IMG/VR virus record: IMGVR_UViG_3300022700_000085 | Coordinates: 1 to 62,285 of that record | Direction: 5' to 3' (one strand) | DNA: 62,285 nt | From: a virus | Taxonomy: Duplodnaviria > Caudoviricetes | Part shown: positions 1 to 62,285 of the stretch, piece by piece | Numbering within the stretch: the first letter of the stretch is position 1 | Layout: the number at the start of each line of letters is the position of its first letter | Made by a program: the position numbers and the translations under genes | The notes under the pieces: generated by a model | What the model was told of the DNA's origin: nothing | What the model saw: the letters and a program-made list of their open reading frames with translations, nothing else | Database searches by the model: none

Positions 1-1
1 A

Positions 2-370
2 CTTCACATAGAGTATTTCTTTAGAACTGAAAATTCAGCAGTTTTTAGTTTATATGAAAAATCTGAAGTAGCAAGTGGAGATGCACTAACAGCAAGAAAC
101 TCCAATAGAAATTATGTTGATTCATCTGAAACAACTAATATGGTGAAGAACGGCACAATCACAACCACTAATGCAACAACGCTTGTGACTCATAATGTCG
201 GTTATGAAGAGTCATTTTTTAGTTCAGATAGTGGTCAAACAAGTTCTAGGCACGAATGGGTACTTAAAGAAAATACAGTATATACGTTTGAATTAGACAA
301 CACAGCAGGTGCAAGCAACGAAATGTTACTTCGACTTGATTGGTATGAAACTGAACCGGAGACTGAATAA
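2..370 (+). CDS. 5'-truncated hypothetical (probable virion) protein, paralog of 370..924
   Basis: Frame is open from base 2 to TAA at 368-370; shares TEN.A..S.YE, VKN.T, EW.LK..T.Y and DW.E motifs with the next ORF. Confidence 0.6.
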   Translation, partial: LHIEYFFRTENSAVFSLYEKSEVASGDALTARNSNRNYVDSSETTNMVKNGTITTTNATTLVTHNVGYEESFFSSDSGQTSSRHEWVLKENTVYTFELDNTAGASNEMLLRLDWYETEPETE

Positions 371-924
371 TGGCGATGCCAATACAAGTGACAGGTGAAA
401 AATCATTAGTGAAAGTTGATGATTATACACGGTCGATTTTAGCTATTAATCCAAGACATAATGATTTACATGAAGGTAGACAATATTTTTTTTATAACAG
501 TGAAAATGTTGGTAGTGGCAATTCAATGTCATTGAGTTTTACTACACCTAATAATGTAACTTTATCTTTTCTTACTTGTATTGACACTGAAAACACAGCA
601 AATGTATCTATATATGAAGATGTAACAACTCAAAATGGTACACCTGTCACACCTCTTAATGCTAGTAGACAACATCATAACGAAACACAAACTTCAAATG
701 TTGTAAAAAACGCCACAGTAAATACAGTTAACGCTGTAGCATTAGTTGAAAATTTGCAAATTGGTTTTAGCAATAGAAACCGATGGTTGTTACCAGGGAA
801 ATTTGATGGGCATCGAGAATGGATTTTAAAGAGGGGTACACGTTACTCAGTTATAGTAGAAAACACATCAGGAACAGACAATAAAATATTAATTTGTAGT
901 GATTGGATTGAGGGGGTATTTTAA
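370..924 (+). CDS. Hypothetical beta-rich, Asn/Thr-rich protein, probably virion-associated
   Basis: 184 aa ORF coupled by TAATG overlaps; paralogous to the upstream ORF. Confidence 0.6.
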   Translation: MAMPIQVTGEKSLVKVDDYTRSILAINPRHNDLHEGRQYFFYNSENVGSGNSMSLSFTTPNNVTLSFLTCIDTENTANVSIYEDVTTQNGTPVTPLNASRQHHNETQTSNVVKNATVNTVNAVALVENLQIGFSNRNRWLLPGKFDGHREWILKRGTRYSVIVENTSGTDNKILICSDWIEGVF

Positions 925-1079
925 TGCCAGTACAAAGATGTCAAAAGAATGGCAAGCCGGGCTATCGCTGGGGAACCGAAGGCAAATGCTACACCTATAC
1001 TCCTAACAACAAATCAAGCCGCGAACGTGCCAAAAACAAGGCAGCAGAACAAGGTCAAGCAATTAAGGCGAGCAAATGA
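924..1079 (+). CDS. Small basic phage protein (51 aa, MPVQRCQKNGKPGYRWG...), not in the ORF track
   Basis: Manual translation; ATG overlaps the previous stop (TAATG) and its TGA overlaps the next ATG (ATGA); GAGGGG upstream. Confidence 0.7.
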   Translation: MPVQRCQKNGKPGYRWGTEGKCYTYTPNNKSSRERAKNKAAEQGQAIKASK

Positions 1080-1390
1080 ACACACGAAGATTAGCACGCA
1101 AAGCACGTCGTCAAGCCATTATTAGTCACTTTAATGGTGAAATTACTGATATTGAATGTGAAGCAGTTTTAAATGCCACCAAAGATAAAGAAATTCTTCA
1201 ACGCTGGGCTGAAGAAATTGATAAACAACTCACAACTAAGAGACTTTATGGGAGTGGTTGGAAAAGTTTCTTTAGGAATGTCTGGGACTGGTTTAAAAAC
1301 AATTGGGAAGACATACTGAAGATTCTATTCCAACTTCTTCCGTTGATTCTTATGGAACGGTATAATGCAGACTCGAGATCAAGCCATTAA
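1076..1390 (+). CDS. Hypothetical protein with amphipathic/hydrophobic C-terminal helix
   Basis: 104 aa ORF, translationally coupled; C-terminus duplicated downstream of tnpB (see findings). Confidence 0.6.
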   Translation: MNTRRLARKARRQAIISHFNGEITDIECEAVLNATKDKEILQRWAEEIDKQLTTKRLYGSGWKSFFRNVWDWFKNNWEDILKILFQLLPLILMERYNADSRSSH

Positions 1391-1400
1391 AGCGAATTAA

Positions 1401-2480
1401 ATGTTGTTAGCACATAAGATTGAACTTTATCCTACCCCCGAACAACAACAGTACTTTGAACGTGCTTTTGGTTCTCGTAGACATTGTTATAATCAATTAT
1501 TAGATCATTTTAAACATGAAAAATGGTCAAGAAAAACTGCTCACGAGGTTTATAAAAATCTTCGCAAACAGTTTGGTTGGTATTCCGATATTAGTCAACG
1601 AGTAACTAGAAATACTGTTGATGATATTGATAACGCCTTTAAGCATTTCTTTCGACGAGTAAAAGCAGGTGAGAAACCTGGTTTCCCTCGTTTCAAAAAG
1701 AAAGGTATCAATGATTCATTCGCTTTTAGAGAAAGCAAACTATTTAAAGTAAATGGTCGATGGTTAAAAATCCCAAGATTAGATACCTGGATCAAATTAA
1801 GTCAGAAAGTTCGTTGGTCTGGCACATGTAAACAGGTAACAATTAGTAAAATTGCAGGTAAATACTACGCTAGTATATTAGTTGAAACTAATGATTATCA
1901 AACTAAACATGGTATAGGCGTTGTTGGTGTTGACCTTGGTGTGAAAAATTTGGTTGTGTTATCTAACGGGGTTGAATTTCCAGCAAATCAAAAGTTAAAA
2001 GATTCATTACATAAACTAAAGAAAAATCAACGTCGATTAAGTAAAAAGACGAAAGGCAGTAACCGCAGAGCAAGAGCCAAGCTTAAAGTTGCTCGTATTC
2101 ATCGTCGGATTGTTAATCAACGTAAGGCCGTTTTACATGAATTGACGGATTATTTAACTAAAACTTATGAAACTATTTGTATTGAAGACCTTGATATTAA
2201 AGAAATGCTGAAGAATCATAAGTTGGCTAGAGCTATCAGCGATGCTGGTTTTGGCACATTTCGTCAGTTTTTGAATTATAAGGCTAAGTTGCGAGGAAAC
2301 ACTGTCATTGTTATTGATAAATGGTTTCCAAGCAGCCAAATTTGTTCTAATTGTGGAACAAAAAAGAAGCTTTCGTTAAGTGAACGAGAGTATACTTGCA
2401 AACATTGTGGTTTGATTATGAATCGAGATCACAATGCTGCAATTAATATATTAAAGTGTGGACATACGTTGGCCCACTAA
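1401..2480 (+). CDS. tnpB: TnpB-family RNA-guided endonuclease (IS200/IS605/IS607 OrfB), solo, no TnpA
   Basis: N-terminal HKIELYPTPEQ HTH; GFPRFKKK; RuvC motifs GVDLG, IEDL and RDHNAAINI all intact; CSNC/CKHC zinc ribbon. Confidence 0.93.
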   Translation: MLLAHKIELYPTPEQQQYFERAFGSRRHCYNQLLDHFKHEKWSRKTAHEVYKNLRKQFGWYSDISQRVTRNTVDDIDNAFKHFFRRVKAGEKPGFPRFKKKGINDSFAFRESKLFKVNGRWLKIPRLDTWIKLSQKVRWSGTCKQVTISKIAGKYYASILVETNDYQTKHGIGVVGVDLGVKNLVVLSNGVEFPANQKLKDSLHKLKKNQRRLSKKTKGSNRRARAKLKVARIHRRIVNQRKAVLHELTDYLTKTYETICIEDLDIKEMLKNHKLARAISDAGFGTFRQFLNYKAKLRGNTVIVIDKWFPSSQICSNCGTKKKLSLSEREYTCKHCGLIMNRDHNAAINILKCGHTLAH

Positions 2481-2575
2481 AACGCACATAATAGAAGTGT
2501 AAGACTACTTGTAGCAACTTTGTTGACGATGTGAACGAAATTAATTTCTGAAAGGTAGAGAGGTACAATGCAGAT
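2455..2575 (+). ncRNA. Putative TnpB omegaRNA (scaffold ~2455-2554, guide ~2555-2575); boundaries approximate
   Basis: Position at the tnpB 3' end; nested stems CACAT/ATGTG and AATAGAAGT/ACTTTGTT around GTAAGACTACTTGTAGCA; palindrome GAAATTAATTTC at 2537-2548. Confidence 0.55.
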
Positions 2576-2939
2576 TCTAAATCCATTTCGTAATGCACCT
2601 CACACTCGATGTCGATGCAAAACAAAAGCAGGTGAGATTACTTCAGTACAATCCAACACGCCTGTATTAGATATTCCAGATGACACGTCCGAGGCACTGA
2701 TTGAAGCCATCACAGTTGGAAAAAGTGATGGTGAAGCTATGAGTTCTCGTGCCTGGCATCCTGAACGTGGTATCATGGATGTTAATGATTTTATTGCTAT
2801 GAAGAAGCTTGAAAAAGAAAAGAAGGATCTTGAAAAGAAGCAAGAAAAAGAACGAAAGAAAAAAGAAAAAGAAGCACGCGAGCGAGCAAAACAACCTAAA
2901 CAATCTGAACCCCGCACGAGCAACGATTATAAATCATAG
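2568..2939 (+). CDS. Hypothetical protein with Lys/Glu-rich coiled-coil tail
   Basis: 123 aa, GAGG RBS, directly upstream of terminase; no recognisable TerS motif. Confidence 0.55.
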   Translation: MQILNPFRNAPHTRCRCKTKAGEITSVQSNTPVLDIPDDTSEALIEAITVGKSDGEAMSSRAWHPERGIMDVNDFIAMKKLEKEKKDLEKKQEKERKKKEKEARERAKQPKQSEPRTSNDYKS

Positions 2940-2941
2940 TA

Positions 2942-4621
2942 GTGAGCCAAGGAATATTAATGGGACTCCTAACAGATTTTGGTGACACTCTACACAATGG
3001 TTTAGTGTCAAAAACATTAAACAACTGTAGTAGATGGGTAACACATCGAAGAGTGATGGGAGCCCCTTTTCCAGGTCCGTATAACTTCAAGTATCACCCT
3101 TGGTGCAGAGAAATACATGATTCAAAAGCAGAGTATAACACAATAATGAAAGCAGCTCAATTAGGGCTGACAGAAGTTGCTGTTAATCTTGCTTTTTTTA
3201 CAGTTGATGTAAGAAAACGTGATGTGCTTTATGTCTTACCAACAGCTTTAAATGCTAGTGATTTTTCCAAGTCTCGTTTTAATACTGCTTTACTTAATAG
3301 TCCTTATCTTAGCAATTTATTCACTGACACAAATACTGTCGGACTAAAGCAAGCAGGAGGTATTAATTTATATATACGAGGTTCACGAGGCGATAGCAAT
3401 TTAAAATCCATTCCAGTATCAGTATTGATTCTTGATGAAATGGATGAAATGGACCAGAAACAAATCTGGTTGGCTTTTGAACGTTTGTCTGGGCACCTTG
3501 AAAAATCAGTTTTATCTTTAAGCACGCCAACAATCCCGAAATTTGGAGTGCATAAACTTTTTCTTCAAGGAACACAAGAGCATTTCTATTTTGATTGCCC
3601 TCGATGCGGAAGATCAACTGAATTTATTTTTCCAGATTGTTTAGAAATTTGCGGTGATTCAATAACAGACCCAGATGTAAAAAAGTCTTTTCTTAAATGT
3701 AAAGAATGTAAAAAAGAAATAAAACAAGAAGAAAAACCTGAAATTTTGAAACCTGCTTTTTGGAAGCCGACAACAACGGTGTCTGATAGTCATCGTAGTT
3801 TTTACATCAACCAAATGTACTCTTACACTGTTACTGCCTCTGATTTAGCTATAGCTTATTTTAGAGGTCTTGGTGATGAAGCTGCAATGGTTGAATTTTA
3901 TAATTCAAAACAAGGTACTCCCTTTATTCCTGATGGAGGCCAAGTTACAGAAGAAGAACTTGACCAAGCTTGTAAAACATATTTTAAAAATGAACAATTC
4001 CCAACAGTTGGAACAGAACGATGTATTGTAATGGGTATTGATCAAGGAAAAATGAACAACGTTTGTATTGTTGAATATATTTTTAAAGGCGGTTCAGGAG
4101 ATATAAATGCGTCGGCTTATGCAAAACTTTTATGGGAAGGGGAATTTTCAGGTAGTGATTTTTCTTCATTAGATCCTTTAATGTATGATTGGCAAGTCAA
4201 AGCCTGTGTTATTGATGCTGACCCTCAAATCAATGATGCAAGGCGTTTTGCTAGACGTTTTCCTGGTTTTGTGTACCTTTGTCGTTATCGACAAGGGTTG
4301 ACTGGAAAAGAATATCAAGTCAGTGAAGAAGATAGTGGAGCACCTATAATAACTGTAGACCGCACTAATTGGTTAGATGCTTCTCTTGGTAGGTTCCATT
4401 CAAATAGGGTTTCTCTTCCAGCCGACACATCAAACAAATTTAAAGAGCAAATTAAAAATTTGGCTCGCACATATGAAAAAGATGCACAAGGAAACCCCAA
4501 AGCTATCTATATGAATACAGGCCCAGACCATTATGCGCACGCTTTTAATTACGCAGAGATAGCTTACCCACTCGCCGCCGGTATAGGTCAAACTGAAGAT
4601 ATTGATGAGCAGGTTTTATAA
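2942..4621 (+). CDS. terL: Terminase large subunit (lambda GpA-like)
   Basis: MKAAQLGLTE Walker A-like, LILDEMD Walker B, STPT motif, CPRC/CKEC zinc motif, MGIDQG and PDHYAHA nuclease motifs. Confidence 0.9.
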   Translation: MSQGILMGLLTDFGDTLHNGLVSKTLNNCSRWVTHRRVMGAPFPGPYNFKYHPWCREIHDSKAEYNTIMKAAQLGLTEVAVNLAFFTVDVRKRDVLYVLPTALNASDFSKSRFNTALLNSPYLSNLFTDTNTVGLKQAGGINLYIRGSRGDSNLKSIPVSVLILDEMDEMDQKQIWLAFERLSGHLEKSVLSLSTPTIPKFGVHKLFLQGTQEHFYFDCPRCGRSTEFIFPDCLEICGDSITDPDVKKSFLKCKECKKEIKQEEKPEILKPAFWKPTTTVSDSHRSFYINQMYSYTVTASDLAIAYFRGLGDEAAMVEFYNSKQGTPFIPDGGQVTEEELDQACKTYFKNEQFPTVGTERCIVMGIDQGKMNNVCIVEYIFKGGSGDINASAYAKLLWEGEFSGSDFSSLDPLMYDWQVKACVIDADPQINDARRFARRFPGFVYLCRYRQGLTGKEYQVSEEDSGAPIITVDRTNWLDASLGRFHSNRVSLPADTSNKFKEQIKNLARTYEKDAQGNPKAIYMNTGPDHYAHAFNYAEIAYPLAAGIGQTEDIDEQVL

Positions 4622-6445
4622 ATGACACAAGAAATAAATTACATTACTGCGATACGTCACCCGCATTATTTAAGAGATGAATTGTATTGGCAGGATTGGC
4701 GTGAAACTTATGAAGGCGGACCTAATTTTGTAAAACGTAATTTACAAAAATTTAGTTCGCGTGAAACAGAAGGGGATTTTCAAAATCGACGTTTCTATAC
4801 ACCAATCCCTAGTTACGCAAAAGCCGCTGTTAATGATGTGCGTAATTCAATTTTTCAGCGTCTTCGAGATGTCTACCGCCGTGGTGGCAGCGAAAATTAT
4901 ATGCGAGCCACAACAGGGGAAATAGGCGGTGTAGATAATAACGGTAGTAGCATGCAGTCGTTTCTTGGTATTGATGTTTTAACTGAATTACTTGTTATGG
5001 GCCGTGTTGGTGTATATGTTGATATGCCAGTTTTAAGTGGTCTTCAAACATTAGCTGATGTAGGTAATGCACGTCCTTACTGTTATATGTATCGAGTGGA
5101 AGACATTTTATCTTGGCAAGAAACAAAACCAGAAGAGCCAGGGGATTTTAAAACAGTACTTCTTAGAGATCAAGGCATCAGTTATAATCAAGGTTTTGCT
5201 GGTGTATCACTTCCTTCTGGTGGTTTCACTCGGTATCGTCTTATTTGGATTGATGAAGAAGACAAAAAAGTCCGAATGAAGATTTTCGGCGAAGAAGACC
5301 AACCAATTAATATTTATGGTTTACCTGTAAAAGAGGATGAATCTGTAATTAAACTCGATTTAGATAGAATCCCTTTTGCAATGATGAATCTTGGCGGTAG
5401 TATTTTAAAGGATGTTTACAAACATCAGGTAGCACTTCTAAATCTTGGTTCTAGTGATGTAGCTTATGCATTAAAAGCAAATTACCCTTTCTATGTGGAA
5501 CAAAAAGACCCGCGACAAGTCGGGGCGCACTTAAAGAAAACTGTTAACAGTGATGGCACAACTAGCACCTCAGATAATAGTGAAGCAGGACAAGAAGCAA
5601 AAACAGGTACATCTCACGGTCGTACATACCCAATGAAAGCGGACAGACCCGCCTTCATTCATCCTAGTTCTGAGCCTCTTGAAGCTTCTATGAAACTTCA
5701 AGAAAAACTTGAGGATGATATTAGAAAACTGGTAAATCTAGCTGTTCAAAATAAAACAGGCCAAAGAGCAATATCAGCAGAAGCGATGAAACTTTCTGAT
5801 CAAGGTTTAGAGGCTGGTCTTTCTTATATTGGTTTAATTCTAGAAGGTGCTGAAAGACGTATTGCTGAATACTGGGCATCATATGAAAACAAGAAACCAG
5901 AAGAAAGAAAAATCGCCATAGTAAAGTATCCTGATCGTTATAGTTTAAAGAATGATGAAGACAGAATCAATGAAGCAAAACAACTTTCAGACCTGATGTA
6001 CACTGTTCCTGGTAAGGAAGTCAAGAAAGAACTGGCCAAGAACATTGTAACCACACTTCTTGCAGGAAAAATTAATACTAAAACACTTGATACAATTTTC
6101 TCTCAAATTAATAATTCTGACTACACCACATCTGATCCAGAAGTAATTATTAGAGCCCATGAGGCTGGTTTAGTTGGAGAACAAACCGCTTCGATTGCAG
6201 TTGGATTCAGTGAAGATGAATATTTACAGGCAAGAGAAGACCATATTGAAAGAGCGAAACGTATCATGGAAGCACAACAAAATACAAAAGAAACAGAAAA
6301 AAGTGCTGCAAGAGGTATAAAAGATATTGATGAGGATAAGGATTCCGGTTTAAAAGAACGAAAAGAAGCAAATGATATGACTTTTGAAATTGAAAAAGAA
6401 ACACCGAGTAGAGGTGAAGGTAAAAGTTTGAGGAAAGGTGAATAA
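4622..6445 (+). CDS. Portal protein
   Basis: 607 aa right after terL; HPHY..W....YEGG N-terminus, GRVGVYVDMP, ISAEA, typical of SPP1/DUF4055-like portals. Confidence 0.8.
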   Translation: MTQEINYITAIRHPHYLRDELYWQDWRETYEGGPNFVKRNLQKFSSRETEGDFQNRRFYTPIPSYAKAAVNDVRNSIFQRLRDVYRRGGSENYMRATTGEIGGVDNNGSSMQSFLGIDVLTELLVMGRVGVYVDMPVLSGLQTLADVGNARPYCYMYRVEDILSWQETKPEEPGDFKTVLLRDQGISYNQGFAGVSLPSGGFTRYRLIWIDEEDKKVRMKIFGEEDQPINIYGLPVKEDESVIKLDLDRIPFAMMNLGGSILKDVYKHQVALLNLGSSDVAYALKANYPFYVEQKDPRQVGAHLKKTVNSDGTTSTSDNSEAGQEAKTGTSHGRTYPMKADRPAFIHPSSEPLEASMKLQEKLEDDIRKLVNLAVQNKTGQRAISAEAMKLSDQGLEAGLSYIGLILEGAERRIAEYWASYENKKPEERKIAIVKYPDRYSLKNDEDRINEAKQLSDLMYTVPGKEVKKELAKNIVTTLLAGKINTKTLDTIFSQINNSDYTTSDPEVIIRAHEAGLVGEQTASIAVGFSEDEYLQAREDHIERAKRIMEAQQNTKETEKSAARGIKDIDEDKDSGLKERKEANDMTFEIEKETPSRGEGKSLRKGE

Positions 6446-6993
6446 TGTCATCATATTACGGCAACCTAAGTTCTGCTAATAGTTACTTTGCTAATAAGTT
6501 ACATTCAGAATCATGGTCGGATTCCACACCATCAGACCGGCCCAAAGCATTGCTAGAAGCTACTAGGATCATTGATAATTTAAGATATAAAGGTGTGAAA
6601 CATTCCGTATGGGAAGTCATGTATGAGTGGAATTCTTCAAAGGAAAAATACGAAAAAATCTTAAGTAATCCTCCTACTCGTAATGAAATTATTTCTGCTG
6701 ATGCAGAACAGGAATTAGAGTTTCCTCGCGGACAAGACACAGAAGTACCACAAGAAATCAAATGGGCATGCTATGAAATAGCTTTTGCTCTTATTGAGGG
6801 TTTTGACCCTGAAGACGCTGCCGACCGTCTAAATATTGTTCGGCAATCTTACTCCTCTGTTAAAACGACCTACGATAACAGTAGTGAGGCTATGGAATAC
6901 TTAGCGTATGGTGTTCCCACCATGAGGGTATGGAATTTATTAAAACCATATCTTAGTGGTGTTAATCCAATTAACATTAGTAGGGCTGACTAA
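6445..6993 (+). CDS. Head-tail connector/adaptor (DnaT-like phage family)
   Basis: Y....AN.YF...W....KALLEATR.ID...YKG...Q.LEFPR...VP.EIK.ACYE.A pattern. Confidence 0.7.
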   Translation: MSSYYGNLSSANSYFANKLHSESWSDSTPSDRPKALLEATRIIDNLRYKGVKHSVWEVMYEWNSSKEKYEKILSNPPTRNEIISADAEQELEFPRGQDTEVPQEIKWACYEIAFALIEGFDPEDAADRLNIVRQSYSSVKTTYDNSSEAMEYLAYGVPTMRVWNLLKPYLSGVNPINISRAD

Positions 6994-7006
6994 CGAAAGG
7001 TTAGGC

Positions 7007-7834
7007 ATGATGATGAAGAAGACAAGTATTTTATGTTACGAAGGCGAAGGCTTTAACGAAGGCGAATTGAATAATGCCACAGGCGGCCAAGGCGGCCAAG
7101 CTGGTCAAGAAGGTCAAGCTGGTCAAACTGGTCAAGAAGGTCAAGAAGGTCAAGAAGGTAAGACTTTTACACAGGAAGAATTAAACAAGATTCTAGCTGA
7201 TGATAAACGAAAACACCAAGAAAAGTATAAGCAGCTTGAGGATTCATATAAGGAATTACTCCAAAATCAGAATCTTACTCAAGATGAGCGAGATAAAATG
7301 AAATCGCGTCTTGACGATTTGCAAAAGAGTTACCGCACAAAAGAACAGCAAATCGAATATGAGAAGAAGAAGGCCCAAGAAGAATGGGAAGAAAAGCTTA
7401 AAGAAGAAAATGAACGCGCCGACAAATGGGAAAACATGTTCAAGAAAGAAACTATGAACCGTTCGCTTCAAGATGCTGCGATGGGGACTGATGCTTTCAA
7501 TCCTAACCAGATTGTCAGTTTACTTCGTCCTTATACTCAGTTGAAAGATGACGAAGAAAGCGGCAGTTTGAAAGCTATGGTTGATTTCCCAGATATTGAT
7601 GAGAAAACAGGTGAACCTGTAAATACTTTGCGAACACCGCAAGACGCTGTAAAACGTATGAGGGAACTACCAAAAATGTATGGAAACTTATTCAAGAGTA
7701 ATGTTGTTAGTGGCGTTGGTGCTGGAAATGCTTCTGGCACTGGTGATCTAGATTCAATGGATTATTCAAAACTTACTCCTGAACAATACCGCAAGAATCG
7801 CGATCAAATTAAGAAGCGATTGAGCGGGAATTAA
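7007..7834 (+). CDS. Capsid scaffolding protein
   Basis: ATG run at 7007; GQE/GQA low-complexity linker, KTFTQEELNKI motif, long coiled coil, directly upstream of the capsid gene. Confidence 0.8.
   Translation: MMMKKTSILCYEGEGFNEGELNNATGGQGGQAGQEGQAGQTGQEGQEGQEGKTFTQEELNKILADDKRKHQEKYKQLEDSYKELLQNQNLTQDERDKMKSRLDDLQKSYRTKEQQIEYEKKKAQEEWEEKLKEENERADKWENMFKKETMNRSLQDAAMGTDAFNPNQIVSLLRPYTQLKDDEESGSLKAMVDFPDIDEKTGEPVNTLRTPQDAVKRMRELPKMYGNLFKSNVVSGVGAGNASGTGDLDSMDYSKLTPEQYRKNRDQIKKRLSGN
7082..7160 (+). repeat. 9-bp tandem repeat (GGT/C CAA GNN) encoding Gly-Gln-X
   Basis: ggccaaggc/ggtcaagaa/ggtcaagct units visible in the sequence. Confidence 0.8.
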
Positions 7835-7990
7835 AACAATCTTGTAAATTTGATTGTTCCGCGACTTTCAAATTTACATTCTACCGGTTAATCCGGGTGC
7901 CTGCTTCGCGTGGACCAGGGGCGCGTAGTATAAATTTGACCTGGGAAAAGTAATCTATTATTTTTTACCCAAGTAAAAGAGGAGTTCAAA

Positions 7991-8028
7991 ATGAACATCT
8001 TATGTTATGCAAATAGTAATGACGCGCT
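7991..8028 (+). CDS. Major capsid protein exon 1 (MNILCYANSNDA + CT)
   Basis: GAGGAG RBS; ends in U that forms the P1 U.G pair; joins exon 2 in frame. Confidence 0.85.
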
Positions 8029-8987
8029 AAATTGAATTGGCCCTCCACATAGAAATATGTGGTTGAACTTGGCTATATGCTGGAAACACACGTTAAGAAA
8101 AGAGTACGATGCTTAAGACTTGTTCCAAATGTGGTAAAGAAAAATCTTTAACATCTTTTCATTTTAGAAAAGATTCAAAGAAATACCGCAATGAATGTAA
8201 AAAATGTTTAAAACTGTTGCAAACTGCACACAGATATAATATAACATTCAAGCAAGCAGCAAGATATTATGAGCAATCTCATTGTATGTGTTGTGGGGTT
8301 GAGTTCGCAATGAAACCTAAGCAAAAACATCTACACCATGTAGATAATAAAATGCGAGGTGTTGTATGCAAGGATTGTAATATCTTGTTAAGACAGGAAA
8401 CAACAAATGATTTACATCGTTTAAAATCCTGTTTATCTTTTATGGGAAAGCAACGTGAAAATCTCTTTTATAGTGTCAATCAGCAGGGAAGCCGACGCGA
8501 TGGAAAGCTATGTGGCCCCTCAACGACTAAACGCCGAGTACCTTACTATTCTCTTGAAGGTTTACATGTTTGTAAAACTTGTCAAAAGGCACTCCCAGTT
8601 GATAAATTTTATAAAGTAAAAAATACACAAGGAATTCTAAAACCTATAACATCTTGCAAATCGTGTTATATTATTTATTGTAAATCAAAACAATATAACT
8701 TAACACCTGAGCAAGTAAATTTTCTTCGATCAAAGACAAACTGTGATTGTTGTGGTTCAGAATTTCAAAAATTTGAACCTTATATTCATCATGTTGATGA
8801 TTGTGTATTAGGTTCTGTTTGTCGATTGTGTAATTTATTTTTAGAACAAGAAACCGATCAAGTAAGACACAGGCTTATTTCCTGTGTTAAATGGATAGAA
8901 GGTAGTGATGTAGTCTGAACTGTATGGAGACATACAGAGGTGAACAGAAATGATTCACCCCTCACATAAGTGAGAGTAACAAAATTG
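8029..8987 (+). mobile_element. Group I self-splicing intron 1 in the capsid gene (959 nt)
   Basis: P1 GCUAA/UUGGC; P2 CCACATA-GAAA-TATGTGG; P3 ACTTGGC(8067)/GCCGAGT(8533); P4 TGCTGG(8078)/TCAGCA(8480); P7 ACGACTA/TAGTCT(8911); P9 CTGTATG-GAGA-CATACAG; terminal G8987; P10 GAATT/AATTC. Confidence 0.92.
8109..8918 (+). CDS. Intron-encoded putative homing endonuclease with two tandem Zn-finger/Endonuclease VII-like (His-Me) domains
   Basis: Two repeats of CxxC..CxxC..Y...CxCC..x(L/I)HH..G.VCxxCN. Confidence 0.75.
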   Translation: MLKTCSKCGKEKSLTSFHFRKDSKKYRNECKKCLKLLQTAHRYNITFKQAARYYEQSHCMCCGVEFAMKPKQKHLHHVDNKMRGVVCKDCNILLRQETTNDLHRLKSCLSFMGKQRENLFYSVNQQGSRRDGKLCGPSTTKRRVPYYSLEGLHVCKTCQKALPVDKFYKVKNTQGILKPITSCKSCYIIYCKSKQYNLTPEQVNFLRSKTNCDCCGSEFQKFEPYIHHVDDCVLGSVCRLCNLFLEQETDQVRHRLISCVKWIEGSDVV

Positions 8988-9042
8988 AATTCCCGAGATC
9001 TGGGCACAAGAAAGTCTGGCTCTGCTCGAAGAAAATATGGTT
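8988..9042 (+). CDS. Major capsid protein exon 2 (55 nt; A + IPEIWAQESLALLEENMV)
   Basis: Follows intron 1 omega-G; encodes a typical coat N-terminal helix; ends in GGUU pairing with GACC (P1 of intron 2). Confidence 0.88.
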
Positions 9043-9983
9043 CAAAAATGACCGGACCCTGTCACTAGTAATAGTGACATGAAAACGCAACAAATTGCTG
9101 GAACAGCCCGCTAGGCAAGAGGTACGAGGATGAAGTGTCGCAGATGTAAAAATGACAAAGATTTGTCAATGTTCTATAAGCACAAAAGAACTAAGACTGG
9201 TCATGAATATATCTGCAAGCCATGTAGAAATTTACTTCATAATGCTAGGATATATGGAATATCTGAATGGTTTATTGAATATCTATATTCACATGAACAA
9301 TGTATGTGTTGTGATGAAATGTTTACAAGTAATAAAGATAGACATATTCATCACAATGATCAAGGCGTCCAAGGTCTTATTTGTATTCATTGTAATTATA
9401 TTCTTGGTCAAGAGACCGAAGAAGATTTACAAAGAATAGAAAAAGCTTTGATATACATGAAATCATCCCGTGACAATCTTCTTGATAGGGTCAATCAGCA
9501 GGTAGAGCCTCAGAGAATTGGAAAGGTATTTAATTTTACTGAGGAATCTTCAGAGAATAGAGGTTGCGAATCCCAGACATGCTCTCAATGCAAAAGATAT
9601 TTAACAATGAACTCTTTTCGCACACAACATAAAGTGTATAGAAAAGTTTGTTGGGATTGCAAGAGAAGTAATGAAAGGCTATTACATTCAAAACAAGCAA
9701 AAGAAGCAAGGAATAAAGCTTCAAATTGTGCTTGTTGCGATTGTGAACTGATTAAGAAGTATTTACATCATATAGGTACCACCGTGTTTGGTGTTGTATG
9801 CAATAGATGTAGTCAACTTCTTGGCGATGAATCAGAACAACGCAAGATGCAGTTGTTAGCCTGCAAGCTGTGGATAGAAGATAACCACAGTTGGGATTAT
9901 GGTTTATTCCGACCTACATGGAAACATGTAGAGTGTGGCAGAAATGACCACACCCGTGAAACGGTGGCACGGTAACAAATGTG
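9043..9983 (+). mobile_element. Group I self-splicing intron 2 in the capsid gene (941 nt)
   Basis: P1 GGUU/GACC with U.G; P2 TGTCACTA-GTAA-TAGTGACA; P3 CGCAAC(9086)/GTTGCG(9563); P4 TGCTGG(9096)/TCAGCA(9495); P7 GAGAATA(9553)/TATTCC(9905); P8 AATCCCA/TGGGATT; P9 CTACATG-GAAA-CATGTAG; terminal G9983. Confidence 0.92.
9130..9975 (+). CDS. Intron-encoded putative homing endonuclease with two tandem EndoVII-like domains, paralog of 8109..8918
   Basis: Same repeated Cys/His pattern (HIHH..CIHCN; YLHH..CNRCS); GAGG RBS. Confidence 0.75.
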   Translation: MKCRRCKNDKDLSMFYKHKRTKTGHEYICKPCRNLLHNARIYGISEWFIEYLYSHEQCMCCDEMFTSNKDRHIHHNDQGVQGLICIHCNYILGQETEEDLQRIEKALIYMKSSRDNLLDRVNQQVEPQRIGKVFNFTEESSENRGCESQTCSQCKRYLTMNSFRTQHKVYRKVCWDCKRSNERLLHSKQAKEARNKASNCACCDCELIKKYLHHIGTTVFGVVCNRCSQLLGDESEQRKMQLLACKLWIEDNHSWDYGLFRPTWKHVECGRNDHTRETVAR

Positions 9984-11306
9984 ATGGCCAACTTGGTCCA
10001 CCGCGACTTTTCTCCCGCAGTCGCTAGTTATGGTGATGTAGTTAATACTCGCCGACCTAGTGAGTTCTCTATTCGACGTAAAGCACAATCGGATAGTGTT
10101 GATAATCAGGATGCGCAAAGCACAAACGTGCAGGTTCCGTTGAATCAGCATGTTTATGTTTCATTCACAGTCAAGGACGAAGAAGCCAGTATGTCTTTCA
10201 AAGAATTGGTTGAATATTACATGCAGCCCGCTTCAATGGAAATGGGCCGTGCTGTTGATCGTGTTCTACTCGGTCAGGTGCATGAATTCCTAGATGAGCG
10301 AGCTGGTAAGCTTGCTACTATGTCTTCATCCAATGCTAAAGAATATGTGCTGGATGGTCGTGAAGTTATGAATACGAACAAGGCTTACCCCACTGGGCGT
10401 AATCTTGTTATCAGTCCACAGGCTGAAACTGAGATGCTCAAGACTGAGCTGTTTATTGCTGCTGAAAAGCGTGGCGATATGGGCACCGCTCTTGAGGAAG
10501 CACGTCTCGGTCGTATTCTCGGTTATGATGTTTATATGGATCAGAACGTGCCTTATGTAGCACTTTCTGGTGCTGATATTAATACCTTGAATCATGCTGG
10601 CGGTGCTAGCGCTGGTGACACTGGTAATAAGGCTTGCACAAGTACTGATGAAGTCACCAATGGTGAATTCGTCTGGTTCACAGGTGAAGGTCAGCCACAT
10701 GTAATCAGTGCTCATACTGGGTCAGGTTCAACCACCGGTGTTACACTAGTTGATGCGTATGATTACGATGTTTCAGCTAATGCCGTTGGCTACGCTTTCA
10801 ATGCCTGTGCAGTTGACTTAAGTGGTCACACCAGTGCAAATAGCAGCATCACTGCTTACGGTGCTGGCTATGATAAGAAAATCCGTTTGGATAATTGTAC
10901 AGCTAATAAGAAACCTGTTCAGGGTCAATTGTTAGCTTTTGGTACTGGTAATAGTCGAAATACCTACACGATTATTCAGGTTGAGTCCGTAAACACAACT
11001 TGTTGTTATGTGTGGTTAGATCGTCCTCTTGACGCAGCAATCAGTAATGATGATGACGCATTCCCAGGACCGCATGGTTCAATGTGTATGGGTTTCCACC
11101 GCGATGCGTTGGCTCTCGTCAACCGTCCGCTGGCTCTGCCGAATCAGTCATTTGGTGTGCAGTCTGGTGTTGGTTCTTATAATAACCTGTCAATGCGTGT
11201 TGCTATGCAATACGATATTAGTTCACAGGGTACTGTCGTAACCCTAGACATGCTGATGGGTGTTAAGGTGCTTGACAGCAATCTCGGTGTGTTACTCTTG
11301 GCGTAA
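9984..11306 (+). CDS. Major capsid protein exon 3 (P22 coat-like, HK97 fold); spliced product 471 aa
   Basis: MANLVHRDF...GDVVN.RRP, RNLVISP, LGRILGYDVYMDQN, FHRDALALVNRPL and D.LMGVKVLD motifs; central insertion domain; follows scaffold. Confidence 0.9.
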   Translation: MANLVHRDFSPAVASYGDVVNTRRPSEFSIRRKAQSDSVDNQDAQSTNVQVPLNQHVYVSFTVKDEEASMSFKELVEYYMQPASMEMGRAVDRVLLGQVHEFLDERAGKLATMSSSNAKEYVLDGREVMNTNKAYPTGRNLVISPQAETEMLKTELFIAAEKRGDMGTALEEARLGRILGYDVYMDQNVPYVALSGADINTLNHAGGASAGDTGNKACTSTDEVTNGEFVWFTGEGQPHVISAHTGSGSTTGVTLVDAYDYDVSANAVGYAFNACAVDLSGHTSANSSITAYGAGYDKKIRLDNCTANKKPVQGQLLAFGTGNSRNTYTIIQVESVNTTCCYVWLDRPLDAAISNDDDAFPGPHGSMCMGFHRDALALVNRPLALPNQSFGVQSGVGSYNNLSMRVAMQYDISSQGTVVTLDMLMGVKVLDSNLGVLLLA

Positions 11307-11318
11307 GTTTAATCTTGT

Positions 11319-11351
11319 CTCAGCGGGTGCTTAGCACCCGCTGAGCTTTTT
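11319..11351 (+). terminator. Rho-independent terminator after the capsid gene
   Basis: CTCAGCGGGTGC-TTA-GCACCCGCTGAG followed by a T run. Confidence 0.85.
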
Positions 11352-11364
11352 CTAGGAGTATAAT

Positions 11365-11649
11365 ATGGCAGACAGGTTTTTTGCTGATGCTACAATCCCG
11401 CCCGTTGGATACAGGCAACTTACTAATCTAAGTTCTGCTATTGGCATTCAAATTGGTGATGGTCGAGTAGCTTTGATCCAAGCACTAAATCAGAATATTA
11501 GATGGAGAGATGATGGCACAAACCCTACTGCTAGTGTTGGTATGCGTCTTCATGCTGGTGAATCTTTTTTATATACAGGTGATCTTCGCGCCATCCGATT
11601 CATCGAAGAAAGTGCTGGAGCAGAAATAAATATAAGTGTGTATCAATGA
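11365..11649 (+). CDS. Small virion/head protein
   Basis: AGGAG RBS; IRWRDDGT.PTASVGM.L motif; position after the capsid gene. Confidence 0.55.
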   Translation: MADRFFADATIPPVGYRQLTNLSSAIGIQIGDGRVALIQALNQNIRWRDDGTNPTASVGMRLHAGESFLYTGDLRAIRFIEESAGAEINISVYQ

Positions 11650-12347
11650 AAAAAGTCACACCGATGAGGCATCTCAACCCTTTTGTTCCACTAAGTGAGA
11701 GCACAGGGAAACTTGAAAAACGTGAAAACGTTTACACTTTATTACAGTTAAGTGTGATAGCTGATGAAATCGGAAACTTTAATCATAGTATTTCTAGTTT
11801 TATTGAAATTGATTATGACGTAGAAGTACATAATAATCATGGCAGTGATCCTTCTTCACAAACGTTGAATTTTCTTTCTTCTGTTAATCAAATAATGAAC
11901 AAAGAAAGAAGTTTAACTTCAAATATTTCTTTGTCTAGTCATGTTCACATTTCGTTAGATGGTTATCATCCAGCTAATGAATTACATGTCACAGCTAATG
12001 AAAGTGTTTCAGTCGGCCAACCTGTTTATATATCATCAAATAACACTGTAAACCTTGCTGACGCTGATTCAACATTAACTTCTTCTGTTGTAGGTTTAAT
12101 AAAAACAGTTGCTACACAAAATGAAGAAACGATAGTTTTGACGGAAGGAAGTTTAACACAAAATGATTGGACTTCAGTCATTGGTGCTGCTAATTTGACA
12201 CCGGGGAGCATTTATTATTTAGATACAGAAAAAGGTAGTATGAATACTTCCCCACCGATTGAGGATGATGATGTTATAGTTAGTTTAGGGGTAGCCGTTA
12301 CAAACAAGAAGTTTGATATCGAAATAAATGAAGTGGCAGTGTTATGA
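11646..12347 (+). CDS. Virion protein with C-terminal cement/decoration-like domain shared with 50139 and 50606
   Basis: GQPVY...V.LA.A...VVGL...TEG...W...LTPG..YYL...G.....P....V..LG.A pattern. Confidence 0.55.
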   Translation: MKKVTPMRHLNPFVPLSESTGKLEKRENVYTLLQLSVIADEIGNFNHSISSFIEIDYDVEVHNNHGSDPSSQTLNFLSSVNQIMNKERSLTSNISLSSHVHISLDGYHPANELHVTANESVSVGQPVYISSNNTVNLADADSTLTSSVVGLIKTVATQNEETIVLTEGSLTQNDWTSVIGAANLTPGSIYYLDTEKGSMNTSPPIEDDDVIVSLGVAVTNKKFDIEINEVAVL

Positions 12348-12592
12348 TAAATTATGCAGACTTTTTCAAAGATTTTGGGCCTTTAATCGGTGTTATTTTG
12401 TTCTTTATTTGGCGTGACTGGAAGCGCGAAGAAGATTTAGTTAATCGTGTGAAAGCTTTAGAAGATTTTCAACAATCAACTTTGCTTGAACTAAGTAAAA
12501 AAAGTAATGAAGTAATCCAATCAAATACACAACAATTAAAATGGATGACAAATATAGTTACACATTGTCAATCAGGGCAGAAAAATGGTTAG
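12344..12592 (+). CDS. Holin-like membrane protein (BhlA/UviB-like architecture)
   Basis: Single N-terminal TM (FGPLIGVILFFIW) followed by KREE coiled coil, 82 aa. Confidence 0.5.
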   Translation: MINYADFFKDFGPLIGVILFFIWRDWKREEDLVNRVKALEDFQQSTLLELSKKSNEVIQSNTQQLKWMTNIVTHCQSGQKNG

Positions 12593-13088
12593 ACCTAATT
12601 ATAACTTGATCCGATTCATTCGACGTAATATTAGAATGATGAAAAAGGATTATGGAAGCCCTATAACAATATATAAGTTAAATGGCACAACAACCAATGT
12701 TAAAACAGGGGTAAAAACAGTAGATCGAGATTCTATTTTTGTTCGTCGGGCCGTAGTTTTACCTAATCATTTAACAAGAGAACAAATACAATCCATTTCA
12801 CTTATTTCAGCTAACAAAAAGATTGTTCAAGGAGGCGCTTTTGATCCTGGTAGGCGGCGTTTCATCATTGACAGGAGTGACGTGCCAAATTGGGAATTAG
12901 CTCAAGATGATTGGCTTGTTTATGATGGAAAAAGATTCGATATAAAAACTATTGATGATTTTGAACAAAATACTGCTTGGTATATTGTCGCCAAAGAAAT
13001 AGAGGGTGTAACACCTGAACAAGATAGATATGGTTATCCAAACCATCACATAGATTTTGATCAAACAATTAATTATACGGTGGCATAA
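12585..13088 (+). CDS. Probable head-closure/neck protein
   Basis: Synteny; D.LVYDGKRFDIK beta-barrel-like C-terminus. Confidence 0.5.
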   Translation: MVRPNYNLIRFIRRNIRMMKKDYGSPITIYKLNGTTTNVKTGVKTVDRDSIFVRRAVVLPNHLTREQIQSISLISANKKIVQGGAFDPGRRRFIIDRSDVPNWELAQDDWLVYDGKRFDIKTIDDFEQNTAWYIVAKEIEGVTPEQDRYGYPNHHIDFDQTINYTVA

Positions 13089-13576
13089 TGGAAAACCTAC
13101 CTAGATGGATATTTGCATCAGTTGCTTGGCATTTTAAAGAAATAGCTGATAATAACAATATCCCTTTATTTATTGAAGGTATTGACGAACGTGAAAGTGA
13201 AGATTCTGAGCAAGACCATGTTGAGTTAAGGCTAACAGGCCCGATTATAAAAGAAGTCAGCAAAGATTATTATACATTTGATACTGTTGTTAACTTTCTT
13301 GTGACTAATTTGATGTCAATGTCTGGTAATAACGCATATAAAATAATTGATTGGTGTGGAATCCTTGCTTATGAAATGAATAAACCATTACCTATTTATA
13401 AATATGGTTCTGGACCGGATGATGATGACAGTTTAATAAAATGTATGCAAGTTAAAAAGAATAAATCTAGCTCTGTTAAAATATTTCATTTTGGTCAAAT
13501 TGACAAAACAAGTAGAATACGTCAATCGGAGATTGATGCTAGTTATGAAATGGATATTAAATTAAATGAAGTTTAG
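13088..13576 (+). CDS. Probable tail terminator/completion protein
   Basis: Size and position immediately before the tail tube gene. Confidence 0.45.
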   Translation: MENLPRWIFASVAWHFKEIADNNNIPLFIEGIDERESEDSEQDHVELRLTGPIIKEVSKDYYTFDTVVNFLVTNLMSMSGNNAYKIIDWCGILAYEMNKPLPIYKYGSGPDDDDSLIKCMQVKKNKSSSVKIFHFGQIDKTSRIRQSEIDASYEMDIKLNEV

Positions 13577-13701
13577 ATTCTCGCGCGGAAGAGAATCATA
13601 ACCAGTTATACTGGTGTTTACCGCTTTTGCGGGTCTCATATTAAAAGTATTTATAATCGCGGATTAAATACTTCTTTTGAAATCAAATAGGAGAATCTAT
13701 A

Positions 13702-14457
13702 ATGGCTCGAATTGAACTAAGAGATGTTTCCATCTATATACAAGATGGTTTAAGCGGCAGCGCTAATCTTAGTGCTAACGCAACTGTAAATGATGCAACA
13801 ATTAATATTAACACTGTTAATTTAAATACCAGTGATACAGAGCTTGTTCCTGTCGGTGCTCGTTTGACAATTAACGGCGAAGACGCAAACACAGTTCATA
13901 CTGTTACTGCTCGTGATCCTTCTGATAATAGCCCTACCACTTGTGTCACTATTAGTCCTGTCGTTGGTTCTGGTAATTACAATAGTGGGAATGCTGAAGG
14001 GTCAATCACTTTTTACCCTCAACGTGTGATGGTGCAAATAGGTGAAGGGAATCTTACTTGGTCTGAGACCAAAGAATATGAATATTTGACTGAACGTGGT
14101 GACCTCGATACAGTTAAAGAAGCTAATGAACAACCTGTTGAAATGTCGCTAGATTTTGTTTATGAATACATTAAAACAGAATCCGGTCAAGATATCACCC
14201 CCGTTGATGCCTTGAAACAAAAAGGCGAAGCAGACGAATGGGTAACTAGTGCTGATGATCAATGCGAGCCATATGCTGTGGATGTATTGGCTAAGCATTG
14301 TGTTCCATGTGGTACTGATCAAGATGAAGACGTTTTATTTACTGATTTCCGATATGAAAGTTTGGATTTTGATGTAGGCGAAGCAACTATATCTGTTTCT
14401 GGCAGATGTAATGTTAGTGAACCTACAGTCACTCGCTCTGATGATGCAGAGTGTTAA
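13702..14457 (+). CDS. Major tail (tube) protein
   Basis: AGGAG RBS; acidic beta-rich 251 aa; followed by a hairpin, chaperone and tape measure. Confidence 0.7.
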   Translation: MARIELRDVSIYIQDGLSGSANLSANATVNDATININTVNLNTSDTELVPVGARLTINGEDANTVHTVTARDPSDNSPTTCVTISPVVGSGNYNSGNAEGSITFYPQRVMVQIGEGNLTWSETKEYEYLTERGDLDTVKEANEQPVEMSLDFVYEYIKTESGQDITPVDALKQKGEADEWVTSADDQCEPYAVDVLAKHCVPCGTDQDEDVLFTDFRYESLDFDVGEATISVSGRCNVSEPTVTRSDDAEC

Positions 14458-14468
14458 TTGATAATCAG

Positions 14469-14497
14469 TGGCAGGGGTCATTTCATGGCCCCTGCTA
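14469..14497 (+). terminator. Stem-loop after the tail tube gene (terminator or stabiliser)
   Basis: TGGCAGGGGTCA-TTTCA-TGGCCCCTGCTA; weak U-tract. Confidence 0.55.
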
Positions 14498-14525
14498 GCT
14501 GATGTTATTTTAAAGGAGATGTAAA

Positions 14526-14981
14526 ATGAAAATTGGTGGAGTAGAAGTACAAACCAGCGAAGAAATTTTAGTTCTTCCTCGAAGTTTAGGTGAGGATATT
14601 ATTATTCGTGCAAAGCCGGTAAAAATCAATGAAGAGTTTGAAAAACGAATACCTGAACCTACACCTCCAAATGTAAGAACTAAAAGTGGTTCCGAACCTG
14701 ATTATAGTGATGAAAACTATAAAAAAGCATTAAAAATTAGAAATGAACAACGCCTTAATTTTTTGATTATTAAATCATTGGAACCAAGTGAAATTGAATG
14801 GGAAGAAGTAAATATTGACACTCCGGGCACTTGGTCCAAATGGTCAAAAGAATTAATTGAGGCAGGGATTTCTGAAATTGAGCTTAACCGTATTACTGAT
14901 GCGGTCATGTCTGCTAATTCACTTGATGAAGAAAAAATTGAGGAGGCACGTAAAAGTTTTCTTCATGGTCAGGGGGCGTAA
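14526..14981 (+). CDS. Tail assembly chaperone (gpG-like)
   Basis: Between tail tube and tape measure genes; overlapping start-less -1 frame follows. Confidence 0.7.
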   Translation: MKIGGVEVQTSEEILVLPRSLGEDIIIRAKPVKINEEFEKRIPEPTPPNVRTKSGSEPDYSDENYKKALKIRNEQRLNFLIIKSLEPSEIEWEEVNIDTPGTWSKWSKELIEAGISEIELNRITDAVMSANSLDEEKIEEARKSFLHGQGA

Positions 14982-15187
14982 GTAAAAAAGTCCTCTGGCC
15001 ACCGCACAGGTCAAGTAAATATATAATATGGTTAGCTTGTCAAAAATTCGGTATTCGCCCACCTGGAGTCAAGGAAACTTGGGAAGAATGCGATGTTTTA
15101 ACACAAGCTGATCTTATTGCTTTTTGTCAGACTCAAGAACATTCTGATGCGGAAAAATTTAGCAAGGTGATGCCTAAATTAATATGA
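14954..15187 (+). CDS. Frameshift extension of the tail chaperone (gpT-like, -1 frame)
   Basis: -1 frame open 14954-15187 (…VLWPPHRSSKYIIWLACQKFGIRPPGV…), no usable ATG, TGA overlaps next ATG. Confidence 0.65.
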   Translation, partial: KFSSWSGGVSKKVLWPPHRSSKYIIWLACQKFGIRPPGVKETWEECDVLTQADLIAFCQTQEHSDAEKFSKVMPKLI

Positions 15188-15693
15188 AATTTGAAACTGA
15201 GTTTTATGATATAACACTGGATGTTAAAGCATATAAAAAGGAATTATTAAAATATCTCAGGGATATTAATGAGCGCGCTGGCCAAGCTTGGATTGATACG
15301 GTTGTTAATAAAACACCTATCCCAACTTGGTCAGGTGCATCTAGAGCCACCTTTAAAAAATTAGCAAATGAGTTAGGAACTTCGGTTCCTATTGGACCTA
15401 TAAAAGCAAATAAAAACAGAGTCTCACTTGGCGAATCAACATCTTCACGAAGTGGTGTTGTAGAAGATAGCAATGATGCTTATGTTGGATTTTTATATTC
15501 AACTAATTTAAGGTATCTTCGATATAATGAATATAATAGAGCCACAGCAGGACCACCGCCTCAACCTTTTAGTAATAATGTTAAATTCACCCCTTATGGA
15601 TTTCAAGAAAAAGGCGCAAAAGTTTGGCAAGAAATAGCAAAAAAAGCCGAACTCCCAGATCCTTATAAATACTTGAGTAAGAAAAGGATGTAA
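15184..15693 (+). CDS. Hypothetical tail/neck protein (HK97 gp10-like motif)
   Basis: TPIPTWSGASRA resembles the TP.DTG.LR motif; tail cluster. Confidence 0.4.
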   Translation: MKFETEFYDITLDVKAYKKELLKYLRDINERAGQAWIDTVVNKTPIPTWSGASRATFKKLANELGTSVPIGPIKANKNRVSLGESTSSRSGVVEDSNDAYVGFLYSTNLRYLRYNEYNRATAGPPPQPFSNNVKFTPYGFQEKGAKVWQEIAKKAELPDPYKYLSKKRM

Positions 15694-15695
15694 TA

Positions 15696-18600
15696 ATGGC
15701 TCAAATAACACAAAAACTAGGTTTCAAAGCAACCGGTGCATTGAGAAGCCTAGGCGCACTTTCCACCAAATTAGATAGAGCCAATGAATCACTGCGCAAT
15801 TTTAAAGGGACCGCTGATAAAGCTGGAGGAACACAAGGTTTAGGCGGTGTACAAAAAGGGTTAGATAAAACAACTAAAAAAACTAATAATATGACTATTA
15901 GTTGGCAGACGATGGCAAGAATCATCGAAACTCAAATTATTGTCAGGTCTATTACACAGCTTTCTCAGGCTCTTCAGGATGCCACTGGTAGAGCTAGAGA
16001 ATTAGGTCTCGCTGTTGAAGAAGTTCAAACAATTAGTGGGAGAACCAAAGGAAGCAAAGAACTAACACAAGATATTTTAAACTTATCTGATGTTCTTTCT
16101 AGCACCCCTCAAGATCTTGCAGAAGGTTTATATCAAACTTTATCTAATCAGGTGGTAAAAGCTGGTGAAGCACTTGAATTTACTGCTGATGCTTCTAGAC
16201 TTGCTACTGTGACGGCTTCTGAAACTGGTGATGCTGTTAATGCTTTGTCATCTGTAATGAACTCTTATGGCAAAAATGCTTCTCAAGTTTCACACATTTC
16301 AGACACATTATTTAAAACAATTGAATTAGGTCGTGTTCGTTTAAATGAGATGGCAGATATTATTGGTCGTGTTACACCTCTCACTGCTCAATTAGGTATA
16401 ACTTGGGAAGAGACTGCCGCCTCTATTGCCACTATGACTCGGCAAGGTGTTCGTGCTGATACAGCTATCACTCAATTAAGAGCTGTAGTCAATAAATTGA
16501 TTAAACCTAGCGAGAATATGAAAGATTTGTATCGAGAATGGGGTGTGAAGACTGGTAAACAAGCTATAGAAACCTTCGGCGGTTTAAAAGGAGTGTTAGA
16601 AAAAGTAATGGAAACAACTGGAGGAAGCACAACTGAAATAGCTAAACTATTTAGACGTGTTCGCGCCACTACCGGTGTTATTAGTATAATGGCGGATGAA
16701 GGAGATCTTTTATCTGAATCTTTGAAAGGTATAGAAGAAGCATCTGGAGCATCAGCAAACGCTTTTGAGCAGTTTTCTCGTTCTGATGCTCATCAAATGA
16801 CGCTAGCGATGCAGGAGATGGAAAACAGTCTTACTCGTGCCGGTTTGAAATTGATGCCTACTTATACTAAACTTCTTGAGTTTGCTTCCAATGAGATAGA
16901 TAATTTTGCTGATGGTTGGTTAAAAGTCACTGGTCAAATGACTGATGCCAGGCGTCTATCCATCACTTATAGAAATGAAGTAGAAAAAACACAAAAAATA
17001 CTGGATAAAAGAAATGAAAACTTTGCTGAAGAACAAAGAAATAGATTTAAAGGTTTAACTGAAACAGCGAGAAAATACTACAATGTTATTAATAAGAGAG
17101 AATTAGCTCTTGCTAAAATTAGAGATGATTCTATAGACAGAGCCAGCAGTGAGTACAAATCTTCATTAGATAATATTGTTGGAGTATATGAAGACGCAGT
17201 AAAAAGAATAGGTAAAGCAGTAGAAAATGCTAACGATAGAATAAAATCAAATACACAAGAAGTAGCAAATATACAGCAAAAGATAGATGAAAAAAGATTA
17301 GAAGGAAAGCTATCGAGAACCAAAAATGTTTATAGCAAACTTAGAATTCTAGATGAAGAGTATTCTCGAGCAAGAGCCAAAGCCCGTGAAGCAACCAGTG
17401 AAATAGATTACACCAAAGAAAGTAAAGAAAGAGCTAAAGCCGCCAGGGAAGTAGCTTTAAATCTTGCTGAACAAAGAGAACAATTAGCAGGTCAAACAGG
17501 GCATCTTGGATTCATAAAAAAGTATAGAAAAGATACTATCAGTGAACTCAAAGGAATGCAAAATATAGAAAAAACAGCTAACAAAAGAATCAAAGATAGG
17601 CTACCTGATTTAAAAGAACAATTAAAAATCCGAAAAAAAGAGTTGGGAACACTTAAAAATTTAGTAAAACAACTAAAGGATTTGACTCAAGAAGGTTTAA
17701 TTGATAGTGATATAGCCATAAGCAGAGTAAATGAAGTAGGCGAAAAAATAAACGATATCCTCGGTAGCGCAGAAAACAGCGACCTCTTTATGGATTCCTT
17801 AAAACTTAAAGAGCAAACAGGAGCTATTAAAGAAGGTTTACAAATTGCTTTTGATTCTGCGAAAATAGATTGGAAAGCAGAAGTAAAAAGAGCCAGAGCA
17901 GCATTTGAAGGTGAAGTAATAAAAATAAAAACTAAGTTTGACCCTGAAGGAAAAACACCCAAAAGAGCTGCCGCATTGGGGCTAGAAAAAAGAGAGGATC
18001 AAACTATAAGTGAATTTAATGTACAACTTTTAGAAGAAGCTAAAAAGCAACTAAATAAACAAGCAATTTTAGAAAAAGAGATAGGTGATATAAGGGTAAA
18101 TAATAAAAAGGAACTCAACACAGCATTAAGAAGTCAACAAGCTGTAAAAACAGCAATTAGAGATCAAGTTGTAGATATTAGACATGCAGCAGAAGCAAAT
18201 GCTTTATTAGCAAGACAGGCAGGTAGAACACTAAATGTAGAAAAAGAATTTAATAGACTTCTAAAACAAAGAACTCCTACACTTGCTTCGGTAAAAACAG
18301 GTTTTGAAAATATTTATCAAAACATAAGAAAAGGAAAAGAAGTAAGCACTGAAGAAATTAATGTGCTTGGAAGTAAAATTGTAAAAGCAGCAGAACATAA
18401 AAAATTAACTGCCGATCATCAAAGACTTCTATTTGAAATTGTAAACAAGTTAAGAGAATGGAGCACTATTTCACAAAAAATAGCTGATAAACAAAAGCAA
18501 ATACCAGAAAAGGAAAAACTTGAAGTATCAAAACAAATAATAAAAGAAGCAAGAAGATTAAAAGAGGCATATGAAAATAATATAGGTTTAATTGAAGCAG

Positions 18601-19148
18601 GTGAACGTAGATTGAACGGGATGAAAGAGACAATGGATGGAATACAAGAAAAAACAAATGGCTTTAATAAAAATTTAGGTGCTTCAAAAGGTGCAGCAGA
18701 CGGGGTAAAAACCAGTGTAGCTAGTATACAAGGAGCTATAAATCAAAATATAACCAAAGCAAAACAACTCACTACTGCCTTTAAACAAGCTGCGACGGCA
18801 GCGGCACAAGCTTCTACGGCTGGCTCTACACCAGCTATGGCTCATTTTGGTGGTTCAACAAAGTATTTTGCCGCTGGTGGGCCAGCAAGAGGTCAAGATA
18901 AAATACCTGCTATGCTAGGTCAAGGTGAGACAGTTATAAGTGCGAAAAATTCAAAGCGTTTCTTCTCTGAATTAAATGCTATGAATCAAGGGGCCCAACC
19001 TGTGTATCGTGAACAGGGTGGTTCTGTCACCAATGTTGGTGATGTTAATGTCACGGTGAATGGTGGAGAAACCTCGCAGCAAACGGTGCGCGAGATTGGA
19101 CATGCGTTGCGTCGTGAGATTCAACGTGGAAACATAAAACTTCGTTAA
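15696..19148 (+). CDS. Tape measure protein
   Basis: 1150 aa helical protein with TP901-type core (AEGLYQTLS, SDTLFKTIELG, EETAASIATMTRQG) and GG...G.D.IPAML..GE C-terminus. Confidence 0.92.
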   Translation: MAQITQKLGFKATGALRSLGALSTKLDRANESLRNFKGTADKAGGTQGLGGVQKGLDKTTKKTNNMTISWQTMARIIETQIIVRSITQLSQALQDATGRARELGLAVEEVQTISGRTKGSKELTQDILNLSDVLSSTPQDLAEGLYQTLSNQVVKAGEALEFTADASRLATVTASETGDAVNALSSVMNSYGKNASQVSHISDTLFKTIELGRVRLNEMADIIGRVTPLTAQLGITWEETAASIATMTRQGVRADTAITQLRAVVNKLIKPSENMKDLYREWGVKTGKQAIETFGGLKGVLEKVMETTGGSTTEIAKLFRRVRATTGVISIMADEGDLLSESLKGIEEASGASANAFEQFSRSDAHQMTLAMQEMENSLTRAGLKLMPTYTKLLEFASNEIDNFADGWLKVTGQMTDARRLSITYRNEVEKTQKILDKRNENFAEEQRNRFKGLTETARKYYNVINKRELALAKIRDDSIDRASSEYKSSLDNIVGVYEDAVKRIGKAVENANDRIKSNTQEVANIQQKIDEKRLEGKLSRTKNVYSKLRILDEEYSRARAKAREATSEIDYTKESKERAKAAREVALNLAEQREQLAGQTGHLGFIKKYRKDTISELKGMQNIEKTANKRIKDRLPDLKEQLKIRKKELGTLKNLVKQLKDLTQEGLIDSDIAISRVNEVGEKINDILGSAENSDLFMDSLKLKEQTGAIKEGLQIAFDSAKIDWKAEVKRARAAFEGEVIKIKTKFDPEGKTPKRAAALGLEKREDQTISEFNVQLLEEAKKQLNKQAILEKEIGDIRVNNKKELNTALRSQQAVKTAIRDQVVDIRHAAEANALLARQAGRTLNVEKEFNRLLKQRTPTLASVKTGFENIYQNIRKGKEVSTEEINVLGSKIVKAAEHKKLTADHQRLLFEIVNKLREWSTISQKIADKQKQIPEKEKLEVSKQIIKEARRLKEAYENNIGLIEAGERRLNGMKETMDGIQEKTNGFNKNLGASKGAADGVKTSVASIQGAINQNITKAKQLTTAFKQAATAAAQASTAGSTPAMAHFGGSTKYFAAGGPARGQDKIPAMLGQGETVISAKNSKRFFSELNAMNQGAQPVYREQGGSVTNVGDVNVTVNGGETSQQTVREIGHALRREIQRGNIKLR

Positions 19149-19161
19149 TTTGGAGATTCAA

Positions 19162-19656
19162 ATGGATCAGAAAACTAAACTTAGTGGTCATTTCGTAATT
19201 GAGCACCGGGATCGCGAAGGGGATCTCAAAGGTGTTTATGATGTACCTAATGGTATTGTTGATGAGGGGCTAAACCATATTCTTGATACAGAATTTCATG
19301 GTAGCTCCCAAATTGGTACTTGGTACATTGGTTTAGTAGACAATAGTGGTTTTACTGCTTTTTCTAGTGATGACACATTGTCAGATCATAGTGGTTGGAG
19401 TGAATTCACTAGTTACACTGAATCCAACCGTGTAGAGTGGCAAGAAGATGCTGCTGCCAGCCGTTCAATTAGTAATTCTACTACGGCTGATTTTAGTGTT
19501 AATGCTTCTGGTAATCTGAAAGGTATTTTTGTTACCAGTAATAATGTCAAGAGCACTGGAAACACCGGTACGTTATGGTCTACCGCTGCATTCTCATCTG
19601 TTGTTGCCACAGCTAACGGTGACACATTGAAAGTGACTTATACTGTCAGCGGTTAA
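19162..19656 (+). CDS. Tail-associated structural protein
   Basis: GGAG RBS before ATG 19162; N.IVDEGLN..L, WYIGL, GTLWS...F and GDTLKVTYT motifs common in tail proteins. Confidence 0.6.
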   Translation: MDQKTKLSGHFVIEHRDREGDLKGVYDVPNGIVDEGLNHILDTEFHGSSQIGTWYIGLVDNSGFTAFSSDDTLSDHSGWSEFTSYTESNRVEWQEDAAASRSISNSTTADFSVNASGNLKGIFVTSNNVKSTGNTGTLWSTAAFSSVVATANGDTLKVTYTVSG

Positions 19657-19669
19657 TATGCAATATTTA

Positions 19670-19691
19670 TGGGGTGGGGAAACCCACCCCA
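19670..19691 (+). terminator. GC-rich GNRA hairpin between tail genes
   Basis: TGGGGTGGG-GAAA-CCCACCCCA; no clear U-tract. Confidence 0.5.
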
Positions 19692-19707
19692 GATATTGGA
19701 GGTCGAA

Positions 19708-20742
19708 ATGTCTCTTTTATGGATTGATGGATTTGAAAAATACGGCCCTACTGGGGCTTCTGCATCACCGTCCTATGTTTTTCATCAAAAATATAATTCC
19801 AACGCCGATGAGCAACATTTTGATATTTTAAGTGGTTCAACAGGAAAGGGGCTTAAACTAGGAAGTTCGTTCACTACTCCTTATTTGACTACTGACCCAA
19901 CAATAATTATTGGGTTTGCTTTTAAAACTCCAGGTGTGGATTCTGATGGGTGGGACGTTATTTTCGGTCTTAAAGATGCTTATTTGGATAGTGGCTCTAA
20001 TAATTTTGCTAATGCTAGTATAATTATCAATTCAAATGGTTTGACAACAAATGAAATATCATTTTTAGTGGAAACTGATGTAAAAGCCACAAGCAACAAT
20101 GTGGATATTCAATTAGATACTTGGTATTACCTTGAAGCAAAAATATATAAGCACAGTACTAATGGAACAGCAAATATAAAAATAGATGGTGAAGAAGTTG
20201 TGTCTTTTTCTGGTGACACTTATAGTGGTTCCTTTGATCATTATGGTATGGTGTATTTCACTAGTGAGAACGACAGAACATTTGATGACCTTTATATTTG
20301 TGACGGTTCTGGATCAAAGAATAATGATTTTCTTGGGACTTGTAATGTTAAATGTTTGAGCCCTTCTTCTGATGCATCTGGAAATTGGACTCCAAGCACA
20401 GGTAATGATTTATATGCTGTAATTAATGAAGATGAATTAAATAGTGATTATATTAGTAGTAATACATCAAATGAGCAAACACTTGTTGAATTAGATAATT
20501 TTACAGAATCAAACATAAAAGGTATTGGAATAACAATAGATTCAAAAGTAACAGGAAATATAAATAAATATACAAATTTAATTACTCAGAATGGCACAGG
20601 CAATATTCAAGAACATTCTGCTGTTTCACCAGGATTAGATATGTTGATGTCTTCTATTAGAATTATGGAAGAAAATTCAGATGGAGATGATTGGGATTCA
20701 AGTACTATCAATAGTTTACGCATTGGTGTAGAGGTAGCATAA
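19708..20742 (+). CDS. Tail protein with concanavalin/LamG-like beta-sandwich, paralog 1
   Basis: GGAGG RBS; LLWIDGFE start, WYYLE, DDLYICDG.G.KNNDFLG. Confidence 0.6.
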   Translation: MSLLWIDGFEKYGPTGASASPSYVFHQKYNSNADEQHFDILSGSTGKGLKLGSSFTTPYLTTDPTIIIGFAFKTPGVDSDGWDVIFGLKDAYLDSGSNNFANASIIINSNGLTTNEISFLVETDVKATSNNVDIQLDTWYYLEAKIYKHSTNGTANIKIDGEEVVSFSGDTYSGSFDHYGMVYFTSENDRTFDDLYICDGSGSKNNDFLGTCNVKCLSPSSDASGNWTPSTGNDLYAVINEDELNSDYISSNTSNEQTLVELDNFTESNIKGIGITIDSKVTGNINKYTNLITQNGTGNIQEHSAVSPGLDMLMSSIRIMEENSDGDDWDSSTINSLRIGVEVA

Positions 20743-21827
20743 TGGCTTTAATATGGTGTGATGGTTTTGAATCTTATGGGATTGGAGACGAGAGTGATAT
20801 ATCTCCTGACGGTATTCTTGATGCAAAATATGATACTATTGAAGGTGGACATGAAGTAGAGTCGCCAGGGTTAAGTGGTCATGGTCATTCATTAGAATGC
20901 AGCCCGTATGGTATTAAATTTAAAACACCTGTGTTGACATCTAATAATACTTTGATTGTTGGTATCAAAATTTTAAATGGTACGTCTATACACCAAACTC
21001 CACGATATATTGCGTCTTGTCCTTTAATGGTGTTTTTAGACGGAGGCACAACAAATATAAAATTATTGTTGTCTGGTGGAAACACTTTATTAGTAATAGA
21101 TGGTGATGAAAACGTTGTAGGGTTTTCAAAAGATATTGTTTCACGTAAAGCACCTGGGTCTTTTGATCCTGTGTTATTTCAATATATTGAAATGAAAGTT
21201 GTTTGCCATGACACAAATGGATCTGTAGAAGTAAGATTAAACGGCGCTCCTTTAATAAATGTCACAAATATTCAAACAAAATTTGGAAGTAATAATTATT
21301 GTGATAGCTTTATGATTGGTGATGGATCATCAAACCCAATGGATCACATACATATGGATGACCTGTATATTTGTGATGGTACAGGAAACAAAAACAATGA
21401 TTTTCTTGGTCCAATAGCAATTCAAACACTTTATCCAGATGGGGATGATACAACTGAATTTGAAACCACTGGCAACGGCAGTTATGGAACACATTACGAA
21501 CAAGTAAATTATGGTGAGGCTCTTTGGGATACTGATTATATAGAAGATGGAACAACTGGAAACAAAGATATTTTCACGTTTAATAATGCTACTTATATTG
21601 ATGAAGTATATGGTATAATTGGTTGGACTGTTGCAGAAAACACAGGAAACAGTGATACATATAAAATGGTTTGTGAATCAGGTAACACTACAGAAAAATC
21701 TGCTAACATCACTCTTAATTCAGGTAATGTGACAAGTAAATTTATATTAGAAAATGACCCAAACACATCAAATTCATGGACTCTTAGCAGTTTAAACGCC
21801 ATTAAATTTGGTTTGGAGATTCAATAA
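20742..21827 (+). CDS. Tail protein with concanavalin/LamG-like beta-sandwich, paralog 2
   Basis: LIWCDGFE start, FQYIE, DDLYICDGTGNKNNDFLG. Confidence 0.6.
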   Translation: MALIWCDGFESYGIGDESDISPDGILDAKYDTIEGGHEVESPGLSGHGHSLECSPYGIKFKTPVLTSNNTLIVGIKILNGTSIHQTPRYIASCPLMVFLDGGTTNIKLLLSGGNTLLVIDGDENVVGFSKDIVSRKAPGSFDPVLFQYIEMKVVCHDTNGSVEVRLNGAPLINVTNIQTKFGSNNYCDSFMIGDGSSNPMDHIHMDDLYICDGTGNKNNDFLGPIAIQTLYPDGDDTTEFETTGNGSYGTHYEQVNYGEALWDTDYIEDGTTGNKDIFTFNNATYIDEVYGIIGWTVAENTGNSDTYKMVCESGNTTEKSANITLNSGNVTSKFILENDPNTSNSWTLSSLNAIKFGLEIQ

Positions 21828-23233
21828 TGGCTGTTCGTTCTTCTCAACAATATATACAAGCCGTTGGACCAGACCAATCAGATGGTGAATTACGTGTACA
21901 TCGGATGTATGTCGATGTTTTGTATACGGTGCCAATAGGGACAGAAAAAGATGCAGAGAATAGTTTAAATTTAACTCAAAATGCTCGTAGTTTTATTGAA
22001 ACAAAAAGTGCTTCAAATAATATTAGTTTAACTAGTAATTTATCACATGTACTTATTCTTAATAAGCACAGGGTGCCTGATTCCACATTAAATTTAACTG
22101 ATGATGCGAGAGCGGCGAAAACACTTTATTTTGATTTAAATGATACAATTAATTTTGAATCTTTTGGTGGTAGAACTTTTGAGTTTTCACTGACAAATAA
22201 TGTGTCATTTGATGATACATTATTTGAATTTAACTATGTTGCTGATAGAAACCCCGCTGGTAACACACTCTCTCTTACTCAGACTGTGATTGCTTTAAGT
22301 AATCCTACTGGTGGTAATACACTTAATTTAACCCAGAATGTTTCAGTAATTTATCCAATAAAGCCAAATGTAAGTCAATATATAGGTTTTTATAGTCATA
22401 CAAGCACACCGCACAGAGCTTGGATTGAACACGATGTAAATATCAGGGATCTAGCTAGAGTACCTATAACACATACAATCACACAAAACATTTCTTTTGT
22501 GCAAGAAGCATCTATACTTTATCTTTTGCAAGTATTAGGTATAACTGATTCTGTTTCTTTTGGTTTTGGGTATGAAATAGAAAATGAATTAGATTTAACA
22601 TACAACCTTGAAGTTTTAAGCGATTTTATTAGGAATGTAGGACAAGATTTAGGTGTGGGCCATGCTCTCACTTGGTTTGAAGATTCACCTTGTAATAAAA
22701 AGCAGTACACACCTTTTAAAGGTGAAAACACTGTAAGTAGTGATAATCAATCTGATACATTAAGAGATCCACAAGGTGATACAAATACTTTCTCTCTTTA
22801 TACTCCTTATTTAGGTTTACCAACAAGCAAAGTCACATTAAGAAAACCTGAATTAGATAACAGAGATAGGAATGCATATACTAGAGTTAATCATGAAACT
22901 CGTGGCGGTGAAATTATAGTTTATTCCGATCCTGATTGGCCTAAAATAAGAACACTTGCTATTACTGTTGTTGGTTTGACCAAAGACAAAATAGATGAAT
23001 TACAGACATTTATGTTTAATAATGTTGGTAAAATGATAGGTATAGACGATTGGGAAGGGAGGTTATGGAAGGGTTTTATTACAAACCCTAATGAACCAGC
23101 GATCCAAGACGGCAGAAAAAAATGGACTGTTTCATTTGAATTTGAAGGTGAGATGCTTGAAATAGAAAATCCAAGCGGTCCTGATGGTATGGCAATAAAT
23201 TTAACACATTCAGTATCGGCGGTGGTAGTATGA
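21827..23233 (+). CDS. Tail structural protein with Asn/Thr-rich repeats and Dit-like C-terminal domain
   Basis: Repeated (N)TLNLTQ-like units; C-terminus resembles the next ORF (G..I.I.D.....W.G...N). Confidence 0.5.
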   Translation: MAVRSSQQYIQAVGPDQSDGELRVHRMYVDVLYTVPIGTEKDAENSLNLTQNARSFIETKSASNNISLTSNLSHVLILNKHRVPDSTLNLTDDARAAKTLYFDLNDTINFESFGGRTFEFSLTNNVSFDDTLFEFNYVADRNPAGNTLSLTQTVIALSNPTGGNTLNLTQNVSVIYPIKPNVSQYIGFYSHTSTPHRAWIEHDVNIRDLARVPITHTITQNISFVQEASILYLLQVLGITDSVSFGFGYEIENELDLTYNLEVLSDFIRNVGQDLGVGHALTWFEDSPCNKKQYTPFKGENTVSSDNQSDTLRDPQGDTNTFSLYTPYLGLPTSKVTLRKPELDNRDRNAYTRVNHETRGGEIIVYSDPDWPKIRTLAITVVGLTKDKIDELQTFMFNNVGKMIGIDDWEGRLWKGFITNPNEPAIQDGRKKWTVSFEFEGEMLEIENPSGPDGMAINLTHSVSAVVV

Positions 23234-23613
23234 GTTTCTTCCTTAGAGCCCCTTATCCAGGGATATCCAGCACAACTGTTCTTCCTTCTCCAAGTTGGGG
23301 TGATTCAAAAGCACTCACAGCCACAATAGTAAGTATGAGGTCAATGAACGGGACTTTATATACATATGTAAAATCAAGAAACGGGAGGAAACGTTTTAGG
23401 TGGGATTTCGATATAGCAAGGAATAAAGCTCTTGAACTAAGGGAATTTATAAATTCATATCAAAGTAAAATAATTCAAATCACAGACCATAATAATGATG
23501 TGTGGATTGGATATTTAAAAAATAACCCATTTGAATTTGCTGCTACTGGAAAAGCTGCTGGCTGGCCTGGCAACGAAACAATGTCAATTACATTGGAGTT
23601 TGAAGAGAAATGA
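23230..23613 (+). CDS. Small distal-tail-like protein
   Basis: 127 aa, before the large tail tip gene. Confidence 0.45.
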   Translation: MSFFLRAPYPGISSTTVLPSPSWGDSKALTATIVSMRSMNGTLYTYVKSRNGRKRFRWDFDIARNKALELREFINSYQSKIIQITDHNNDVWIGYLKNNPFEFAATGKAAGWPGNETMSITLEFEEK

Positions 23614-26600
23614 GATCAATAACAAGTAACACACAAGACTTATTAAATCAAAATATGGGCACTGAATTAATGGTGCTAGTAGAGATTGAGTGGGTTGATG
23701 GAGGCAGCATTTATTATTCTGATCAAGATATTGAAGGTGCTAAAACAAAAATTTTAGAGCTTGGTGGATTTGATACGTCAATGATGTTAGAAGGAGCTAA
23801 TACATCACAAGAACTTAAAATTGTTCTAGATGATACTGATAACAATATTCGAGAAATATACGATAATAATGATATCCACAAACGACCAGCAAAGGTGTAC
23901 ATATTACATAAAAATCAACCTCTTTTAGATAAAATACTTGTATTTCGAGGTGAATTAGTAACACCAATTGAATGGGATGAAACACAGCGTTCTGTATCAT
24001 TTAATATAATGTCTAAACTGAATTCTAAACAAGTCGGATTTAGTATGGAAGAAGGGGATTTTCCAAACATCCCGTCTGAAGCACTAGGGAAACCCTGGCC
24101 TTTAGTTTTTGGTCAAGTTTGTAATATGCCTGCTGTAAAAGTCAGAACACCGAGAAGAGGTTATTTGACATCAGGTACAGGTATAAAAGATTGCACACTA
24201 CAAACAAGAATATGTCAGGCATTAAGAATACAATGCCCAACTAAATTTGTAGGTATGAAAGAACATATAATGCGTCGTGCCAACGGGTTTTTTAGTTTAA
24301 AAGAACCTGTTATGATAGCTGATAATGAATGTTTAAATAGAAGAATGGCTGAGATTTGTAGATTACGTGACTTGCTTGTTCAACAAGAAGAATATGAACA
24401 TGAGCAAATAGAAATATATAATGGGGTTAATTTTCCACAAGAAGAAACAGTAACAATTACTATTGATGATGGGGAGTTTGTTGGTAGTTTTACTGGTAAC
24501 ACATTTTATGTTGATTATAGAATACACCCAAAAATAGAAACATGTGCAGACCAAGAATGTCAGCATGTGCCAGAAGCATACTATGGTCCTGAACACCCTA
24601 GAGCAAAATTAGAATGGTTAAGTAAACCAGAACCAGAGAAAACAGCAGAAGAACCAGTAAAGGTACATTGGGAAATAACCTCTGGAAGATATAGCGGTCT
24701 TAGAGTTTGGTTTGAAGCTACTCAAAAACAAAGAGCAGAAGCAGAACTCGGATGGGCGCCCGACAACCTTGGTGAAACCGTTATGCCGGATTTCACACAA
24801 ACAGCAGCGTTTGAAGATTGTGATGATGCTTTTCTTGATGGTGCTGGTAGAACACAATTAAAAGGAGGTCCAAAAGACGCTTGGTGGTTTTATGATAAGT
24901 TAGATTCTACTGAATTCTTTTGGGCTCCTTCTGGTTCAGAAGTTTATTTAGCTAATGAATCAGAAATTTTATATATAGTCAGTTTGATTCCAGGCACAGT
25001 TGACAGTGTTTCAGCTTATCGGGTAGCACCAAATGGATTTAAATATTTAACTGAACTTCCGACAGATTATTACACTGTTTATGAAACTGATTACGGTGGT
25101 TATACAGTTGTTGAAATAGGTTTGAAAAAAGATTTATCATTATACGATGATGGTTGGGACAGTGATATTTATGTATCATTTACTTCTGATGTTGGTCCAA
25201 ACCCTTGTGATAATATTGAATGGTTGGTGAACAAATACACTGATTTAAGTATTGATTCTTCAAGTTTTGCTTCGGTCAAGGCTTCTTTATCAAATTATCC
25301 TTGTGCTTTTCATTTAACATCTCGACCTGATGTATATAAACTTATTCAAGATATTGCATATCAATCTAGATGTTTAATTTATGTTAGAAATGATATACTT
25401 TATATAAAGTATCTATCTGATGAACCTAGTTCTGAAAGAACTATAAGTACTAATGATATTTTATCTGGTTCATTCGTTGAATTTTTGAGTGAGACAGAAA
25501 ATGTTTATACAACTCATAATATACAATGGAAGAAATCAGGGGCGGCAGTAAGAGAAGATCAAGAAAATGAAAGAAAACTTATTTTAAAATATAATGTAGA
25601 TAAATACGGGACTGTTGAAAATTCATGGGATTATTATACACAAACTATATATAGTAATGTATTAAAAACAGGTACATTTTGGTTGATCAGAAAAGCTAAT
25701 TCATGGAAAAAAGTAAAATTTAAATTACCAATAAAACACATTGATTTAGATGTTGGTGATTGTATAACTTTAAATGTACCTCAATTCGGCGATGAAGTAA
25801 AAACTATTATAGAAAGTATGAATCTTGATATAAATAGTTACACTGTTGATTTTGTTTGTTGGACACCAATTCGTTCAGGTGAAAGTGAACCTTTTTATTG
25901 GGCTTGGCCTGCAAATCAATCAGAAAATCAAATTTGGCCTTTGAATGATGATTCACACGGTGGTGGTGGATATAATTTTGATATAACCCCTCCGATTGGA
26001 CATATATTAAGAGGTGGGGGCCATCATGATGATAGATTAATAATTACGTCTGGTGGTCAATACCCAAGTGATTTAGGAGACATTTATCCTACTATCACAT
26101 GTGAAACATCAGAATATTTAGACAATGTTTCTGATATAGAACCAGAAATTAAAGCTAAAGAAATAGCTGAATCTGCTGCTCGATCTAGTATGGAATCAGA
26201 TATGTCTGGAGGCGGAGGAGCTGTTCAAGATAGTGGGGCGCCAGGAAGAGGCACAGAAGACCCTGATAAGTGTGGCTATCCAAATGATCCTTGGTCATGT
26301 GGTTATAAATTATTAAAACATTATCTTAAATGTGCAAAACACACACAACCGGAAGAAGAGGGGGGTGGCGGTCCTTGTGAATGTACTGAAGAGGGGGGTC
26401 CACATTGTTGTTACGGTGATATGTGGACTGAATGCGAAACTTATTCTGATGCTATAAGCGTCAAAATGGCAGCAAGACAAGCATCAATAGAAGCAGAAAA
26501 TAAAAATGATGAGCCGTGGAAGTGTGGAGACACACGTTTAGTAGGCCTTTATGTAGCATCAGCTCAAAGTCCTAAATATGTAACTTGTGAATATATACAT

Positions 26601-26663
26601 AGCAGGAATATTTGGGATGAACCTATTGATGATGCTGCAACTACGGGTGTGTTTCCAAGTTAA
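23610..26663 (+). CDS. Tail tip/hub (host-specificity) protein
   Basis: 1017 aa; GKPWPLVFG, NP.D.I..L and L.VGD.I motifs; Cys-rich C-terminus. Confidence 0.65.
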   Translation: MRSITSNTQDLLNQNMGTELMVLVEIEWVDGGSIYYSDQDIEGAKTKILELGGFDTSMMLEGANTSQELKIVLDDTDNNIREIYDNNDIHKRPAKVYILHKNQPLLDKILVFRGELVTPIEWDETQRSVSFNIMSKLNSKQVGFSMEEGDFPNIPSEALGKPWPLVFGQVCNMPAVKVRTPRRGYLTSGTGIKDCTLQTRICQALRIQCPTKFVGMKEHIMRRANGFFSLKEPVMIADNECLNRRMAEICRLRDLLVQQEEYEHEQIEIYNGVNFPQEETVTITIDDGEFVGSFTGNTFYVDYRIHPKIETCADQECQHVPEAYYGPEHPRAKLEWLSKPEPEKTAEEPVKVHWEITSGRYSGLRVWFEATQKQRAEAELGWAPDNLGETVMPDFTQTAAFEDCDDAFLDGAGRTQLKGGPKDAWWFYDKLDSTEFFWAPSGSEVYLANESEILYIVSLIPGTVDSVSAYRVAPNGFKYLTELPTDYYTVYETDYGGYTVVEIGLKKDLSLYDDGWDSDIYVSFTSDVGPNPCDNIEWLVNKYTDLSIDSSSFASVKASLSNYPCAFHLTSRPDVYKLIQDIAYQSRCLIYVRNDILYIKYLSDEPSSERTISTNDILSGSFVEFLSETENVYTTHNIQWKKSGAAVREDQENERKLILKYNVDKYGTVENSWDYYTQTIYSNVLKTGTFWLIRKANSWKKVKFKLPIKHIDLDVGDCITLNVPQFGDEVKTIIESMNLDINSYTVDFVCWTPIRSGESEPFYWAWPANQSENQIWPLNDDSHGGGGYNFDITPPIGHILRGGGHHDDRLIITSGGQYPSDLGDIYPTITCETSEYLDNVSDIEPEIKAKEIAESAARSSMESDMSGGGGAVQDSGAPGRGTEDPDKCGYPNDPWSCGYKLLKHYLKCAKHTQPEEEGGGGPCECTEEGGPHCCYGDMWTECETYSDAISVKMAARQASIEAENKNDEPWKCGDTRLVGLYVASAQSPKYVTCEYIHSRNIWDEPIDDAATTGVFPS

Positions 26664-26681
26664 AATATTTGAGGTAAAAAA

Positions 26682-27158
26682 ATGAGTGAATGCACTAAAT
26701 GTCAAAAAGTTGTCAAAAAAAACAAAACTATATATAGATGTATAAATAAAAAAAGTTCAAAATATGGTCACAAAGTGACCGAAGAAGATTGCGCCGCTTG
26801 TTCTGTTCCTTCCTATCGTAGTAAAGGATGTTCAAAAAAACCAACAACAAATAAAGAAGTAAAAAAAGAAATTAAAATTGAAAAAGAAGTAGAGAAAGAA
26901 ATTGAAAAAGAATACCCTTCATTATCAACTCAGATGGTGGCTTATAAAGATGCCCTTATTAGATGGCATAAGGCTGGGAAACCAATAAGAAGTGATCCAG
27001 AAGTAAATAATATAGTGGAAAAATGTAAAAAATGTGATTGGTATGATTCAGAAAAGAAAAGGTGTAGAGGGTGTGGATGCAAAGTCACCAATGGTGGGAT
27101 AGCAATACTCAATAAAGCAAAAATGGCGACTGAACATTGTCCTAAAGGACTTTGGTAA
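26682..27158 (+). CDS. Cys-rich protein (DUF6171-like C-terminus)
   Basis: CKKC...CRGCGC...K..MATEHCPKGLW. Confidence 0.55.
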   Translation: MSECTKCQKVVKKNKTIYRCINKKSSKYGHKVTEEDCAACSVPSYRSKGCSKKPTTNKEVKKEIKIEKEVEKEIEKEYPSLSTQMVAYKDALIRWHKAGKPIRSDPEVNNIVEKCKKCDWYDSEKKRCRGCGCKVTNGGIAILNKAKMATEHCPKGLW

Positions 27159-27700
27159 TGGAATCTGCTTTTGCTTGGCTCGGACAGATATTTGAATCGC
27201 TACTTCAATTGTTTCCGCGTAGGGTTATTGTTAGGGCAACTGAAGCCGGAGTCAAATGGAGTTTGTGGCGTGAACCAAAAGAAATGAAACCAGGGATAAG
27301 GTTTTATTGGCCTTTTATTACTGATATAGAAGTGATTGCTGTGGCAAGACAAACACTAAATACCCCTACACAATCTCTTATGACTAAAGATCATAAAACT
27401 GTTGTGGCTGGGGGTGTTGTTATTTACAAAATAAATGATATTGTTCAAGCAATCGGAAAACAAAATTGCAATCCAGATGACACTGTTGGAGATATAGCAA
27501 AAGCAACTATAGTAGATGTGGTGTCGAAATGGACTTGCGATAGTTTATTATGTAATATCAGTGAAGATGTAGAAGAACACCTAACAGAAACATGTAGAAA
27601 ACAATTACGTCAATACGGCGTTTATGTAAGCCGAGCTGCTCTTGATAATTTTTCAATAGTTAAACAATTAAACCATACAGGTATCAACAATGGTTTGTAA
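27158..27700 (+). CDS. SPFH/band 7 domain membrane protein
   Basis: V...E.GV......PG..FYWPFI; Q.LMTKD...V....V.Y.I.D pattern. Confidence 0.75.
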   Translation: MESAFAWLGQIFESLLQLFPRRVIVRATEAGVKWSLWREPKEMKPGIRFYWPFITDIEVIAVARQTLNTPTQSLMTKDHKTVVAGGVVIYKINDIVQAIGKQNCNPDDTVGDIAKATIVDVVSKWTCDSLLCNISEDVEEHLTETCRKQLRQYGVYVSRAALDNFSIVKQLNHTGINNGL

Positions 27701-27803
27701 AAAATGTAGAAAGAGAAAACATAATATGGATTCCAGCCCTAAAAGACCTGAGCGTGGCTCTATTCGTAAACGTAAACGTGATGAAATGCGAAAAAAGAAA
27801 AAA

Positions 27804-28403
27804 CTAGCTATGCAGAAAACGAAGGAAAGAAGCAAAAAGTTTAGCGGTGGCAAGACTATCAGACAAAGCGTTATGAGCGTTGTCTAATGTGATGTCAAAT
27901 TTTTTGCACATCGCTTTTAAATTAATTCTGCTGAAAGGGTATTTTCTTCCATGCCATGTGTACAAATCGTTTATCATGGCCGCCATAATCATTGTGTCTC
28001 GTGGGTGTGGATGCCATACATAATTAACGCCATCTAAACCCAACCAATGAATCAAAAAACCACGTTCAAAACCCCAGTTATGAGCTATTGGGACTAACTT
28101 TTTCCCTGATGATAAGTTAAGCTTGTGGAACCATTCATCAAATAATTCAACACCTCTTGTTTGACTTACACACCCAGAAAGTTCATCCATACTTATACCG
28201 TGTTTGTCTTGTGCTTCACTAGTAAGGCGTTCTGGGTTATCTGGAAACATATTTAGATAAAAGAACTTACCTTGAGGTTCAAAATTTTGATCGAGAGGCA
28301 CGGCAGCTATTTGGATAATTTCATCATACCCGGCCAACAAACCTGTTGTTTCAACATCAACAGCACAGGGTATATGACCATTAAGATTGTGTGGTCCTAG
28401 CAT
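27804..28403 (-). CDS. DEDDh 3'-5' exonuclease (DnaQ-like)
   Basis: VDVETTG, EIIQIA, AHNWGFE, RDT, HNALSD; likely start ATG 28403. Confidence 0.85.
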   Translation of the reverse strand: MLGPHNLNGHIPCAVDVETTGLLAGYDEIIQIAAVPLDQNFEPQGKFFYLNMFPDNPERLTSEAQDKHGISMDELSGCVSQTRGVELFDEWFHKLNLSSGKKLVPIAHNWGFERGFLIHWLGLDGVNYVWHPHPRDTMIMAAMINDLYTWHGRKYPFSRINLKAMCKKFDITLDNAHNALSDSLATAKLFASFLRFLHS

Positions 28404-28746
28404 TATTTTCTCTCCAATGGTTAATTCTTTCGCCAAAAATTTCTTGATCGTACAATTCATTTGGATGGTTTAATTCAATTAATGCAAGGAGATTCCATGT
28501 AGCATGGCCTATATGTGAACACCCTGAATCTTGATCATATTTTTCACCGTCCATAAAACTTCTCAAATGTCGCATCATGGAATCTAAATATTCTTTATCT
28601 GGTTTACCTCCTAACTTCCAGTTACCATCACCGTATTTTTCTGCACCAAGCTCCATTATTCTTGCCACCGCTTCAATAGCATGTGGAAATTGTAAAATGT
28701 ATGACAGTTTTGGTTTTCCTTCATTAAATCTCAAAGCTTGTTTCAT
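28381..28746 (-). CDS. dATP/dGTP diphosphohydrolase-like protein (DUF5664)
   Basis: GKP.LS.., ..VARIM..GAEKYG..NW..G, SMMRHL, D.DSG.SH..HA.WN. Confidence 0.75.
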   Translation of the reverse strand: MKQALRFNEGKPKLSYILQFPHAIEAVARIMELGAEKYGDGNWKLGGKPDKEYLDSMMRHLRSFMDGEKYDQDSGCSHIGHATWNLLALIELNHPNELYDQEIFGERINHWRENNARTTQS

Positions 28747-31700
28747 ATTTCATCTTTCGTTATTTGATTACCTTCTTTTCTATACGGCTCCCCTTCTTTG
28801 GCATCAGAATCAAATGTCAAATTACCTACAATAATTTGATTAATTTTTTTACCTCTACCAACGGGGAAATTTTCTGATAATTTACTCTTTATTGCTCTAT
28901 CTTTCCATTCTCCTTTTTGATATTCTTCTAAAGTATTGAAAAACCTTTTTTTGAAATCGCTAAACTTAGTCGCTTGACCAGGAACATTGTAACAATGATC
29001 TTTTATAAATTGTTCAAGATCGTCCGCATTACTTTCAATTGCGTCTTTCTTTCCTTGTGTTTCTACCACTGGCAACATTAATCTACCGTCTGCTGGTTGA
29101 GTCTCATAATCAAGTAAAGTCCTAAGAAAATGCGGTGCTTCATCACGTATCAGTGTTTTAAACTTATCTCGCGGGATTTCATTTTCTATTGGTGGTACAT
29201 ACATAGCTGTAATTCTTGTGTCACCAGGAAACACAGGGAGACTACTACGTGAATTAGCCATCTGGACAAAATGTAGTGTACTTTTCACGTCTTGCACGGT
29301 TTTATATTTTGCGTGAATAGAAATATTATCTCCAGTAGTCCACTCTTTTAATTTATTGTAAGCTGTAGACCCTGCCTTATTAATATCGACTTCATCAATC
29401 ACAGCTAGTATGACATCTTTTAATTCACCGTTATACCCTTGTTCAGAAGTCAAAGCCCTATCTGCTTTTTTAACACCGCTAGTAAATAAAATTTCTAATG
29501 CTTCATGGAAACTTGATTTACCTGTATTTTGAGGTCCATACATAAATAAATACGGAAGCTTACCAAATGGGTTTTGAATCATACATGCAACCCAAGCAAG
29601 GAGATATTCACCACCGTTGTTTATACCCCATTTTTTACACCAATCTAAATCTTTAATATACTCATCTAAATCAGAACCACAATGGTTAAGTAATAAATCC
29701 CATGTAGGGTGTTTAGGTGTCTCACCTTCAGCCAATTCAATAGGATCGAAGGCAAATTGAGCTGAATCTCTATTCCATTTTCTTCCTCCTGGGTATTCAG
29801 GTTGAAACGGCTCATTCACTAGCAACCAAGAATTAAAAACAGCGCCACCTAGAATAGGGTCTGGTTTTCCAAACCCGAGTGAAAAAAGAAACGATTTAAT
29901 ATTTTCGCGTGGGTGTGTCACCCATTTGTGACTGCTATCTCTTAATACCCAAGAATCAAAACCTACACCACCAGGGCCTTTTATTTTTAAGGCTCTCATT
30001 TTATCGTCAAGTTCACTCCAAATGCTTTCTTCTTCTTGTTCTTTATCAGATGTTTCAGAAGCATCTTTAAGCCATATTTCCCAACCACGAGAAGTTTTGA
30101 CAAAACGAGGGAAATCATTTTTTGTGTCGCCTCTTTCTTTAGAGATAACTAAAACTATTTTTTCTTTTGCTCCTCTGTGAAGGGCTAAATTTCTACCAGC
30201 AGCTTTATCTGGAATTTTGATATCTGTTTCAAGTAGTTTAAGGGCGTCCTTTAAATCATCTAATTCTTGAAACATGAAGCCTTGTTTTTCTTCAGTTCCT
30301 TCAAAACCGCCACAAGCCATGCAAATTTGACGTAACGTGGCAGGATAATTGTAGGTGGTGTGCGTCCATGATCCTTGCTTATCCCAAAGGGGGTGTTCCT
30401 CTGTGCCTTCACCGAAGCGGTAAACATCCCAAGCACCATTAGGCTTTGGACGCATAAAACAATTACCAACAAGTATGAAATCTTCTAAGCAGAAACAATG
30501 TGTTTCTGGAACTGTACAACAAAATACTTCTTCTTCATCTGCTGGTTCAACACTAACAATGCGCCAATAATGATGCTGTCGATTAGTTATACTAGCCCAT
30601 CGCTCTTTATGTTTATTAATAAGGAAAAAATCTTCAGTAAGATCAAATGCTTTAATAACAACAGTGTGTACAATGGACCCTTCTTTATACCCACTTGCAT
30701 TTATTCTTGATGTTATTTTAGAAGTTTCAATCCCTAGTATATGACATACTTGTTTGACATGTTCAACACTTTCTTTATCAGTTGATCCAATTATACAAGA
30801 TCCACTATCAGAGACGCAACCATCAGCGGCAAAGTAGCCTGCAAGCCAACCATATAAATAAGGTTTATCATAATGTAAAGGAACTAAAGATTTGAAATGA
30901 TAAGGGAGATTCCATATTTCAACACCTCCAATAGATCGGTTTATTGGTCGTTGAGGATATTCAGAAAAATATTTCAACAATTCAGCATCTTTATCTCCAA
31001 ATAAATAAAGTTGGGAAGTTTTACTCGATCCTCCGTTAGTGCCATCTCCCCATACCAACCCATGTTGAATACCTACTACACTAGGAATATAGGTACATTG
31101 AGGTTTAGTCTGTACTAATATTCTTCCAGGTGTGAGCTCCTTGGTTTCTATTTCTTCTCGTTCACCGAAATTGACTTTAGTTTTTCGATACTCATTACTT
31201 CGATACTTAATAACATACCAGCGGTGATCGCCAGTAGCTCTAATTACTTTACGTTGATCACGATTTTCAATAGTGACGGAAAAGACTTCTTGATTACCAT
31301 ATGATTTGAAAGGCACTTTTACCCATGCACCACGGCGAGTCATAATTTCAACATTTTTACCAGCTAACTCTTGAATTGGTTTTACGCCTTCGCGAGTAAT
31401 TACTTTTGTATCCCCGGCAAGACAATTCGGTTTCCCTGGATCACTATCAAGAGAATTAGTATCAAATAACCCTCTTATAGGTGTTCCACGTTCAGCCCAT
31501 TCATCATATACTTGTTTTAGTCCTGCTGTATGCCCCTGAAAAAGATGGTGATCATGAACCCATAAAGCAGTGTGCCCTGTTCCTTCAAGGTCTTCAAGGA
31601 TCTTTAGGTGTGTATCATCAAGAGGGACACGAGAATAAGCTTGAGTCATTTCATCAAGCTCATCCCCTTTCGTTTGTGTACCATCAGGATTCCATCCTTG

Positions 31701-32453
31701 AATCCTGATTTTGGACCTGCCACCAGAGACAACTTCGAGATGATCACGCCAGTTAGGAGGAACATGATCGGCGGTCAGGAATTGTGTGGCCGGTTTGACT
31801 TGCTTGTAACCTTTGTTATCTTTATTTGCGTCAACATGGTAAATCCACATGACTTGACCACAGACATCCTTGTTGGCTTCGATATTCAAGCCTGTGTGTC
31901 GAGCAATAAGAGAAAGGAAAGCGTCAGCTAGAGCAGAATGCTCATCATGGTTTGCTGTTTTTGGGTAAGGTTCTTGGAACCAAATATACAGGTGCCGTCC
32001 TTGTCCCCGTGTGCTCCTAATTACTTCGATCCAAGGCACTTGAATGTTAGATAGTTTTTCTAATTCCTCGTCTGGGATTCCCACACCGTCAGCGTGCCCA
32101 GCGATTGAATCAAAATCATACCCTAACCCGATTGATTGTTTGTTTTTCCAATCCCACCAAGTAGTACCAATTGCTTTTAATCGTTTCTTAATGATGAATT
32201 GAATAGGTGGATCACTGTAATTTGGATCAGTTTTGGCGTTATAAGGCCACCTGTGAGGGCCAAACACTTCACCACCTTCTTCATACTTATTTGTTTCTGG
32301 GATCTTCTCCCCAGATTTGAAGCAATTGATTTGTGTTTCTAGTCGGGCTGGGTCTTTCCCCCAACGATCAATCAACTCGAGGTTGTTATGTTCTTTTTTG
32401 ATTGTGCTTTCATAATATTTTCTGAAAGCCTCTGTCATTCTTTCATTACGCAT
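28743..32453 (-). CDS. Primase-helicase (AEP-like N-terminus + SF3 helicase) with an intein
   Basis: DFD and STRGQGRHLY primase motifs; GPQNTGKS Walker A, VIDE Walker B; intein motifs. Confidence 0.82.
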   Translation of the reverse strand: MRNERMTEAFRKYYESTIKKEHNNLELIDRWGKDPARLETQINCFKSGEKIPETNKYEEGGEVFGPHRWPYNAKTDPNYSDPPIQFIIKKRLKAIGTTWWDWKNKQSIGLGYDFDSIAGHADGVGIPDEELEKLSNIQVPWIEVIRSTRGQGRHLYIWFQEPYPKTANHDEHSALADAFLSLIARHTGLNIEANKDVCGQVMWIYHVDANKDNKGYKQVKPATQFLTADHVPPNWRDHLEVVSGGRSKIRIQGWNPDGTQTKGDELDEMTQAYSRVPLDDTHLKILEDLEGTGHTALWVHDHHLFQGHTAGLKQVYDEWAERGTPIRGLFDTNSLDSDPGKPNCLAGDTKVITREGVKPIQELAGKNVEIMTRRGAWVKVPFKSYGNQEVFSVTIENRDQRKVIRATGDHRWYVIKYRSNEYRKTKVNFGEREEIETKELTPGRILVQTKPQCTYIPSVVGIQHGLVWGDGTNGGSSKTSQLYLFGDKDAELLKYFSEYPQRPINRSIGGVEIWNLPYHFKSLVPLHYDKPYLYGWLAGYFAADGCVSDSGSCIIGSTDKESVEHVKQVCHILGIETSKITSRINASGYKEGSIVHTVVIKAFDLTEDFFLINKHKERWASITNRQHHYWRIVSVEPADEEEVFCCTVPETHCFCLEDFILVGNCFMRPKPNGAWDVYRFGEGTEEHPLWDKQGSWTHTTYNYPATLRQICMACGGFEGTEEKQGFMFQELDDLKDALKLLETDIKIPDKAAGRNLALHRGAKEKIVLVISKERGDTKNDFPRFVKTSRGWEIWLKDASETSDKEQEEESIWSELDDKMRALKIKGPGGVGFDSWVLRDSSHKWVTHPRENIKSFLFSLGFGKPDPILGGAVFNSWLLVNEPFQPEYPGGRKWNRDSAQFAFDPIELAEGETPKHPTWDLLLNHCGSDLDEYIKDLDWCKKWGINNGGEYLLAWVACMIQNPFGKLPYLFMYGPQNTGKSSFHEALEILFTSGVKKADRALTSEQGYNGELKDVILAVIDEVDINKAGSTAYNKLKEWTTGDNISIHAKYKTVQDVKSTLHFVQMANSRSSLPVFPGDTRITAMYVPPIENEIPRDKFKTLIRDEAPHFLRTLLDYETQPADGRLMLPVVETQGKKDAIESNADDLEQFIKDHCYNVPGQATKFSDFKKRFFNTLEEYQKGEWKDRAIKSKLSENFPVGRGKKINQIIVGNLTFDSDAKEGEPYRKEGNQITKDEI
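30462..31424 (-). mobile_element. Intein (321 aa) with LAGLIDADG homing endonuclease
   Basis: N|CLAGDT.V block A, ATGDHRW block B, GLVWGDG and LAGYFAADG, VFCCTV...LVGN|C end. Confidence 0.88.
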
Positions 32454-32478
32454 ATCTCCTCCATTTATCTCGAAAGTC

Positions 32479-33381
32479 TCTATACTCTATAATATGCAAA
32501 CTGACGTGTATTTTCCACAAAGACGTGTTTTTGACGGAAATTTTATACCCCCAACACTCCCAAAAGAGGGGTCACCCTCACCGGAGGTAGTAAAGATACC
32601 TCCACACTACTAGAGTACTACTTATAAGTGGTAAGGCACTAATATAAGGTATAGGTAAACCCCTTATTTTGACTTTATAAATCTTAACCCCTCTACGGAC
32701 TTTTTGATATACCTCCGTAGTAGTATATTTCCATAAGTCAGCATGATTTAACAATTTATGTAAAATACCCCTCCAATAGCTATAAATCAAACCTCCGCTT
32801 TACTACATAAAATAAGGTGGTGTCAAATACCTTGATATAGTGCCTTACCACCTGAAATTACTACATATATTAAACGGTATTTAATACCCCAGAAGAGTTA
32901 CTTAAAATTAGGTATTTATCAATACCTCCGGTAGGTGGATTTTTACTTAAAACGTTTAACAGACAAGAGTTACGTTTACACCCCTCACCGGAGCCCCTAC
33001 TTATACCTCCGCTTTACTACTACCCCTCTATTAGTAGTGTAAGTAATAATATAGAGGGGTGAGCAAATACCTAATAAGATGGTCCTCACCCTACAATAAG
33101 TGGTATTACCCCTCGCCGGACTCTTTGGTATACCTCCGGTGTGGGGTAAATCACATAAACACCTACATACTAATAGTTTACGACAAATAATAACACAACT
33201 AAAGCGCCGGAGGTAAAAAAAAGTTCTGTGAGTAATTTTTGTAAAGTGTAAATTTGAGTATGGGAGGGTTTATTTGAAACTCCGACTCCGCCATACCACC
33301 CAAAAGAGGCAAAATAAAAAAACCTCTGAAATCCCGCCAAAGTGGAAAATTTGACGTGTTTTGCATATTATAGAGTATAGA
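32479..33381. repeat. Non-coding control region bounded by 40-bp imperfect inverted repeats (32479-32518 / 33342-33381), with iteron-like ACCTCC repeats; probable origin with divergent promoters
   Basis: TCTATACTCTATAATATGCAAA and ATTTTCCAC occur inverted at both ends; at least 8 (T)ACCTCC(G) copies; lies between divergent primase-helicase and ParB-like genes. Confidence 0.75.
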
Positions 33382-33384
33382 ACC

Positions 33385-34323
33385 ATGAATGATAAACAAT
33401 TAACAATACCGATAAACCAAATCTTCAAACCCAAGCACGCACTCCGTCCTGTTAGAAGGTCTAAACCTGAGTATGTTGAGCTTGTAGAATCTATAAAAAA
33501 GGATGGTATTCTACAACCTATTCTTGTTAGACCTGTGCAAGATGGGTTTGAAGTTGTGGAAGGATGGCATAGATATGAGGCCGCAAAAGAAGCGGGACTA
33601 TCTGAGATGCCGTGTTTGATTAGAGAAATGACTGACAGAGAGGTGATGATATCTCAGTTAAAATGTAATTCAATTCGTCCTAAGACGGCCACATTTGAAT
33701 TTGCAAGAAGATTAAAAATTCTCATGGAAGAGGGCTGGACACTGACGGAATTAAGTGCTATAATTGATAAGACACCCTCATGGATACGAAATCAATTGTA
33801 TCTTAACCGTCTTTGTGAGGAAGCGAGAGAACCAGTAGAACGGGGAGAAATTCCTTTAAGTTCAGCTTTGGCTTTAGCAAATTTACCTGAAGACTTACAA
33901 CCAAAATTTATTGAGGATGCAATATCCTTAAAACATGTTGAATTTGCTAAGCGTGCAAAACGCGCTCTGAGAGATTATAAAGCTTATATCCTTGAGGAGC
34001 AACAAGAGGATAAAAAATCAGGTGTTTCACCACCAAAGTTAAGAACTGTTAACGTCATTAAAAGGGAGGCAGTTGATCATAAACATGCTAAAGAAGTATT
34101 AAAAGAAGTAAAAGCCAAAACACCTTTAGATGGATGGAAAGCGTGCATGGCTTGGTTATTTAAATTAGATCCAATTACAGTTGAAGGTAAAAAATCTAAA
34201 TATGAGGAGAAACATGATGATGCATTAATGAGTATAGCTGAATTTCGCAAAACGAATAGAGAATTAATTAAGAAATTTGTTAAAAAACAAACAAGAACCG
34301 GAGATTATAAAAATGACGAATGA
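33385..34323 (+). CDS. ParB/RepB/Spo0J-family protein
   Basis: LVESIKKDGILQPILVRP, VVEGWHRYEAA, HTH (TLTELSAIIDKTPSWI). Confidence 0.85.
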   Translation: MNDKQLTIPINQIFKPKHALRPVRRSKPEYVELVESIKKDGILQPILVRPVQDGFEVVEGWHRYEAAKEAGLSEMPCLIREMTDREVMISQLKCNSIRPKTATFEFARRLKILMEEGWTLTELSAIIDKTPSWIRNQLYLNRLCEEAREPVERGEIPLSSALALANLPEDLQPKFIEDAISLKHVEFAKRAKRALRDYKAYILEEQQEDKKSGVSPPKLRTVNVIKREAVDHKHAKEVLKEVKAKTPLDGWKACMAWLFKLDPITVEGKKSKYEEKHDDALMSIAEFRKTNRELIKKFVKKQTRTGDYKNDE

Positions 34324-35005
34324 TTTAGTACCTTTTAATGTTTCTTTGCCTACAGTAAGTAATGATCAATTAAATAGTTTTGATGATGTCGCTCAAGGAA
34401 CTGAATACCTATCACGTATTCAACTTGTCACAAAGGGTAAGTATGTAGATATGGGCAAAATTCCACCTGGTCGTTGGGGTGTTCCTCAAGCTGGTGGAGA
34501 AGAAATTGAAGACCTTGGCGATCAAATTGATGTTATTCCTTTTTGTTATCGGCCAAAGGCTTTGGATATTTCTGATCCTGAAGCCATCGTCTCTAATTTT
34601 GATGCAAAATCTGAAGAGTTTCAAAGAATCAAGAACGCTCCTAAGAATTCAGGGTGTTTATGGGGCCCGTCTTTCTTAGTGTTGGAACGTAATACTGGTA
34701 AGTTGTATGAATTGTTCTTTGGAAACAAGTCTGGGCGAAGCGAAGCATCTAAGCTTAGACCTTTCCTTCCAACTGAAGCAAATGGTGGTAACCCTTCTCC
34801 AGCCACTTTGAAGATCCGTTACAAGCAAACTAAGGATTACGGATGGCATGTCCCGGTAATCACTAAGTGCTCAGAACCTTTTGATCCTGAATCTGTTGAA
34901 GTGACTTCTGATAAGTTGAAAGAGGAAATTCAAAAATTCCTCAACCCACAAGAAGGTGCTCAGAAGGTTGAAAAGGAAGAACAAAATAATCGACGTGCTC
35001 GATAA
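34313..35005 (+). CDS. Putative single-stranded DNA-binding/replication protein
   Basis: GGAG RBS; SRIQLV..., W..P near C-terminus; replication context; family not firmly identified. Confidence 0.45.
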   Translation: MTNDLVPFNVSLPTVSNDQLNSFDDVAQGTEYLSRIQLVTKGKYVDMGKIPPGRWGVPQAGGEEIEDLGDQIDVIPFCYRPKALDISDPEAIVSNFDAKSEEFQRIKNAPKNSGCLWGPSFLVLERNTGKLYELFFGNKSGRSEASKLRPFLPTEANGGNPSPATLKIRYKQTKDYGWHVPVITKCSEPFDPESVEVTSDKLKEEIQKFLNPQEGAQKVEKEEQNNRRAR

Positions 35006-35012
35006 CTTAATT

Positions 35013-35047
35013 AATACGGCCAGGGAGATTCCCTGGCCGTATTTTAT
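35013..35047 (+). terminator. Rho-independent terminator
   Basis: AATACGGCCAGGGA-GAT-TCCCTGGCCGTATT followed by T-rich tail. Confidence 0.8.
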
Positions 35048-35067
35048 ATTCTAGATTGGTGTTAAAC

Positions 35068-35487
35068 ATGAAGTTTTTATGCAAGATATTTTTAAAATTT
35101 GCCTTTTGGTTGTCACCACGATATGTAAACACTTATTTTCAACAGTCTCAATCTAATGATCTTTCAGTGAAGAATCAATTGGACAAGCTGTCTATGCTGC
35201 TCTCGACTCTGTTAAATTCGGAACCGAACACCATCAAAAGCATGGATACAATTATAGATTTTGAAAGAGAAGCAGCTAAATATAAATCCCAAGCAGAATA
35301 CTATAATATGTGTTTTACTCAACAACAGCTTCTACCTCATAGAAACTACGGTGTTTCACTTTCAAATGATGGTGTTAGTTGGATCGCTAGTTTAGTGATG
35401 GATGAAACTGCTGTGTTAGTAGGTAGAGGGGATTCTCCTCAAGAAGCTTTAACCGATTTTGATTTGCAATGGTCAGGTGCGAAATGA
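35068..35487 (+). CDS. Hypothetical protein (HicB-like GRGDSPQEAL C-terminus)
   Basis: ORF in operon; only weak motif resemblance. Confidence 0.4.
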   Translation: MKFLCKIFLKFAFWLSPRYVNTYFQQSQSNDLSVKNQLDKLSMLLSTLLNSEPNTIKSMDTIIDFEREAAKYKSQAEYYNMCFTQQQLLPHRNYGVSLSNDGVSWIASLVMDETAVLVGRGDSPQEALTDFDLQWSGAK

Positions 35488-35999
35488 GTGGAGTAGTTTT
35501 AGTACAGTTTTCTTCTCTTGATTTAAAAAAGTTTCTTCCTATCGGTAGGCAAGCGTTAGATAGAAGCCTTTCTGAAAAGGCTGATAATGCCAACATACAC
35601 CCTCCGTTGCATCATATGTTGTGTGTGTCTTCACTAAAAACAAAAGATATAAAAGCCAACGCCTTAACATGTAAACCATATTTGAACTTATTCCATGCTG
35701 GTTTCCTCATTGGCACATATGATAGGTACCTTGCTGAGATACTTGAGATAGCTGGCATGCCTTCTGTAGTAACTGATTCAGTTGAGAGAGGTGTTGCATT
35801 AGTTTTTATCGCTGGTACTCTATCTAATTGGCGGGAAGCCATTTTACGGGGTTGTCAAAAAGAAGTAAATAGCAATGTTCGACACACATACAATTTGGTG
35901 TTTCGCGAATTGAAAAATATTGGTTTGGGACCAGCTTTTGATTTTAATCAAGTTGAAAATAAGCGAGATCAAACCTTTTTGTTGGAGAACAAATCTTGA
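35484..35999 (+). CDS. Hypothetical protein, weak resemblance to the ThyX C-terminal region
   Basis: AGTLSNWREAI.R; the ThyX RHR signature is absent. Confidence 0.35.
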   Translation: MSGVVLVQFSSLDLKKFLPIGRQALDRSLSEKADNANIHPPLHHMLCVSSLKTKDIKANALTCKPYLNLFHAGFLIGTYDRYLAEILEIAGMPSVVTDSVERGVALVFIAGTLSNWREAILRGCQKEVNSNVRHTYNLVFRELKNIGLGPAFDFNQVENKRDQTFLLENKS

Positions 36000-36583
36000 G
36001 TTCTTTTATTTTTCCTCACACTGATTTATATGAGATACCTCAATTAGATATCACTAAACAAGGGGATTTTATTAATCTTCCTGTTGCGGGTTGGGGTTCT
36101 GTATCTAGACGAACACGATTCCGTGGCACTTGGCATTTTTATATTGATGATGCTAAATTCACAGCTTTATGGAAACATCCTGAAACACTCCTTAAAACAA
36201 AATCAATCTACGCTGTGGAACCTAATTTTTCTACGCATGAACAAATGCAATTCCCTGTGGTTTTATATAGATTATATCAGAAGCGTTGGCTTTCTCGTTA
36301 TTGGCAAGAGCATGATGTAGGTATTTTTGTTGACTTAAATGTGGCTGATTGTTACCAGCAATTAAATTTATTGGGTGTACCTAATGGATGGCAATCATAC
36401 GCAACACATGCAGTTGATAGCAGATTAGATTTATTGGAAAAACATGTTGAAATAGCTCGAAGTCATGCCAGGGATAAAATAAAAATGCTTGTATATGGTG
36501 GAGGTAAGAAAACAGCTGAATATTGTAGAGAAAATGATTTGATTCATGTAAGAGACGCAAGAAACGAGGCCAGAAATGGGTAG
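35996..36583 (+). CDS. DUF4417-like protein
   Basis: HFYIDD.KF..LW..P, PNFS, Y..RWL..YWQ..., LVYGG. Confidence 0.65.
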   Translation: MSSFIFPHTDLYEIPQLDITKQGDFINLPVAGWGSVSRRTRFRGTWHFYIDDAKFTALWKHPETLLKTKSIYAVEPNFSTHEQMQFPVVLYRLYQKRWLSRYWQEHDVGIFVDLNVADCYQQLNLLGVPNGWQSYATHAVDSRLDLLEKHVEIARSHARDKIKMLVYGGGKKTAEYCRENDLIHVRDARNEARNG

Positions 36584-37292
36584 TGGTAAAGGCGGAGCTG
36601 GTGGCGGTGGAGGAGGTGGAGGAGGACCAACAAAGCAACCAGCACAACCAGCACAACCAGCAGAAGAAGTCCTTGACCCGATTGATAAAGAAGGGTACAA
36701 TCTTTATGATGATCCTGCTATGATTGACGACGTTAATCCAGGTGGAACTTTAACAGGGACGGGAAAAATGGCCAGTAATCTTCCAGAAAAAGACAGACAG
36801 GCTATAGAAGCTTACACTGGTAAATATGTTACTGGTGGCGAAAGATTTGCACAGATAACTGCTGAAGATTTGAATAGTTATTTGCGTACTGGCACTATAA
36901 GCAATAGTTTAAAGAATCCCGCAAAAAATTATGCAAAAGAATTAAATAAGAACTTATCAAAAGTAAGATCATATAAAGGTGAAACTTATAGAATTGTACG
37001 TGATAGTGGTGGAGGCATTGCTCAGAAATACACTCCTGGTAATATTGTACGACAACCTGATTTTATTAGTGCGTCGAGATCCACCATGGCTAGTAGCTTC
37101 CCTTACGCAAGAGCAAAGCAAGGACATACAAGATTCAAAATACAATCTAAAACAGGGAAACCAATAGAAGATGTTTCCCGTTTCCCTGGTGAGATGGAGG
37201 TGCTGTATAAATCTGGCACAAAATTTAGTGTGACTTCTAAAACTTGGAATCAAGCTAGAAATACCTGGGACATTACCTTGACAGAGCTGTGA
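36576..37292 (+). CDS. ADP-ribosyltransferase (R-S-E clade; VIP2/C3/Alt-like) with Gly-rich N-terminus
   Basis: AI..YT, LNSYLR, TYR, FISAS, EMEVL catalytic motifs. Confidence 0.85.
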   Translation: MGSGKGGAGGGGGGGGGPTKQPAQPAQPAEEVLDPIDKEGYNLYDDPAMIDDVNPGGTLTGTGKMASNLPEKDRQAIEAYTGKYVTGGERFAQITAEDLNSYLRTGTISNSLKNPAKNYAKELNKNLSKVRSYKGETYRIVRDSGGGIAQKYTPGNIVRQPDFISASRSTMASSFPYARAKQGHTRFKIQSKTGKPIEDVSRFPGEMEVLYKSGTKFSVTSKTWNQARNTWDITLTEL

Positions 37293-37306
37293 TTACAGTG
37301 TATAAT
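37278..37306 (+). promoter_or_regulatory. Consensus sigma70-type promoter
   Basis: TTGACA-17 nt-TATAAT. Confidence 0.8.
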
Positions 37307-37323
37307 ATAGTAGGAGATTAACA

Positions 37324-37527
37324 ATGCCATTTGATCCAAAGAATTTTTCTGAACCTGAAACGATCCCTTGCAATAGTTGCAAGCATTATAGACCTTTTTC
37401 CAATCCACCGTCTTGTACTGCTTTTCCTAATGGGATTCCAGACTCAATTCTGAATGGTGAAGAAGATCATAGAGAGCCAGTTCGGGGTGATCATGGAATC
37501 CAATTTGAGCCAGCGAGAAGACAATGA
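37324..37527 (+). CDS. Small Cys-rich protein (candidate ART partner/immunity protein)
   Basis: CNSCKH...C.AFP.GIP..I..G..DH..P..GD.GIQFE; AGGAG RBS; own promoter. Confidence 0.6.
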   Translation: MPFDPKNFSEPETIPCNSCKHYRPFSNPPSCTAFPNGIPDSILNGEEDHREPVRGDHGIQFEPARRQ

Positions 37528-38003
37528 GTAAATACGACGAATTATCATTACCTAATATTCAAGAAAATATAAATGCTAAAGCAGGGAAAATTATTGAAGT
37601 AGGCAGAGGCATAGGTGATACACTTATGTTAAAACTTGGATGGATGTTAAATAATCAATTAGCATATACATTAGTATTGGTAGAACTTGAATCCTTTTAC
37701 CGTTTTAGTCATCTTCTTAATTCGATTGATTATGGTTATTATGTGATTCATTCTGATGGTGCTGAATCTTGGTATCCAACTGAATCTTTTGAAACTAATT
37801 TTATACGCGACGATATTGAAAAATTGAAAAATGAAAACAAAGAACTTTGTAGGGTTAATCAAGAAAATAACAATGAAATAGAAAGATTGAAAAATGAAAA
37901 TAGAGAACTTCGCACCACTATTCAAAAACACCATTATTTAAAAACAATTGTAAAAAGTTCAAATGCTGACTTTTATTTATGGACTGCTTTGGAGAGTATT
38001 TGA
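37524..38003 (+). CDS. Hypothetical coiled-coil protein
   Basis: Internal repeat IE(K/R)LKNEN(K/R)EL. Confidence 0.5.
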   Translation: MSKYDELSLPNIQENINAKAGKIIEVGRGIGDTLMLKLGWMLNNQLAYTLVLVELESFYRFSHLLNSIDYGYYVIHSDGAESWYPTESFETNFIRDDIEKLKNENKELCRVNQENNNEIERLKNENRELRTTIQKHHYLKTIVKSSNADFYLWTALESI

Positions 38004-40579
38004 TGCCTGAAGATATCAAGCTAGTTACAGAAACTAAAAAAGGCACACTTCTAAAAGTACCTGCCACTATCGAACGTGATGCTGGTCGTATTTATTTTAC
38101 GAAATCACCTTTTGCCTTGAAAGACGAAATCAAGTCAATGAAAGGCAGCAAATACCACGGGTATATTGAGGGCGATGGCAGGAAGATTTGGTCGGTAGAT
38201 GATTGTACTCGAAATAATTTCCAGTTGGAATTTATGATGGGTGAGAACCCATATGCTAATTGGGATAAACCACTAAAGAAACATGTATACAGCCGTTCTT
38301 TATTTGATCATCAATATTTGATGTCAGATACAGTTCTTACTTATCATTATACTATTCTCGCTGCTGAAATGGGGTGTGTTTCTGGTGATGCTGTCGTGCA
38401 TTGTAATAGAGCTGGAAGAGGATTTCAGATAACACTTGAAGACCTTTATAATAAATGGATGAAGAAGAAAAATCATAAAGGAAAATTAGGTCAAAAAAGT
38501 TGGGATTCATCTATCCCTACTTATGTAAGATCAATGAAAGAAGATGAATTAGGACTTCATAGACTTGTTAATGTTATTGATAAAGGGCGCAAAAATACGA
38601 TAAAAATAATTTTAAAATCTGGGAAAGAATTAATTTGCACCCCAGATCATGAAATTTATGTTGATAAAAATACTTGTATCCCTGCTGAAGATTTGAAAAC
38701 AGGGGATTCAGTATTAACAAATGGTTCTTGGGTTGATAAAGATGGGTATGTTAGAGTAGGCGGACTCAAGGATAAACACCCTAGATGGACGACTGGCGGT
38801 GTATATGAACACATATTAATTATGGAGCAACATTTAGGGAGATATATTGAGAAAGATGAGATTGTTCATCATAAAAATGGTGTAAGGCATGATAATAGGA
38901 TTGAAAATCTTGAATTAATTTCAAATGCTTCAAAACACAGTAAACACCACGGACAAGTTAATTTTGTTAATCTACAAGATGAAAACAAAGTTTGGTTTGT
39001 TCCAAAATTTGATACTGTTAAATCAATAGAAGAAAACGGAAAGACTAGAGTTTTTGATTTAGTGATGGATGATCCATATAGAAATTTTGTTGCAAATGGT
39101 TTTGTTGTTCATAATTGTGGTAAAACATTGTCAGCAATCGAAGCTATGGAACAATCAGGAGTCTATGATTGGTGGTGGGTTGGTCCTAAGTCAGCTCTTG
39201 CTTCAGTCGAACGAGAGTTCAAAAAATGGGGGTTAAAGATTCAACCTAAAATAATGACATACGATAGATTAAGAATTGATATTGAAAGATGGGAAAAAGG
39301 CGCACCAGCACCTCAAGGGGTGATTTTTGATGAGTCATCACGTCTAAAATCATCACTTTCAAAACGAACTAAAGCCGCACAACACCTGGCAGATAGCATC
39401 AGAAATGAGTGGGGGTGGGATGGTTTTGTTGTTCTTATGAGTGGTACACCGTCACCTAAATCCCCTGTTGATTGGTTTAGTCAAGCTGAAATCTGTTATC
39501 CTGGTTTTATTCGTGAAGGAACAGTGAAAGCTTTTGAACGTCGTTTAGCTATTTTCGAGAAACAGGAAGGTTTTGGTCAAGGCCCAATTTGGACTCGTGT
39601 CACATGGAAAGATGATGAAAATAAGTGTGGTGTTTGCGGTCAATATGAAGAACACGAAAACCATCAAGATGATATTTTTGGTGGTGATACACACCAATTC
39701 AAACCTTCAAAAAATGAAGTCTCATATCTTTATGAACGTCTAAAAGGTTTAGTGCTCCCGCTTTCCAAGAAAGATTGCCTTGATATACCAGAAAAGAATT
39801 ACAGGGAGATTGTTCTTGAACCTAGCCCCACTATTAAACGTGTAGCTAAAGCCCTCGCAAATTCTGCTGAATCTACTATTCAAGGATTGACATGGTTGAG
39901 AGAACTTTCAGACGGTTTTCAATACAAAGAAACACAAAGAGGTGTTGTTACTTGCCCTGTTTGTTATGGAGAAGGAAAGTGCAAGCAATGGGATGGAGGG
40001 GAGAAAGTTCTTCAGGAGTGTGCTTGTTGTGATGGCTCTGGTGTGGCACCAAATATGGTTAGAGAAACAAAAGAAATAAAAACACCAAAAGATACAGCAG
40101 TTCGGGATTTGCTTGAAGAAAATGAAGATCAAGGGAGGATTTTGATTTTCGCTGGTTTTCAGGGTTCAATTGATCGGATTGTAAATATCTGTCACAAACA
40201 ACAATGGAATGTTGTGAAAGTTGATGGTAGAGGCTGGAAAGTTCTTCCATGTGATGACACCAAAACCAAAGTTAAACCGCTTGACTACTGGGCTGATATG
40301 GATATTAACCGTGTGGCCTTTGTTGCTCATCCTACTTCTGGTGGTATGGGATTGACTTTAACAGAAGCCAGAACGGCTGTGTTTTATTCAAACGACTTTA
40401 ATCCAGAGTCTCGTTCACAAGCAGAAGATAGGATTCATCGTCCAGGGATTGATGAAAATAGAGGGGCCACAATTATTGATTTGTTTCACCTTGGAACAGA
40501 TCGAAAAGTCCGTGACGTACTTATTGATAATCGTCGTCTAGAAACTATGACACTTGGCGAAATGAGAGAAAACATATGA
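38003..40579 (+). CDS. SNF2-like SF2 helicase with an intein in the Walker A motif
   Basis: AEMG|intein|CGKT, IFDES, MSGTP, GGMGLTLT, QAEDRIHR. Confidence 0.9.
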   Translation: MPEDIKLVTETKKGTLLKVPATIERDAGRIYFTKSPFALKDEIKSMKGSKYHGYIEGDGRKIWSVDDCTRNNFQLEFMMGENPYANWDKPLKKHVYSRSLFDHQYLMSDTVLTYHYTILAAEMGCVSGDAVVHCNRAGRGFQITLEDLYNKWMKKKNHKGKLGQKSWDSSIPTYVRSMKEDELGLHRLVNVIDKGRKNTIKIILKSGKELICTPDHEIYVDKNTCIPAEDLKTGDSVLTNGSWVDKDGYVRVGGLKDKHPRWTTGGVYEHILIMEQHLGRYIEKDEIVHHKNGVRHDNRIENLELISNASKHSKHHGQVNFVNLQDENKVWFVPKFDTVKSIEENGKTRVFDLVMDDPYRNFVANGFVVHNCGKTLSAIEAMEQSGVYDWWWVGPKSALASVEREFKKWGLKIQPKIMTYDRLRIDIERWEKGAPAPQGVIFDESSRLKSSLSKRTKAAQHLADSIRNEWGWDGFVVLMSGTPSPKSPVDWFSQAEICYPGFIREGTVKAFERRLAIFEKQEGFGQGPIWTRVTWKDDENKCGVCGQYEEHENHQDDIFGGDTHQFKPSKNEVSYLYERLKGLVLPLSKKDCLDIPEKNYREIVLEPSPTIKRVAKALANSAESTIQGLTWLRELSDGFQYKETQRGVVTCPVCYGEGKCKQWDGGEKVLQECACCDGSGVAPNMVRETKEIKTPKDTAVRDLLEENEDQGRILIFAGFQGSIDRIVNICHKQQWNVVKVDGRGWKVLPCDDTKTKVKPLDYWADMDINRVAFVAHPTSGGMGLTLTEARTAVFYSNDFNPESRSQAEDRIHRPGIDENRGATIIDLFHLGTDRKVRDVLIDNRRLETMTLGEMRENI
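38375..39115 (+). mobile_element. Intein (247 aa) carrying an HNH endonuclease
   Basis: G|CVSGD start, CTPDH block B, VFDL...NFVANGFVVHN|C end; internal YEH..IME...VHHKNG...DNRIENL HNH. Confidence 0.9.
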
Positions 40580-40923
40580 AATCAGCAGTATTAAAGATTG
40601 ACGGAGAACCAAAAGTAGTTTATAATAGTGATGAATACAAAGAACTTTTTGATTTACTTAGTGTAATGCGGGACGAGGACAATCAAGAATATAAAGTGGA
40701 AGTGTCTGTCACTGTTTGTAATGGTTTAGTTTATGATATTCATGTCAATGATGTATCTATTGGTTATTATGCTGTTATGAATATTTGCAAAACACTAGGG
40801 CACTCACTACCTGAAAGAGTTTTAATTTGTAATAAAGATGAGGTTTATCAAGCTATTGAACAAGCACAACTTGATACAGATGTTTATGTTATCTCATTAA
40901 TTGGAGGTATGTCATGCGTTTAG
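40576..40923 (+). CDS. Hypothetical protein
   Basis: ORF coupled by ATGA overlap. Confidence 0.5.
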   Translation: MKSAVLKIDGEPKVVYNSDEYKELFDLLSVMRDEDNQEYKVEVSVTVCNGLVYDIHVNDVSIGYYAVMNICKTLGHSLPERVLICNKDEVYQAIEQAQLDTDVYVISLIGGMSCV

Positions 40924-41072
40924 AAGAGGTTATGGATAATCTAGAGCTTTCACAAGACACCCACGATGTATATATTGAGGTTGCTGGTGTCATTTATGAT
41001 ATTGCTGAAGTGAAAGACGACTCTCAAGGCGTTGTTTTGGTTGCTAAAACAGATGACAAGGATATGCGATGA
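40914..41072 (+). CDS. Small acidic hypothetical protein (52 aa), not in the ORF track
   Basis: GGAGG RBS; fills the gap; TGA overlaps next ATG. Confidence 0.55.
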   Translation: MRLEEVMDNLELSQDTHDVYIEVAGVIYDIAEVKDDSQGVVLVAKTDDKDMR

Positions 41073-42193
41073 GATGTCCAATTTGTAATAATAAAGCTGA
41101 ATTACTTTTTGATGCTGGTCATCATCCGGCATCTCTTGTTGATTTATGTGATACAGCAGAAGAATCTATCAATTTAAGCGTGCATCATATGGAAATGCAT
41201 GTATGTAAGAATTGCATGCATGTATATAATAATAGCTTCAATCCACACAATATAAAATATTCTGATGGTTGCCATATGTATAATAATGGATCTAAATGGC
41301 AACAACATGTAAATAAAGTCAAAAATATCATTGAAATAGAATACAATGATGTTGATGCTATACTTGAAATTGGGGCTGGTGATTGTAGTTTCCTTAAATC
41401 TTTGTGTGTACATGCGCACATTTATGCTGTTGACCCTTCAGAAGAAGTAAAACAAGACGGCGTAAGATATAAGCAAAAGATGTTTGAACCAGAAGACATC
41501 CCAAAAGAAAAATCAATCTTAATTATCATGCGTCATTTGCTAGAGCATATGGAAGATCCAAGAGGTTTTATTGAAGAAATTTTGGAAGTCATTGAAGAAA
41601 GAGATCAAGAAGCATATTTCTTGATTGAAGTTCCTTGTTGTGAAGAAGCTATAGAATGTACTAGGATTGAAGACTGGACATACGAGCATCCACAGAACTT
41701 CACTTATAATAGTCTAAGTATCATAATGGATTTAATAGGAGAATCAGAGGTCACTTTTGAATATGGTGGTGAAGTTTTATTAGCCACTGGTGCTGTTGGA
41801 AAAAAAAGTTTTGAACGTCAAATTGATTATATAATTGATAAGTACAGGAAGATAGAGTTAGGTTTAGTAAAATCTGGTTCTTGGTTAAAGAGTAATGATG
41901 TGGTTTTCTGGGGTGGGGCTGGCAAAAGCGCTACATTTTTAAATATTTTTGGTGCTCCTGATACTGCTGTTGTTGTAGATAGCGATAAAAATAAACACGG
42001 GTTTTTTGTTCCTCGAACTCGCATTCAAATCAAAGACCCCGAGATTTTGTATTCTATGGAGCCTAAATATATCGTTGTCACAACTAGCTGGCGTGCAAAC
42101 GATATATATGAAGAAATTAAAAAGAAGCAGATCCCTTATATTGACGTGTTGAAATTTGAAGAAGGTGAATTTACAAAGGTATCAAATGGTTAA
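41069..42193 (+). CDS. NDP-sugar C-methyltransferase-like SAM-dependent enzyme
   Basis: CPIC/CKNC zinc site, ILEIGAGD, RHLLEH, IEVP, YEH, WGGAGKSATFLN, VDSD..KHG..VP. Confidence 0.8.
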   Translation: MRCPICNNKAELLFDAGHHPASLVDLCDTAEESINLSVHHMEMHVCKNCMHVYNNSFNPHNIKYSDGCHMYNNGSKWQQHVNKVKNIIEIEYNDVDAILEIGAGDCSFLKSLCVHAHIYAVDPSEEVKQDGVRYKQKMFEPEDIPKEKSILIIMRHLLEHMEDPRGFIEEILEVIEERDQEAYFLIEVPCCEEAIECTRIEDWTYEHPQNFTYNSLSIIMDLIGESEVTFEYGGEVLLATGAVGKKSFERQIDYIIDKYRKIELGLVKSGSWLKSNDVVFWGGAGKSATFLNIFGAPDTAVVVDSDKNKHGFFVPRTRIQIKDPEILYSMEPKYIVVTTSWRANDIYEEIKKKQIPYIDVLKFEEGEFTKVSNG

Positions 42194-44027
42194 TAAAAAA
42201 CAGTTGAAACAAGCCAAAAAGAAACATAAAAAAAGACAAAAAGGCACACCGCTAATAAATATGCCTGCTGATCCTAATACAAAAGTCCCCACAATTAACT
42301 ATAATACTTGGATGAAAGCTATTGTAGATCGTGATCCGCGTGTTTGGGATTCTATTGTTGATTATTTATTGTTTTTTGAAAGACACCATTATAAAGCTTT
42401 TGGTGTGCAAGCTGTTTCTTCAATGAATGATTTTGGCAACGCTGTATATGCGTCTCTCGCAGATGAAAGTTTTAAACCGAGCGTCCAGCAAGCAATGAAA
42501 TTAGTTCAAGTCGGTCATTTGTTTCAACATCTTATGGCTGTTTGTGGTCATGAAACCAACGACACAAATATTAAAAGTTTACTATTACAAAAAGGTAACC
42601 TACCTAAAATCCTGTTTTTATTGAATCCACGATGTGAATTTCAAATTGATCAAGAAAAACTATTTGATGTTGATCCTTTTCTCACATCTGTTTGGTTTAA
42701 TACTTATTTATTAAGTGTTGGAACGCCTACAAAAACAATACAACGTAATGTTTACCGTCATTTATGTTCCATGAACAATAAATGGTCACCTCCTCATCAT
42801 GCGTTAACAGGCGTTTATTTTACAAGTACTTACCATGCTCCAGACGCAGCTAGAAGAGTAAAAGGCATAATTAATAAAGGTGTAAAAGAAAAAGGAGCAC
42901 CTAAGTTTAATAATAACCCAGATCCAAATTCAATAGCTATCATTACTAATAAATGGCATCGTAATCACGCTGTATACAAGTCAGCTAGCCCTCTTGTTGA
43001 GCAGTTAATAGGGAAATACAGGTTAACATTAATTTGGACTGGCCGCGAAGATCAAATGCCTAAAACTTCTGTCACAGACTATTTTGACAAAGTTGCACAT
43101 TGTTATTTTCAAAATGGGTATTTAAATATTCCTGATGAATTGAAAAATAACGATTTTCAAATGGTTTATTTTCCAGATATCGGGATGTCTGATGAATCTA
43201 TTTGGTTGTCAAATTATCGTATAGCCCCGATCCAAGCGATGGGGTATGGCCACCCTGAAACTTCTGGTGATAATTCAGAAATTGATTATTTTATAGGTGG
43301 TGATGTAGAAAAGGACGCAGCAGATCAATACTCTGAAACAATGGTTTTTCTTCCTGGTTTAGCTCAAGAGCCTGCTTGGCCAACTGCTGAACGAAAGTAT
43401 AATTACAAGGATGATGGTATTGTTAGAATAAATTGTGTTTGGGGTCCAGACAAATATAATAGAACTTTGCTGGAAATGTTAGCAGAAATTAATCGGTGTG
43501 TTTGGGATTCTAACCCTGAATCAAAACACGAGTTTCATTTGTTTGCTAGTCCTGGTATTAACCGTTATGCCGCTGTTCCAAGTTTTAAAAATGAATTATC
43601 TAAAATTCTCCCTAATGCTAAACTTCATGCTGAACAGGAATACTATGATTATATGGAAAATGCTGAAATGCATGATTTCACTTTAAATTCATTCCCGTTC
43701 GGTTGTTATAATGTACTTATTGAAAGTCTTTATATGGGTTTACCATTTTTAACGTTAGTTGGCGATAGATTCTATAACAGGGCAGGTATGTGGTTGAATA
43801 ATCAAATTGGCATGGATGAGAACAATTTTTATTCAATGCGGGTTTTAATTAATAAAGCAGCTCAGTTGATTAATCAACCCGATCAGTTGAAACGCCAACG
43901 TAATTTCTTATCAGATATTGATTTAAAAGCAAAATTATTCACACTGAAAGGAAATAAATTTCTTGAAGCTGTTGAGTATATTATTGGGAATCACCCTTTT
44001 AATGAATCAAAGATTATCGAGGAGTAA
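42186..44027 (+). CDS. GT41 HMW1C-like protein N-glycosyltransferase
   Basis: HAVYK, VYFPDIGM, RIAPIQAMGYGHPETS, IDYF, LNSFPFG..N motifs; no TPR array. Confidence 0.8.
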   Translation: MVNKKQLKQAKKKHKKRQKGTPLINMPADPNTKVPTINYNTWMKAIVDRDPRVWDSIVDYLLFFERHHYKAFGVQAVSSMNDFGNAVYASLADESFKPSVQQAMKLVQVGHLFQHLMAVCGHETNDTNIKSLLLQKGNLPKILFLLNPRCEFQIDQEKLFDVDPFLTSVWFNTYLLSVGTPTKTIQRNVYRHLCSMNNKWSPPHHALTGVYFTSTYHAPDAARRVKGIINKGVKEKGAPKFNNNPDPNSIAIITNKWHRNHAVYKSASPLVEQLIGKYRLTLIWTGREDQMPKTSVTDYFDKVAHCYFQNGYLNIPDELKNNDFQMVYFPDIGMSDESIWLSNYRIAPIQAMGYGHPETSGDNSEIDYFIGGDVEKDAADQYSETMVFLPGLAQEPAWPTAERKYNYKDDGIVRINCVWGPDKYNRTLLEMLAEINRCVWDSNPESKHEFHLFASPGINRYAAVPSFKNELSKILPNAKLHAEQEYYDYMENAEMHDFTLNSFPFGCYNVLIESLYMGLPFLTLVGDRFYNRAGMWLNNQIGMDENNFYSMRVLINKAAQLINQPDQLKRQRNFLSDIDLKAKLFTLKGNKFLEAVEYIIGNHPFNESKIIEE

Positions 44028-44029
44028 TA

Positions 44030-45298
44030 GTGACAATATTAAATAAAGAAACCGCAGCTAAAATCAAATCAGAACTTAATAAACACCAATTGACACAGAA
44101 ACAAATAGGTAAAAAATATGGTGTGAGCAGGTCTGTAATCAGTGATATTGCTTGTGGTCGAATACATAAAAATGTAGAAGCTGATGACCATATTACTGAA
44201 GAAGAAGCACAAATTTTCAAGCTACAAGCTGAAGTAGCTAATCTTCGTGAAGAACGTAATAGAGCACGAAGACAACTCAATAGAGCAGCAAAGAATCAAG
44301 GCTTGTTTCAAGCAATAAAAGAAGAGTTAGTAGAAAATGTTGTGCCTATGACGCCGCTCCCAAAAGCACAACCAACTTTCAAACCAACAAAAGAAACGAT
44401 GCGTGAGCATCTCGTATTGCATCTTAGTGATGGTCACCACGATCAAGTGATCACGCATGAAGATACCGGTGGATTAGAGAAATATGATTTCCCTATTTCT
44501 CTGTGCCGTGCCGAACGTCTTGTTGATTCCACTTTAAAATGGACACAAGAGACTTTGAGTCCTCAATTTAGTTTTCCTTCTCTCACTGTGTTAGCTTATG
44601 GTGATCACACATCAGGGGAAATTCACGGCAACGCACAGCGAACATATTTTAGAAACATGTTCAAAAATTGTCATGCTATTGGACAATTACATGCTTTGAT
44701 GTATAGAGATTTTGCTCCTTATTTTGATCAAATCAACGTTGTATATGTTCCTGGTAATCATGGAAGGCGCTCAAACAAAAAAGATTATCACGGAGCCCAT
44801 GATAACTGGGATTATTTGATCGCAACTATTGCTCAACTTTATTGTATGGATGTTAATAATATTAATTTTGTTATTCCTAATTCTTTTTCATGTAATGTAG
44901 ATATTGATGGTGTGGGTTTCCATATTTTTCACGGTGATGATGTTAGAAGCAGTTTAGGCATTCCGTGGTATGGTCTAGAACGTCGGAGAAACAGGTTAAT
45001 GGCATTAGAGAATGTACGTTCTGGAATCCCAATACGTTATTATTGTTGCGGTCATTTTCACCGTGGTGGAAATACATATGAAGCTAATGGTGAAATGGTT
45101 ATGAATGGTGCTTGGCCAGCAACAGATGCGTATGCGTTTAATTCTCTGGGTGCTTTTACAGAACCTAGTCAATTAATTCATGGTGTGAATAAGAAATACG
45201 GTATTACTTGGAGACTACCCGTAAAACTTCGATGTTCATATGAGAACAAAGGACCGAAGCGTTATAAATTAAAGAACATGGATGACATTCAAATTTAA
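44030..45298 (+). CDS. HTH + calcineurin-like metallophosphoesterase
   Basis: N-terminal HTH; LSDGH, GD, GNHG, HGD, GHFH. Confidence 0.8.
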   Translation: MTILNKETAAKIKSELNKHQLTQKQIGKKYGVSRSVISDIACGRIHKNVEADDHITEEEAQIFKLQAEVANLREERNRARRQLNRAAKNQGLFQAIKEELVENVVPMTPLPKAQPTFKPTKETMREHLVLHLSDGHHDQVITHEDTGGLEKYDFPISLCRAERLVDSTLKWTQETLSPQFSFPSLTVLAYGDHTSGEIHGNAQRTYFRNMFKNCHAIGQLHALMYRDFAPYFDQINVVYVPGNHGRRSNKKDYHGAHDNWDYLIATIAQLYCMDVNNINFVIPNSFSCNVDIDGVGFHIFHGDDVRSSLGIPWYGLERRRNRLMALENVRSGIPIRYYCCGHFHRGGNTYEANGEMVMNGAWPATDAYAFNSLGAFTEPSQLIHGVNKKYGITWRLPVKLRCSYENKGPKRYKLKNMDDIQI

Positions 45299-45312
45299 AT
45301 TGGAGACCTGAT

Positions 45313-46047
45313 ATGGCTAATGTTATTGCAACTCTCTTAGACTCCCCTTCAACAATTAATACTGATGAGGCTGATCAAAAGGGGCCAGCTCGACACATTT
45401 ACGAAGAGCTTACTTATCTTCAAACTAGTCCTGGTGATCCTACATTGGAATCACCATATGCTAAGGCAAGCCATGTTGCTACTATTCCAGCACATACTGA
45501 TACTATCACGTCTGGTAATTTCACAGTAACTATGAATTTTCCAAACTATTCTGTGGCTGTTACTACTGCTAATATTGCTTATGATGCTGAACAAGCAGCT
45601 ATTCAAAGTGCTGTTGATACTGCTTTGTCTAGTGAGACTGTAGTAGAAAGTTATACGAATGGTGATGTAGATGTTTCTTTGACTGGTAATTTAACAGCCA
45701 ACGCTGTGACTTTAACGGCCAATGGTGATTCTGTCAACGGTGCTTACATGGTTGTTACTACAGCTAATGTGGATCTTGATGCTGATAAATTGGCTGATCC
45801 AGTGGTAGCAACTGCTGGTACAATGAATCGCCCTGCTGAAGCGACACTAGCTTTGTTTGATGTGGTGAAGCCTTCTAGTTCTGCACCTTATCAAGGTGAA
45901 AGTGTCACTGAAAGTGATTTTGAGGCTGGTGATAACCCGTTTTCACTGAGTCCAGCAACTAAGAAAGCTCTTGCTTATGAAGCGAAAGTCGCTGAAAATG
46001 CTACAATCGGGCTTGCACTTGAAGGTGTTTTAGATTATACTGATTAA
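45313..46047 (+). CDS. Acidic Thr/Ala-rich protein, probably virion-associated
   Basis: SGNFTVT...TTANIAYDA....IQSA pattern; followed by a terminator. Confidence 0.45.
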   Translation: MANVIATLLDSPSTINTDEADQKGPARHIYEELTYLQTSPGDPTLESPYAKASHVATIPAHTDTITSGNFTVTMNFPNYSVAVTTANIAYDAEQAAIQSAVDTALSSETVVESYTNGDVDVSLTGNLTANAVTLTANGDSVNGAYMVVTTANVDLDADKLADPVVATAGTMNRPAEATLALFDVVKPSSSAPYQGESVTESDFEAGDNPFSLSPATKKALAYEAKVAENATIGLALEGVLDYTD

Positions 46048-46060
46048 TGTTTATTTTTTG

Positions 46061-46092
46061 GGTGGTGACTTCGGTCACCACCACCATTTTTT
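46061..46092 (+). terminator. Rho-independent terminator
   Basis: GGTGGTGAC-TTCG-GTCACCACC then T run. Confidence 0.75.
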
Positions 46093-46094
46093 AT

Positions 46095-46123
46095 TTGACA
46101 CGTATTGATTTTTGAGGTATAAT
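46095..46123 (+). promoter_or_regulatory. Consensus sigma70-type promoter
   Basis: TTGACA-17 nt-TATAAT. Confidence 0.8.
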
Positions 46124-46130
46124 ATAGTAT

Positions 46131-46319
46131 ATGGCTAAGGTAACAGTTGAACTTGAAGACATTGAAAATGATGAAGTTAGCGTGAAATTCACTTACCAAC
46201 CAAAAATAAACCAACCTATCAATGAAAATAATTTGACTCCAGCTCAGAATATGGGTTTTATTTTTAAAGCCATCGCGATAGAAATGGAAAAACAACATGA
46301 GCAAACTCGACGAAATTAA
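46131..46319 (+). CDS. Small hypothetical protein, possibly leaderless
   Basis: ATG 7 nt after the -10 box. Confidence 0.5.
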   Translation: MAKVTVELEDIENDEVSVKFTYQPKINQPINENNLTPAQNMGFIFKAIAIEMEKQHEQTRRN

Positions 46320-46623
46320 GAATAAACGTGAAATTTGGAATTATAATGTAGCAGTACTGGAACTTTGGGAACATGCTAAAACACACCTTCCTGAAGATGT
46401 ATATAAAGAAGTAGTGGCTTTTACTTTTAGTGATAAATTGCTTGAAAAAGAACACAGAGAAAAAAATATTAAATATATGGATAGTGGTCAACAACCGCCT
46501 TATTCTGGTTTTAAATATCATAACGCTGTTCGTCTTAATTCTGGTGATATTCAAGAAATCCCTTTGATTAAACGTCCCTCTATTCCTGAATGTGTTAAAG
46601 TGAAAAGGAAAGAAATTAACTAA
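46297..46623 (+). CDS. Hypothetical protein
   Basis: 108 aa ORF in operon orientation. Confidence 0.5.
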   Translation: MSKLDEIKNKREIWNYNVAVLELWEHAKTHLPEDVYKEVVAFTFSDKLLEKEHREKNIKYMDSGQQPPYSGFKYHNAVRLNSGDIQEIPLIKRPSIPECVKVKRKEIN

Positions 46624-46875
46624 CCTATTTATGAGGTAATATAATGGCACTTAAACTTACTGCAATGGCTGCTATTTTAGTTGGTGTTCTTCTAGGTTTA
46701 TATCTAAGTGAACTTTGGGAGGGATAATGAACCCTAATTTCATTTCTATGTTTATGCTTTTTTTTAGCTTTTTCATTTTTGCATACTTATATTCTAAGGG
46801 AAATACAGATAACTAATGTGAATTTTGACATTTCATTGGTCGTTTTTATTTTTAATTGCTTTAACACGGTGTTTA

Positions 46876-49575
46876 ATGCGTTTTAGAAAAGATACTTACT
46901 ATATTGACACTGAAACAATCGGTCTTCATGGACTCATTATTCTAATTCAATGGGCATATGAAGATGGTGAAGTTCAACTCCACAATGTCTGGAATGTACC
47001 TGTTAAGGACACACTACGGCTGATTGAAGCATTCTGCGATGGTACTTGTGTATTTTTCAACGCTTCATTTGATTGGTTCCATCTCTGTAAACTTTACACG
47101 ATGTTTCAATTACTTCCGTCAGATGCTATTCCGTGTGAACTCCCGATGGAAGATTTGGTTCAAGCTGAAATGAATGGCCGTGATGGGGCTTGTTTGAAAC
47201 CAAAACACACTGTTGATTTGATGCTTCATTCACGTAAAGGTGAATTTCAAACATTGATGTCTCGCCATGATATTAAAGTAGAAAAAGTACCAGTTCAATT
47301 AGCTTATGTATTAAGGGATAAACTTGAAAATTTAATTGAGCTTGACGGTATTCTATTCGCGAAACGAGCTAATCCAGATGCCCCTAAATGGGGTGTATAT
47401 GACAGGATCAAACGAGGTAAAGAAGATCAAGTAGACCAAAATTTCAAAGATGTAGTACTCAAGTTTAAACCTGCTGGCGGGTTAAAATATTTAGCTGAAC
47501 ATTGTCTTGGTTTAGACCCTGAATTTCATTCGTTCAAAGATGTGTATCCTGATAGACCGCACCACATAGCAGAAATAGGTTACGCACCATTTGCTTTAGC
47601 TACTTCATCATTTGATAAAGGGTGGGAAGTTCGCGATAAAGACAATAAATTGAGAGGAAAAGCATGGCCTGCTTTTATTCATATTGATATTGAATATTGG
47701 CGTGATAATGAAGAAGCACGTAGATATGCTCGTGATGATGTAGTTTATACTAGGCTTCTTGATGAGTATTTTAATTTTCCAGAGATAGATGATGATGACT
47801 CTGTGTTAGCTTGTATGGTTGCTGCTGTTAGATGGCATGGATTTGAAATTGATATACCAGCTATCAAAAAACTAATGGAAAAAGCTGACGCAGTTTTAGA
47901 CGCAGCTCCAATCAATGTTAATCGACCAGCAGAGGTCAAACAGTATATTCGTGAAGTGATGGATGAGAGTGAAGCCACACTAATTGATAAATCAACTAAA
48001 AAAGCTCACCTGGAAAAGATTCGTGCTGAATATATTGTAGAGCGAGAAGGTTTAGACCCTGATTTATATGCTGGTCCTTGTAATGCCTGTGGTGGGCGTG
48101 GCGTGTGTTCTCATTGTGATGGGACAGGATTAAGAAAAGACGAAGGTGAAGACCCAAAATGCCGTGAATGCGACGGCACTGGAGTTTGTCAACGATGTGG
48201 AGGTGAAAAATGTGAACCAGGAGGGGAGCTTTGTGTACGTTGCTTTGGTGATGGTTGCCCTAGATGTTTAAACCGTGGTTATTTGTTAATGGGCCCAACA
48301 TTGGCAGCAGAGCGAGCAAGCGAGATTCTTAAATGTAAAGTAGCAATTAAAGAAAAAGAATTATACACTAAGTTGCTTCGAGCGGGTAAATTTCACGCCG
48401 CTTTTAAAGTTATTGGGACACTATCATCACGAATGTCTGGTGGTGATGGGCTCAATGCACAGGGAATCAAGGGGTCAGATGAAGTTCGCGGTGCGTTCCC
48501 TTTAAAATGGGCAGGAATGTTGTTGTGTGGTGGTGACTTCGATGGATTTGAAGTCACGCTAGCTGATGCTGTGTTTCAAGATAAAAAGTTGCGTGATGAC
48601 TTGCTAGCGGGAAAATCCATTCACACTTTGATGGCTCGGAAAATCTACCCTGACAAAACTGAAGAACAAATCAAGAAAAGCAAAGGTTTCAAGGATGGTG
48701 GGGATGTTGACATGTATACCCGTGGAAAACAAGCTGTATTTTCACAATTGTATGGTGGTGATCACAATACAATCAATAAAAAGTTGAGTATCCCTAAGAA
48801 AGTTGCTGAAAAAGCTTGTAAAGATTTTCAAAATGATTATCCAGGCATGCGTGATGCCAGAGAAAAAATCGCCGAAGATTTTGAAGCTCTTAAACAACAC
48901 GGGGAGATTGGAACAGGGCACATCAGCTATAAAGAACCAAAAGAATATATTGAAACTTTCTTAGGTTTCCGACGGTATTTTACACTCGAAAATAAAATTG
49001 CCAAAGCTTTGTTTGGTCTGGCTCGAGACACACCTAAAACATGGAGAACTATTCAGGAGACTGTGGTAAGACGAGATCGGGAGCAAACTCCTGCTGGTGC
49101 GTGCAGCAGCGCTCTATATGGTGCCGCATTTCAGATTCAAGCATCTATTATTCGAGCCGCAAATAATCATTTGATTCAGTCTCCTGGCGCTGTTATTACA
49201 AAGCACTTGCAGCGTCGTATCTGGGATATTCAACCTTCGGGTGTAGGGGAATGGGTAGTGGCACCTATGAATATTCATGATGAGGTGTTAAGTGTCACCA
49301 AACCAGATAAGGTCGAAGAAGTCACTGAAACCGTGGTAAAAACTGTAGAATCATTTCGTGATAGAGTACCGCTTATTGGGATGGATTGGGTCAGAAGTAT
49401 GGAAAATTGGGCTGGAAAGAAAGGCGGCGATGAAGAGGATGTGCATATTGGTCCGTATGGAATAAGCGGGTTTGATGATTCTTATGTAGAACCTATTGAT
49501 ATTGATGAATTAGATAAATTGGAGGGAGAACCAGAATATATAGAAAACAATGAAAATTTAAACAATTTGATTTGA
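46876..49575 (+). CDS. polA: Family A DNA polymerase with 3'-5' exonuclease and DnaJ-like zinc-finger insertion
   Basis: DTET, FNASFD, YARDD exo motifs; GT.SSRMS; DFDGFE motif A; KQAVFSQLYG motif B; IHDE motif C. Confidence 0.9.
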   Translation: MRFRKDTYYIDTETIGLHGLIILIQWAYEDGEVQLHNVWNVPVKDTLRLIEAFCDGTCVFFNASFDWFHLCKLYTMFQLLPSDAIPCELPMEDLVQAEMNGRDGACLKPKHTVDLMLHSRKGEFQTLMSRHDIKVEKVPVQLAYVLRDKLENLIELDGILFAKRANPDAPKWGVYDRIKRGKEDQVDQNFKDVVLKFKPAGGLKYLAEHCLGLDPEFHSFKDVYPDRPHHIAEIGYAPFALATSSFDKGWEVRDKDNKLRGKAWPAFIHIDIEYWRDNEEARRYARDDVVYTRLLDEYFNFPEIDDDDSVLACMVAAVRWHGFEIDIPAIKKLMEKADAVLDAAPINVNRPAEVKQYIREVMDESEATLIDKSTKKAHLEKIRAEYIVEREGLDPDLYAGPCNACGGRGVCSHCDGTGLRKDEGEDPKCRECDGTGVCQRCGGEKCEPGGELCVRCFGDGCPRCLNRGYLLMGPTLAAERASEILKCKVAIKEKELYTKLLRAGKFHAAFKVIGTLSSRMSGGDGLNAQGIKGSDEVRGAFPLKWAGMLLCGGDFDGFEVTLADAVFQDKKLRDDLLAGKSIHTLMARKIYPDKTEEQIKKSKGFKDGGDVDMYTRGKQAVFSQLYGGDHNTINKKLSIPKKVAEKACKDFQNDYPGMRDAREKIAEDFEALKQHGEIGTGHISYKEPKEYIETFLGFRRYFTLENKIAKALFGLARDTPKTWRTIQETVVRRDREQTPAGACSSALYGAAFQIQASIIRAANNHLIQSPGAVITKHLQRRIWDIQPSGVGEWVVAPMNIHDEVLSVTKPDKVEEVTETVVKTVESFRDRVPLIGMDWVRSMENWAGKKGGDEEDVHIGPYGISGFDDSYVEPIDIDELDKLEGEPEYIENNENLNNLI

Positions 49576-49600
49576 CTTTTGTTACTTTTTATGGTATAAT
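49572..49600 (+). promoter_or_regulatory. Sigma70-type promoter
   Basis: TTGACT-17 nt-TATAAT. Confidence 0.75.
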
Positions 49601-49617
49601 TGTATGAGGGTATATTT

Positions 49618-49815
49618 ATGTATAATGTTCAATTAAGAAATATCGCTGCTTTGCTTTCAGATAATCATGCTGAAATTACCACGCATCTTGTAGAAGGTAA
49701 AGAAAAGATGAGTGAAGTGTATCTTGAAGAAGCCGCAAAATTAATGGAAAAACAAAGTGCTCGTATGTTGTCTGCTGCTGATGAAGTTCGAGAAATCATC
49801 AGAAAAGCTCGGTGA
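49618..49815 (+). CDS. Small helical hypothetical protein
   Basis: GAGG RBS, downstream of promoter. Confidence 0.5.
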   Translation: MYNVQLRNIAALLSDNHAEITTHLVEGKEKMSEVYLEEAAKLMEKQSARMLSAADEVREIIRKAR

Positions 49816-49878
49816 TCTTGCTTTAAATGTCCTGTTGGCAATAATCGAGGTTATAACTTTATTAATTTGGAGTCAAAG

Positions 49879-50142
49879 ATGAAGTATCGTAAGAAACCAG
49901 TAGTAATTGAAGCGAAGCAGCTTACGCCTGAAAATGAAGAGGAAGTTTATAATTGGATCGTACATAATGGGGGTTCTGTACTTGGTGCTTCTGGTGGTGA
50001 GCATGTATCTTTGACTATTCATACTCTTGAAGGTGAAATGAAAGTCAGTAAAGATGATTATGTAATCAAAGGTGTAGAAGGAGAATTTTATCCTTGTAAA
50101 CCGAATATATTTGAACAAACATATGAATTGGTGGTCGAATGA
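49879..50142 (+). CDS. Conserved small phage protein (KYRKKPVVIEA...TLEG...GEFYPCKP family)
   Basis: Recognisable widespread phage motif; function unknown. Confidence 0.7.
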   Translation: MKYRKKPVVIEAKQLTPENEEEVYNWIVHNGGSVLGASGGEHVSLTIHTLEGEMKVSKDDYVIKGVEGEFYPCKPNIFEQTYELVVE

Positions 50143-50603
50143 CAAGTTATGATCCTCTTATTACCAAAAATGGTAGGATACATAGGCTACCCCCTGGTGA
50201 TGAATTAAATATACCTGATTTTGGATCGACTGAATTAGAAAATACTTCTGGTTCAGTTGTTGTTATTGGTTCGGTCGTTTATTCTAACAATGCTGGCACG
50301 TTTGATTTGGCACAAGCTACATCCCTTGCTTCAGCGAAAGTGGTTGGCTTATGCAAAGAAGCTATTTCCGCGAATGTGGCTGGTGATATTCAAACAGGGG
50401 GTGTGCTTACTTTAACTGAAGCTCAATGGGACAATATTACAGGTGGTTCTGGTGGGCTTGATGGTTCTTATTTCCTTTCTACTGTTGCTGGTAAATTGAC
50501 TAATTCAGCGCCCATTAGTAGTGGGCAATTTGTAACGTATATCGGTCGCGCACTTAGTTCGACTGATTTATTAATTGAGATAGCTAACACTATAAGGTTG
50601 TAA
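50139..50603 (+). CDS. Virion adaptor/decoration-like protein, paralog of 50606
   Basis: Shared G..VY...G..DLAQA...VVGL...QWD...GGL...LS...G.LT..AP motif. Confidence 0.55.
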   Translation: MTSYDPLITKNGRIHRLPPGDELNIPDFGSTELENTSGSVVVIGSVVYSNNAGTFDLAQATSLASAKVVGLCKEAISANVAGDIQTGGVLTLTEAQWDNITGGSGGLDGSYFLSTVAGKLTNSAPISSGQFVTYIGRALSSTDLLIEIANTIRL

Positions 50604-50605
50604 AT

Positions 50606-51088
50606 ATGACACTACGAAAACCTCTCGTTATTACTGATGGTCAGATTGAACAACTGCAATCTGGTGATACACTTGATGCAACTGTTACTGACACCAATGA
50701 AATTAATCTAACTAATAATAATGCTTCAACTATTAACATCGGGCAGCCTGTTTATGCTGAATCAGACGGTAATGTTGATTTAGCACAAGCCAATGCTCAA
50801 GGTACTGTTGAGGTGGTTGGTTTGGTAGCTGATGCGACTATTGCTGCTAGTGCATCAGGGCAGATTATTACTGATGGGGTGTTGGAAGCCACCACAGACC
50901 AATGGGATGCGGTAACTGGAGATACCGGTGGTTTAACTGTTGGAGATGTATATTATCTTAGTGCTGCTTCTGCTGGTGAGCTTACTACCACTGCTCCAAC
51001 TTCAACAGGTAATCTTGTTAAGCGTGTTGGCACAGCATTAAGCACCACACAAATGGAACTTGAATTTGGTCAAACAGTTAAACTGTAA
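50606..51088 (+). CDS. Virion adaptor/decoration-like protein
   Basis: Paralog of 50139 and of the 11646 C-terminus; N-terminus shared with the fibre. Confidence 0.55.
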   Translation: MTLRKPLVITDGQIEQLQSGDTLDATVTDTNEINLTNNNASTINIGQPVYAESDGNVDLAQANAQGTVEVVGLVADATIAASASGQIITDGVLEATTDQWDAVTGDTGGLTVGDVYYLSAASAGELTTTAPTSTGNLVKRVGTALSTTQMELEFGQTVKL

Positions 51089-51096
51089 GGTGAGAT

Positions 51097-54000
51097 ATGG
51101 TATTGAAAAAACCTGTTGTAATAACAGAAGGTCAACTTGAGCAACTTCAAGATTCAGATGGTTTGGACCTTGATGGCCCTGTTGACATTGATGATTATTT
51201 ACACGTTCAGACTGGGGATGGTCTGTACGTGACTGAGACTGGGGTTGGGTTCGGGGTGATGGTCCCTGACTGCATAGCACATCTTTATTACAATGATCCT
51301 GGTGTCATTGCTGACCTTGGTGCTGATGATCCTCGTGGCCTACAGATTGAAAATGCCAACACAGGTGCTAATACTTTTGCTGATATTATGCTTCGGTGTG
51401 GGGATTCCGATGCGCATATTTCGGCTGTGAATGTTGGTACTAATACGACTGATTTAAAAACGTGGGTTGAAGGTGGTGGGTACACTGTTTTGACTCATGA
51501 TGGGAAGTTTGGAATTGGTGTTGATCCTTCCCAGGCTCTCGATCTTATTGGCTCGATGGAATTGGAAAATACCACCACTTCAACCACTGGGGTGATCTAT
51601 AAAGGTTCAGACCGGTTTATCCATGATTTCAGTCATCCTACAGGTAACACAGCGGTGCCGGAGGGGCTTAATACTTTTGTTGGTATTGATGCTGGTAATT
51701 TCACGATGGGTGGAACATCTGATAATACAGGAGCATCAAGCAGAAACACAGGTGTTGGGCACAGCACTCTATATAATAATACTGAAGGTTTTGGTAATAC
51801 TGCTGCTGGTGTAGAAGTTTTATATAGTAATACTGAAGGTATCAATAATACTGCTGCTGGTGAAGGGGCTTTATATTATAATACTTTAGGAGATAATAAT
51901 CTAGCTGATGGCTCGCACTCTTTATATCATAATATATCAGGTGATTTTAATGTTGCGTGCGGTGCAAGAGCTTTATATCATAATACTTACGGGGCTTCTA
52001 TTGTTGCTTGTGGTTATTATGCTGGTGCTTATGCTACCGGTGATGCCAATAACGAAACCTCTACCAATTCAGTTTATCTCGGTGCTGAAACCAAAGCTTT
52101 TGCCGATGGCGATGACAATGAAATAGTGATTGGTTACGATGCGACCGGAATAGGTAGTAACAGTGTAGTGCTCGGAAACAGCAGTGTGGAAACCACGGTG
52201 CTACGGGGCGACGTTGGAATTGGAACGGACAGCCCTTTCGCTGAATTGGACGTTAATGGCGACATCACCCTCAGCGGTGAGGCTGCTTACCGAAGCCCTG
52301 CACAACTCGGTAATTACCATCAGTCATTTGCGAGTAAAGAATACGTCTACAACTTAGATAAGTCGGATGTGCTTAGTGGGCATTTAACTCATATAGATTC
52401 GGATGATCAAGGGGGTAGTGCAACGGACGTTTGGGGTGATGGAAAATTCATCTACTTAGCAAACTATGGAGGTGGGCTTCATGTTTATAGCGTAGATGGG
52501 AGTGGAACCCTCACCCACCTCGATTCAGACGACCAAGGAGGTTTGGCCTTACGTGTATGGGGCGATGGCAAGTTCATCTACTTGGCGAACTATGAAGGTG
52601 GGCTCCACGTCTATAGTGTAGATGACAGCGGCATCCTCACTCACCTAGGTTCAGATGATCAAGGTGGCGAAGCTAGAGGTGTTTGGGGTGATGGTAAGTT
52701 CATCTACTTAGCAAACTATGATACTGGTCTCCATGTCTATAGTGTGGATAATAACGGCATCCTGACTCACCTCGATTCAGACGACCAAGGAGATACTGCG
52801 AGGGATGTATGGGGCGATGGCAAGTTTATTTACTTGGCGAATCATACTGGCGGTCTCCACGTCTATAGCGTAGATGACAGCGGCACGCTTACCCACCTAG
52901 ATTCAGACGACCAAGGAGGTTGGGCTCTGTGTGTTTGGGGTGATGGTAAGTTCATCTACTTAGCAAACTATGATATCGGTCTTCACGTCTATAGTGTAGA
53001 TAATAGTGGAACCCTGACTCACCTCGATTCAGACGATCAAGGAGACTATGCGCGAGGGGTGTGGGGTGACGGTAAATTTATTTACTTAGCAAATCATGGT
53101 GGTGGTCTCCATGTCTATAGTGTAGATGACAAAGGCATTCTTACTCATATAGATTCAGACGATCAAGGAGATGATGCTAGGAGCGTATGGGGCGATGGTA
53201 AGTTCATCTACTTAGCGAATCGGGGTGGTGGTCTCCACGTCTACAGCGTAGACAAAGCCTACGAGTACGACCAAGACGCTGAAGAGCACATCTTCCGTAC
53301 CAGTGGACTAGAACGGATGCGGATTAGTAGTGATGGCAACATCACCCTCAGCGGTGAGGCTGCTTACCGAAGCCCTGCACAACTTGGTGATTATCATCAG
53401 TCATTTGCGAGTAAAGAATACGTTTACAACTTAGATAAGTCGGACGTTCTAAGTGGGCACTTAACTCATATAGATTCGGACGACCAAGGAGATAATGCAT
53501 ATGGAGTATGGGGCGATGGTAAATTCATTTACTTAGCAAACTATGGAGGTGGGCTTCATGTCTATAGCGTAGATAATAGTGGCACTCTCACTCACCTCGA
53601 TTCAGACGACCAAGGAGATACTGCGAGGGATGTATGGGGTGATGGCAAGTTCATCTACTTAGCAAATGATAGTGGCGGTCTCCACGTCTATAGCGTAGAT
53701 AATAGTGGAGTATTAACCCACCTCGATTCAGATGATCAAGGTGGCGAAGCTAGAAGTGTTTGGGGCGATGGTAGGTTTGTTTATTTAGCAAACTATGATA
53801 CCGGTCTTCACGTCTATAGTGTAGATAATAGTGGAACCCTGACTCACCTCGATTCAGACGATCAGGGAGACGTGGCTATAGATGTATGGGGCGATGGTAA
53901 ATTCATTTACTTGGCAAATCATACTGGCGGTCTCCATGTTTATAGTATAAGTGACAACGGTATTCTTACGCATGTGGACTCAGACGATCAAGGAGATGGA

Positions 54001-55041
54001 GCGCGGGGTGTATGGGGCGATGGTAAATTCATTTACTTAGCAAATTTTGGTGGTGGTCTCCACGTTTACAGCGTGGATAACAGTGGCGCTCTCACTCACC
54101 TCGATTCAGACGATCAGGGGGGTATTGCGCGGGCTGTTTGGGGCGATGGCAAGTTCATTTACTTAGCAAATGATAGTGGCGGTCTCCACGTCTATAGCGT
54201 AAATAATAGTGGGGTATTAACCCACCTCGATTCAGATGATCAAGGGGATGATGCTCTAGATGTTTGGGGTGATGGTAGGTTTGTTTATTTAGTAAATGAT
54301 AGTGGCGGTCTCCACGTCTACAGCGTAGACAAAGCCTACGAGTACGACCAAGACGCAGAAGAGCACATCTTCCGTACCAGTGGACTAGAACGGATGCGTA
54401 TTGATAGTTCTGGTTATGTCGGCATCGGCACGGATGATCCAGAAAGAGCACTCCATATTGCGGCAAACCCAGCAGTATTGCTCTTTGAAGATTTGGCGGC
54501 TGGCACCAATGATAAGAGGGCACAGCTCCAGGCTGATGCAGGTCGGATAGAATTTAACGCACGAAATGACGACTTATCCAGTCGTACCGACAACATCTTG
54601 GTAATGGACATGGGGACAGGTGATGTCGGTATTGGCACGAATAATCCAGATGGAAAACTCAATATCGGAGAAACCACCAATGGGTCCGGTGTTTATTGGA
54701 CCAACCCTGCTGAAGTATCCACAACGGATGGCACAGAAACGACACTGGATTCTTTATCAACCGTCTCTAACGCGCTCTATCATATAACTGCAACAATTGT
54801 GGCAGTTAATAGTGATTTCCATGATGATGGGGCGTCCTATGTTCTTCATGGAACATTTAAAAATGATGGTGGAACATTAACACAGATTGGAACCACTTCA
54901 GTTGCTCATAACGCTGAAAGTGATTCTAATTGGGATGCCAAATTCGACGTGAGTGGTACGGATGTACGTGCACGAGTCACAGGTGTTCTTAATAGAGGCA
55001 TCAATTGGCATTGTTCAATGAGAGTTATGTCTATTAGTTAA
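51097..55041 (+). CDS. Fibre/receptor-binding protein with two 7-repeat LVIVD-like beta-propellers
   Basis: G.VGIGT..P and ERMRI fibre motifs; NTA.G..AL..NT.G repeats; 14 copies of a 42-aa repeat. Confidence 0.8.
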   Translation: MVLKKPVVITEGQLEQLQDSDGLDLDGPVDIDDYLHVQTGDGLYVTETGVGFGVMVPDCIAHLYYNDPGVIADLGADDPRGLQIENANTGANTFADIMLRCGDSDAHISAVNVGTNTTDLKTWVEGGGYTVLTHDGKFGIGVDPSQALDLIGSMELENTTTSTTGVIYKGSDRFIHDFSHPTGNTAVPEGLNTFVGIDAGNFTMGGTSDNTGASSRNTGVGHSTLYNNTEGFGNTAAGVEVLYSNTEGINNTAAGEGALYYNTLGDNNLADGSHSLYHNISGDFNVACGARALYHNTYGASIVACGYYAGAYATGDANNETSTNSVYLGAETKAFADGDDNEIVIGYDATGIGSNSVVLGNSSVETTVLRGDVGIGTDSPFAELDVNGDITLSGEAAYRSPAQLGNYHQSFASKEYVYNLDKSDVLSGHLTHIDSDDQGGSATDVWGDGKFIYLANYGGGLHVYSVDGSGTLTHLDSDDQGGLALRVWGDGKFIYLANYEGGLHVYSVDDSGILTHLGSDDQGGEARGVWGDGKFIYLANYDTGLHVYSVDNNGILTHLDSDDQGDTARDVWGDGKFIYLANHTGGLHVYSVDDSGTLTHLDSDDQGGWALCVWGDGKFIYLANYDIGLHVYSVDNSGTLTHLDSDDQGDYARGVWGDGKFIYLANHGGGLHVYSVDDKGILTHIDSDDQGDDARSVWGDGKFIYLANRGGGLHVYSVDKAYEYDQDAEEHIFRTSGLERMRISSDGNITLSGEAAYRSPAQLGDYHQSFASKEYVYNLDKSDVLSGHLTHIDSDDQGDNAYGVWGDGKFIYLANYGGGLHVYSVDNSGTLTHLDSDDQGDTARDVWGDGKFIYLANDSGGLHVYSVDNSGVLTHLDSDDQGGEARSVWGDGRFVYLANYDTGLHVYSVDNSGTLTHLDSDDQGDVAIDVWGDGKFIYLANHTGGLHVYSISDNGILTHVDSDDQGDGARGVWGDGKFIYLANFGGGLHVYSVDNSGALTHLDSDDQGGIARAVWGDGKFIYLANDSGGLHVYSVNNSGVLTHLDSDDQGDDALDVWGDGRFVYLVNDSGGLHVYSVDKAYEYDQDAEEHIFRTSGLERMRIDSSGYVGIGTDDPERALHIAANPAVLLFEDLAAGTNDKRAQLQADAGRIEFNARNDDLSSRTDNILVMDMGTGDVGIGTNNPDGKLNIGETTNGSGVYWTNPAEVSTTDGTETTLDSLSTVSNALYHITATIVAVNSDFHDDGASYVLHGTFKNDGGTLTQIGTTSVAHNAESDSNWDAKFDVSGTDVRARVTGVLNRGINWHCSMRVMSIS
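52255..54402 (+). repeat. Tandem 1077-bp duplication, each unit containing seven 126-bp repeats
   Basis: ATCACCCTCAGCGGTGAGG at 52264 and 53341; GACAAAGCCTACGAGTACGACC at 53251 and 54328. Confidence 0.92.
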
Positions 55042-55051
55042 AGGGGAAATT

Positions 55052-55483
55052 ATGTTACCGAGATTACCAGCACATGAAACAATTACAGAACCAGCTATCG
55101 CTGAAAAGAATTTTGATTCATGGTTTCTAAAACGTTTGAATCTTCGCGCAGATACTAATATAGCAAATATTGAATTCAAATGTTCACGTTATGATTATAT
55201 CCAGAAGGAAATCAGTAGTAAAAGTATTGATGCTTCAAAAAACGCCTATACTGAAGTTCAAAAGTGGCAGTGTTGGAAGGACGCAATGTCTGCCATTTTA
55301 AATTGTGTTAGTTTAGAAGCACAACGCATGGAAATAATCCAAGAGCTTCGAGTGAAACGCAAGGAAAAGAAAGCAATGGAAGAGGGTGCAGACACAACAG
55401 AGCTAGATGAACAAATAGCAACATTGGAAGCAACAAAAGATTCTATTGAAACTTCAATGGGTCCGCTTGACAGTACTAACTAA
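55052..55483 (+). CDS. Hypothetical protein, possible fibre chaperone
   Basis: Directly after the fibre gene; C-terminal coiled coil. Confidence 0.45.
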   Translation: MLPRLPAHETITEPAIAEKNFDSWFLKRLNLRADTNIANIEFKCSRYDYIQKEISSKSIDASKNAYTEVQKWQCWKDAMSAILNCVSLEAQRMEIIQELRVKRKEKKAMEEGADTTELDEQIATLEATKDSIETSMGPLDSTN

Positions 55484-55495
55484 ACATGGTATAAT
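55467..55495 (+). promoter_or_regulatory. Consensus sigma70-type promoter
   Basis: TTGACA-17 nt-TATAAT. Confidence 0.8.
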
Positions 55496-55512
55496 TGAGT
55501 AAAGGAGAAAAC

Positions 55513-55662
55513 ATGAAAAACTTAACTCGCGCACAACTTATCGCTTTGGCCACTCAAAAGACTGCTACCCCTTATCGGAAGCTCGTTGGCATGTCTAAAG
55601 ATCAACTTATCAAAGAGCTAGGGAATGTAGGAAATCCGTTTGAACCCGAACAGGTGAATTAA
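55513..55662 (+). CDS. Small Rho-N/HeH-like protein (49 aa), not in the ORF track
   Basis: AAGGAG RBS; LTRAQL..LA......MSKDQLI..L. Confidence 0.55.
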   Translation: MKNLTRAQLIALATQKTATPYRKLVGMSKDQLIKELGNVGNPFEPEQVN

Positions 55663-55976
55663 TGGATATAGATGAATTAAGAATCGTTGATGTTGAAAAT
55701 ATACTTAGTAATGTGCCTGACCATTTTGCTGTGGTGTTTCAACATGTTGATGGTTATAAACTGACTTATTCAAATGTGAGTCATGGATCATTAGATACGA
55801 TTATTTTTCTTGAAACTTTCAATGCACCTACCATTGTGCAGGATTTGGAATTGGTCACTTCACAAGTTCCAGAAGACCGTTATATTTCATTTTGTTGTTC
55901 AAACAAACGGCTTGTTCTTACTAATTATGAATATAATAAAACGTTTATCACTTTATTTTTTAAGGATGAACAATGA
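55662..55976 (+). CDS. Hypothetical protein
   Basis: Translationally coupled ORF. Confidence 0.5.
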   Translation: MDIDELRIVDVENILSNVPDHFAVVFQHVDGYKLTYSNVSHGSLDTIIFLETFNAPTIVQDLELVTSQVPEDRYISFCCSNKRLVLTNYEYNKTFITLFFKDEQ

Positions 55977-56188
55977 AACTTGGCGAATTTATAGATTCTT
56001 TAATAAATATGCGAGAAATCACAATAATTGATGGTGACCCTCAAATTGAATTTATGTATAATGGAAAGAAACTTGAAGCAACTAATATTCGCACTGAATC
56101 TGTTTGTGATTATAGTGTAGAAAGAGGTGATCTTTCCATACACCCAGGTTATAAAACAACCCTTACAGTTGAATTAGATGCAACCTAA
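55973..56188 (+). CDS. Hypothetical protein
   Basis: Coupled ORF with AAGGA RBS. Confidence 0.5.
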   Translation: MKLGEFIDSLINMREITIIDGDPQIEFMYNGKKLEATNIRTESVCDYSVERGDLSIHPGYKTTLTVELDAT

Positions 56189-56582
56189 AAAGTTTCGTGG
56201 TGGGTTAGGCCCAGAAGCTAAAATACAACGTGAATTTATCCGCTATGTGAAAGACCGTGGTTGGCACGTAGAACGTATGATCGGGAACGCCCTTCAAAAG
56301 GGTATTCCCGATATTTTTATTGCGCATTTGAAGCATGGAACGAGGTGGGTGGATTTAAAAAATCCGCGTGATTATGAATTCACACGTTCACAGCGGGTCA
56401 AATGGCCTATTTGGGAGCAATACGGGGTTGGAATATGGATTATAACCGGTTGGGGTGAAAAAGAATATGATAAACTTTTTCAACCTCCTAACTGGCGACA
56501 GTATTGGAAACCAAAATACGATGAAGAAAAAGAAGAATTAGAACAAATGTTACAGGAGCTTTTTGATGAAAATATTTCTTGA
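56178..56582 (+). CDS. VRR-NUC-like PD-(D/E)xK nuclease
   Basis: EAKIQ, GIPD, WVDLK, SQ motifs. Confidence 0.7.
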   Translation: MQPKKFRGGLGPEAKIQREFIRYVKDRGWHVERMIGNALQKGIPDIFIAHLKHGTRWVDLKNPRDYEFTRSQRVKWPIWEQYGVGIWIITGWGEKEYDKLFQPPNWRQYWKPKYDEEKEELEQMLQELFDENIS

Positions 56583-57126
56583 TATGGATGGTGTTATTAC
56601 TGATTTTGTTATACCAGCTATGGCCAAATGTGAGGCTGAAATCAATGAAGCAGAATATCCGGCAACGTGCAAATGGAATATACTTTCAGCTATAAATCAG
56701 GTTCGTACTGATAGAGGGCTTAAACCAATTGGGAAAAAACGTTTTTGGGATAGCCTAAACTATGATTTTTGGCGTAGATTGAAAATGTACACTGGTGTGA
56801 TGGAATTTATCAGCAAATTAGAGAAAGTAGGTGAAGTGTTCATCGCCACTTCCCCAACACTTTCTTCTGATTGTGTGGCTGCGAAGTATGATTGGATTAT
56901 AGGAAATCTACCTGATTATCGTCGTAAGCTATTTATTTGCACTATGAAGGAACAACTTGCCAGTCCAGAAGCAATTTTGATTGATGATCGAGATCAAAAC
57001 TGTATTAAATTTGACAAATCTGGTGGGCATGGTATACTATTAAATAGGCCGTGGAATCAAGGTGGTTACAGTCTAGATCCTTACCAAGAGGTGCTCAATG
57101 AGATTGATAAAATCAAACAAAAATAA
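56566..57126 (+). CDS. HAD-family 5'(3')-deoxyribonucleotidase
   Basis: IFLDMDGV, ATSP, K..W, LIDD, RPWN. Confidence 0.85.
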   Translation: MKIFLDMDGVITDFVIPAMAKCEAEINEAEYPATCKWNILSAINQVRTDRGLKPIGKKRFWDSLNYDFWRRLKMYTGVMEFISKLEKVGEVFIATSPTLSSDCVAAKYDWIIGNLPDYRRKLFICTMKEQLASPEAILIDDRDQNCIKFDKSGGHGILLNRPWNQGGYSLDPYQEVLNEIDKIKQK

Positions 57127-57589
57127 CTGTGTATATGCATCTGTGGCAATGCTTTTAGGTGTTTCTTTGGATAAAGCATACGAGTTGTTACACAACAAGG
57201 ACGCAAAAATAGGTGAGAAACCTTTCACAGGTATTTATAAAGATTTTGAAGTTGTTCCAGATATGGCAGTAATATGTGATTCACTATGGTCAAAGAAACG
57301 AATAGGTCTTACGCCTTTTTATTTTGATCCTACTTGTTCACCACACCCTAATTGCCAACCTATCTCTACATGGAAAAATCCAAAAGCTAGTTTCAAATTA
57401 CAACTTGGTTTTGGTTCTGGGTTGTTAGAAGGCAAAACTGAGAAATGCGGTCATATGTGTGCATGGGACGGGCAAGTTATTTTTGATCCTCGTGGGCACA
57501 TTTATTCATATGATCTAGCTGAAATTATGAATTTTGAAATCAACCGTTTCTGGTTGAAAGTTGAGGAGGGGTCAACATGCCAGGGATAG
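57098..57589 (+). CDS. Hypothetical protein, possible papain-like/C39 fold
   Basis: NCVYASVAMLL ... GHMCAWD...DP (candidate Cys-His-Asp). Confidence 0.4.
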   Translation: MRLIKSNKNNCVYASVAMLLGVSLDKAYELLHNKDAKIGEKPFTGIYKDFEVVPDMAVICDSLWSKKRIGLTPFYFDPTCSPHPNCQPISTWKNPKASFKLQLGFGSGLLEGKTEKCGHMCAWDGQVIFDPRGHIYSYDLAEIMNFEINRFWLKVEEGSTCQG

Positions 57590-58254
57590 TGAAACTCTTT
57601 TTGAATATGAATAAAAGCAAACCAATACGACACCCGCTATTAAATGATGCAAAAAAGAAGTCAAAACAAGAAATAAACTCAGCAGCTCAACTTAAGTTGT
57701 TGGACCCTGCATCAGATGAGCTTTTTTTTGCTTTACGGTCTTGTGTGAGAAATATTGTGGGGAGGTTTATTTATTATTACCCAGGAACAGAAAACTTTTT
57801 AGATGATATGGTGAGCGAATCTTTTTCTGTTATTTCTGAATTTGTAAGCAAAATCACACTTGACACTATCATAAATTATGATATACTTAATATAGTACAT
57901 AAACGAATAAGAAATAGATTAGAAAACTATCTTAATAAAAATCAACATATAGTGACTTCTAGTATGCGTACCCACCACAACAAATTCAAGAAAGGTGAGG
58001 AAGCAATTTATTATGATAGTTTTGATTTAAGCGGTATTGCTGAACAACCATTAGATGACGGAGACGAATGGAAACGGGATTTACTTGATTCTCTTAATCA
58101 TATAGCTGAGAATCATGTTGATGACTATATATTAAGACAAGAGAATTGGGGCAGAACATATCAGAGTTTAGCTGATGAATTAAAGGTTGGTGTAGGCACC
58201 ATCTGTCGTAGAAAAGCCCTACTATATGATAAATATTTAGAATTGTCGAGGTAA
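57577..58254 (+). CDS. Sigma-factor-like/HTH regulator
   Basis: DDMVSE region 2-like; C-terminal TYQSLADELKVGVGTI.RRK HTH. Confidence 0.5.
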   Translation: MPGIVKLFLNMNKSKPIRHPLLNDAKKKSKQEINSAAQLKLLDPASDELFFALRSCVRNIVGRFIYYYPGTENFLDDMVSESFSVISEFVSKITLDTIINYDILNIVHKRIRNRLENYLNKNQHIVTSSMRTHHNKFKKGEEAIYYDSFDLSGIAEQPLDDGDEWKRDLLDSLNHIAENHVDDYILRQENWGRTYQSLADELKVGVGTICRRKALLYDKYLELSR

Positions 58255-58256
58255 GT

Positions 58257-58736
58257 ATGAAAGCTTTAATGGGGTTTATGTGTGTTGTGTTAACTGTGAT
58301 TTGCGTTGCTCTCACATTTTATGTGTCAGATATGGAATCACATGCTAAACGTTGGCAAAGACGGGTCAAATCAGTTCAACATATCGAGAAAATTAACGAT
58401 GATTTACTTGAAGCTAACATGTATTCTCAAAAATTAATGTGCACTATTAAAATAATGGCTGAAGAAAATGCAGCCATGTGCAAAAGAGAAGCTAAAATGA
58501 CACAGATTGTTAATCAATATAAGGAAGAAAACCGAAGACTTAAGCAGTCTCTTACTGAAGCTGTTAACAATCTTAGGGAGCAGCAACAAGAGTTAAATCA
58601 ACTACACGAGCAATTGGAACGGCTTCAGTATCAAGTAAAAGTACTAGAAAAAGCACTTGAAAACAAAGTCAAAAAAGTTTATAATGTAATGAAAACAACT
58701 AAATCTGTCACTGATGTTCTTTCTGTAATTTTTTAA
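58257..58736 (+). CDS. Membrane-anchored coiled-coil protein
   Basis: N-terminal TM helix followed by heptad repeats. Confidence 0.55.
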   Translation: MKALMGFMCVVLTVICVALTFYVSDMESHAKRWQRRVKSVQHIEKINDDLLEANMYSQKLMCTIKIMAEENAAMCKREAKMTQIVNQYKEENRRLKQSLTEAVNNLREQQQELNQLHEQLERLQYQVKVLEKALENKVKKVYNVMKTTKSVTDVLSVIF

Positions 58737-58745
58737 GAGGTGTTT

Positions 58746-59120
58746 ATGCAATTCCGAAATGTTCCTTCTTTGTCACGTTTGCTCGATACTACGTTAGAAG
58801 TCGATGTTGTTGATGGTCCTGTAACAACAATGGATTATATGCAATCACTTACAGTTTCCATCCCTACTGAAGATTTTATTAAATTGACTGGAGATGAAGT
58901 TGAAAATCTTTACCTTAGACCAATGATTAGAGCTATTGGTAAAGCAATTAACGATATGGGAAACGTGAAAACTACTTACTTACCGATCCCAGAAAATGAG
59001 ATTGCTTTTCGTTGTATGAAAGGTAAAATCCCTGTGCTTATGCGTGTTGTACGCCGACCTGATCCAGATAGACACCAAATCCTTATTCATGCGTTAGTGG
59101 AGCCTGTTAATGCAACATAG
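58746..59120 (+). CDS. Hypothetical protein
   Basis: GAGGTG RBS. Confidence 0.5.
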   Translation: MQFRNVPSLSRLLDTTLEVDVVDGPVTTMDYMQSLTVSIPTEDFIKLTGDEVENLYLRPMIRAIGKAINDMGNVKTTYLPIPENEIAFRCMKGKIPVLMRVVRRPDPDRHQILIHALVEPVNAT

Positions 59121-59391
59121 TAACTTTCGTGGTCACCCTACTATATTCATGAACGGTAAGTGGGTTTATGAAGACACACTTGCACCTCTTCCAGGTTATG
59201 GTGGAGACCCTAAACCAAGACCATGTAAGAAATGTGGTTCAAAACATGAAATGCACGAATCAGACCCATGTTTAGGTGATTTGCCAGGGGTGGACAATGC
59301 TTGTTGTGGTCATGGTGTACGAGAACAAGCATACATACGTTTCACCAATGGTAAAATAGTCAGGGGATTTGAAGTAGAAAATAAAGGTTAA
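59110..59391 (+). CDS. Small Cys-rich phage protein
   Basis: RPC.KCG...DPCLG.LPGV.NACCGHG. Confidence 0.55.
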   Translation: MQHSNFRGHPTIFMNGKWVYEDTLAPLPGYGGDPKPRPCKKCGSKHEMHESDPCLGDLPGVDNACCGHGVREQAYIRFTNGKIVRGFEVENKG

Positions 59392-59394
59392 ATT

Positions 59395-60474
59395 ATGCGA
59401 CGTGAATTTCTTCAACTAGCAAAAACTTACAAGAATCAAAACCCTGCTGGTTGGTATATCAGTGAAAAACTTGATGGAACCCGTTGTTTTTGGGATGGCG
59501 GAATTTCTCGGGGTGTAGAAACTGAGCGTGTTCCTTGGGCTAACACTATCCACCCCAAAACTGGAAAGAAAAAAGATAAAATCCGCCCTGTTTCTACTGG
59601 GTTATGGTCTCGTTATGGCAACCCTATTATGGCACCTGATTGGTGGCTTAATCAACTGCCACAAATGTTCCTAGATGGTGAGTTATACGCAGGGCGACGT
59701 AACTTCCAAGTTCTCCGATCTATTATTTCTAAGGATATTCCAGATGATGAAGGTTGGGACCGAGTTAAATTCGCTGTATTTGGTTCTCCTCCTGCGTCAC
59801 AAATATTCTCCCCTGGTGAAATAAAGAACACCAATTTTCATAAAGATATTGAAATACCTGAAATTAAAGATTTCCTTGCTGCCAGGGAGATCGCGGGTGT
59901 AATGGAAGATTTTCAGTTTAATAATACGTTTGATTTTGAAACCGAATTAAAAATCCTTAATAACAACATTCAAACTGAAGGTGTTTGTTATCTTCATCTC
60001 CATAAAAAGCTTCCAAATGATTATGATTCGGCGAAGAAAATTATGGATACTTACACTGATTTTGTGTTAAGTGAAGGTGGAGAAGGAATCATGTTAAGAA
60101 AACCTGATTCTATATGGCTTCCAAAGCGAACTTCGACAATATTGAAATTTAAACCCTTTTCTGATGATTCTGGGGTTGTTGTCGGTTTCACTTCTGGTCG
60201 GCAAACTAATAAAGGGTCTAAATTGCGTGGTTTAATTGGCGCTGTTGTTCTAGATTATAATGGTAAGCGACTAGAGTTGAGTGGGTTCACGGACGAGGAA
60301 CGTAAGTTTTCTACGGATGAACAAACAAAATTCGCATATGAAAATCCTGGTAAAGATATGCCAAAAACATTCCAAGGAAAACATTTTAAGGTAGGTGATA
60401 AAATTGAATTTCGATATAGGGAGTTAAGTAATGAGGGAATACCGAAAGAAGCCAGATATTTTAGAAAAGTGTAA
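59395..60474 (+). CDS. ATP-dependent DNA ligase
   Basis: SEKLDG motif I, LDGEL, EGIMLR, LKFK, OB-fold C-terminus. Confidence 0.9.
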   Translation: MRREFLQLAKTYKNQNPAGWYISEKLDGTRCFWDGGISRGVETERVPWANTIHPKTGKKKDKIRPVSTGLWSRYGNPIMAPDWWLNQLPQMFLDGELYAGRRNFQVLRSIISKDIPDDEGWDRVKFAVFGSPPASQIFSPGEIKNTNFHKDIEIPEIKDFLAAREIAGVMEDFQFNNTFDFETELKILNNNIQTEGVCYLHLHKKLPNDYDSAKKIMDTYTDFVLSEGGEGIMLRKPDSIWLPKRTSTILKFKPFSDDSGVVVGFTSGRQTNKGSKLRGLIGAVVLDYNGKRLELSGFTDEERKFSTDEQTKFAYENPGKDMPKTFQGKHFKVGDKIEFRYRELSNEGIPKEARYFRKV

Positions 60475-60669
60475 ACCTGTAAAATATGATAAACGTGTTG
60501 AATTTGTATCTCCTTATTATACTGCTATACTGGATATTAATTCAAATTGCTACATTTATTACAAAGGGACATCATTTTTAAGAGCGCAATGGGTTCTTGA
60601 ACAACTCCCACCAGATGTATTCGATGCTCCTGAGATCCCTTTTTCAGTTTTTTATCCAGGGAGGGCGTA

Positions 60670-61008
60670 ATGCATGTTAAAGATAAACGAATTGAACTTG
60701 ACAATTTCAAATATCGTGCTATAATTGAATACTACAGGGATAAACCTAGTAGAGACCGTCACAAACCAGTGCGTAAAATATTTGAAACAATGACAGCAGC
60801 ACAGAAATTTTTAGAAAAATACCCTCGTGATATCTGGGATGGTTTCGCCATCAATGACTATAAATATAGAGAGATAGATGAACGAAAAAATAAAAGAATA
60901 GACAAACCAATTTTTAACAAACCTTTTAATAGAAAAGAAACACATATTGATTGGGTTTATGGAAGAACTCTTGTGCATAAAGGTGTTGCTGCAAAAGATG
61001 CAGACTGA
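60670..61008 (+). CDS. Hypothetical basic protein
   Basis: GGAGG RBS. Confidence 0.5.
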   Translation: MHVKDKRIELDNFKYRAIIEYYRDKPSRDRHKPVRKIFETMTAAQKFLEKYPRDIWDGFAINDYKYREIDERKNKRIDKPIFNKPFNRKETHIDWVYGRTLVHKGVAAKDAD

Positions 61009-61279
61009 TAAATATATTAAAATTCTGATCGCCTGGATTTGGTTGGTTACTGCTATTGATATTTGGTGTTGCCAGTGGCTCACTGTTGAAACCGAATTAA
61101 ATCCTGTTGCCAGGATTATTTATTCAAACTTTGGAATTTGGTCGATGGTGTCAATGAAGGTTGTTGGCACTTATATTGCTACAGAGTGGTTGAGGCACCT
61201 ACCACTTTATTTTTCTATTGTAGTTTCATTAGTAATGTTAACATTGTTGCTGGTGCTAGTAGGAGTGATCCCTGTATGA
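60998..61279 (+). CDS. Multi-pass membrane protein (ELNP motif, DUF5658-like)
   Basis: Hydrophobic helices; D.....ELNP..R. Confidence 0.5.
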   Translation: MQTDKYIKILIAWIWLVTAIDIWCCQWLTVETELNPVARIIYSNFGIWSMVSMKVVGTYIATEWLRHLPLYFSIVVSLVMLTLLLVLVGVIPV

Positions 61280-61956
61280 GTAGAAGGAAGAATGATCGGA
61301 CAAAGAAACCTGCCACTTCTGGTTATAAACCAACAAAACTTGTGGCCCGATCAACTGAACAAAAGAGATATATAAAAGCAATTAAAGAAAACAATATTGT
61401 GTTTGTTCGCGGCCCTGCTGGAAGTGGTAAGACCCACATTGCCGCTGGTGTGGCTTCCTACATGTTAAAAACTAATGCTGTCGAACGTATATGTATTTGT
61501 CGCCCTGTTGTGGGAGTCGGAAAAGACATAGGTTACTTACCAGGAAACATGGAAGAAAAAGTAGGTCCATATCTTACACCTTTGTTTGATGAGCTTTCTT
61601 GCTATATGGAAAGAAGCAAAATTAAGCAACTCATTGCAGAAGGAGGGTTAGAAATTGTTCCTTTAAATATGATGAGAGGGCGAACATTTAATAATAGTTT
61701 TGTTATTTTAGATGAAGCTCAAAACGCATCCTCAACAGAAATCAGGTTGTTTCTTACCCGTGTTGGTGTCAATACTAAGATGGTTCTTTGTGGAGATACA
61801 CTACAATCAGACCTTCCAAAAGACCAACAAGGAGCATTCAAATCAGCAGCTAAAGCACTTGATGGTGTCGAAGGACTTGAAGTAATTAGCTTATCTGCTG
61901 AAGATATTGTGCGTAATCCGATTATTATTGACATTGAATATTATCTGCCGAGGTGA
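61276..61956 (+). CDS. phoH: PhoH-like ATPase
   Basis: GPAGSGKT, GYLPG, MRGRTF, LDEAQN, LTRVG, GD..QSD, IVRNP. Confidence 0.93.
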   Translation: MSRRKNDRTKKPATSGYKPTKLVARSTEQKRYIKAIKENNIVFVRGPAGSGKTHIAAGVASYMLKTNAVERICICRPVVGVGKDIGYLPGNMEEKVGPYLTPLFDELSCYMERSKIKQLIAEGGLEIVPLNMMRGRTFNNSFVILDEAQNASSTEIRLFLTRVGVNTKMVLCGDTLQSDLPKDQQGAFKSAAKALDGVEGLEVISLSAEDIVRNPIIIDIEYYLPR

Positions 61957-62285
61957 AATAGTGGTAAATTCAAGACAAGAAAAAGCTTTTATGGATGTTG
62001 TTATTTTAGATGGGTTATTAGAAGAATCAATTAACTGGATTAGATTAAATATGAATCCAGAAGACGTGTTTCCAGAAGAGGAGTTAGAGTACTGGGCAGA
62101 AAATAATGGATTTGTTAAAGAGGAATAAAAGATGAATAAATTAGATAGACCTTTTAATTTTAAAACTGATAAACCATTAAAAGAATCACACCTTAATTTG
62201 TTTCGTTATCTGCGTGATCAACCAGACAGCGGACCTATTAAAAAGAAATTTCTTGTTCTTTGCACACCTCGGTGTGGTTCTACAT

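Follow-up and report, generated by a model that had tools for sequence, protein, structure and literature searches.

A phage genome in which an intact tnpB gene stands without a transposase, followed by a second version of the end of the preceding gene, raises the question of how the nuclease gene came to its place and what keeps it there. We analyzed this question in a 62,285-nt stretch of the IMG/VR record IMGVR_UViG_3300022700_000085 (the window). The tnpB gene (1401–2480; 359 aa), assigned through domain, structure, and relative comparisons, lies between gene X (1076–1390), a 104-aa open reading frame for which Pfam and PHROG searches returned no family, and gene Y (2568–2939; 123 aa). Directly downstream of Y follows the gene for a GpA-type large terminase (2960–4621), which was recognized with Pfam and served as the marker for finding related phages; according to a comparison of starts with those of relatives, it probably begins at ATG 2960 rather than at GTG 2942. 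All features described here are on the plus strand. The initial annotation had proposed that X and Y once overlapped, that the tnpB cassette uses the original overlap as its guide, and that it carries a recoded X end escaping cleavage, with which it could invade tnpB-less relatives.

The two gene ends read as the annotation had given them. The last 13 codons of X (1352–1390) and the stretch 2555–2593 agree at 25 of 39 nucleotides, and nine of the 13 codons specify the same residue or stop. Both encode the motif ERYNADS, and a recount of the five nucleotide differences within it confirmed that all are synonymous. One more synonymous difference (TCA/TCC) lies outside the motif, and the remaining differing codons of the two copies specify R/K, S/I, and H/S. 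The duplication is real, but it is shorter than the 39 nt originally described. Because the empty allele (see below) joins 1354 to 2558, the first codon, GTA (2555–2557), belongs to the insert, and the true repeat measures 36 nt (1355–1390 versus 2558–2593; 24/36 nt identical). When the entire window was scanned in six frames, only the downstream copy, apart from the X tail itself, reached at least seven identities over 12 residues, with 8/12; the next best had 6/12. None of 30 shuffled windows reached 8/12, and one reached 7/12.

The start signals of Y, a GAGAGG ribosome-binding site and the ATG at 2568, also lie in the downstream copy, as had been noted. Read in the Y frame, the upstream copy offers a frame of 11 codons behind a weaker Shine–Dalgarno sequence (GAACGG instead of GAGAGG) and, judged from these letters, is dead as a Y start. 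Homologues of X with 67%–77% identity retain MER(Y/H)NA(D/N)S. Since they conserve the tail as protein, the synonymous-only differences between the copies are explained by ordinary purifying selection. Thus, the claim of a recoded gene end held insofar as the insert carries a diverged X tail, whereas recoding for escape from cutting is not required.

Near-identical phages without the cassette were found in two of four sequencing runs, which belong to two studies. There, 1354 is joined straight to 2558, skipping 1203 nt. In run X1, the joint lies on a 2623-nt contig with 11 other letters over 917–1354 and 21 over 2558–4742; in run X4, from the other study, it lies on a 240-nt contig. The flanks of both empty alleles differ from the window by 1%–2.5%. 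This joint in near-identical phages identifies 1355–2557 as an insertion of 1203 bp, whose boundaries may shift to the right by 0–2 nt, two nucleotides (GA at both junctions) being common to both sides. The upstream copy (1355–1390) is consequently an insert-borne replacement of the last 12 X codons, including the stop, and is missing in the empty allele. The downstream copy (2558–2593), the candidate guide and target, is the original X end, which the empty site retains together with the start signals of Y. The X tail of the empty allele ends in MERYNADSKPIS (P0001) and is of the pure downstream type. The expectation that the junction of tnpB-less relatives would match the downstream copy was thereby borne out.

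The occupied form was found in runs X1 and X6, in X1 on a contig over 1375–2533 with three other letters. One sample therefore holds empty and occupied alleles, at similar contig depth. A nuclease gene between conserved genes is thus present or absent among near-identical genomes, as expected of a free-standing homing endonuclease gene. In run X2, the flank contigs end at 1348 and resume at 2567, with neither tnpB coverage nor a joint contig; this run was left out of the count of empty alleles.

Homologues of X are located upstream of Y and the terminase gene at 11 related loci. At all 11 loci carrying both, X and Y are adjacent with no tnpB between them, and at 10 they overlap, in agreement with the overlap that the annotation had postulated for the ancestor. 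The Y N-terminus M(K/Q)I.NP(F/W/Y) is kept in the 11 relatives. This distribution supports the view that absence of the cassette is the ancestral state and that X and Y overlapped in the ancestral allele. A metagenome scan by terminase alignment yielded relatives no closer than 79% amino acid identity, none with tnpB between X and Y. Megablast of positions 1–5000 against a phage collection gave no match, and exact-pattern scans of viral contigs for a stretch of the downstream copy and for one of the upstream copy gave zero matches each.

The insert derives from an IS607-type element. TnpB relatives with 55%–62% identity have a MerR–Resolvase TnpA, confirmed by its domains, directly upstream. 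With the TnpA of one relative (L023) as the query, tblastn found a nearly full-length protein in 18 relatives and none in the 62-kb window, as the annotation had maintained. The relatives also have defined ends: 19 of 20 TnpA-bearing loci carry a left-end motif, preceded by NGGG in 18 of the 20, and the right end closes in CGG in 28/28. The window has no IS607 left end, only 10 nt separating the X stop from the tnpB start, and neither a CGG-closing right end nor a GG core. In the place of the relatives' right-end module of 38–55 nt stand the last 22 nt of the insert (2536–2557), which are unrelated to it and lack the CGG end. A closer TnpB clade (P0005 and others; 71%–74% identity, 397 aa) reads VDGVNEI through the insert end. 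Because the window reads VDDVNEINF followed by a stop in parallel to this clade, element-derived sequence runs to about 2552.

On this comparison, the cassette comes from the interior of an IS607-family element and comprises tnpB and the guide RNA core. With no serine recombinase, left end, or canonical right end, it cannot transpose. We regard the structural reading, that is, insertion of an IS607 fragment with a replacement tail, as highly probable. A first MAFFT alignment had presented the downstream copy as a homologue of the IS607 right end; this candidate was discarded, as the empty allele and the distant phages natively contain the sequence. The annotation had further suggested searching other tnpB loci for recoded duplications. 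At 10 other TnpA-less relatives, no convincing flanking repeat was present; in L073, a poorly aligned candidate scored just above its shuffles. When viral contigs were scanned with P0005, 80 TnpB loci emerged, of which none belonged to the closer clade.

The TnpB protein has the Pfam domains OrfB_IS605 (PF01385; 4e-24), Cas12f1-like_TNB (PF07282; 1.5e-24), and HTH_OrfB_IS605 (PF12323; 1.3e-13). It matches phrog_506 at 1.4e-112 and the ISDra2 TnpB structures with an E value of 1.2e-62 over residues 6–352. The three acidic RuvC motifs, GVDLG, CIEDL, and NRDHNAA, align with GVDVG, GTEHL, and DRDENAA of ISDra2 TnpB, so that the D/E/D triad, whose members we take to be the catalytic positions, is intact as stated before. 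Of 121 positions invariant in 21 relatives, 105 are kept and 16 altered, five of them non-conservatively. Two more full-length variants differ from the window protein by 20 and 2 amino acids. Over 1369 nt, the variant contig of run X6 departs from the window at 99 letters; its six gap letters form a single 6-nt gap situated in the X tail. The resulting rough pN/pS for tnpB is 0.08–0.13, or 0.25 at the least favorable split, the estimate assuming what share of the 99 differences falls in the tnpB frame. TnpB thus looks functional and under purifying selection.

In run X6, the contig with part of X and the cassette is 7.2% diverged from the window, whereas the flank pieces are 13.7%–21% diverged, and 17%–21% for those of similar depth (18–19); this contrast was drawn between separate contigs of similar depth, which may represent more than one strain. 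In a phage with flanking genes 14%–21% diverged, a 94%-identical full-length TnpB occupies the same context. The TnpB variant, the contrast in divergence, and a pN/pS of about 0.1 point to a cassette that is long-lived, selected, and horizontally moving. Its distribution suggests that it may travel between related phages via homologous recombination in the flanks.

Any RNA-guided activity depends on the guide (omega) RNA. The conserved scaffold core (2456–2535) is non-coding from 2481 onward and ends with the motif TGACGNNGTGAA (2524–2535). A covariance model built from 28 relatives (R1) matched 2456–2573 with 52.9 bits and an E value of 3.5e-11, and 17 of 19 modeled pairs, counted from the alignment marks, were standard. 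The scaffold helices show covariation in the relatives. By this match, the RNA core is conserved in the window although it is non-coding there. The model sets the scaffold end at 2573 rather than at the edge of the insert; the posterior probability of this placement is low. An Rfam search of 1000–3200 (E ≤ 1) retrieved no guide RNA family and only a chance lncRNA match, and a search with a degenerate scaffold pattern yielded only six loci, five of them previously known.

The 3′ module that the relatives' guide RNA possesses is missing from the window. In 28/28 relatives, the pairing between hairpin loop and tail is best at the very right end (−6.6 to −10.2 kcal/mol), and this pseudoknot pairing shows compensatory changes. 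In the window, the best loop–tail pairing amounts to −4.8 kcal/mol and is equalled by 57% of shuffled tails, leaving no evident pseudoknot strand; the loop strand itself is altered relative to the relatives. The 3′ region of the window folds no better than shuffles (z = 0.10). Candidate 3′ helices involving 2566–2570, 2585–2591, and 2589–2594 were rejected, as none rose above shuffles.

The empty site offers a candidate target-adjacent motif, TGGA, at the left junction (1353–1356), in the +2 register within the 2-nt ambiguity. At the right edge of the cassette, the corresponding self sequence is TAGA (2556–2559). The motif inferred for the relatives is RGGG (18/20 loci). It is not present at the empty site, where TGGA departs from it at −1 and the two alternative registers are poorer fits. 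Of 11 distant empty loci, eight have TGGAG at the homologous position, as read from their DNA. The upstream copy would have 4–5 mismatches to the predicted guide, two of them adjoining the motif. For an IS607 TnpB, a preprint gives TGGG as the target-adjacent motif and TCGG as the self sequence, the G at −3 being the most discriminating (bioRxiv 10.1101/2023.11.20.567912). By analogy, TGGA versus TAGA parallels this published logic.

We propose that TnpB acts as a free-standing homing endonuclease. The cassette sits in the X/Y overlap such that the insert completes X, and the original overlap stays with Y, including its ribosome-binding site and start codon. A transcript running over the right insert edge would extend beyond the scaffold into sequence that, in an empty phage, comes right after the insertion point. 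When both kinds of phage infect one cell, the TnpB–RNA complex would cut the empty site, consisting of TGGA and then the downstream-copy sequence, and the cassette-bearing genome would serve as the repair template. The cassette would be spared by TAGA at its right edge and by the mismatches of its upstream copy to the guide. RNA-guided homing is the leading mechanism, and we assign the whole statement, including nuclease drive, a probability of roughly 45%. More tentative is the full formulation, in which a TnpB cassette without transposase or ends is a natural RNA-guided phage homing element. Its target would be a conserved (M/L)–E codon pair (TGGAG) within the empty X/Y overlap of co-infecting relatives; it would be copied in along with a replacement gene end, and it would work with a remodeled guide RNA, devoid of the pseudoknot of its IS607 ancestors, and a shifted target-adjacent motif.

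The strongest competing explanation is a passive or re-purposed cassette. An IS607 fragment would have been captured once by illegitimate recombination, would have lost the 3′ part of its guide RNA, and would no longer cut the empty site; its patchy occurrence would reflect ordinary mosaic recombination of phages, and TnpB would be kept for another benefit to the phage or would simply not yet have decayed. The missing right-end module and pseudoknot strand, the lack of a structure signal in the 3′ region, and the absence of the canonical RGGG from the empty site are consistent with this explanation, as are the model's scaffold end within phage sequence (2573), the coexistence of both alleles in one sample, and the one-off architecture (0/10 other TnpA-less relatives with a flanking repeat). 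It fits poorly with a TnpB that is full length in three variants at a rough pN/pS of ~0.1, with the conserved non-coding RNA core, and with a cassette less diverged than its flanks between two phages. Moreover, the upstream copy, with 12 differences in 36 nt, is near saturation at its free sites, which implies long persistence, hardly expected of a neutral 1.2-kb load in a phage genome. We therefore consider passivity a real possibility, though a somewhat doubtful one. Alternatively, TnpB may be active with a guide that starts at about 2574 or 2599, phage sequence completing the scaffold. If the scaffold ended at 2573 or near 2598, self and empty site would look alike, homing could not work, and the nuclease would serve something else here. 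The end of the covariance-model alignment at 2573, a 5-bp loop pairing with 2566–2570 that resembles the pairing in one relative (L063), and a 7-bp helix (2535–2541/2585–2591) speak for such a start. These pairings are not above chance, however, and the sequences involved are native phage DNA also present in the empty allele; elsewhere in the window, no site has fewer than three mismatches to such guides, and the single site with three lies inside an unrelated gene. A downstream guide start is thus unlikely.

The two remaining explanations concern the origin of the alleles rather than the activity of the nuclease. That the empty allele is secondary, an ancestral cassette having been deleted by recombination between the two copies, would agree with the direct repeats flanking the cassette. 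Yet the joint is found at the far left edge of the repeat, where only 2 nt are shared, and not in the identical 8-nt block (1364–1371/2567–2574), the empty form has the pure downstream-type tail (P0001), and the markers beside the joint (position 1345 and the P0001 tail) differ between the alleles within 10–25 nt of it. As the cassette is, in addition, absent from all 11 distant relatives, deletion appears very improbable. Even less credible is that a TnpA acting in trans brought about a normal IS607 transposition or a site-specific integration, a possibility that the annotation had coupled to clear IS ends. The GA at both junctions and the insertion of IS607-like elements in related phages, in L006 at GAGAGG, are compatible with it, but the window contains neither TnpA nor IS ends (no left end within the 10 nt before tnpB, no CGG closure, no GG core), and transposition makes no 36-nt repeat.

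Several known systems come close to the cassette. Prophages in icd or tRNA genes bring a substitute 3′ gene end, and the displaced original end stays on the other side. As in our cassette, the element itself supplies the missing gene end, which differs at synonymous sites; those prophages use an integrase and att sites, whereas neither a recombinase nor att-like ends occur in the cassette. A known role of TnpB is to cut the site that its transposon has vacated and thereby to safeguard the element. The IS607 TnpB of CboIStron (bioRxiv 10.1101/2023.11.20.567912) resembles the cassette in belonging to the same clade as the TnpA(serine)-linked relatives, in a scaffold core overlapping the 3′ end of the gene, in a guide expected from DNA just outside the element, and in a G-rich empty-site motif with one base changed at the element's own edge. 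Compared with that system, the cassette lacks TnpA, the left end, the CGG right end, and an evident pseudoknot strand, carries a replacement gene end, and, if active, would act on other phage genomes rather than put an excised transposon back on a sister chromosome.

A 2026 review (PMC13565253) covers two further cases. The T4-like SegF, SegB, and MobE genes, examples of “intronless homing,” are likewise nuclease genes between conserved phage genes, present or absent in close relatives; they spread by recombination in mixed infection, as proposed for the cassette, and leave both neighboring genes intact (PMC13565253). Recognition by the cassette would differ in being mediated by RNA, not protein, and self would be distinguished from non-self by an insertion that splits the motif from the target rather than by nearby substitutions. 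The review also describes “transposon non-restorative homing,” the TnpB-driven spread of IS605 without TnpA in a plasmid population (PMC13565253): after TnpB has cleaved the orthologous empty site of a second replicon, the element is copied in without TnpA, as we propose here. That case is experimental and concerns a complete IS605, whereas ours concerns natural phages and an end-less IS607-clade fragment in a gene overlap. Spread to other replicons without a transposase has already been proposed and, according to this review, was shown once, in the plasmid population (PMC13565253).

The locus provides a natural phage test case, with wild occupied and empty alleles of exact boundaries, an apparently selected nuclease, and no transposition. 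Presence and absence in near-identical phages make nuclease-driven spread between phages testable, and the spare gene end illustrates how a gene can be placed inside the overlap of two phage genes with neither damaged. Should cutting be refuted, the locus would be a clean example of a decayed IS fragment retained by a phage for another reason. If cutting holds true, phage intronless homing would extend to RNA-guided enzymes as a counterpart of the T4 Seg and Mob endonucleases, and the cassette would have a minimal TnpB guide RNA that dispenses with the usual 3′ module. Many solo tnpB genes of phages, of which the single scan mentioned above returned 80 loci, may then be homing genes and not transposon debris, and the cassette would be an example from nature of TnpB leaving transposons behind on the way to becoming an autonomous selfish gene.

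The viral contig of 62,285 bp carries a single tnpB gene. According to the ORF listing, tnpB (1401–2480) lies 10 nt behind gene X (1076–1390) and 87 nt ahead of gene Y (2568–2939), which is followed by the large terminase gene (start probably ATG 2960) and the portal gene. The initial annotation had described two 39-nt stretches, one at the end of X and one across the start of Y, and reading the window sequence confirmed both. ERYNADS is present twice with five internal differences, all synonymous, the stop codon falls at the same position in each copy, and 25 of 39 nt are identical overall. When the whole window was scanned in six frames, the downstream copy alone matched the X tail with at least 7 of 12 identities, and 0 of 30 shuffles scored 8. 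The true repeat comprises 36 nt (1355–1390 and 2558–2593), the GTA at 2555–2557 being part of the insert.

Terminase searches yielded 21 viral and 19 metagenome loci, 11 of which hold X together with Y. Y directly follows X in each of these, without a tnpB between them, and the two genes overlap by 11–35 nt in 10 of these 11 distant relatives, in agreement with the proposed ancestral overlap. The tail of X follows the pattern ...PLLL(M/L)E...(E/D)DS, and Y starts with MKIPNPF. For the allele comparison, 4 of 10 listed public sequencing runs were compared with window positions 1–5000. A contig of 2623 nt from run X1 spans 917–1354 and 2558–4742, with 11 and 21 differing letters, respectively, and joins 1354 straight to 2558. 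The identical joint occurs in a 240-nt contig of run X4, which belongs to a different study. The joint skips 1203 nt, with 2 nt (GA) assignable to either side. Thus, 1355–2557 is an insertion. Both joints retain the sequence from 2558 onward, and the X protein of the empty X1 contig (P0001) ends in ...MERYNADSKPIS, a downstream-type tail with one change; empty alleles therefore match the downstream copy, as had been predicted. Run X1 also contains the occupied form (contig over 1375–2533, 3 differing letters). A 1367-nt contig over 1190–2558 from run X6, a third study, has 99 differences in 1369 nt with the sole gap in the X tail, and represents a diverged phage that carries the cassette in the same setting. 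Run X2, whose contigs cover the flanks but leave tnpB uncovered and include none with the joint, was left out of the empty-allele count. The empty joint sits at the left extreme of the repeat, outside the identical 8-nt block, and flank markers near the joint differ between empty and occupied alleles; the empty allele is therefore not a recent deletion product. The G at 1345 in the window (giving TTGAT) is A in all four runs, including the occupied X6 contig; this marker is unlinked to the cassette. Depth is inflated over 2820–2900 in gene Y, where the sequence is A-rich and codes for many Lys and Glu residues, because numerous loose-ended partial contigs of unrelated origin gather there.

The gene at 370–924 encodes a 184-aa protein (phrog_5335) similar to the C-terminal portion of the preceding ORF (2–370) and is itself present or absent: contigs of X2 and X4 skip 349–921, with 46 other letters between, and a contig of X6 skips 364–920, with 3 letters between. 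A 1236-aa DUF5906/AAA protein (28743–32453, minus strand) contains an intein with a LAGLIDADG domain (Pfam matches: Intein_splicing under and LAGLIDADG_3 over the cut-off), which is a second homing-type element of the same phage. Among related loci, about 775 nt between X and the preceding small gene of L003 (1278–2052) are absent in L006 (about 267), another indel within the same gene block.

To what element the insert belonged is indicated by its TnpB relatives (55–62% identity), which occur in 6 viral and 44 bacterial loci and are IS607-type elements. The bacterial loci stem chiefly from Thiotrichaceae, Beggiatoa-like bacteria, Chromatiaceae, and Methylococcaceae, a hint of the source element's host range. 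In the relatives, a 217-aa MerR-Resolvase TnpA ends within the tnpB start, NGGG precedes the left end in 18 of 20 loci (N = A 9, G 7, T 1, C 1), and the right end closes in CGG in 28 of 28, with the flanks diverging beyond. No TnpA was found anywhere in the window, as previously noted for the locus, and comparison with the relatives revealed neither an IS607 left end nor a CGG right end at the insert. We conclude that the insert is an internal piece of an IS607 element and that no transposase can move it. It spans the stretch between 10 nt ahead of the tnpB start and 22 nt past the conserved TGACGNNGTGAA motif; beyond this motif, the relatives carry 38–55 nt more. A closer TnpB clade (71–74% identity, 397 aa) reads ..VDGVNEI.. 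across TGACGNNGTGAA and the window reads VDDVNEINF*; element-derived sequence therefore reaches about 2552. AGATTCTA occurs at 1320–1327 and 2572–2579, on both sides of the insertion point, which may be chance or may be linked to why the fragment landed there; AGATT (AATCT at the left end) is a repeated sub-terminal motif of the IS607 relatives. The 99%-identical phages L003 and L006 differ behind the portal gene, where a 1.65-kb segment of L006 (4438–6089) replaces a 46-aa gene (L003 6216–6363). It encodes a 509-aa TnpB-like ORF with TNB and HTH_OrfB domains, sits right after GAGAGG, ends in TATCGG without a gene-end repeat, and resembles an IS607-style insertion.

The nuclease gene is intact. 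TnpB aligned to ISDra2 TnpB over 6–352 with the RuvC acidic motifs in place, as annotated, and retains 105 of the 121 positions invariant in 21 relatives. Lengths of 360–366 aa occur among the relatives, so the 359-aa protein is not truncated. Further full-length variants show 20 differences (P0004, X6 contig) and 2 differences (P0125). The rough pN/pS of 0.08–0.13, or 0.25 under the least favorable split, estimated with an assumed share of the 99 differences inside the ORF, speaks for purifying selection acting on TnpB in its phage setting. Residues 109–139 hold 7 of the 16 relative-invariant positions changed in the window protein, and in the X6 variant residues 113, 119, and 128 differ as well; this cluster could reflect altered motif or RNA recognition.

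The guide RNA is partly preserved. An alignment of 28 relatives contains helices with compensatory changes, and the derived covariance model matches window positions 2456–2573 with 52.9 bits, a score that derives from the core, the last 40 nt being aligned at low posterior probability. This core is retained despite being non-coding here (tnpB stop at 2480). One of the helices with compensatory changes in the relatives joins a hairpin loop (CGYU..) over long range to the bases just ahead of the right end's final G, and the strongest loop-tail pairing falls at the extreme right end in 28 of 28 (−6.6 to −10.2 kcal/mol). The best such pairing in the window reaches −4.8 kcal/mol, matched by 57% of shuffles, and its 3′ region does not fold better than shuffles. 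The 3′ module adjoining the guide in the relatives is thus gone. Conceivable scaffold ends are 2555–2559, about 2573, and about 2598; self and empty site would differ only under the first.

Published passages on one IS607-family TnpB report the target-adjacent motif TGGG, the scaffold end UCGG, and TCGG at the self site, with the G at −3 as the most discriminating position (bioRxiv 10.1101/2023.11.20.567912). The relatives are consistent with this pattern (left flank RGGG, right end RCGG). GGG is absent at the empty site. In one register within the 2-nt joint ambiguity, TGGA at the empty site stands against TAGA at the right edge of the cassette, a difference of G versus A at −3. The pair is suggestive in paralleling the published discrimination, but mismatches at −1. 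TGGAG derives from the conserved (M/L)-E codons and occupies the equivalent position in 8 of 11 distant relatives. The upstream copy has 4–5 mismatches to a 20-nt guide, two of them adjoining the motif.

The repeat is old. The copies differ at 12 of 36 nt and at nearly all free sites (5 of 7 ERYNADS codons; 7 of 12 nt in the last four codons), and share a four-residue extension absent from X homologues at 77% and 67% identity (MERHNADS*, MERYNANS*); the repeat therefore arose in this sub-lineage. The X6 upstream copy has the original base at 2 of the 5 synonymous sites (1357 and 1363) and a 6-nt gap; divergence is gradual. Recoding to escape cutting, as originally proposed, is not needed: relatives conserve the X tail as protein, and the synonymous-only pattern thus requires no special selection. 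Mismatches to a guide would nevertheless be a useful by-product. The cassette contig of X6 is 7.2% diverged from the window, its flank pieces 13.7% (921–1219) and 15.5–21% (2829–5000); the main pieces have similar depths (18–19) and are separate metagenome contigs. Flanks of the empty allele are 1–2.5% diverged. With the caveat of separate contigs, these values together give the pattern of an element moving among related phages.

Passages of a 2026 review treat as theory that TnpB copies itself to orthologous empty sites of other replicons, including phages, and cite one plasmid experiment (PMC13565253). A cyanophage tnpB, present or absent among relatives, has been described without a mechanism. 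Full-text literature searches listed no paper on a phage tnpB cassette with a gene-end repeat and none showing TnpB homing from phage to phage. At the locus studied here, an IS607 fragment without means to transpose is polymorphic among phages, and its built-in replacement gene end leaves X and Y intact. We tentatively favor, with a probability of roughly 0.45, that the cassette spreads by recombination, most likely because TnpB would cut the empty site and thereby drive the spread. The absence of the 3′ RNA module and the imperfect fit of the motif pose real difficulties for such TnpB-driven spread. In its favor, a nuclease gene that is long-lived and under selection, and that moves horizontally although no transposase accompanies it, is what would be expected of a homing gene. 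The main rival, that cutting at this site has ceased and the cassette is retained or carried along for some different reason, we consider possible if somewhat doubtful; the rough evidence for purifying selection and the divergence pattern speak against it.

Follow-up and report, generated by a model that had tools for sequence, protein, structure and literature searches.

The window, the whole 62,285-nucleotide stretch of viral DNA analysed here, carries a phage P22-like coat gene whose 5′ end is interrupted by two segments, 8029-8987 and 9043-9983, confirmed as group I introns (Table 1). Their removal leaves an open coat gene of 472 codons from the ATG at 7991, the downstream part of which matches PF11651 (P22 coat) and phrog_283 (major head). 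U is the last base of both 5′ exons and G the last base of both introns. An allele without intron 1 is represented by a contig of run X3, in which a single letter separates 8028 from 8989, and run X2 holds both alleles: an intron-plus record and a second record that leaves at 8028 into exon-2-like sequence. In related loci with one intron only, the coat gene is uninterrupted across the other site. Rfam detected no further intron anywhere in the window; P- and Q-like motifs at about 61.4-61.8 kb, considered as another intron, lie inside a PhoH-like gene as read by eye. A scan for an internal promoter yielded 15 sites against 13.2 expected, lending no support to one.

Table 1. Coat exons, introns, ribozyme helices, reading frames and dual-coding segments
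Feature	Position	Strand	Detail
Coat (major capsid) exon 1	7991..8028	+	ends in U inside codon 13
Group I intron 1	8029..8987	+	omega-G 8987; exon-frame stop two codons into intron
Coat exon 2, 55 nt	8988..9042	+	ends in U after codon 31
Group I intron 2	9043..9983	+	omega-G 9983
Coat exon 3	9984..11306	+	coat frame; PF11651 and phrog_283 matches
Intron 1 P1	8026-8028 with 8039-8041	+	U8028 pairs G8039
Intron 1 P10	8034-8038 with 8988-8992	+	
Intron 1 P2	8045-8062	+	
Intron 1 P3	8067-8074/8531-8539	+	
Intron 1 P4	8078-8083/8480-8485	+	
Intron 1 P5	8088-8091/8473-8476	+	
Intron 1 P5a	8098-8104/8463-8469	+	
Intron 1 P5b	8105-8114/8448-8457	+	
Intron 1 P6a	8491-8516	+	
Intron 1 P7	8523-8529/8911-8916	+	
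Intron 1 P8	8539-8552/8893-8904	+	
Intron 1 P9; P9.1; P9.2	8920-8937; 8939-8959; 8961-8974	+	
Intron 2 P1	9039-9042 with 9050-9053	+	U9042 pairs G9050
Intron 2 P10			only 2 pairs
Intron 2 P2	9060-9079	+	
Intron 2 P3	9086-9091/9563-9568	+	followed by an A-A mismatch
Intron 2 P4	9096-9101/9495-9500	+	
Intron 2 P5a	9116-9122/9478-9484	+	
Intron 2 P5b	9123-9135/9463-9472	+	
Intron 2 P6a	9508-9544	+	
Intron 2 P7	9553-9559/9905-9910	+	compensatory A-U
Intron 2 P8	9569-9575/9892-9898	+	
Intron 2 P9; P9.1; P9.2	9914-9931; 9933-9953; 9954-9972	+	
ORF1, 269 aa	8109..8918	+	module 1, core linker, module 2
ORF1 module 1	residues 1-116		P5b loop; H76 H77 N91
ORF1 core-encoded linker	residues ~117-150		
ORF1 module 2	residues 151-266		P8 loop; H227 H228 N242
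ORF2, 281 aa	9130..9975	+	modules 1 and 2, core linker, tail through P7′ and P9-P9.2
ORF2 module 1			H74 H75 N89
ORF2 module 2			H213 H214; S228 where 57/58 relatives have Asn
Dual-coding core of intron 1	8448..8552	+	P5b′-P5a′-P5′-P4′-P6-P6a-P7-P3′-P8 5′ strand
Dual-coding core of intron 2	9463..9575	+	

Both introns have the P1 U-G pair at the 5′ splice site, the omega-G, and the covarying P3-P7 pseudoknot and P4-P6 core that mark group I introns; by their consensus motifs they may resemble subgroup IB, possibly IB4, for which the marks are the P, Q and R consensus and an extended P5 lacking P7.1/7.2. Helices were assigned by eye and then counted over homologues. The covariation that an earlier note on this DNA had proposed as a check is present: among 25 two-domain introns, 794 of 832 helix cells are paired, with double changes in P3, P4, P5, P5a and P7. 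In-register pairing reaches 616/644 in these introns versus 204-296 when slid, a count inflated because the helix model was drawn from the same sequences. The guanosine-binding G-C pair of P7 is kept in 23/23, and the compensatory P7 change of intron 2 (GAAUA/UAUUC) is real. A search of the 62 kb window with Rfam gave no match at gathering and one 13.7-bit fragment. Four ORF-less relatives, in contrast, score 68.8-86.6 bits on RF00028 (cut-off 50), a gathering level that the window introns do not reach; one two-domain relative gives a full-length match at 44.7 bits. A sequence profile of the four ORF-less relatives, run on the same window, finds exactly three pieces per window intron (E 4e-20 to 2e-5; next match E 2.8), more than chance. 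Together with the intron-less allele at 8028, the RF00028 matches of these relatives sustain the original identification of two group I introns. When short pieces are folded locally, significance is confined to the 3′ parts (z -2.4 and -3.4; the other four -0.4 to 2.2), as expected where helix partners are distant. Standard covariance searches miss such introns, so these elements are probably undercounted. A third weak RF00028 match in the relative L029 (28.8 bits) lies inside an ordinary gene and was discarded.

Each intron encodes a single protein with two nuclease-like modules. The earlier note had placed one domain in the P5 loop and one in the P8 loop, joined by one ORF; this arrangement is confirmed in both introns, with the first module located more precisely in the P5b loop and the linkage running via P5′-P4′-P6-P7-P3′. 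Each module consists of a CxxC..CxxC zinc finger and a His-Me finger, in the pattern CxxC..H..G..CxxCN. Both ORF ends hold as first described: the stop codon of ORF1 (8916-8918) shares its first position with the final base of P7′ (8911-8916), and ORF2 reads P7′ and P9-P9.2, stopping 8 nt upstream of the omega-G. The best PDB sequence match is Hpy99I (E 5e-4), with EndoVII at E 0.05. Two stretches match phrog_2633, endonuclease VII (E 4e-18), Atlas features reach 0.93 to PF02945 clusters, and PF02945 itself scores 21.9 bits in ORF2 only, below its 23.6 cut-off. Searches by fold give weak matches, the best having E 0.049 in Foldseek and Z 5.1 in VIA (rmsd 13.3, 101 aligned). In 48 annotated phage records, EndoVII/HNH matches are partial, none spanning 80% of ORF1.

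The label “EndoVII-like” fits the predicted fold but not the residues. With the register to EndoVII taken from PDB sequence comparison, the D40 position is His in 58/58 two-motif proteins, and the DH motif is absent from 60. The H43 position is His in 1/58 (module 1) and 0/58 (module 2), and R54 is Arg in 22/58 and 6/58, respectively. The general-base His (H41 position) is present in all proteins counted by pattern, and the metal-binding Asn (N62 position) in 58/58 first and 57/58 second modules, the sole exception being ORF2 of the window. Motifs of proteins outside the intron-borne family differ, with D and R in 83/83. The active site is HH..N, and the family therefore fails the DHHRN definition. 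Known DHHRN/Endonuclease_7 enzymes (F-CphI, T4 EndoVII, Hpy99I, the LUZ24/Berlin intron members), as presented in Fang 2018 (PMC6083498), share the zinc His-Me finger and are in some cases encoded by group I introns, but carry D-H-H-R-N; here, there are two modules per chain over two intron loops. The loss of D40, H43 and R54 could also mean that an EndoVII-like nuclease became a non-cutting maturase or DNA-binding regulator, kept for intron folding or splicing. Large loop inserts could hinder folding, and maturase roles of intron proteins are known (PMC1995217, PMC3984707). Such a factor is nevertheless improbable: each of the two modules retains the general-base His, its adjacent His and the metal-binding Asn, module clades track insertion sites, and ORF-less relatives persist in the coat gene, including L035.

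The translated core is the linker between the modules. The Q element AATCAGCAGG has only two plus-strand copies in the window (8478 and 9493), both coding NQQ, and P7/P3′ translate as PSTTKRR in intron 1 and SSENRGCE in intron 2, all three peptides having been read correctly from the start. On dN/dS ratios of 0.11-0.16 in module 1 and 0.17-0.23 in module 2, both modules are under purifying selection. In two fixed core stretches, dS falls to 0.08-0.30 versus 1.06-2.59 in the modules, and dN/dS over the P7/P3′ codons is 0.5-1.2, a value pooled from related pairs over just 10-12 codons. Because synonymous change is suppressed at such ratios and P7 is read in three frames, the common peptides NQQ and STT/SET are, on this codon-level evidence, imprints of RNA conservation rather than protein motifs. 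Residues 127-149 of ORF1 have a predicted pLDDT under 50.

Frame is nonetheless kept across the core. The Q-to-P7 distance modulo 3 is 2 in 22/25 introns, 1 in 2/25 and 0 in 1/25, and the P7-to-module-2 distance compensates every time, so that P7 is translated in three frames (with switches in L010/L011 and L012) while both modules stay in one ORF. All nine length combinations sum to a multiple of three, where frameshifts in the linker had been named as grounds against dual coding. Balanced one-base indels in close relatives are likely alignment effects. The two constraints are separable: bases are fixed by RNA pairing, and the reading frame of P7 is free to switch. A selected protein can have, midway along its chain, the portion of a group I ribozyme that is under the strongest constraint. 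Two independent loop insertions might conceivably have been joined by accident, the core being stop-free by chance and the fusion unselected. The +1 frame through the core is also stop-free in 13/25 introns, for which reason an open core was dropped as proof of selection, and three of the four ORF-less relatives share the Q-to-P7 phase. Accident is, however, very hard to reconcile with the nine in-frame combinations, including the frame switches, estimated at about 1.5e-4 if the eight contrasts are independent and frame-random. By eye, module 2 has no separate start signal, and the modules are predicted to pack together.

In the structure model, modules 1 and 2 reach a pairing score of 0.67, versus 0.01 for the best of three controls, a level met by 58/80 solved and 2/110 mismatched pairs. 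At least 90% of contacts recur between runs, the pLDDT of the partner is 87 or higher and the interface is near-symmetric. The model was given an alignment made for this analysis, and its pass may reflect likeness to solved dimers. The two modules are thus predicted to form a pseudo-dimer. Double-motif LAGLIDADG enzymes are likewise single-chain pseudo-dimers, thought to have been duplicated from a homodimer, which makes asymmetric targets possible. Their two motifs are generally encoded in a single loop and joined by a linker that is protein only, and their fold is unrelated to the His-Me modules. The present family may offer a His-Me parallel to that homodimer-to-monomer step, with site-specific clades for several targets in one gene. 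Intron target sites are not more palindromic than the remaining coat gene (6/12 versus a mean of 7.0), a count consistent with asymmetric targets and not evidence for them. One working site with a second module kept for binding or dimer contact, i.e. a nicking enzyme, is an unlikely alternative, proposed at least for intron 2. In its favour, ORF2 has Ser at the module-2 Asn (1/58). Across the family, a basic residue or Gln occupies the R54 position of module 1, which is mostly hydrophobic in module 2; module 2 evolves slightly faster, and its zinc finger is short or missing in L010, L011 and P0059. Against this, HH and Asn of module 2 are kept in 57/58 proteins, and the modelled interface comes close to symmetry.

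The ORF1 start codon is paired within P5b, and GAGG (9119-9122) and the start codon of ORF2 are paired within P5a/P5b; of the 23 two-domain introns whose 5′ end is present, 22 have the start region paired. Because the ribosome-binding site and the start codon form P5a/P5b on the 5′ side, folding of the ribozyme would block translation. It is reasonable to suppose, by analogy with td/I-TevI, where this is known in principle, that translation and folding are mutually exclusive on one molecule at one time.

The dual-coding architecture first proposed for these two introns extends to a family with about 60 proteins and 25 distinct introns, which occupy four sites in the coat gene. Module clades track the insertion site, with support of 100/99 for either module at site 13 and of 92/91 and 99/87 at site 31. 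Deletion derivatives without modules (the second intron of L029, and L035, an ORF-less intron that is the only one in the coat stretch covered) would be as in a homing life cycle. L034 departs from the module-2 sequence near its contig end, and P0061-P0064 have lost module 2 wholly or partly. The core signature is absent from P0045, P0047, P0049, P0058 and P0061, so a linker of this kind does not have to come from a ribozyme core. These five are known as proteins; their DNA was sought and not found, and a search of genome contigs for relatives returned none.

Taken together, the locus is best explained, with a probability of roughly three in four, as encoding single-chain pseudo-dimeric homing endonucleases tethered by the ribozyme core, with cleavage, splicing and expression putative. 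Both group I introns near the start of the coat gene would be mobile, and each would code for an endonuclease made of two Hpy99I/EndoVII-like modules fused in one chain. The translated core would be a floppy tether, the sole protein-level demand on it being to stay open and in frame. The pseudo-dimer would present two active sites and make a double-strand cut in the non-palindromic intron-less coat allele, and repair would copy the intron in. The folded ribozyme would sequester the ribosome-binding site and start codon, switching translation off, and an early-loading ribosome would melt the core and delay splicing. Ribosome and ribozyme would then compete, in a natural setting, on an mRNA for an essential capsid protein.

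The tethered endonuclease may have originated by duplication of the P8-loop module into P5b. A rival origin, in which the intron core acquired or recombined with a ready-made tandem EndoVII gene and the single-module intron L022 is a deletion product, is possible but the less favoured. Tandem EndoVII proteins without the core signature do exist (P0067, P0077, P0103, P0128), a topology grouping the L022 module with module 2 of L012 is not rejected (p-AU 0.34), and in-frame deletions occur, as in L029. These free-standing tandems, however, lie outside the intron-borne clade (100/99) and have DH motifs, and the L022 module is sister to both modules, a placement left open at 87/89 support; module 1 forms one group in just 74% of bootstrap trees.

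Reading of a group I core is already published for a one-motif protein. In Haugen 2007 (PMC1995217), the L1917 ORF begins in P6 and runs through P7, P3 and P8 to P9, its double role being discussed, and Table 1 of Edgell 2011 (PMC3073962) gives an 81-nt overlap over P6/P7/P3/P8/P9.0/P9. The earlier note's view that such ORFs enter the core at one end only does not survive these reports. The Synechococcus L1917, L1931 and L2593 LSU rRNA introns described there (PMC1995217) share the path through P6, P7, P3 and P8 into P9, but have one LAGLIDADG motif in an rRNA gene, whereas the present introns interrupt a phage coat gene and place one His-Me module in the P5b loop and another in the P8 loop, the core lying inside the protein. 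Phage capsid group I introns (LittleE, Tuc2009, crAss-like Delta/Zeta) resemble the present ones in host gene class and in several introns per coat gene, and the accessible portions of these reports (PMC3706429, PMC7886860) mention no core-spanning two-module ORF. Literature searches turned up no earlier protein in which a pair of catalytic modules occupies two loops and the core serves as internal linker. Of the proposed “undescribed class”, the core read-through is therefore known, but the two-module, two-loop arrangement was not found in print. We give even odds to a fuller reading: an undescribed architecture and enzyme subfamily, a pseudo-dimeric His-Me endonuclease (HH..N) created by the copying into P5b of a P8-loop module whose ORF already ran through the core from a P5 start. 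The core would be an obligatory, frame-swappable tether and P5a/P5b a switch dividing one late transcript between endonuclease and coat, and some descendants may keep the enzyme with the ribozyme shed.

A close general concept is core creep, as in T4 td/I-TevI and exon-fused organellar ORFs. PMC3073962 and PMC8393795 describe an ORF over core strands, a ribosome-binding site hidden in RNA structure, a stop just past the 5′ splice site and an overlap peptide unconserved as protein, all shared here. There, however, the overlap is a terminal extension thought dispensable (PMC3073962), whereas here it is an internal tether joining two modules, and the start is hidden by P5a/P5b of the ribozyme itself. 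Core creep as conceived by Edgell 2011 may thereby become a testable series, from one-module introns to two-module introns read in three frames, together with deletion derivatives and, possibly, proteins that have escaped. By definition a terminal overlap of variable length that the enzyme does not need, core creep fits the 3′ tails, whose stops range between 9 nt before and 73 nt after the P7′ anchor. The main overlap lies within the protein and stays in frame.

The window's introns each contain one ORF joining two zinc finger–His-Me finger modules, the first in the P5b loop and the second in the P8 loop, by translation of the ribozyme core between them. This two-module, core-spanning arrangement, proposed in the earlier note, is correct for the window and applies generally within a phage family. 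Among 89 candidates from protein searches, 20 were relatives of ORF1, and among 127 there were 32 of ORF2 (the two ORFs are 32% identical); a profile search found 17 clusters with E 1e-30 or better. Thirty-seven related loci (L001-L037) were retrieved. Duplicates (L014, L016-L021, L028, L033, L037), fragments with only the module-2 end (L013, first intron of L031) and loci with intron motifs absent from the part examined (L001, L023, L036) were left out. The final set comprises 25 two-module introns (two from the window), one single-module intron and four ORF-less introns, all inserted at the 5′ end of this coat gene, following codon 13, 19/20, 23 or 31. Across L002-L035, coat codons 13-31 hold at least four intron sites within 19 codons, with a maximum of two filled per genome.

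Coat-gene setting in the window and reduced introns of related loci
Feature	Sequence	Position	Description
Terminase	window	2942-4621	PF05876, PF20454
Probable portal, then scaffold-like ORF, then P22-like coat gene	window		order within tailed-phage genome segment
P22-like coat gene	window	start 7991	two interruptions; PF11651, phrog_283
Single-module intron	L022	2960-3640	after codon 19/20; module in P8 loop; product P0068, 174 aa
ORF-less intron	L029	3890-4215	start codon, open core frame and C-terminal-helix stubs of both modules kept
ORF-less intron	L035	1305-1620	start codon and open core frame kept

Removal of both introns yields a coat product of 472 residues. Only 10 of 1698 frame-keeping U/G boundary sets retain the screened exon-2 and exon-3 peptides; 8028/8987 is common to all 10, and 9042/9983 is the sole choice among the screened sets that agrees with P1 and relatives. 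An Rfam search of the window missed both introns, but scores of 86.6, 79.1, 71.4 and 68.8 bits against RF00028 (cut-off 50 bits; scan of four of the retrieved loci) were reached by four relatives that lack an ORF and lie in the same coat gene. A full-length RF00028 match to the two-module intron of L024 reaches 44.7 bits (cut-off 50), and a profile built from the four ORF-less relatives matches each window intron in three pieces, with no other match below E 2.8. Among DNA contigs from four of the eight listed sequencing runs, one from run X3 connects 8028 to 8989 across a single letter, and X2 contains both intron-plus and intron-less alleles. Coat codons 4/5-31 are continuous in loci with the site-31 intron alone, and the coat runs on through codon 31 without a break where only site 13 or 19/20 is filled. 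In each of the 28 introns that include a 5′ end, the exon frame meets a stop after the splice site and before P4, mostly within the first few codons, as also reported for bacterial group I introns (PMC3984707). The window introns are real group I introns. P- and Q-like motifs inside a gene at 61138-61956 that looks PhoH-like by eye were dismissed as chance. Elsewhere in the window, an ORF of a transposase family (1401-2480; phrog_506, E 1e-112) precedes the terminase, and a 9-base repeat (Gly-Gln-X) in the scaffold-like ORF (7080-7165) differs in copy number in one related contig.

Selection on the RNA is apparent in the helices anchored on the conserved elements P, Q, R and S, where 794 of 832 cells are paired, a count biased in favour because the helix model derives from these same sequences and the P5 offset was picked from three. 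In a slide control, 616 of 644 cells paired in register versus 204-296 after shifting the 3′ strand by 1-3 bases. Double changes occur in P3, P4 (U-A to G-C, 3/23), P5, P5a and P7, bearing out the covariation expected across homologues. The compensatory P7 change claimed for intron 2 (C-G to A-U) is a real double change; two other introns have C-G to U-A and two have U-A to C-G. The last P7 pair is weak (12/23 paired), and in about three sequences the P3 strands were out of register.

Pooled pairwise dN/dS is 0.13 for module 1 and 0.18 for module 2 among site-13 introns (n=8), 0.11 and 0.17 among the five closest of these, and 0.16 and 0.23 among site-31 introns (n=12). In two fixed stretches of the core, dS drops to 0.08-0.30 versus 1.06-2.59 in the modules; dN/dS in these stretches is 0.27-1.17, from 10-12 codons each in related pairs, with dS close to saturation at site 13. 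Constraint thus falls on the protein sequence in the modules and on the RNA in the core. Counted from Q, the P7 G lies at a distance of 2 mod 3 in 22 of 25 introns; for L010 and L011 the value is 1 and for L012 it is 0, and each phase change is offset between the P7 G and module 2, so that P7 is translated as S-T-T or S-E-T, P-Q-R-L (4/65 proteins), or L-N-D-Y. The frame is kept in all nine linker length combinations, and every locus with both modules has them in a single stop-to-stop frame; split forms could have surfaced, since short patterns and tblastn served to find the loci. Against this stand the +1 frame, which lacks stops in 13 of 25 introns (16 stops in ~903 codons, versus 0 and 105), L034, which departs from module 2 near the contig end, and proteins P0061-P0064, shortened or without module 2.

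P5a takes its 5′ strand from the purine-rich stretch ahead of the start, and in 22 of 23 two-module introns (exception L011) the start codon itself is paired in an extension of P5b, with covarying partners. L006 has a UUG start in place of AUG (2995-3005), its pairing partner changed to match; in L002 (2985-3000) the start codon is altered to an AUA-like form. Because the partner strands lie ~350 bases downstream, the start site would be accessible while the RNA is being transcribed and shut off once the ribozyme has folded, which could separate translation from splicing kinetically. For I-TevI, hidden ribosome-binding sites and splicing defects caused by ribosomes are described (PMC3073962).

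In the AlphaFold model the two modules share their secondary structure (mean pLDDT 85.5, pTM 0.75; pLDDT <50 at residues 127-149). By sequence, the solved structures that match best are Hpy99I (E 5e-4) and EndoVII (E 0.05-0.09); fold searches also rank Hpy99I first, weakly (E 0.049; Z 5.1, rmsd 13.3, 101 aligned). Modelled as separate chains, the modules score 0.67 versus 0.01 for the best control, by a pairing mark attained by 58/80 solved and 2/110 mismatched pairs; a custom alignment was used, and likeness to solved dimers may explain the pass. Runs share at least 90% of contacts, with partner pLDDT at least 87, and the modelled interface sets C-terminal helices (residues 101-112 and 252-264) against each other. 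EndoVII dimerises via its His-Me helix (PMC5714182). Of 60 proteins, 58 have an HH..G..CxxCN motif in each module. D40, H43 and R54 of the DHHRN definition (PMC6083498) are not kept in the two-module proteins; D and R are present in 83 of 83 outsider motifs. The domains are therefore predicted to work like EndoVII/Hpy99I-type nucleases, yet by motif do not belong to DHHRN, which narrows their description as EndoVII-like. In His-Me nucleases, His can take the place of Asp in binding the metal. At the position of the metal-binding Asn, which is present in 57 of 58 relatives, ORF2 module 2 carries Ser (9811-9813), and intron 2 shows an A-A mismatch in P3 and a P10 of two pairs; this copy may be decaying, or its enzyme may be a nickase.

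Dual coding of the group I core is already known: core creep is described (PMC3073962; PMC8393795), and the double role of an ORF spanning P6-P7-P3-P8-P9 has been remarked (PMC1995217). Intron-encoded EndoVII-motif proteins (PMC6083498), capsid-gene introns (PMC3706429, PMC7886860) and Bastillevirinae introns with nuclease genes overlapping conserved elements (PMC11878797) are also on record. No account of a pair of catalytic modules housed in separate loops and connected through the core turned up in the openly readable literature searched. What appears undescribed of the suggested new intron-HEG class is the modelled two-loop, core-tethered pseudo-dimer with its switchable linker frame and HH..N site.

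A tree was built from 68 modules over 117 columns with a rough bootstrap, 9 of the 25 two-module introns being left out as near-copies or incomplete. It unites the intron-borne modules and P0071 in one clade (100/99), apart from the 11 modules that come from outside proteins. The module 2 sequences group together (90/74), and those of module 1 do so in 74% of the bootstrap trees. The lone L022 module, read through the core from a start at the same P5 position, is tentatively placed as sister to both. Since its constrained grouping with L012 module 2 was not rejected (p-AU 0.34), L022 may be a precursor or a deletion product. The ORF-less introns of L029 and L035 are, judging by their retained remnants, deletion derivatives. 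Six proteins (P0045, P0047, P0049, P0058, P0061, P0199) have linkers without the Q and R imprints, the peptides of those core elements, and may have escaped the ribozyme or lie in another intron type; P0045 and P0049 nest in the site-31 clade. In P0059, coat exon 1 is seemingly fused in frame via P1-P5 to module 1, and module 2 is without its zinc finger; the exon-1 fusion resembles organellar exon-fused ORFs.
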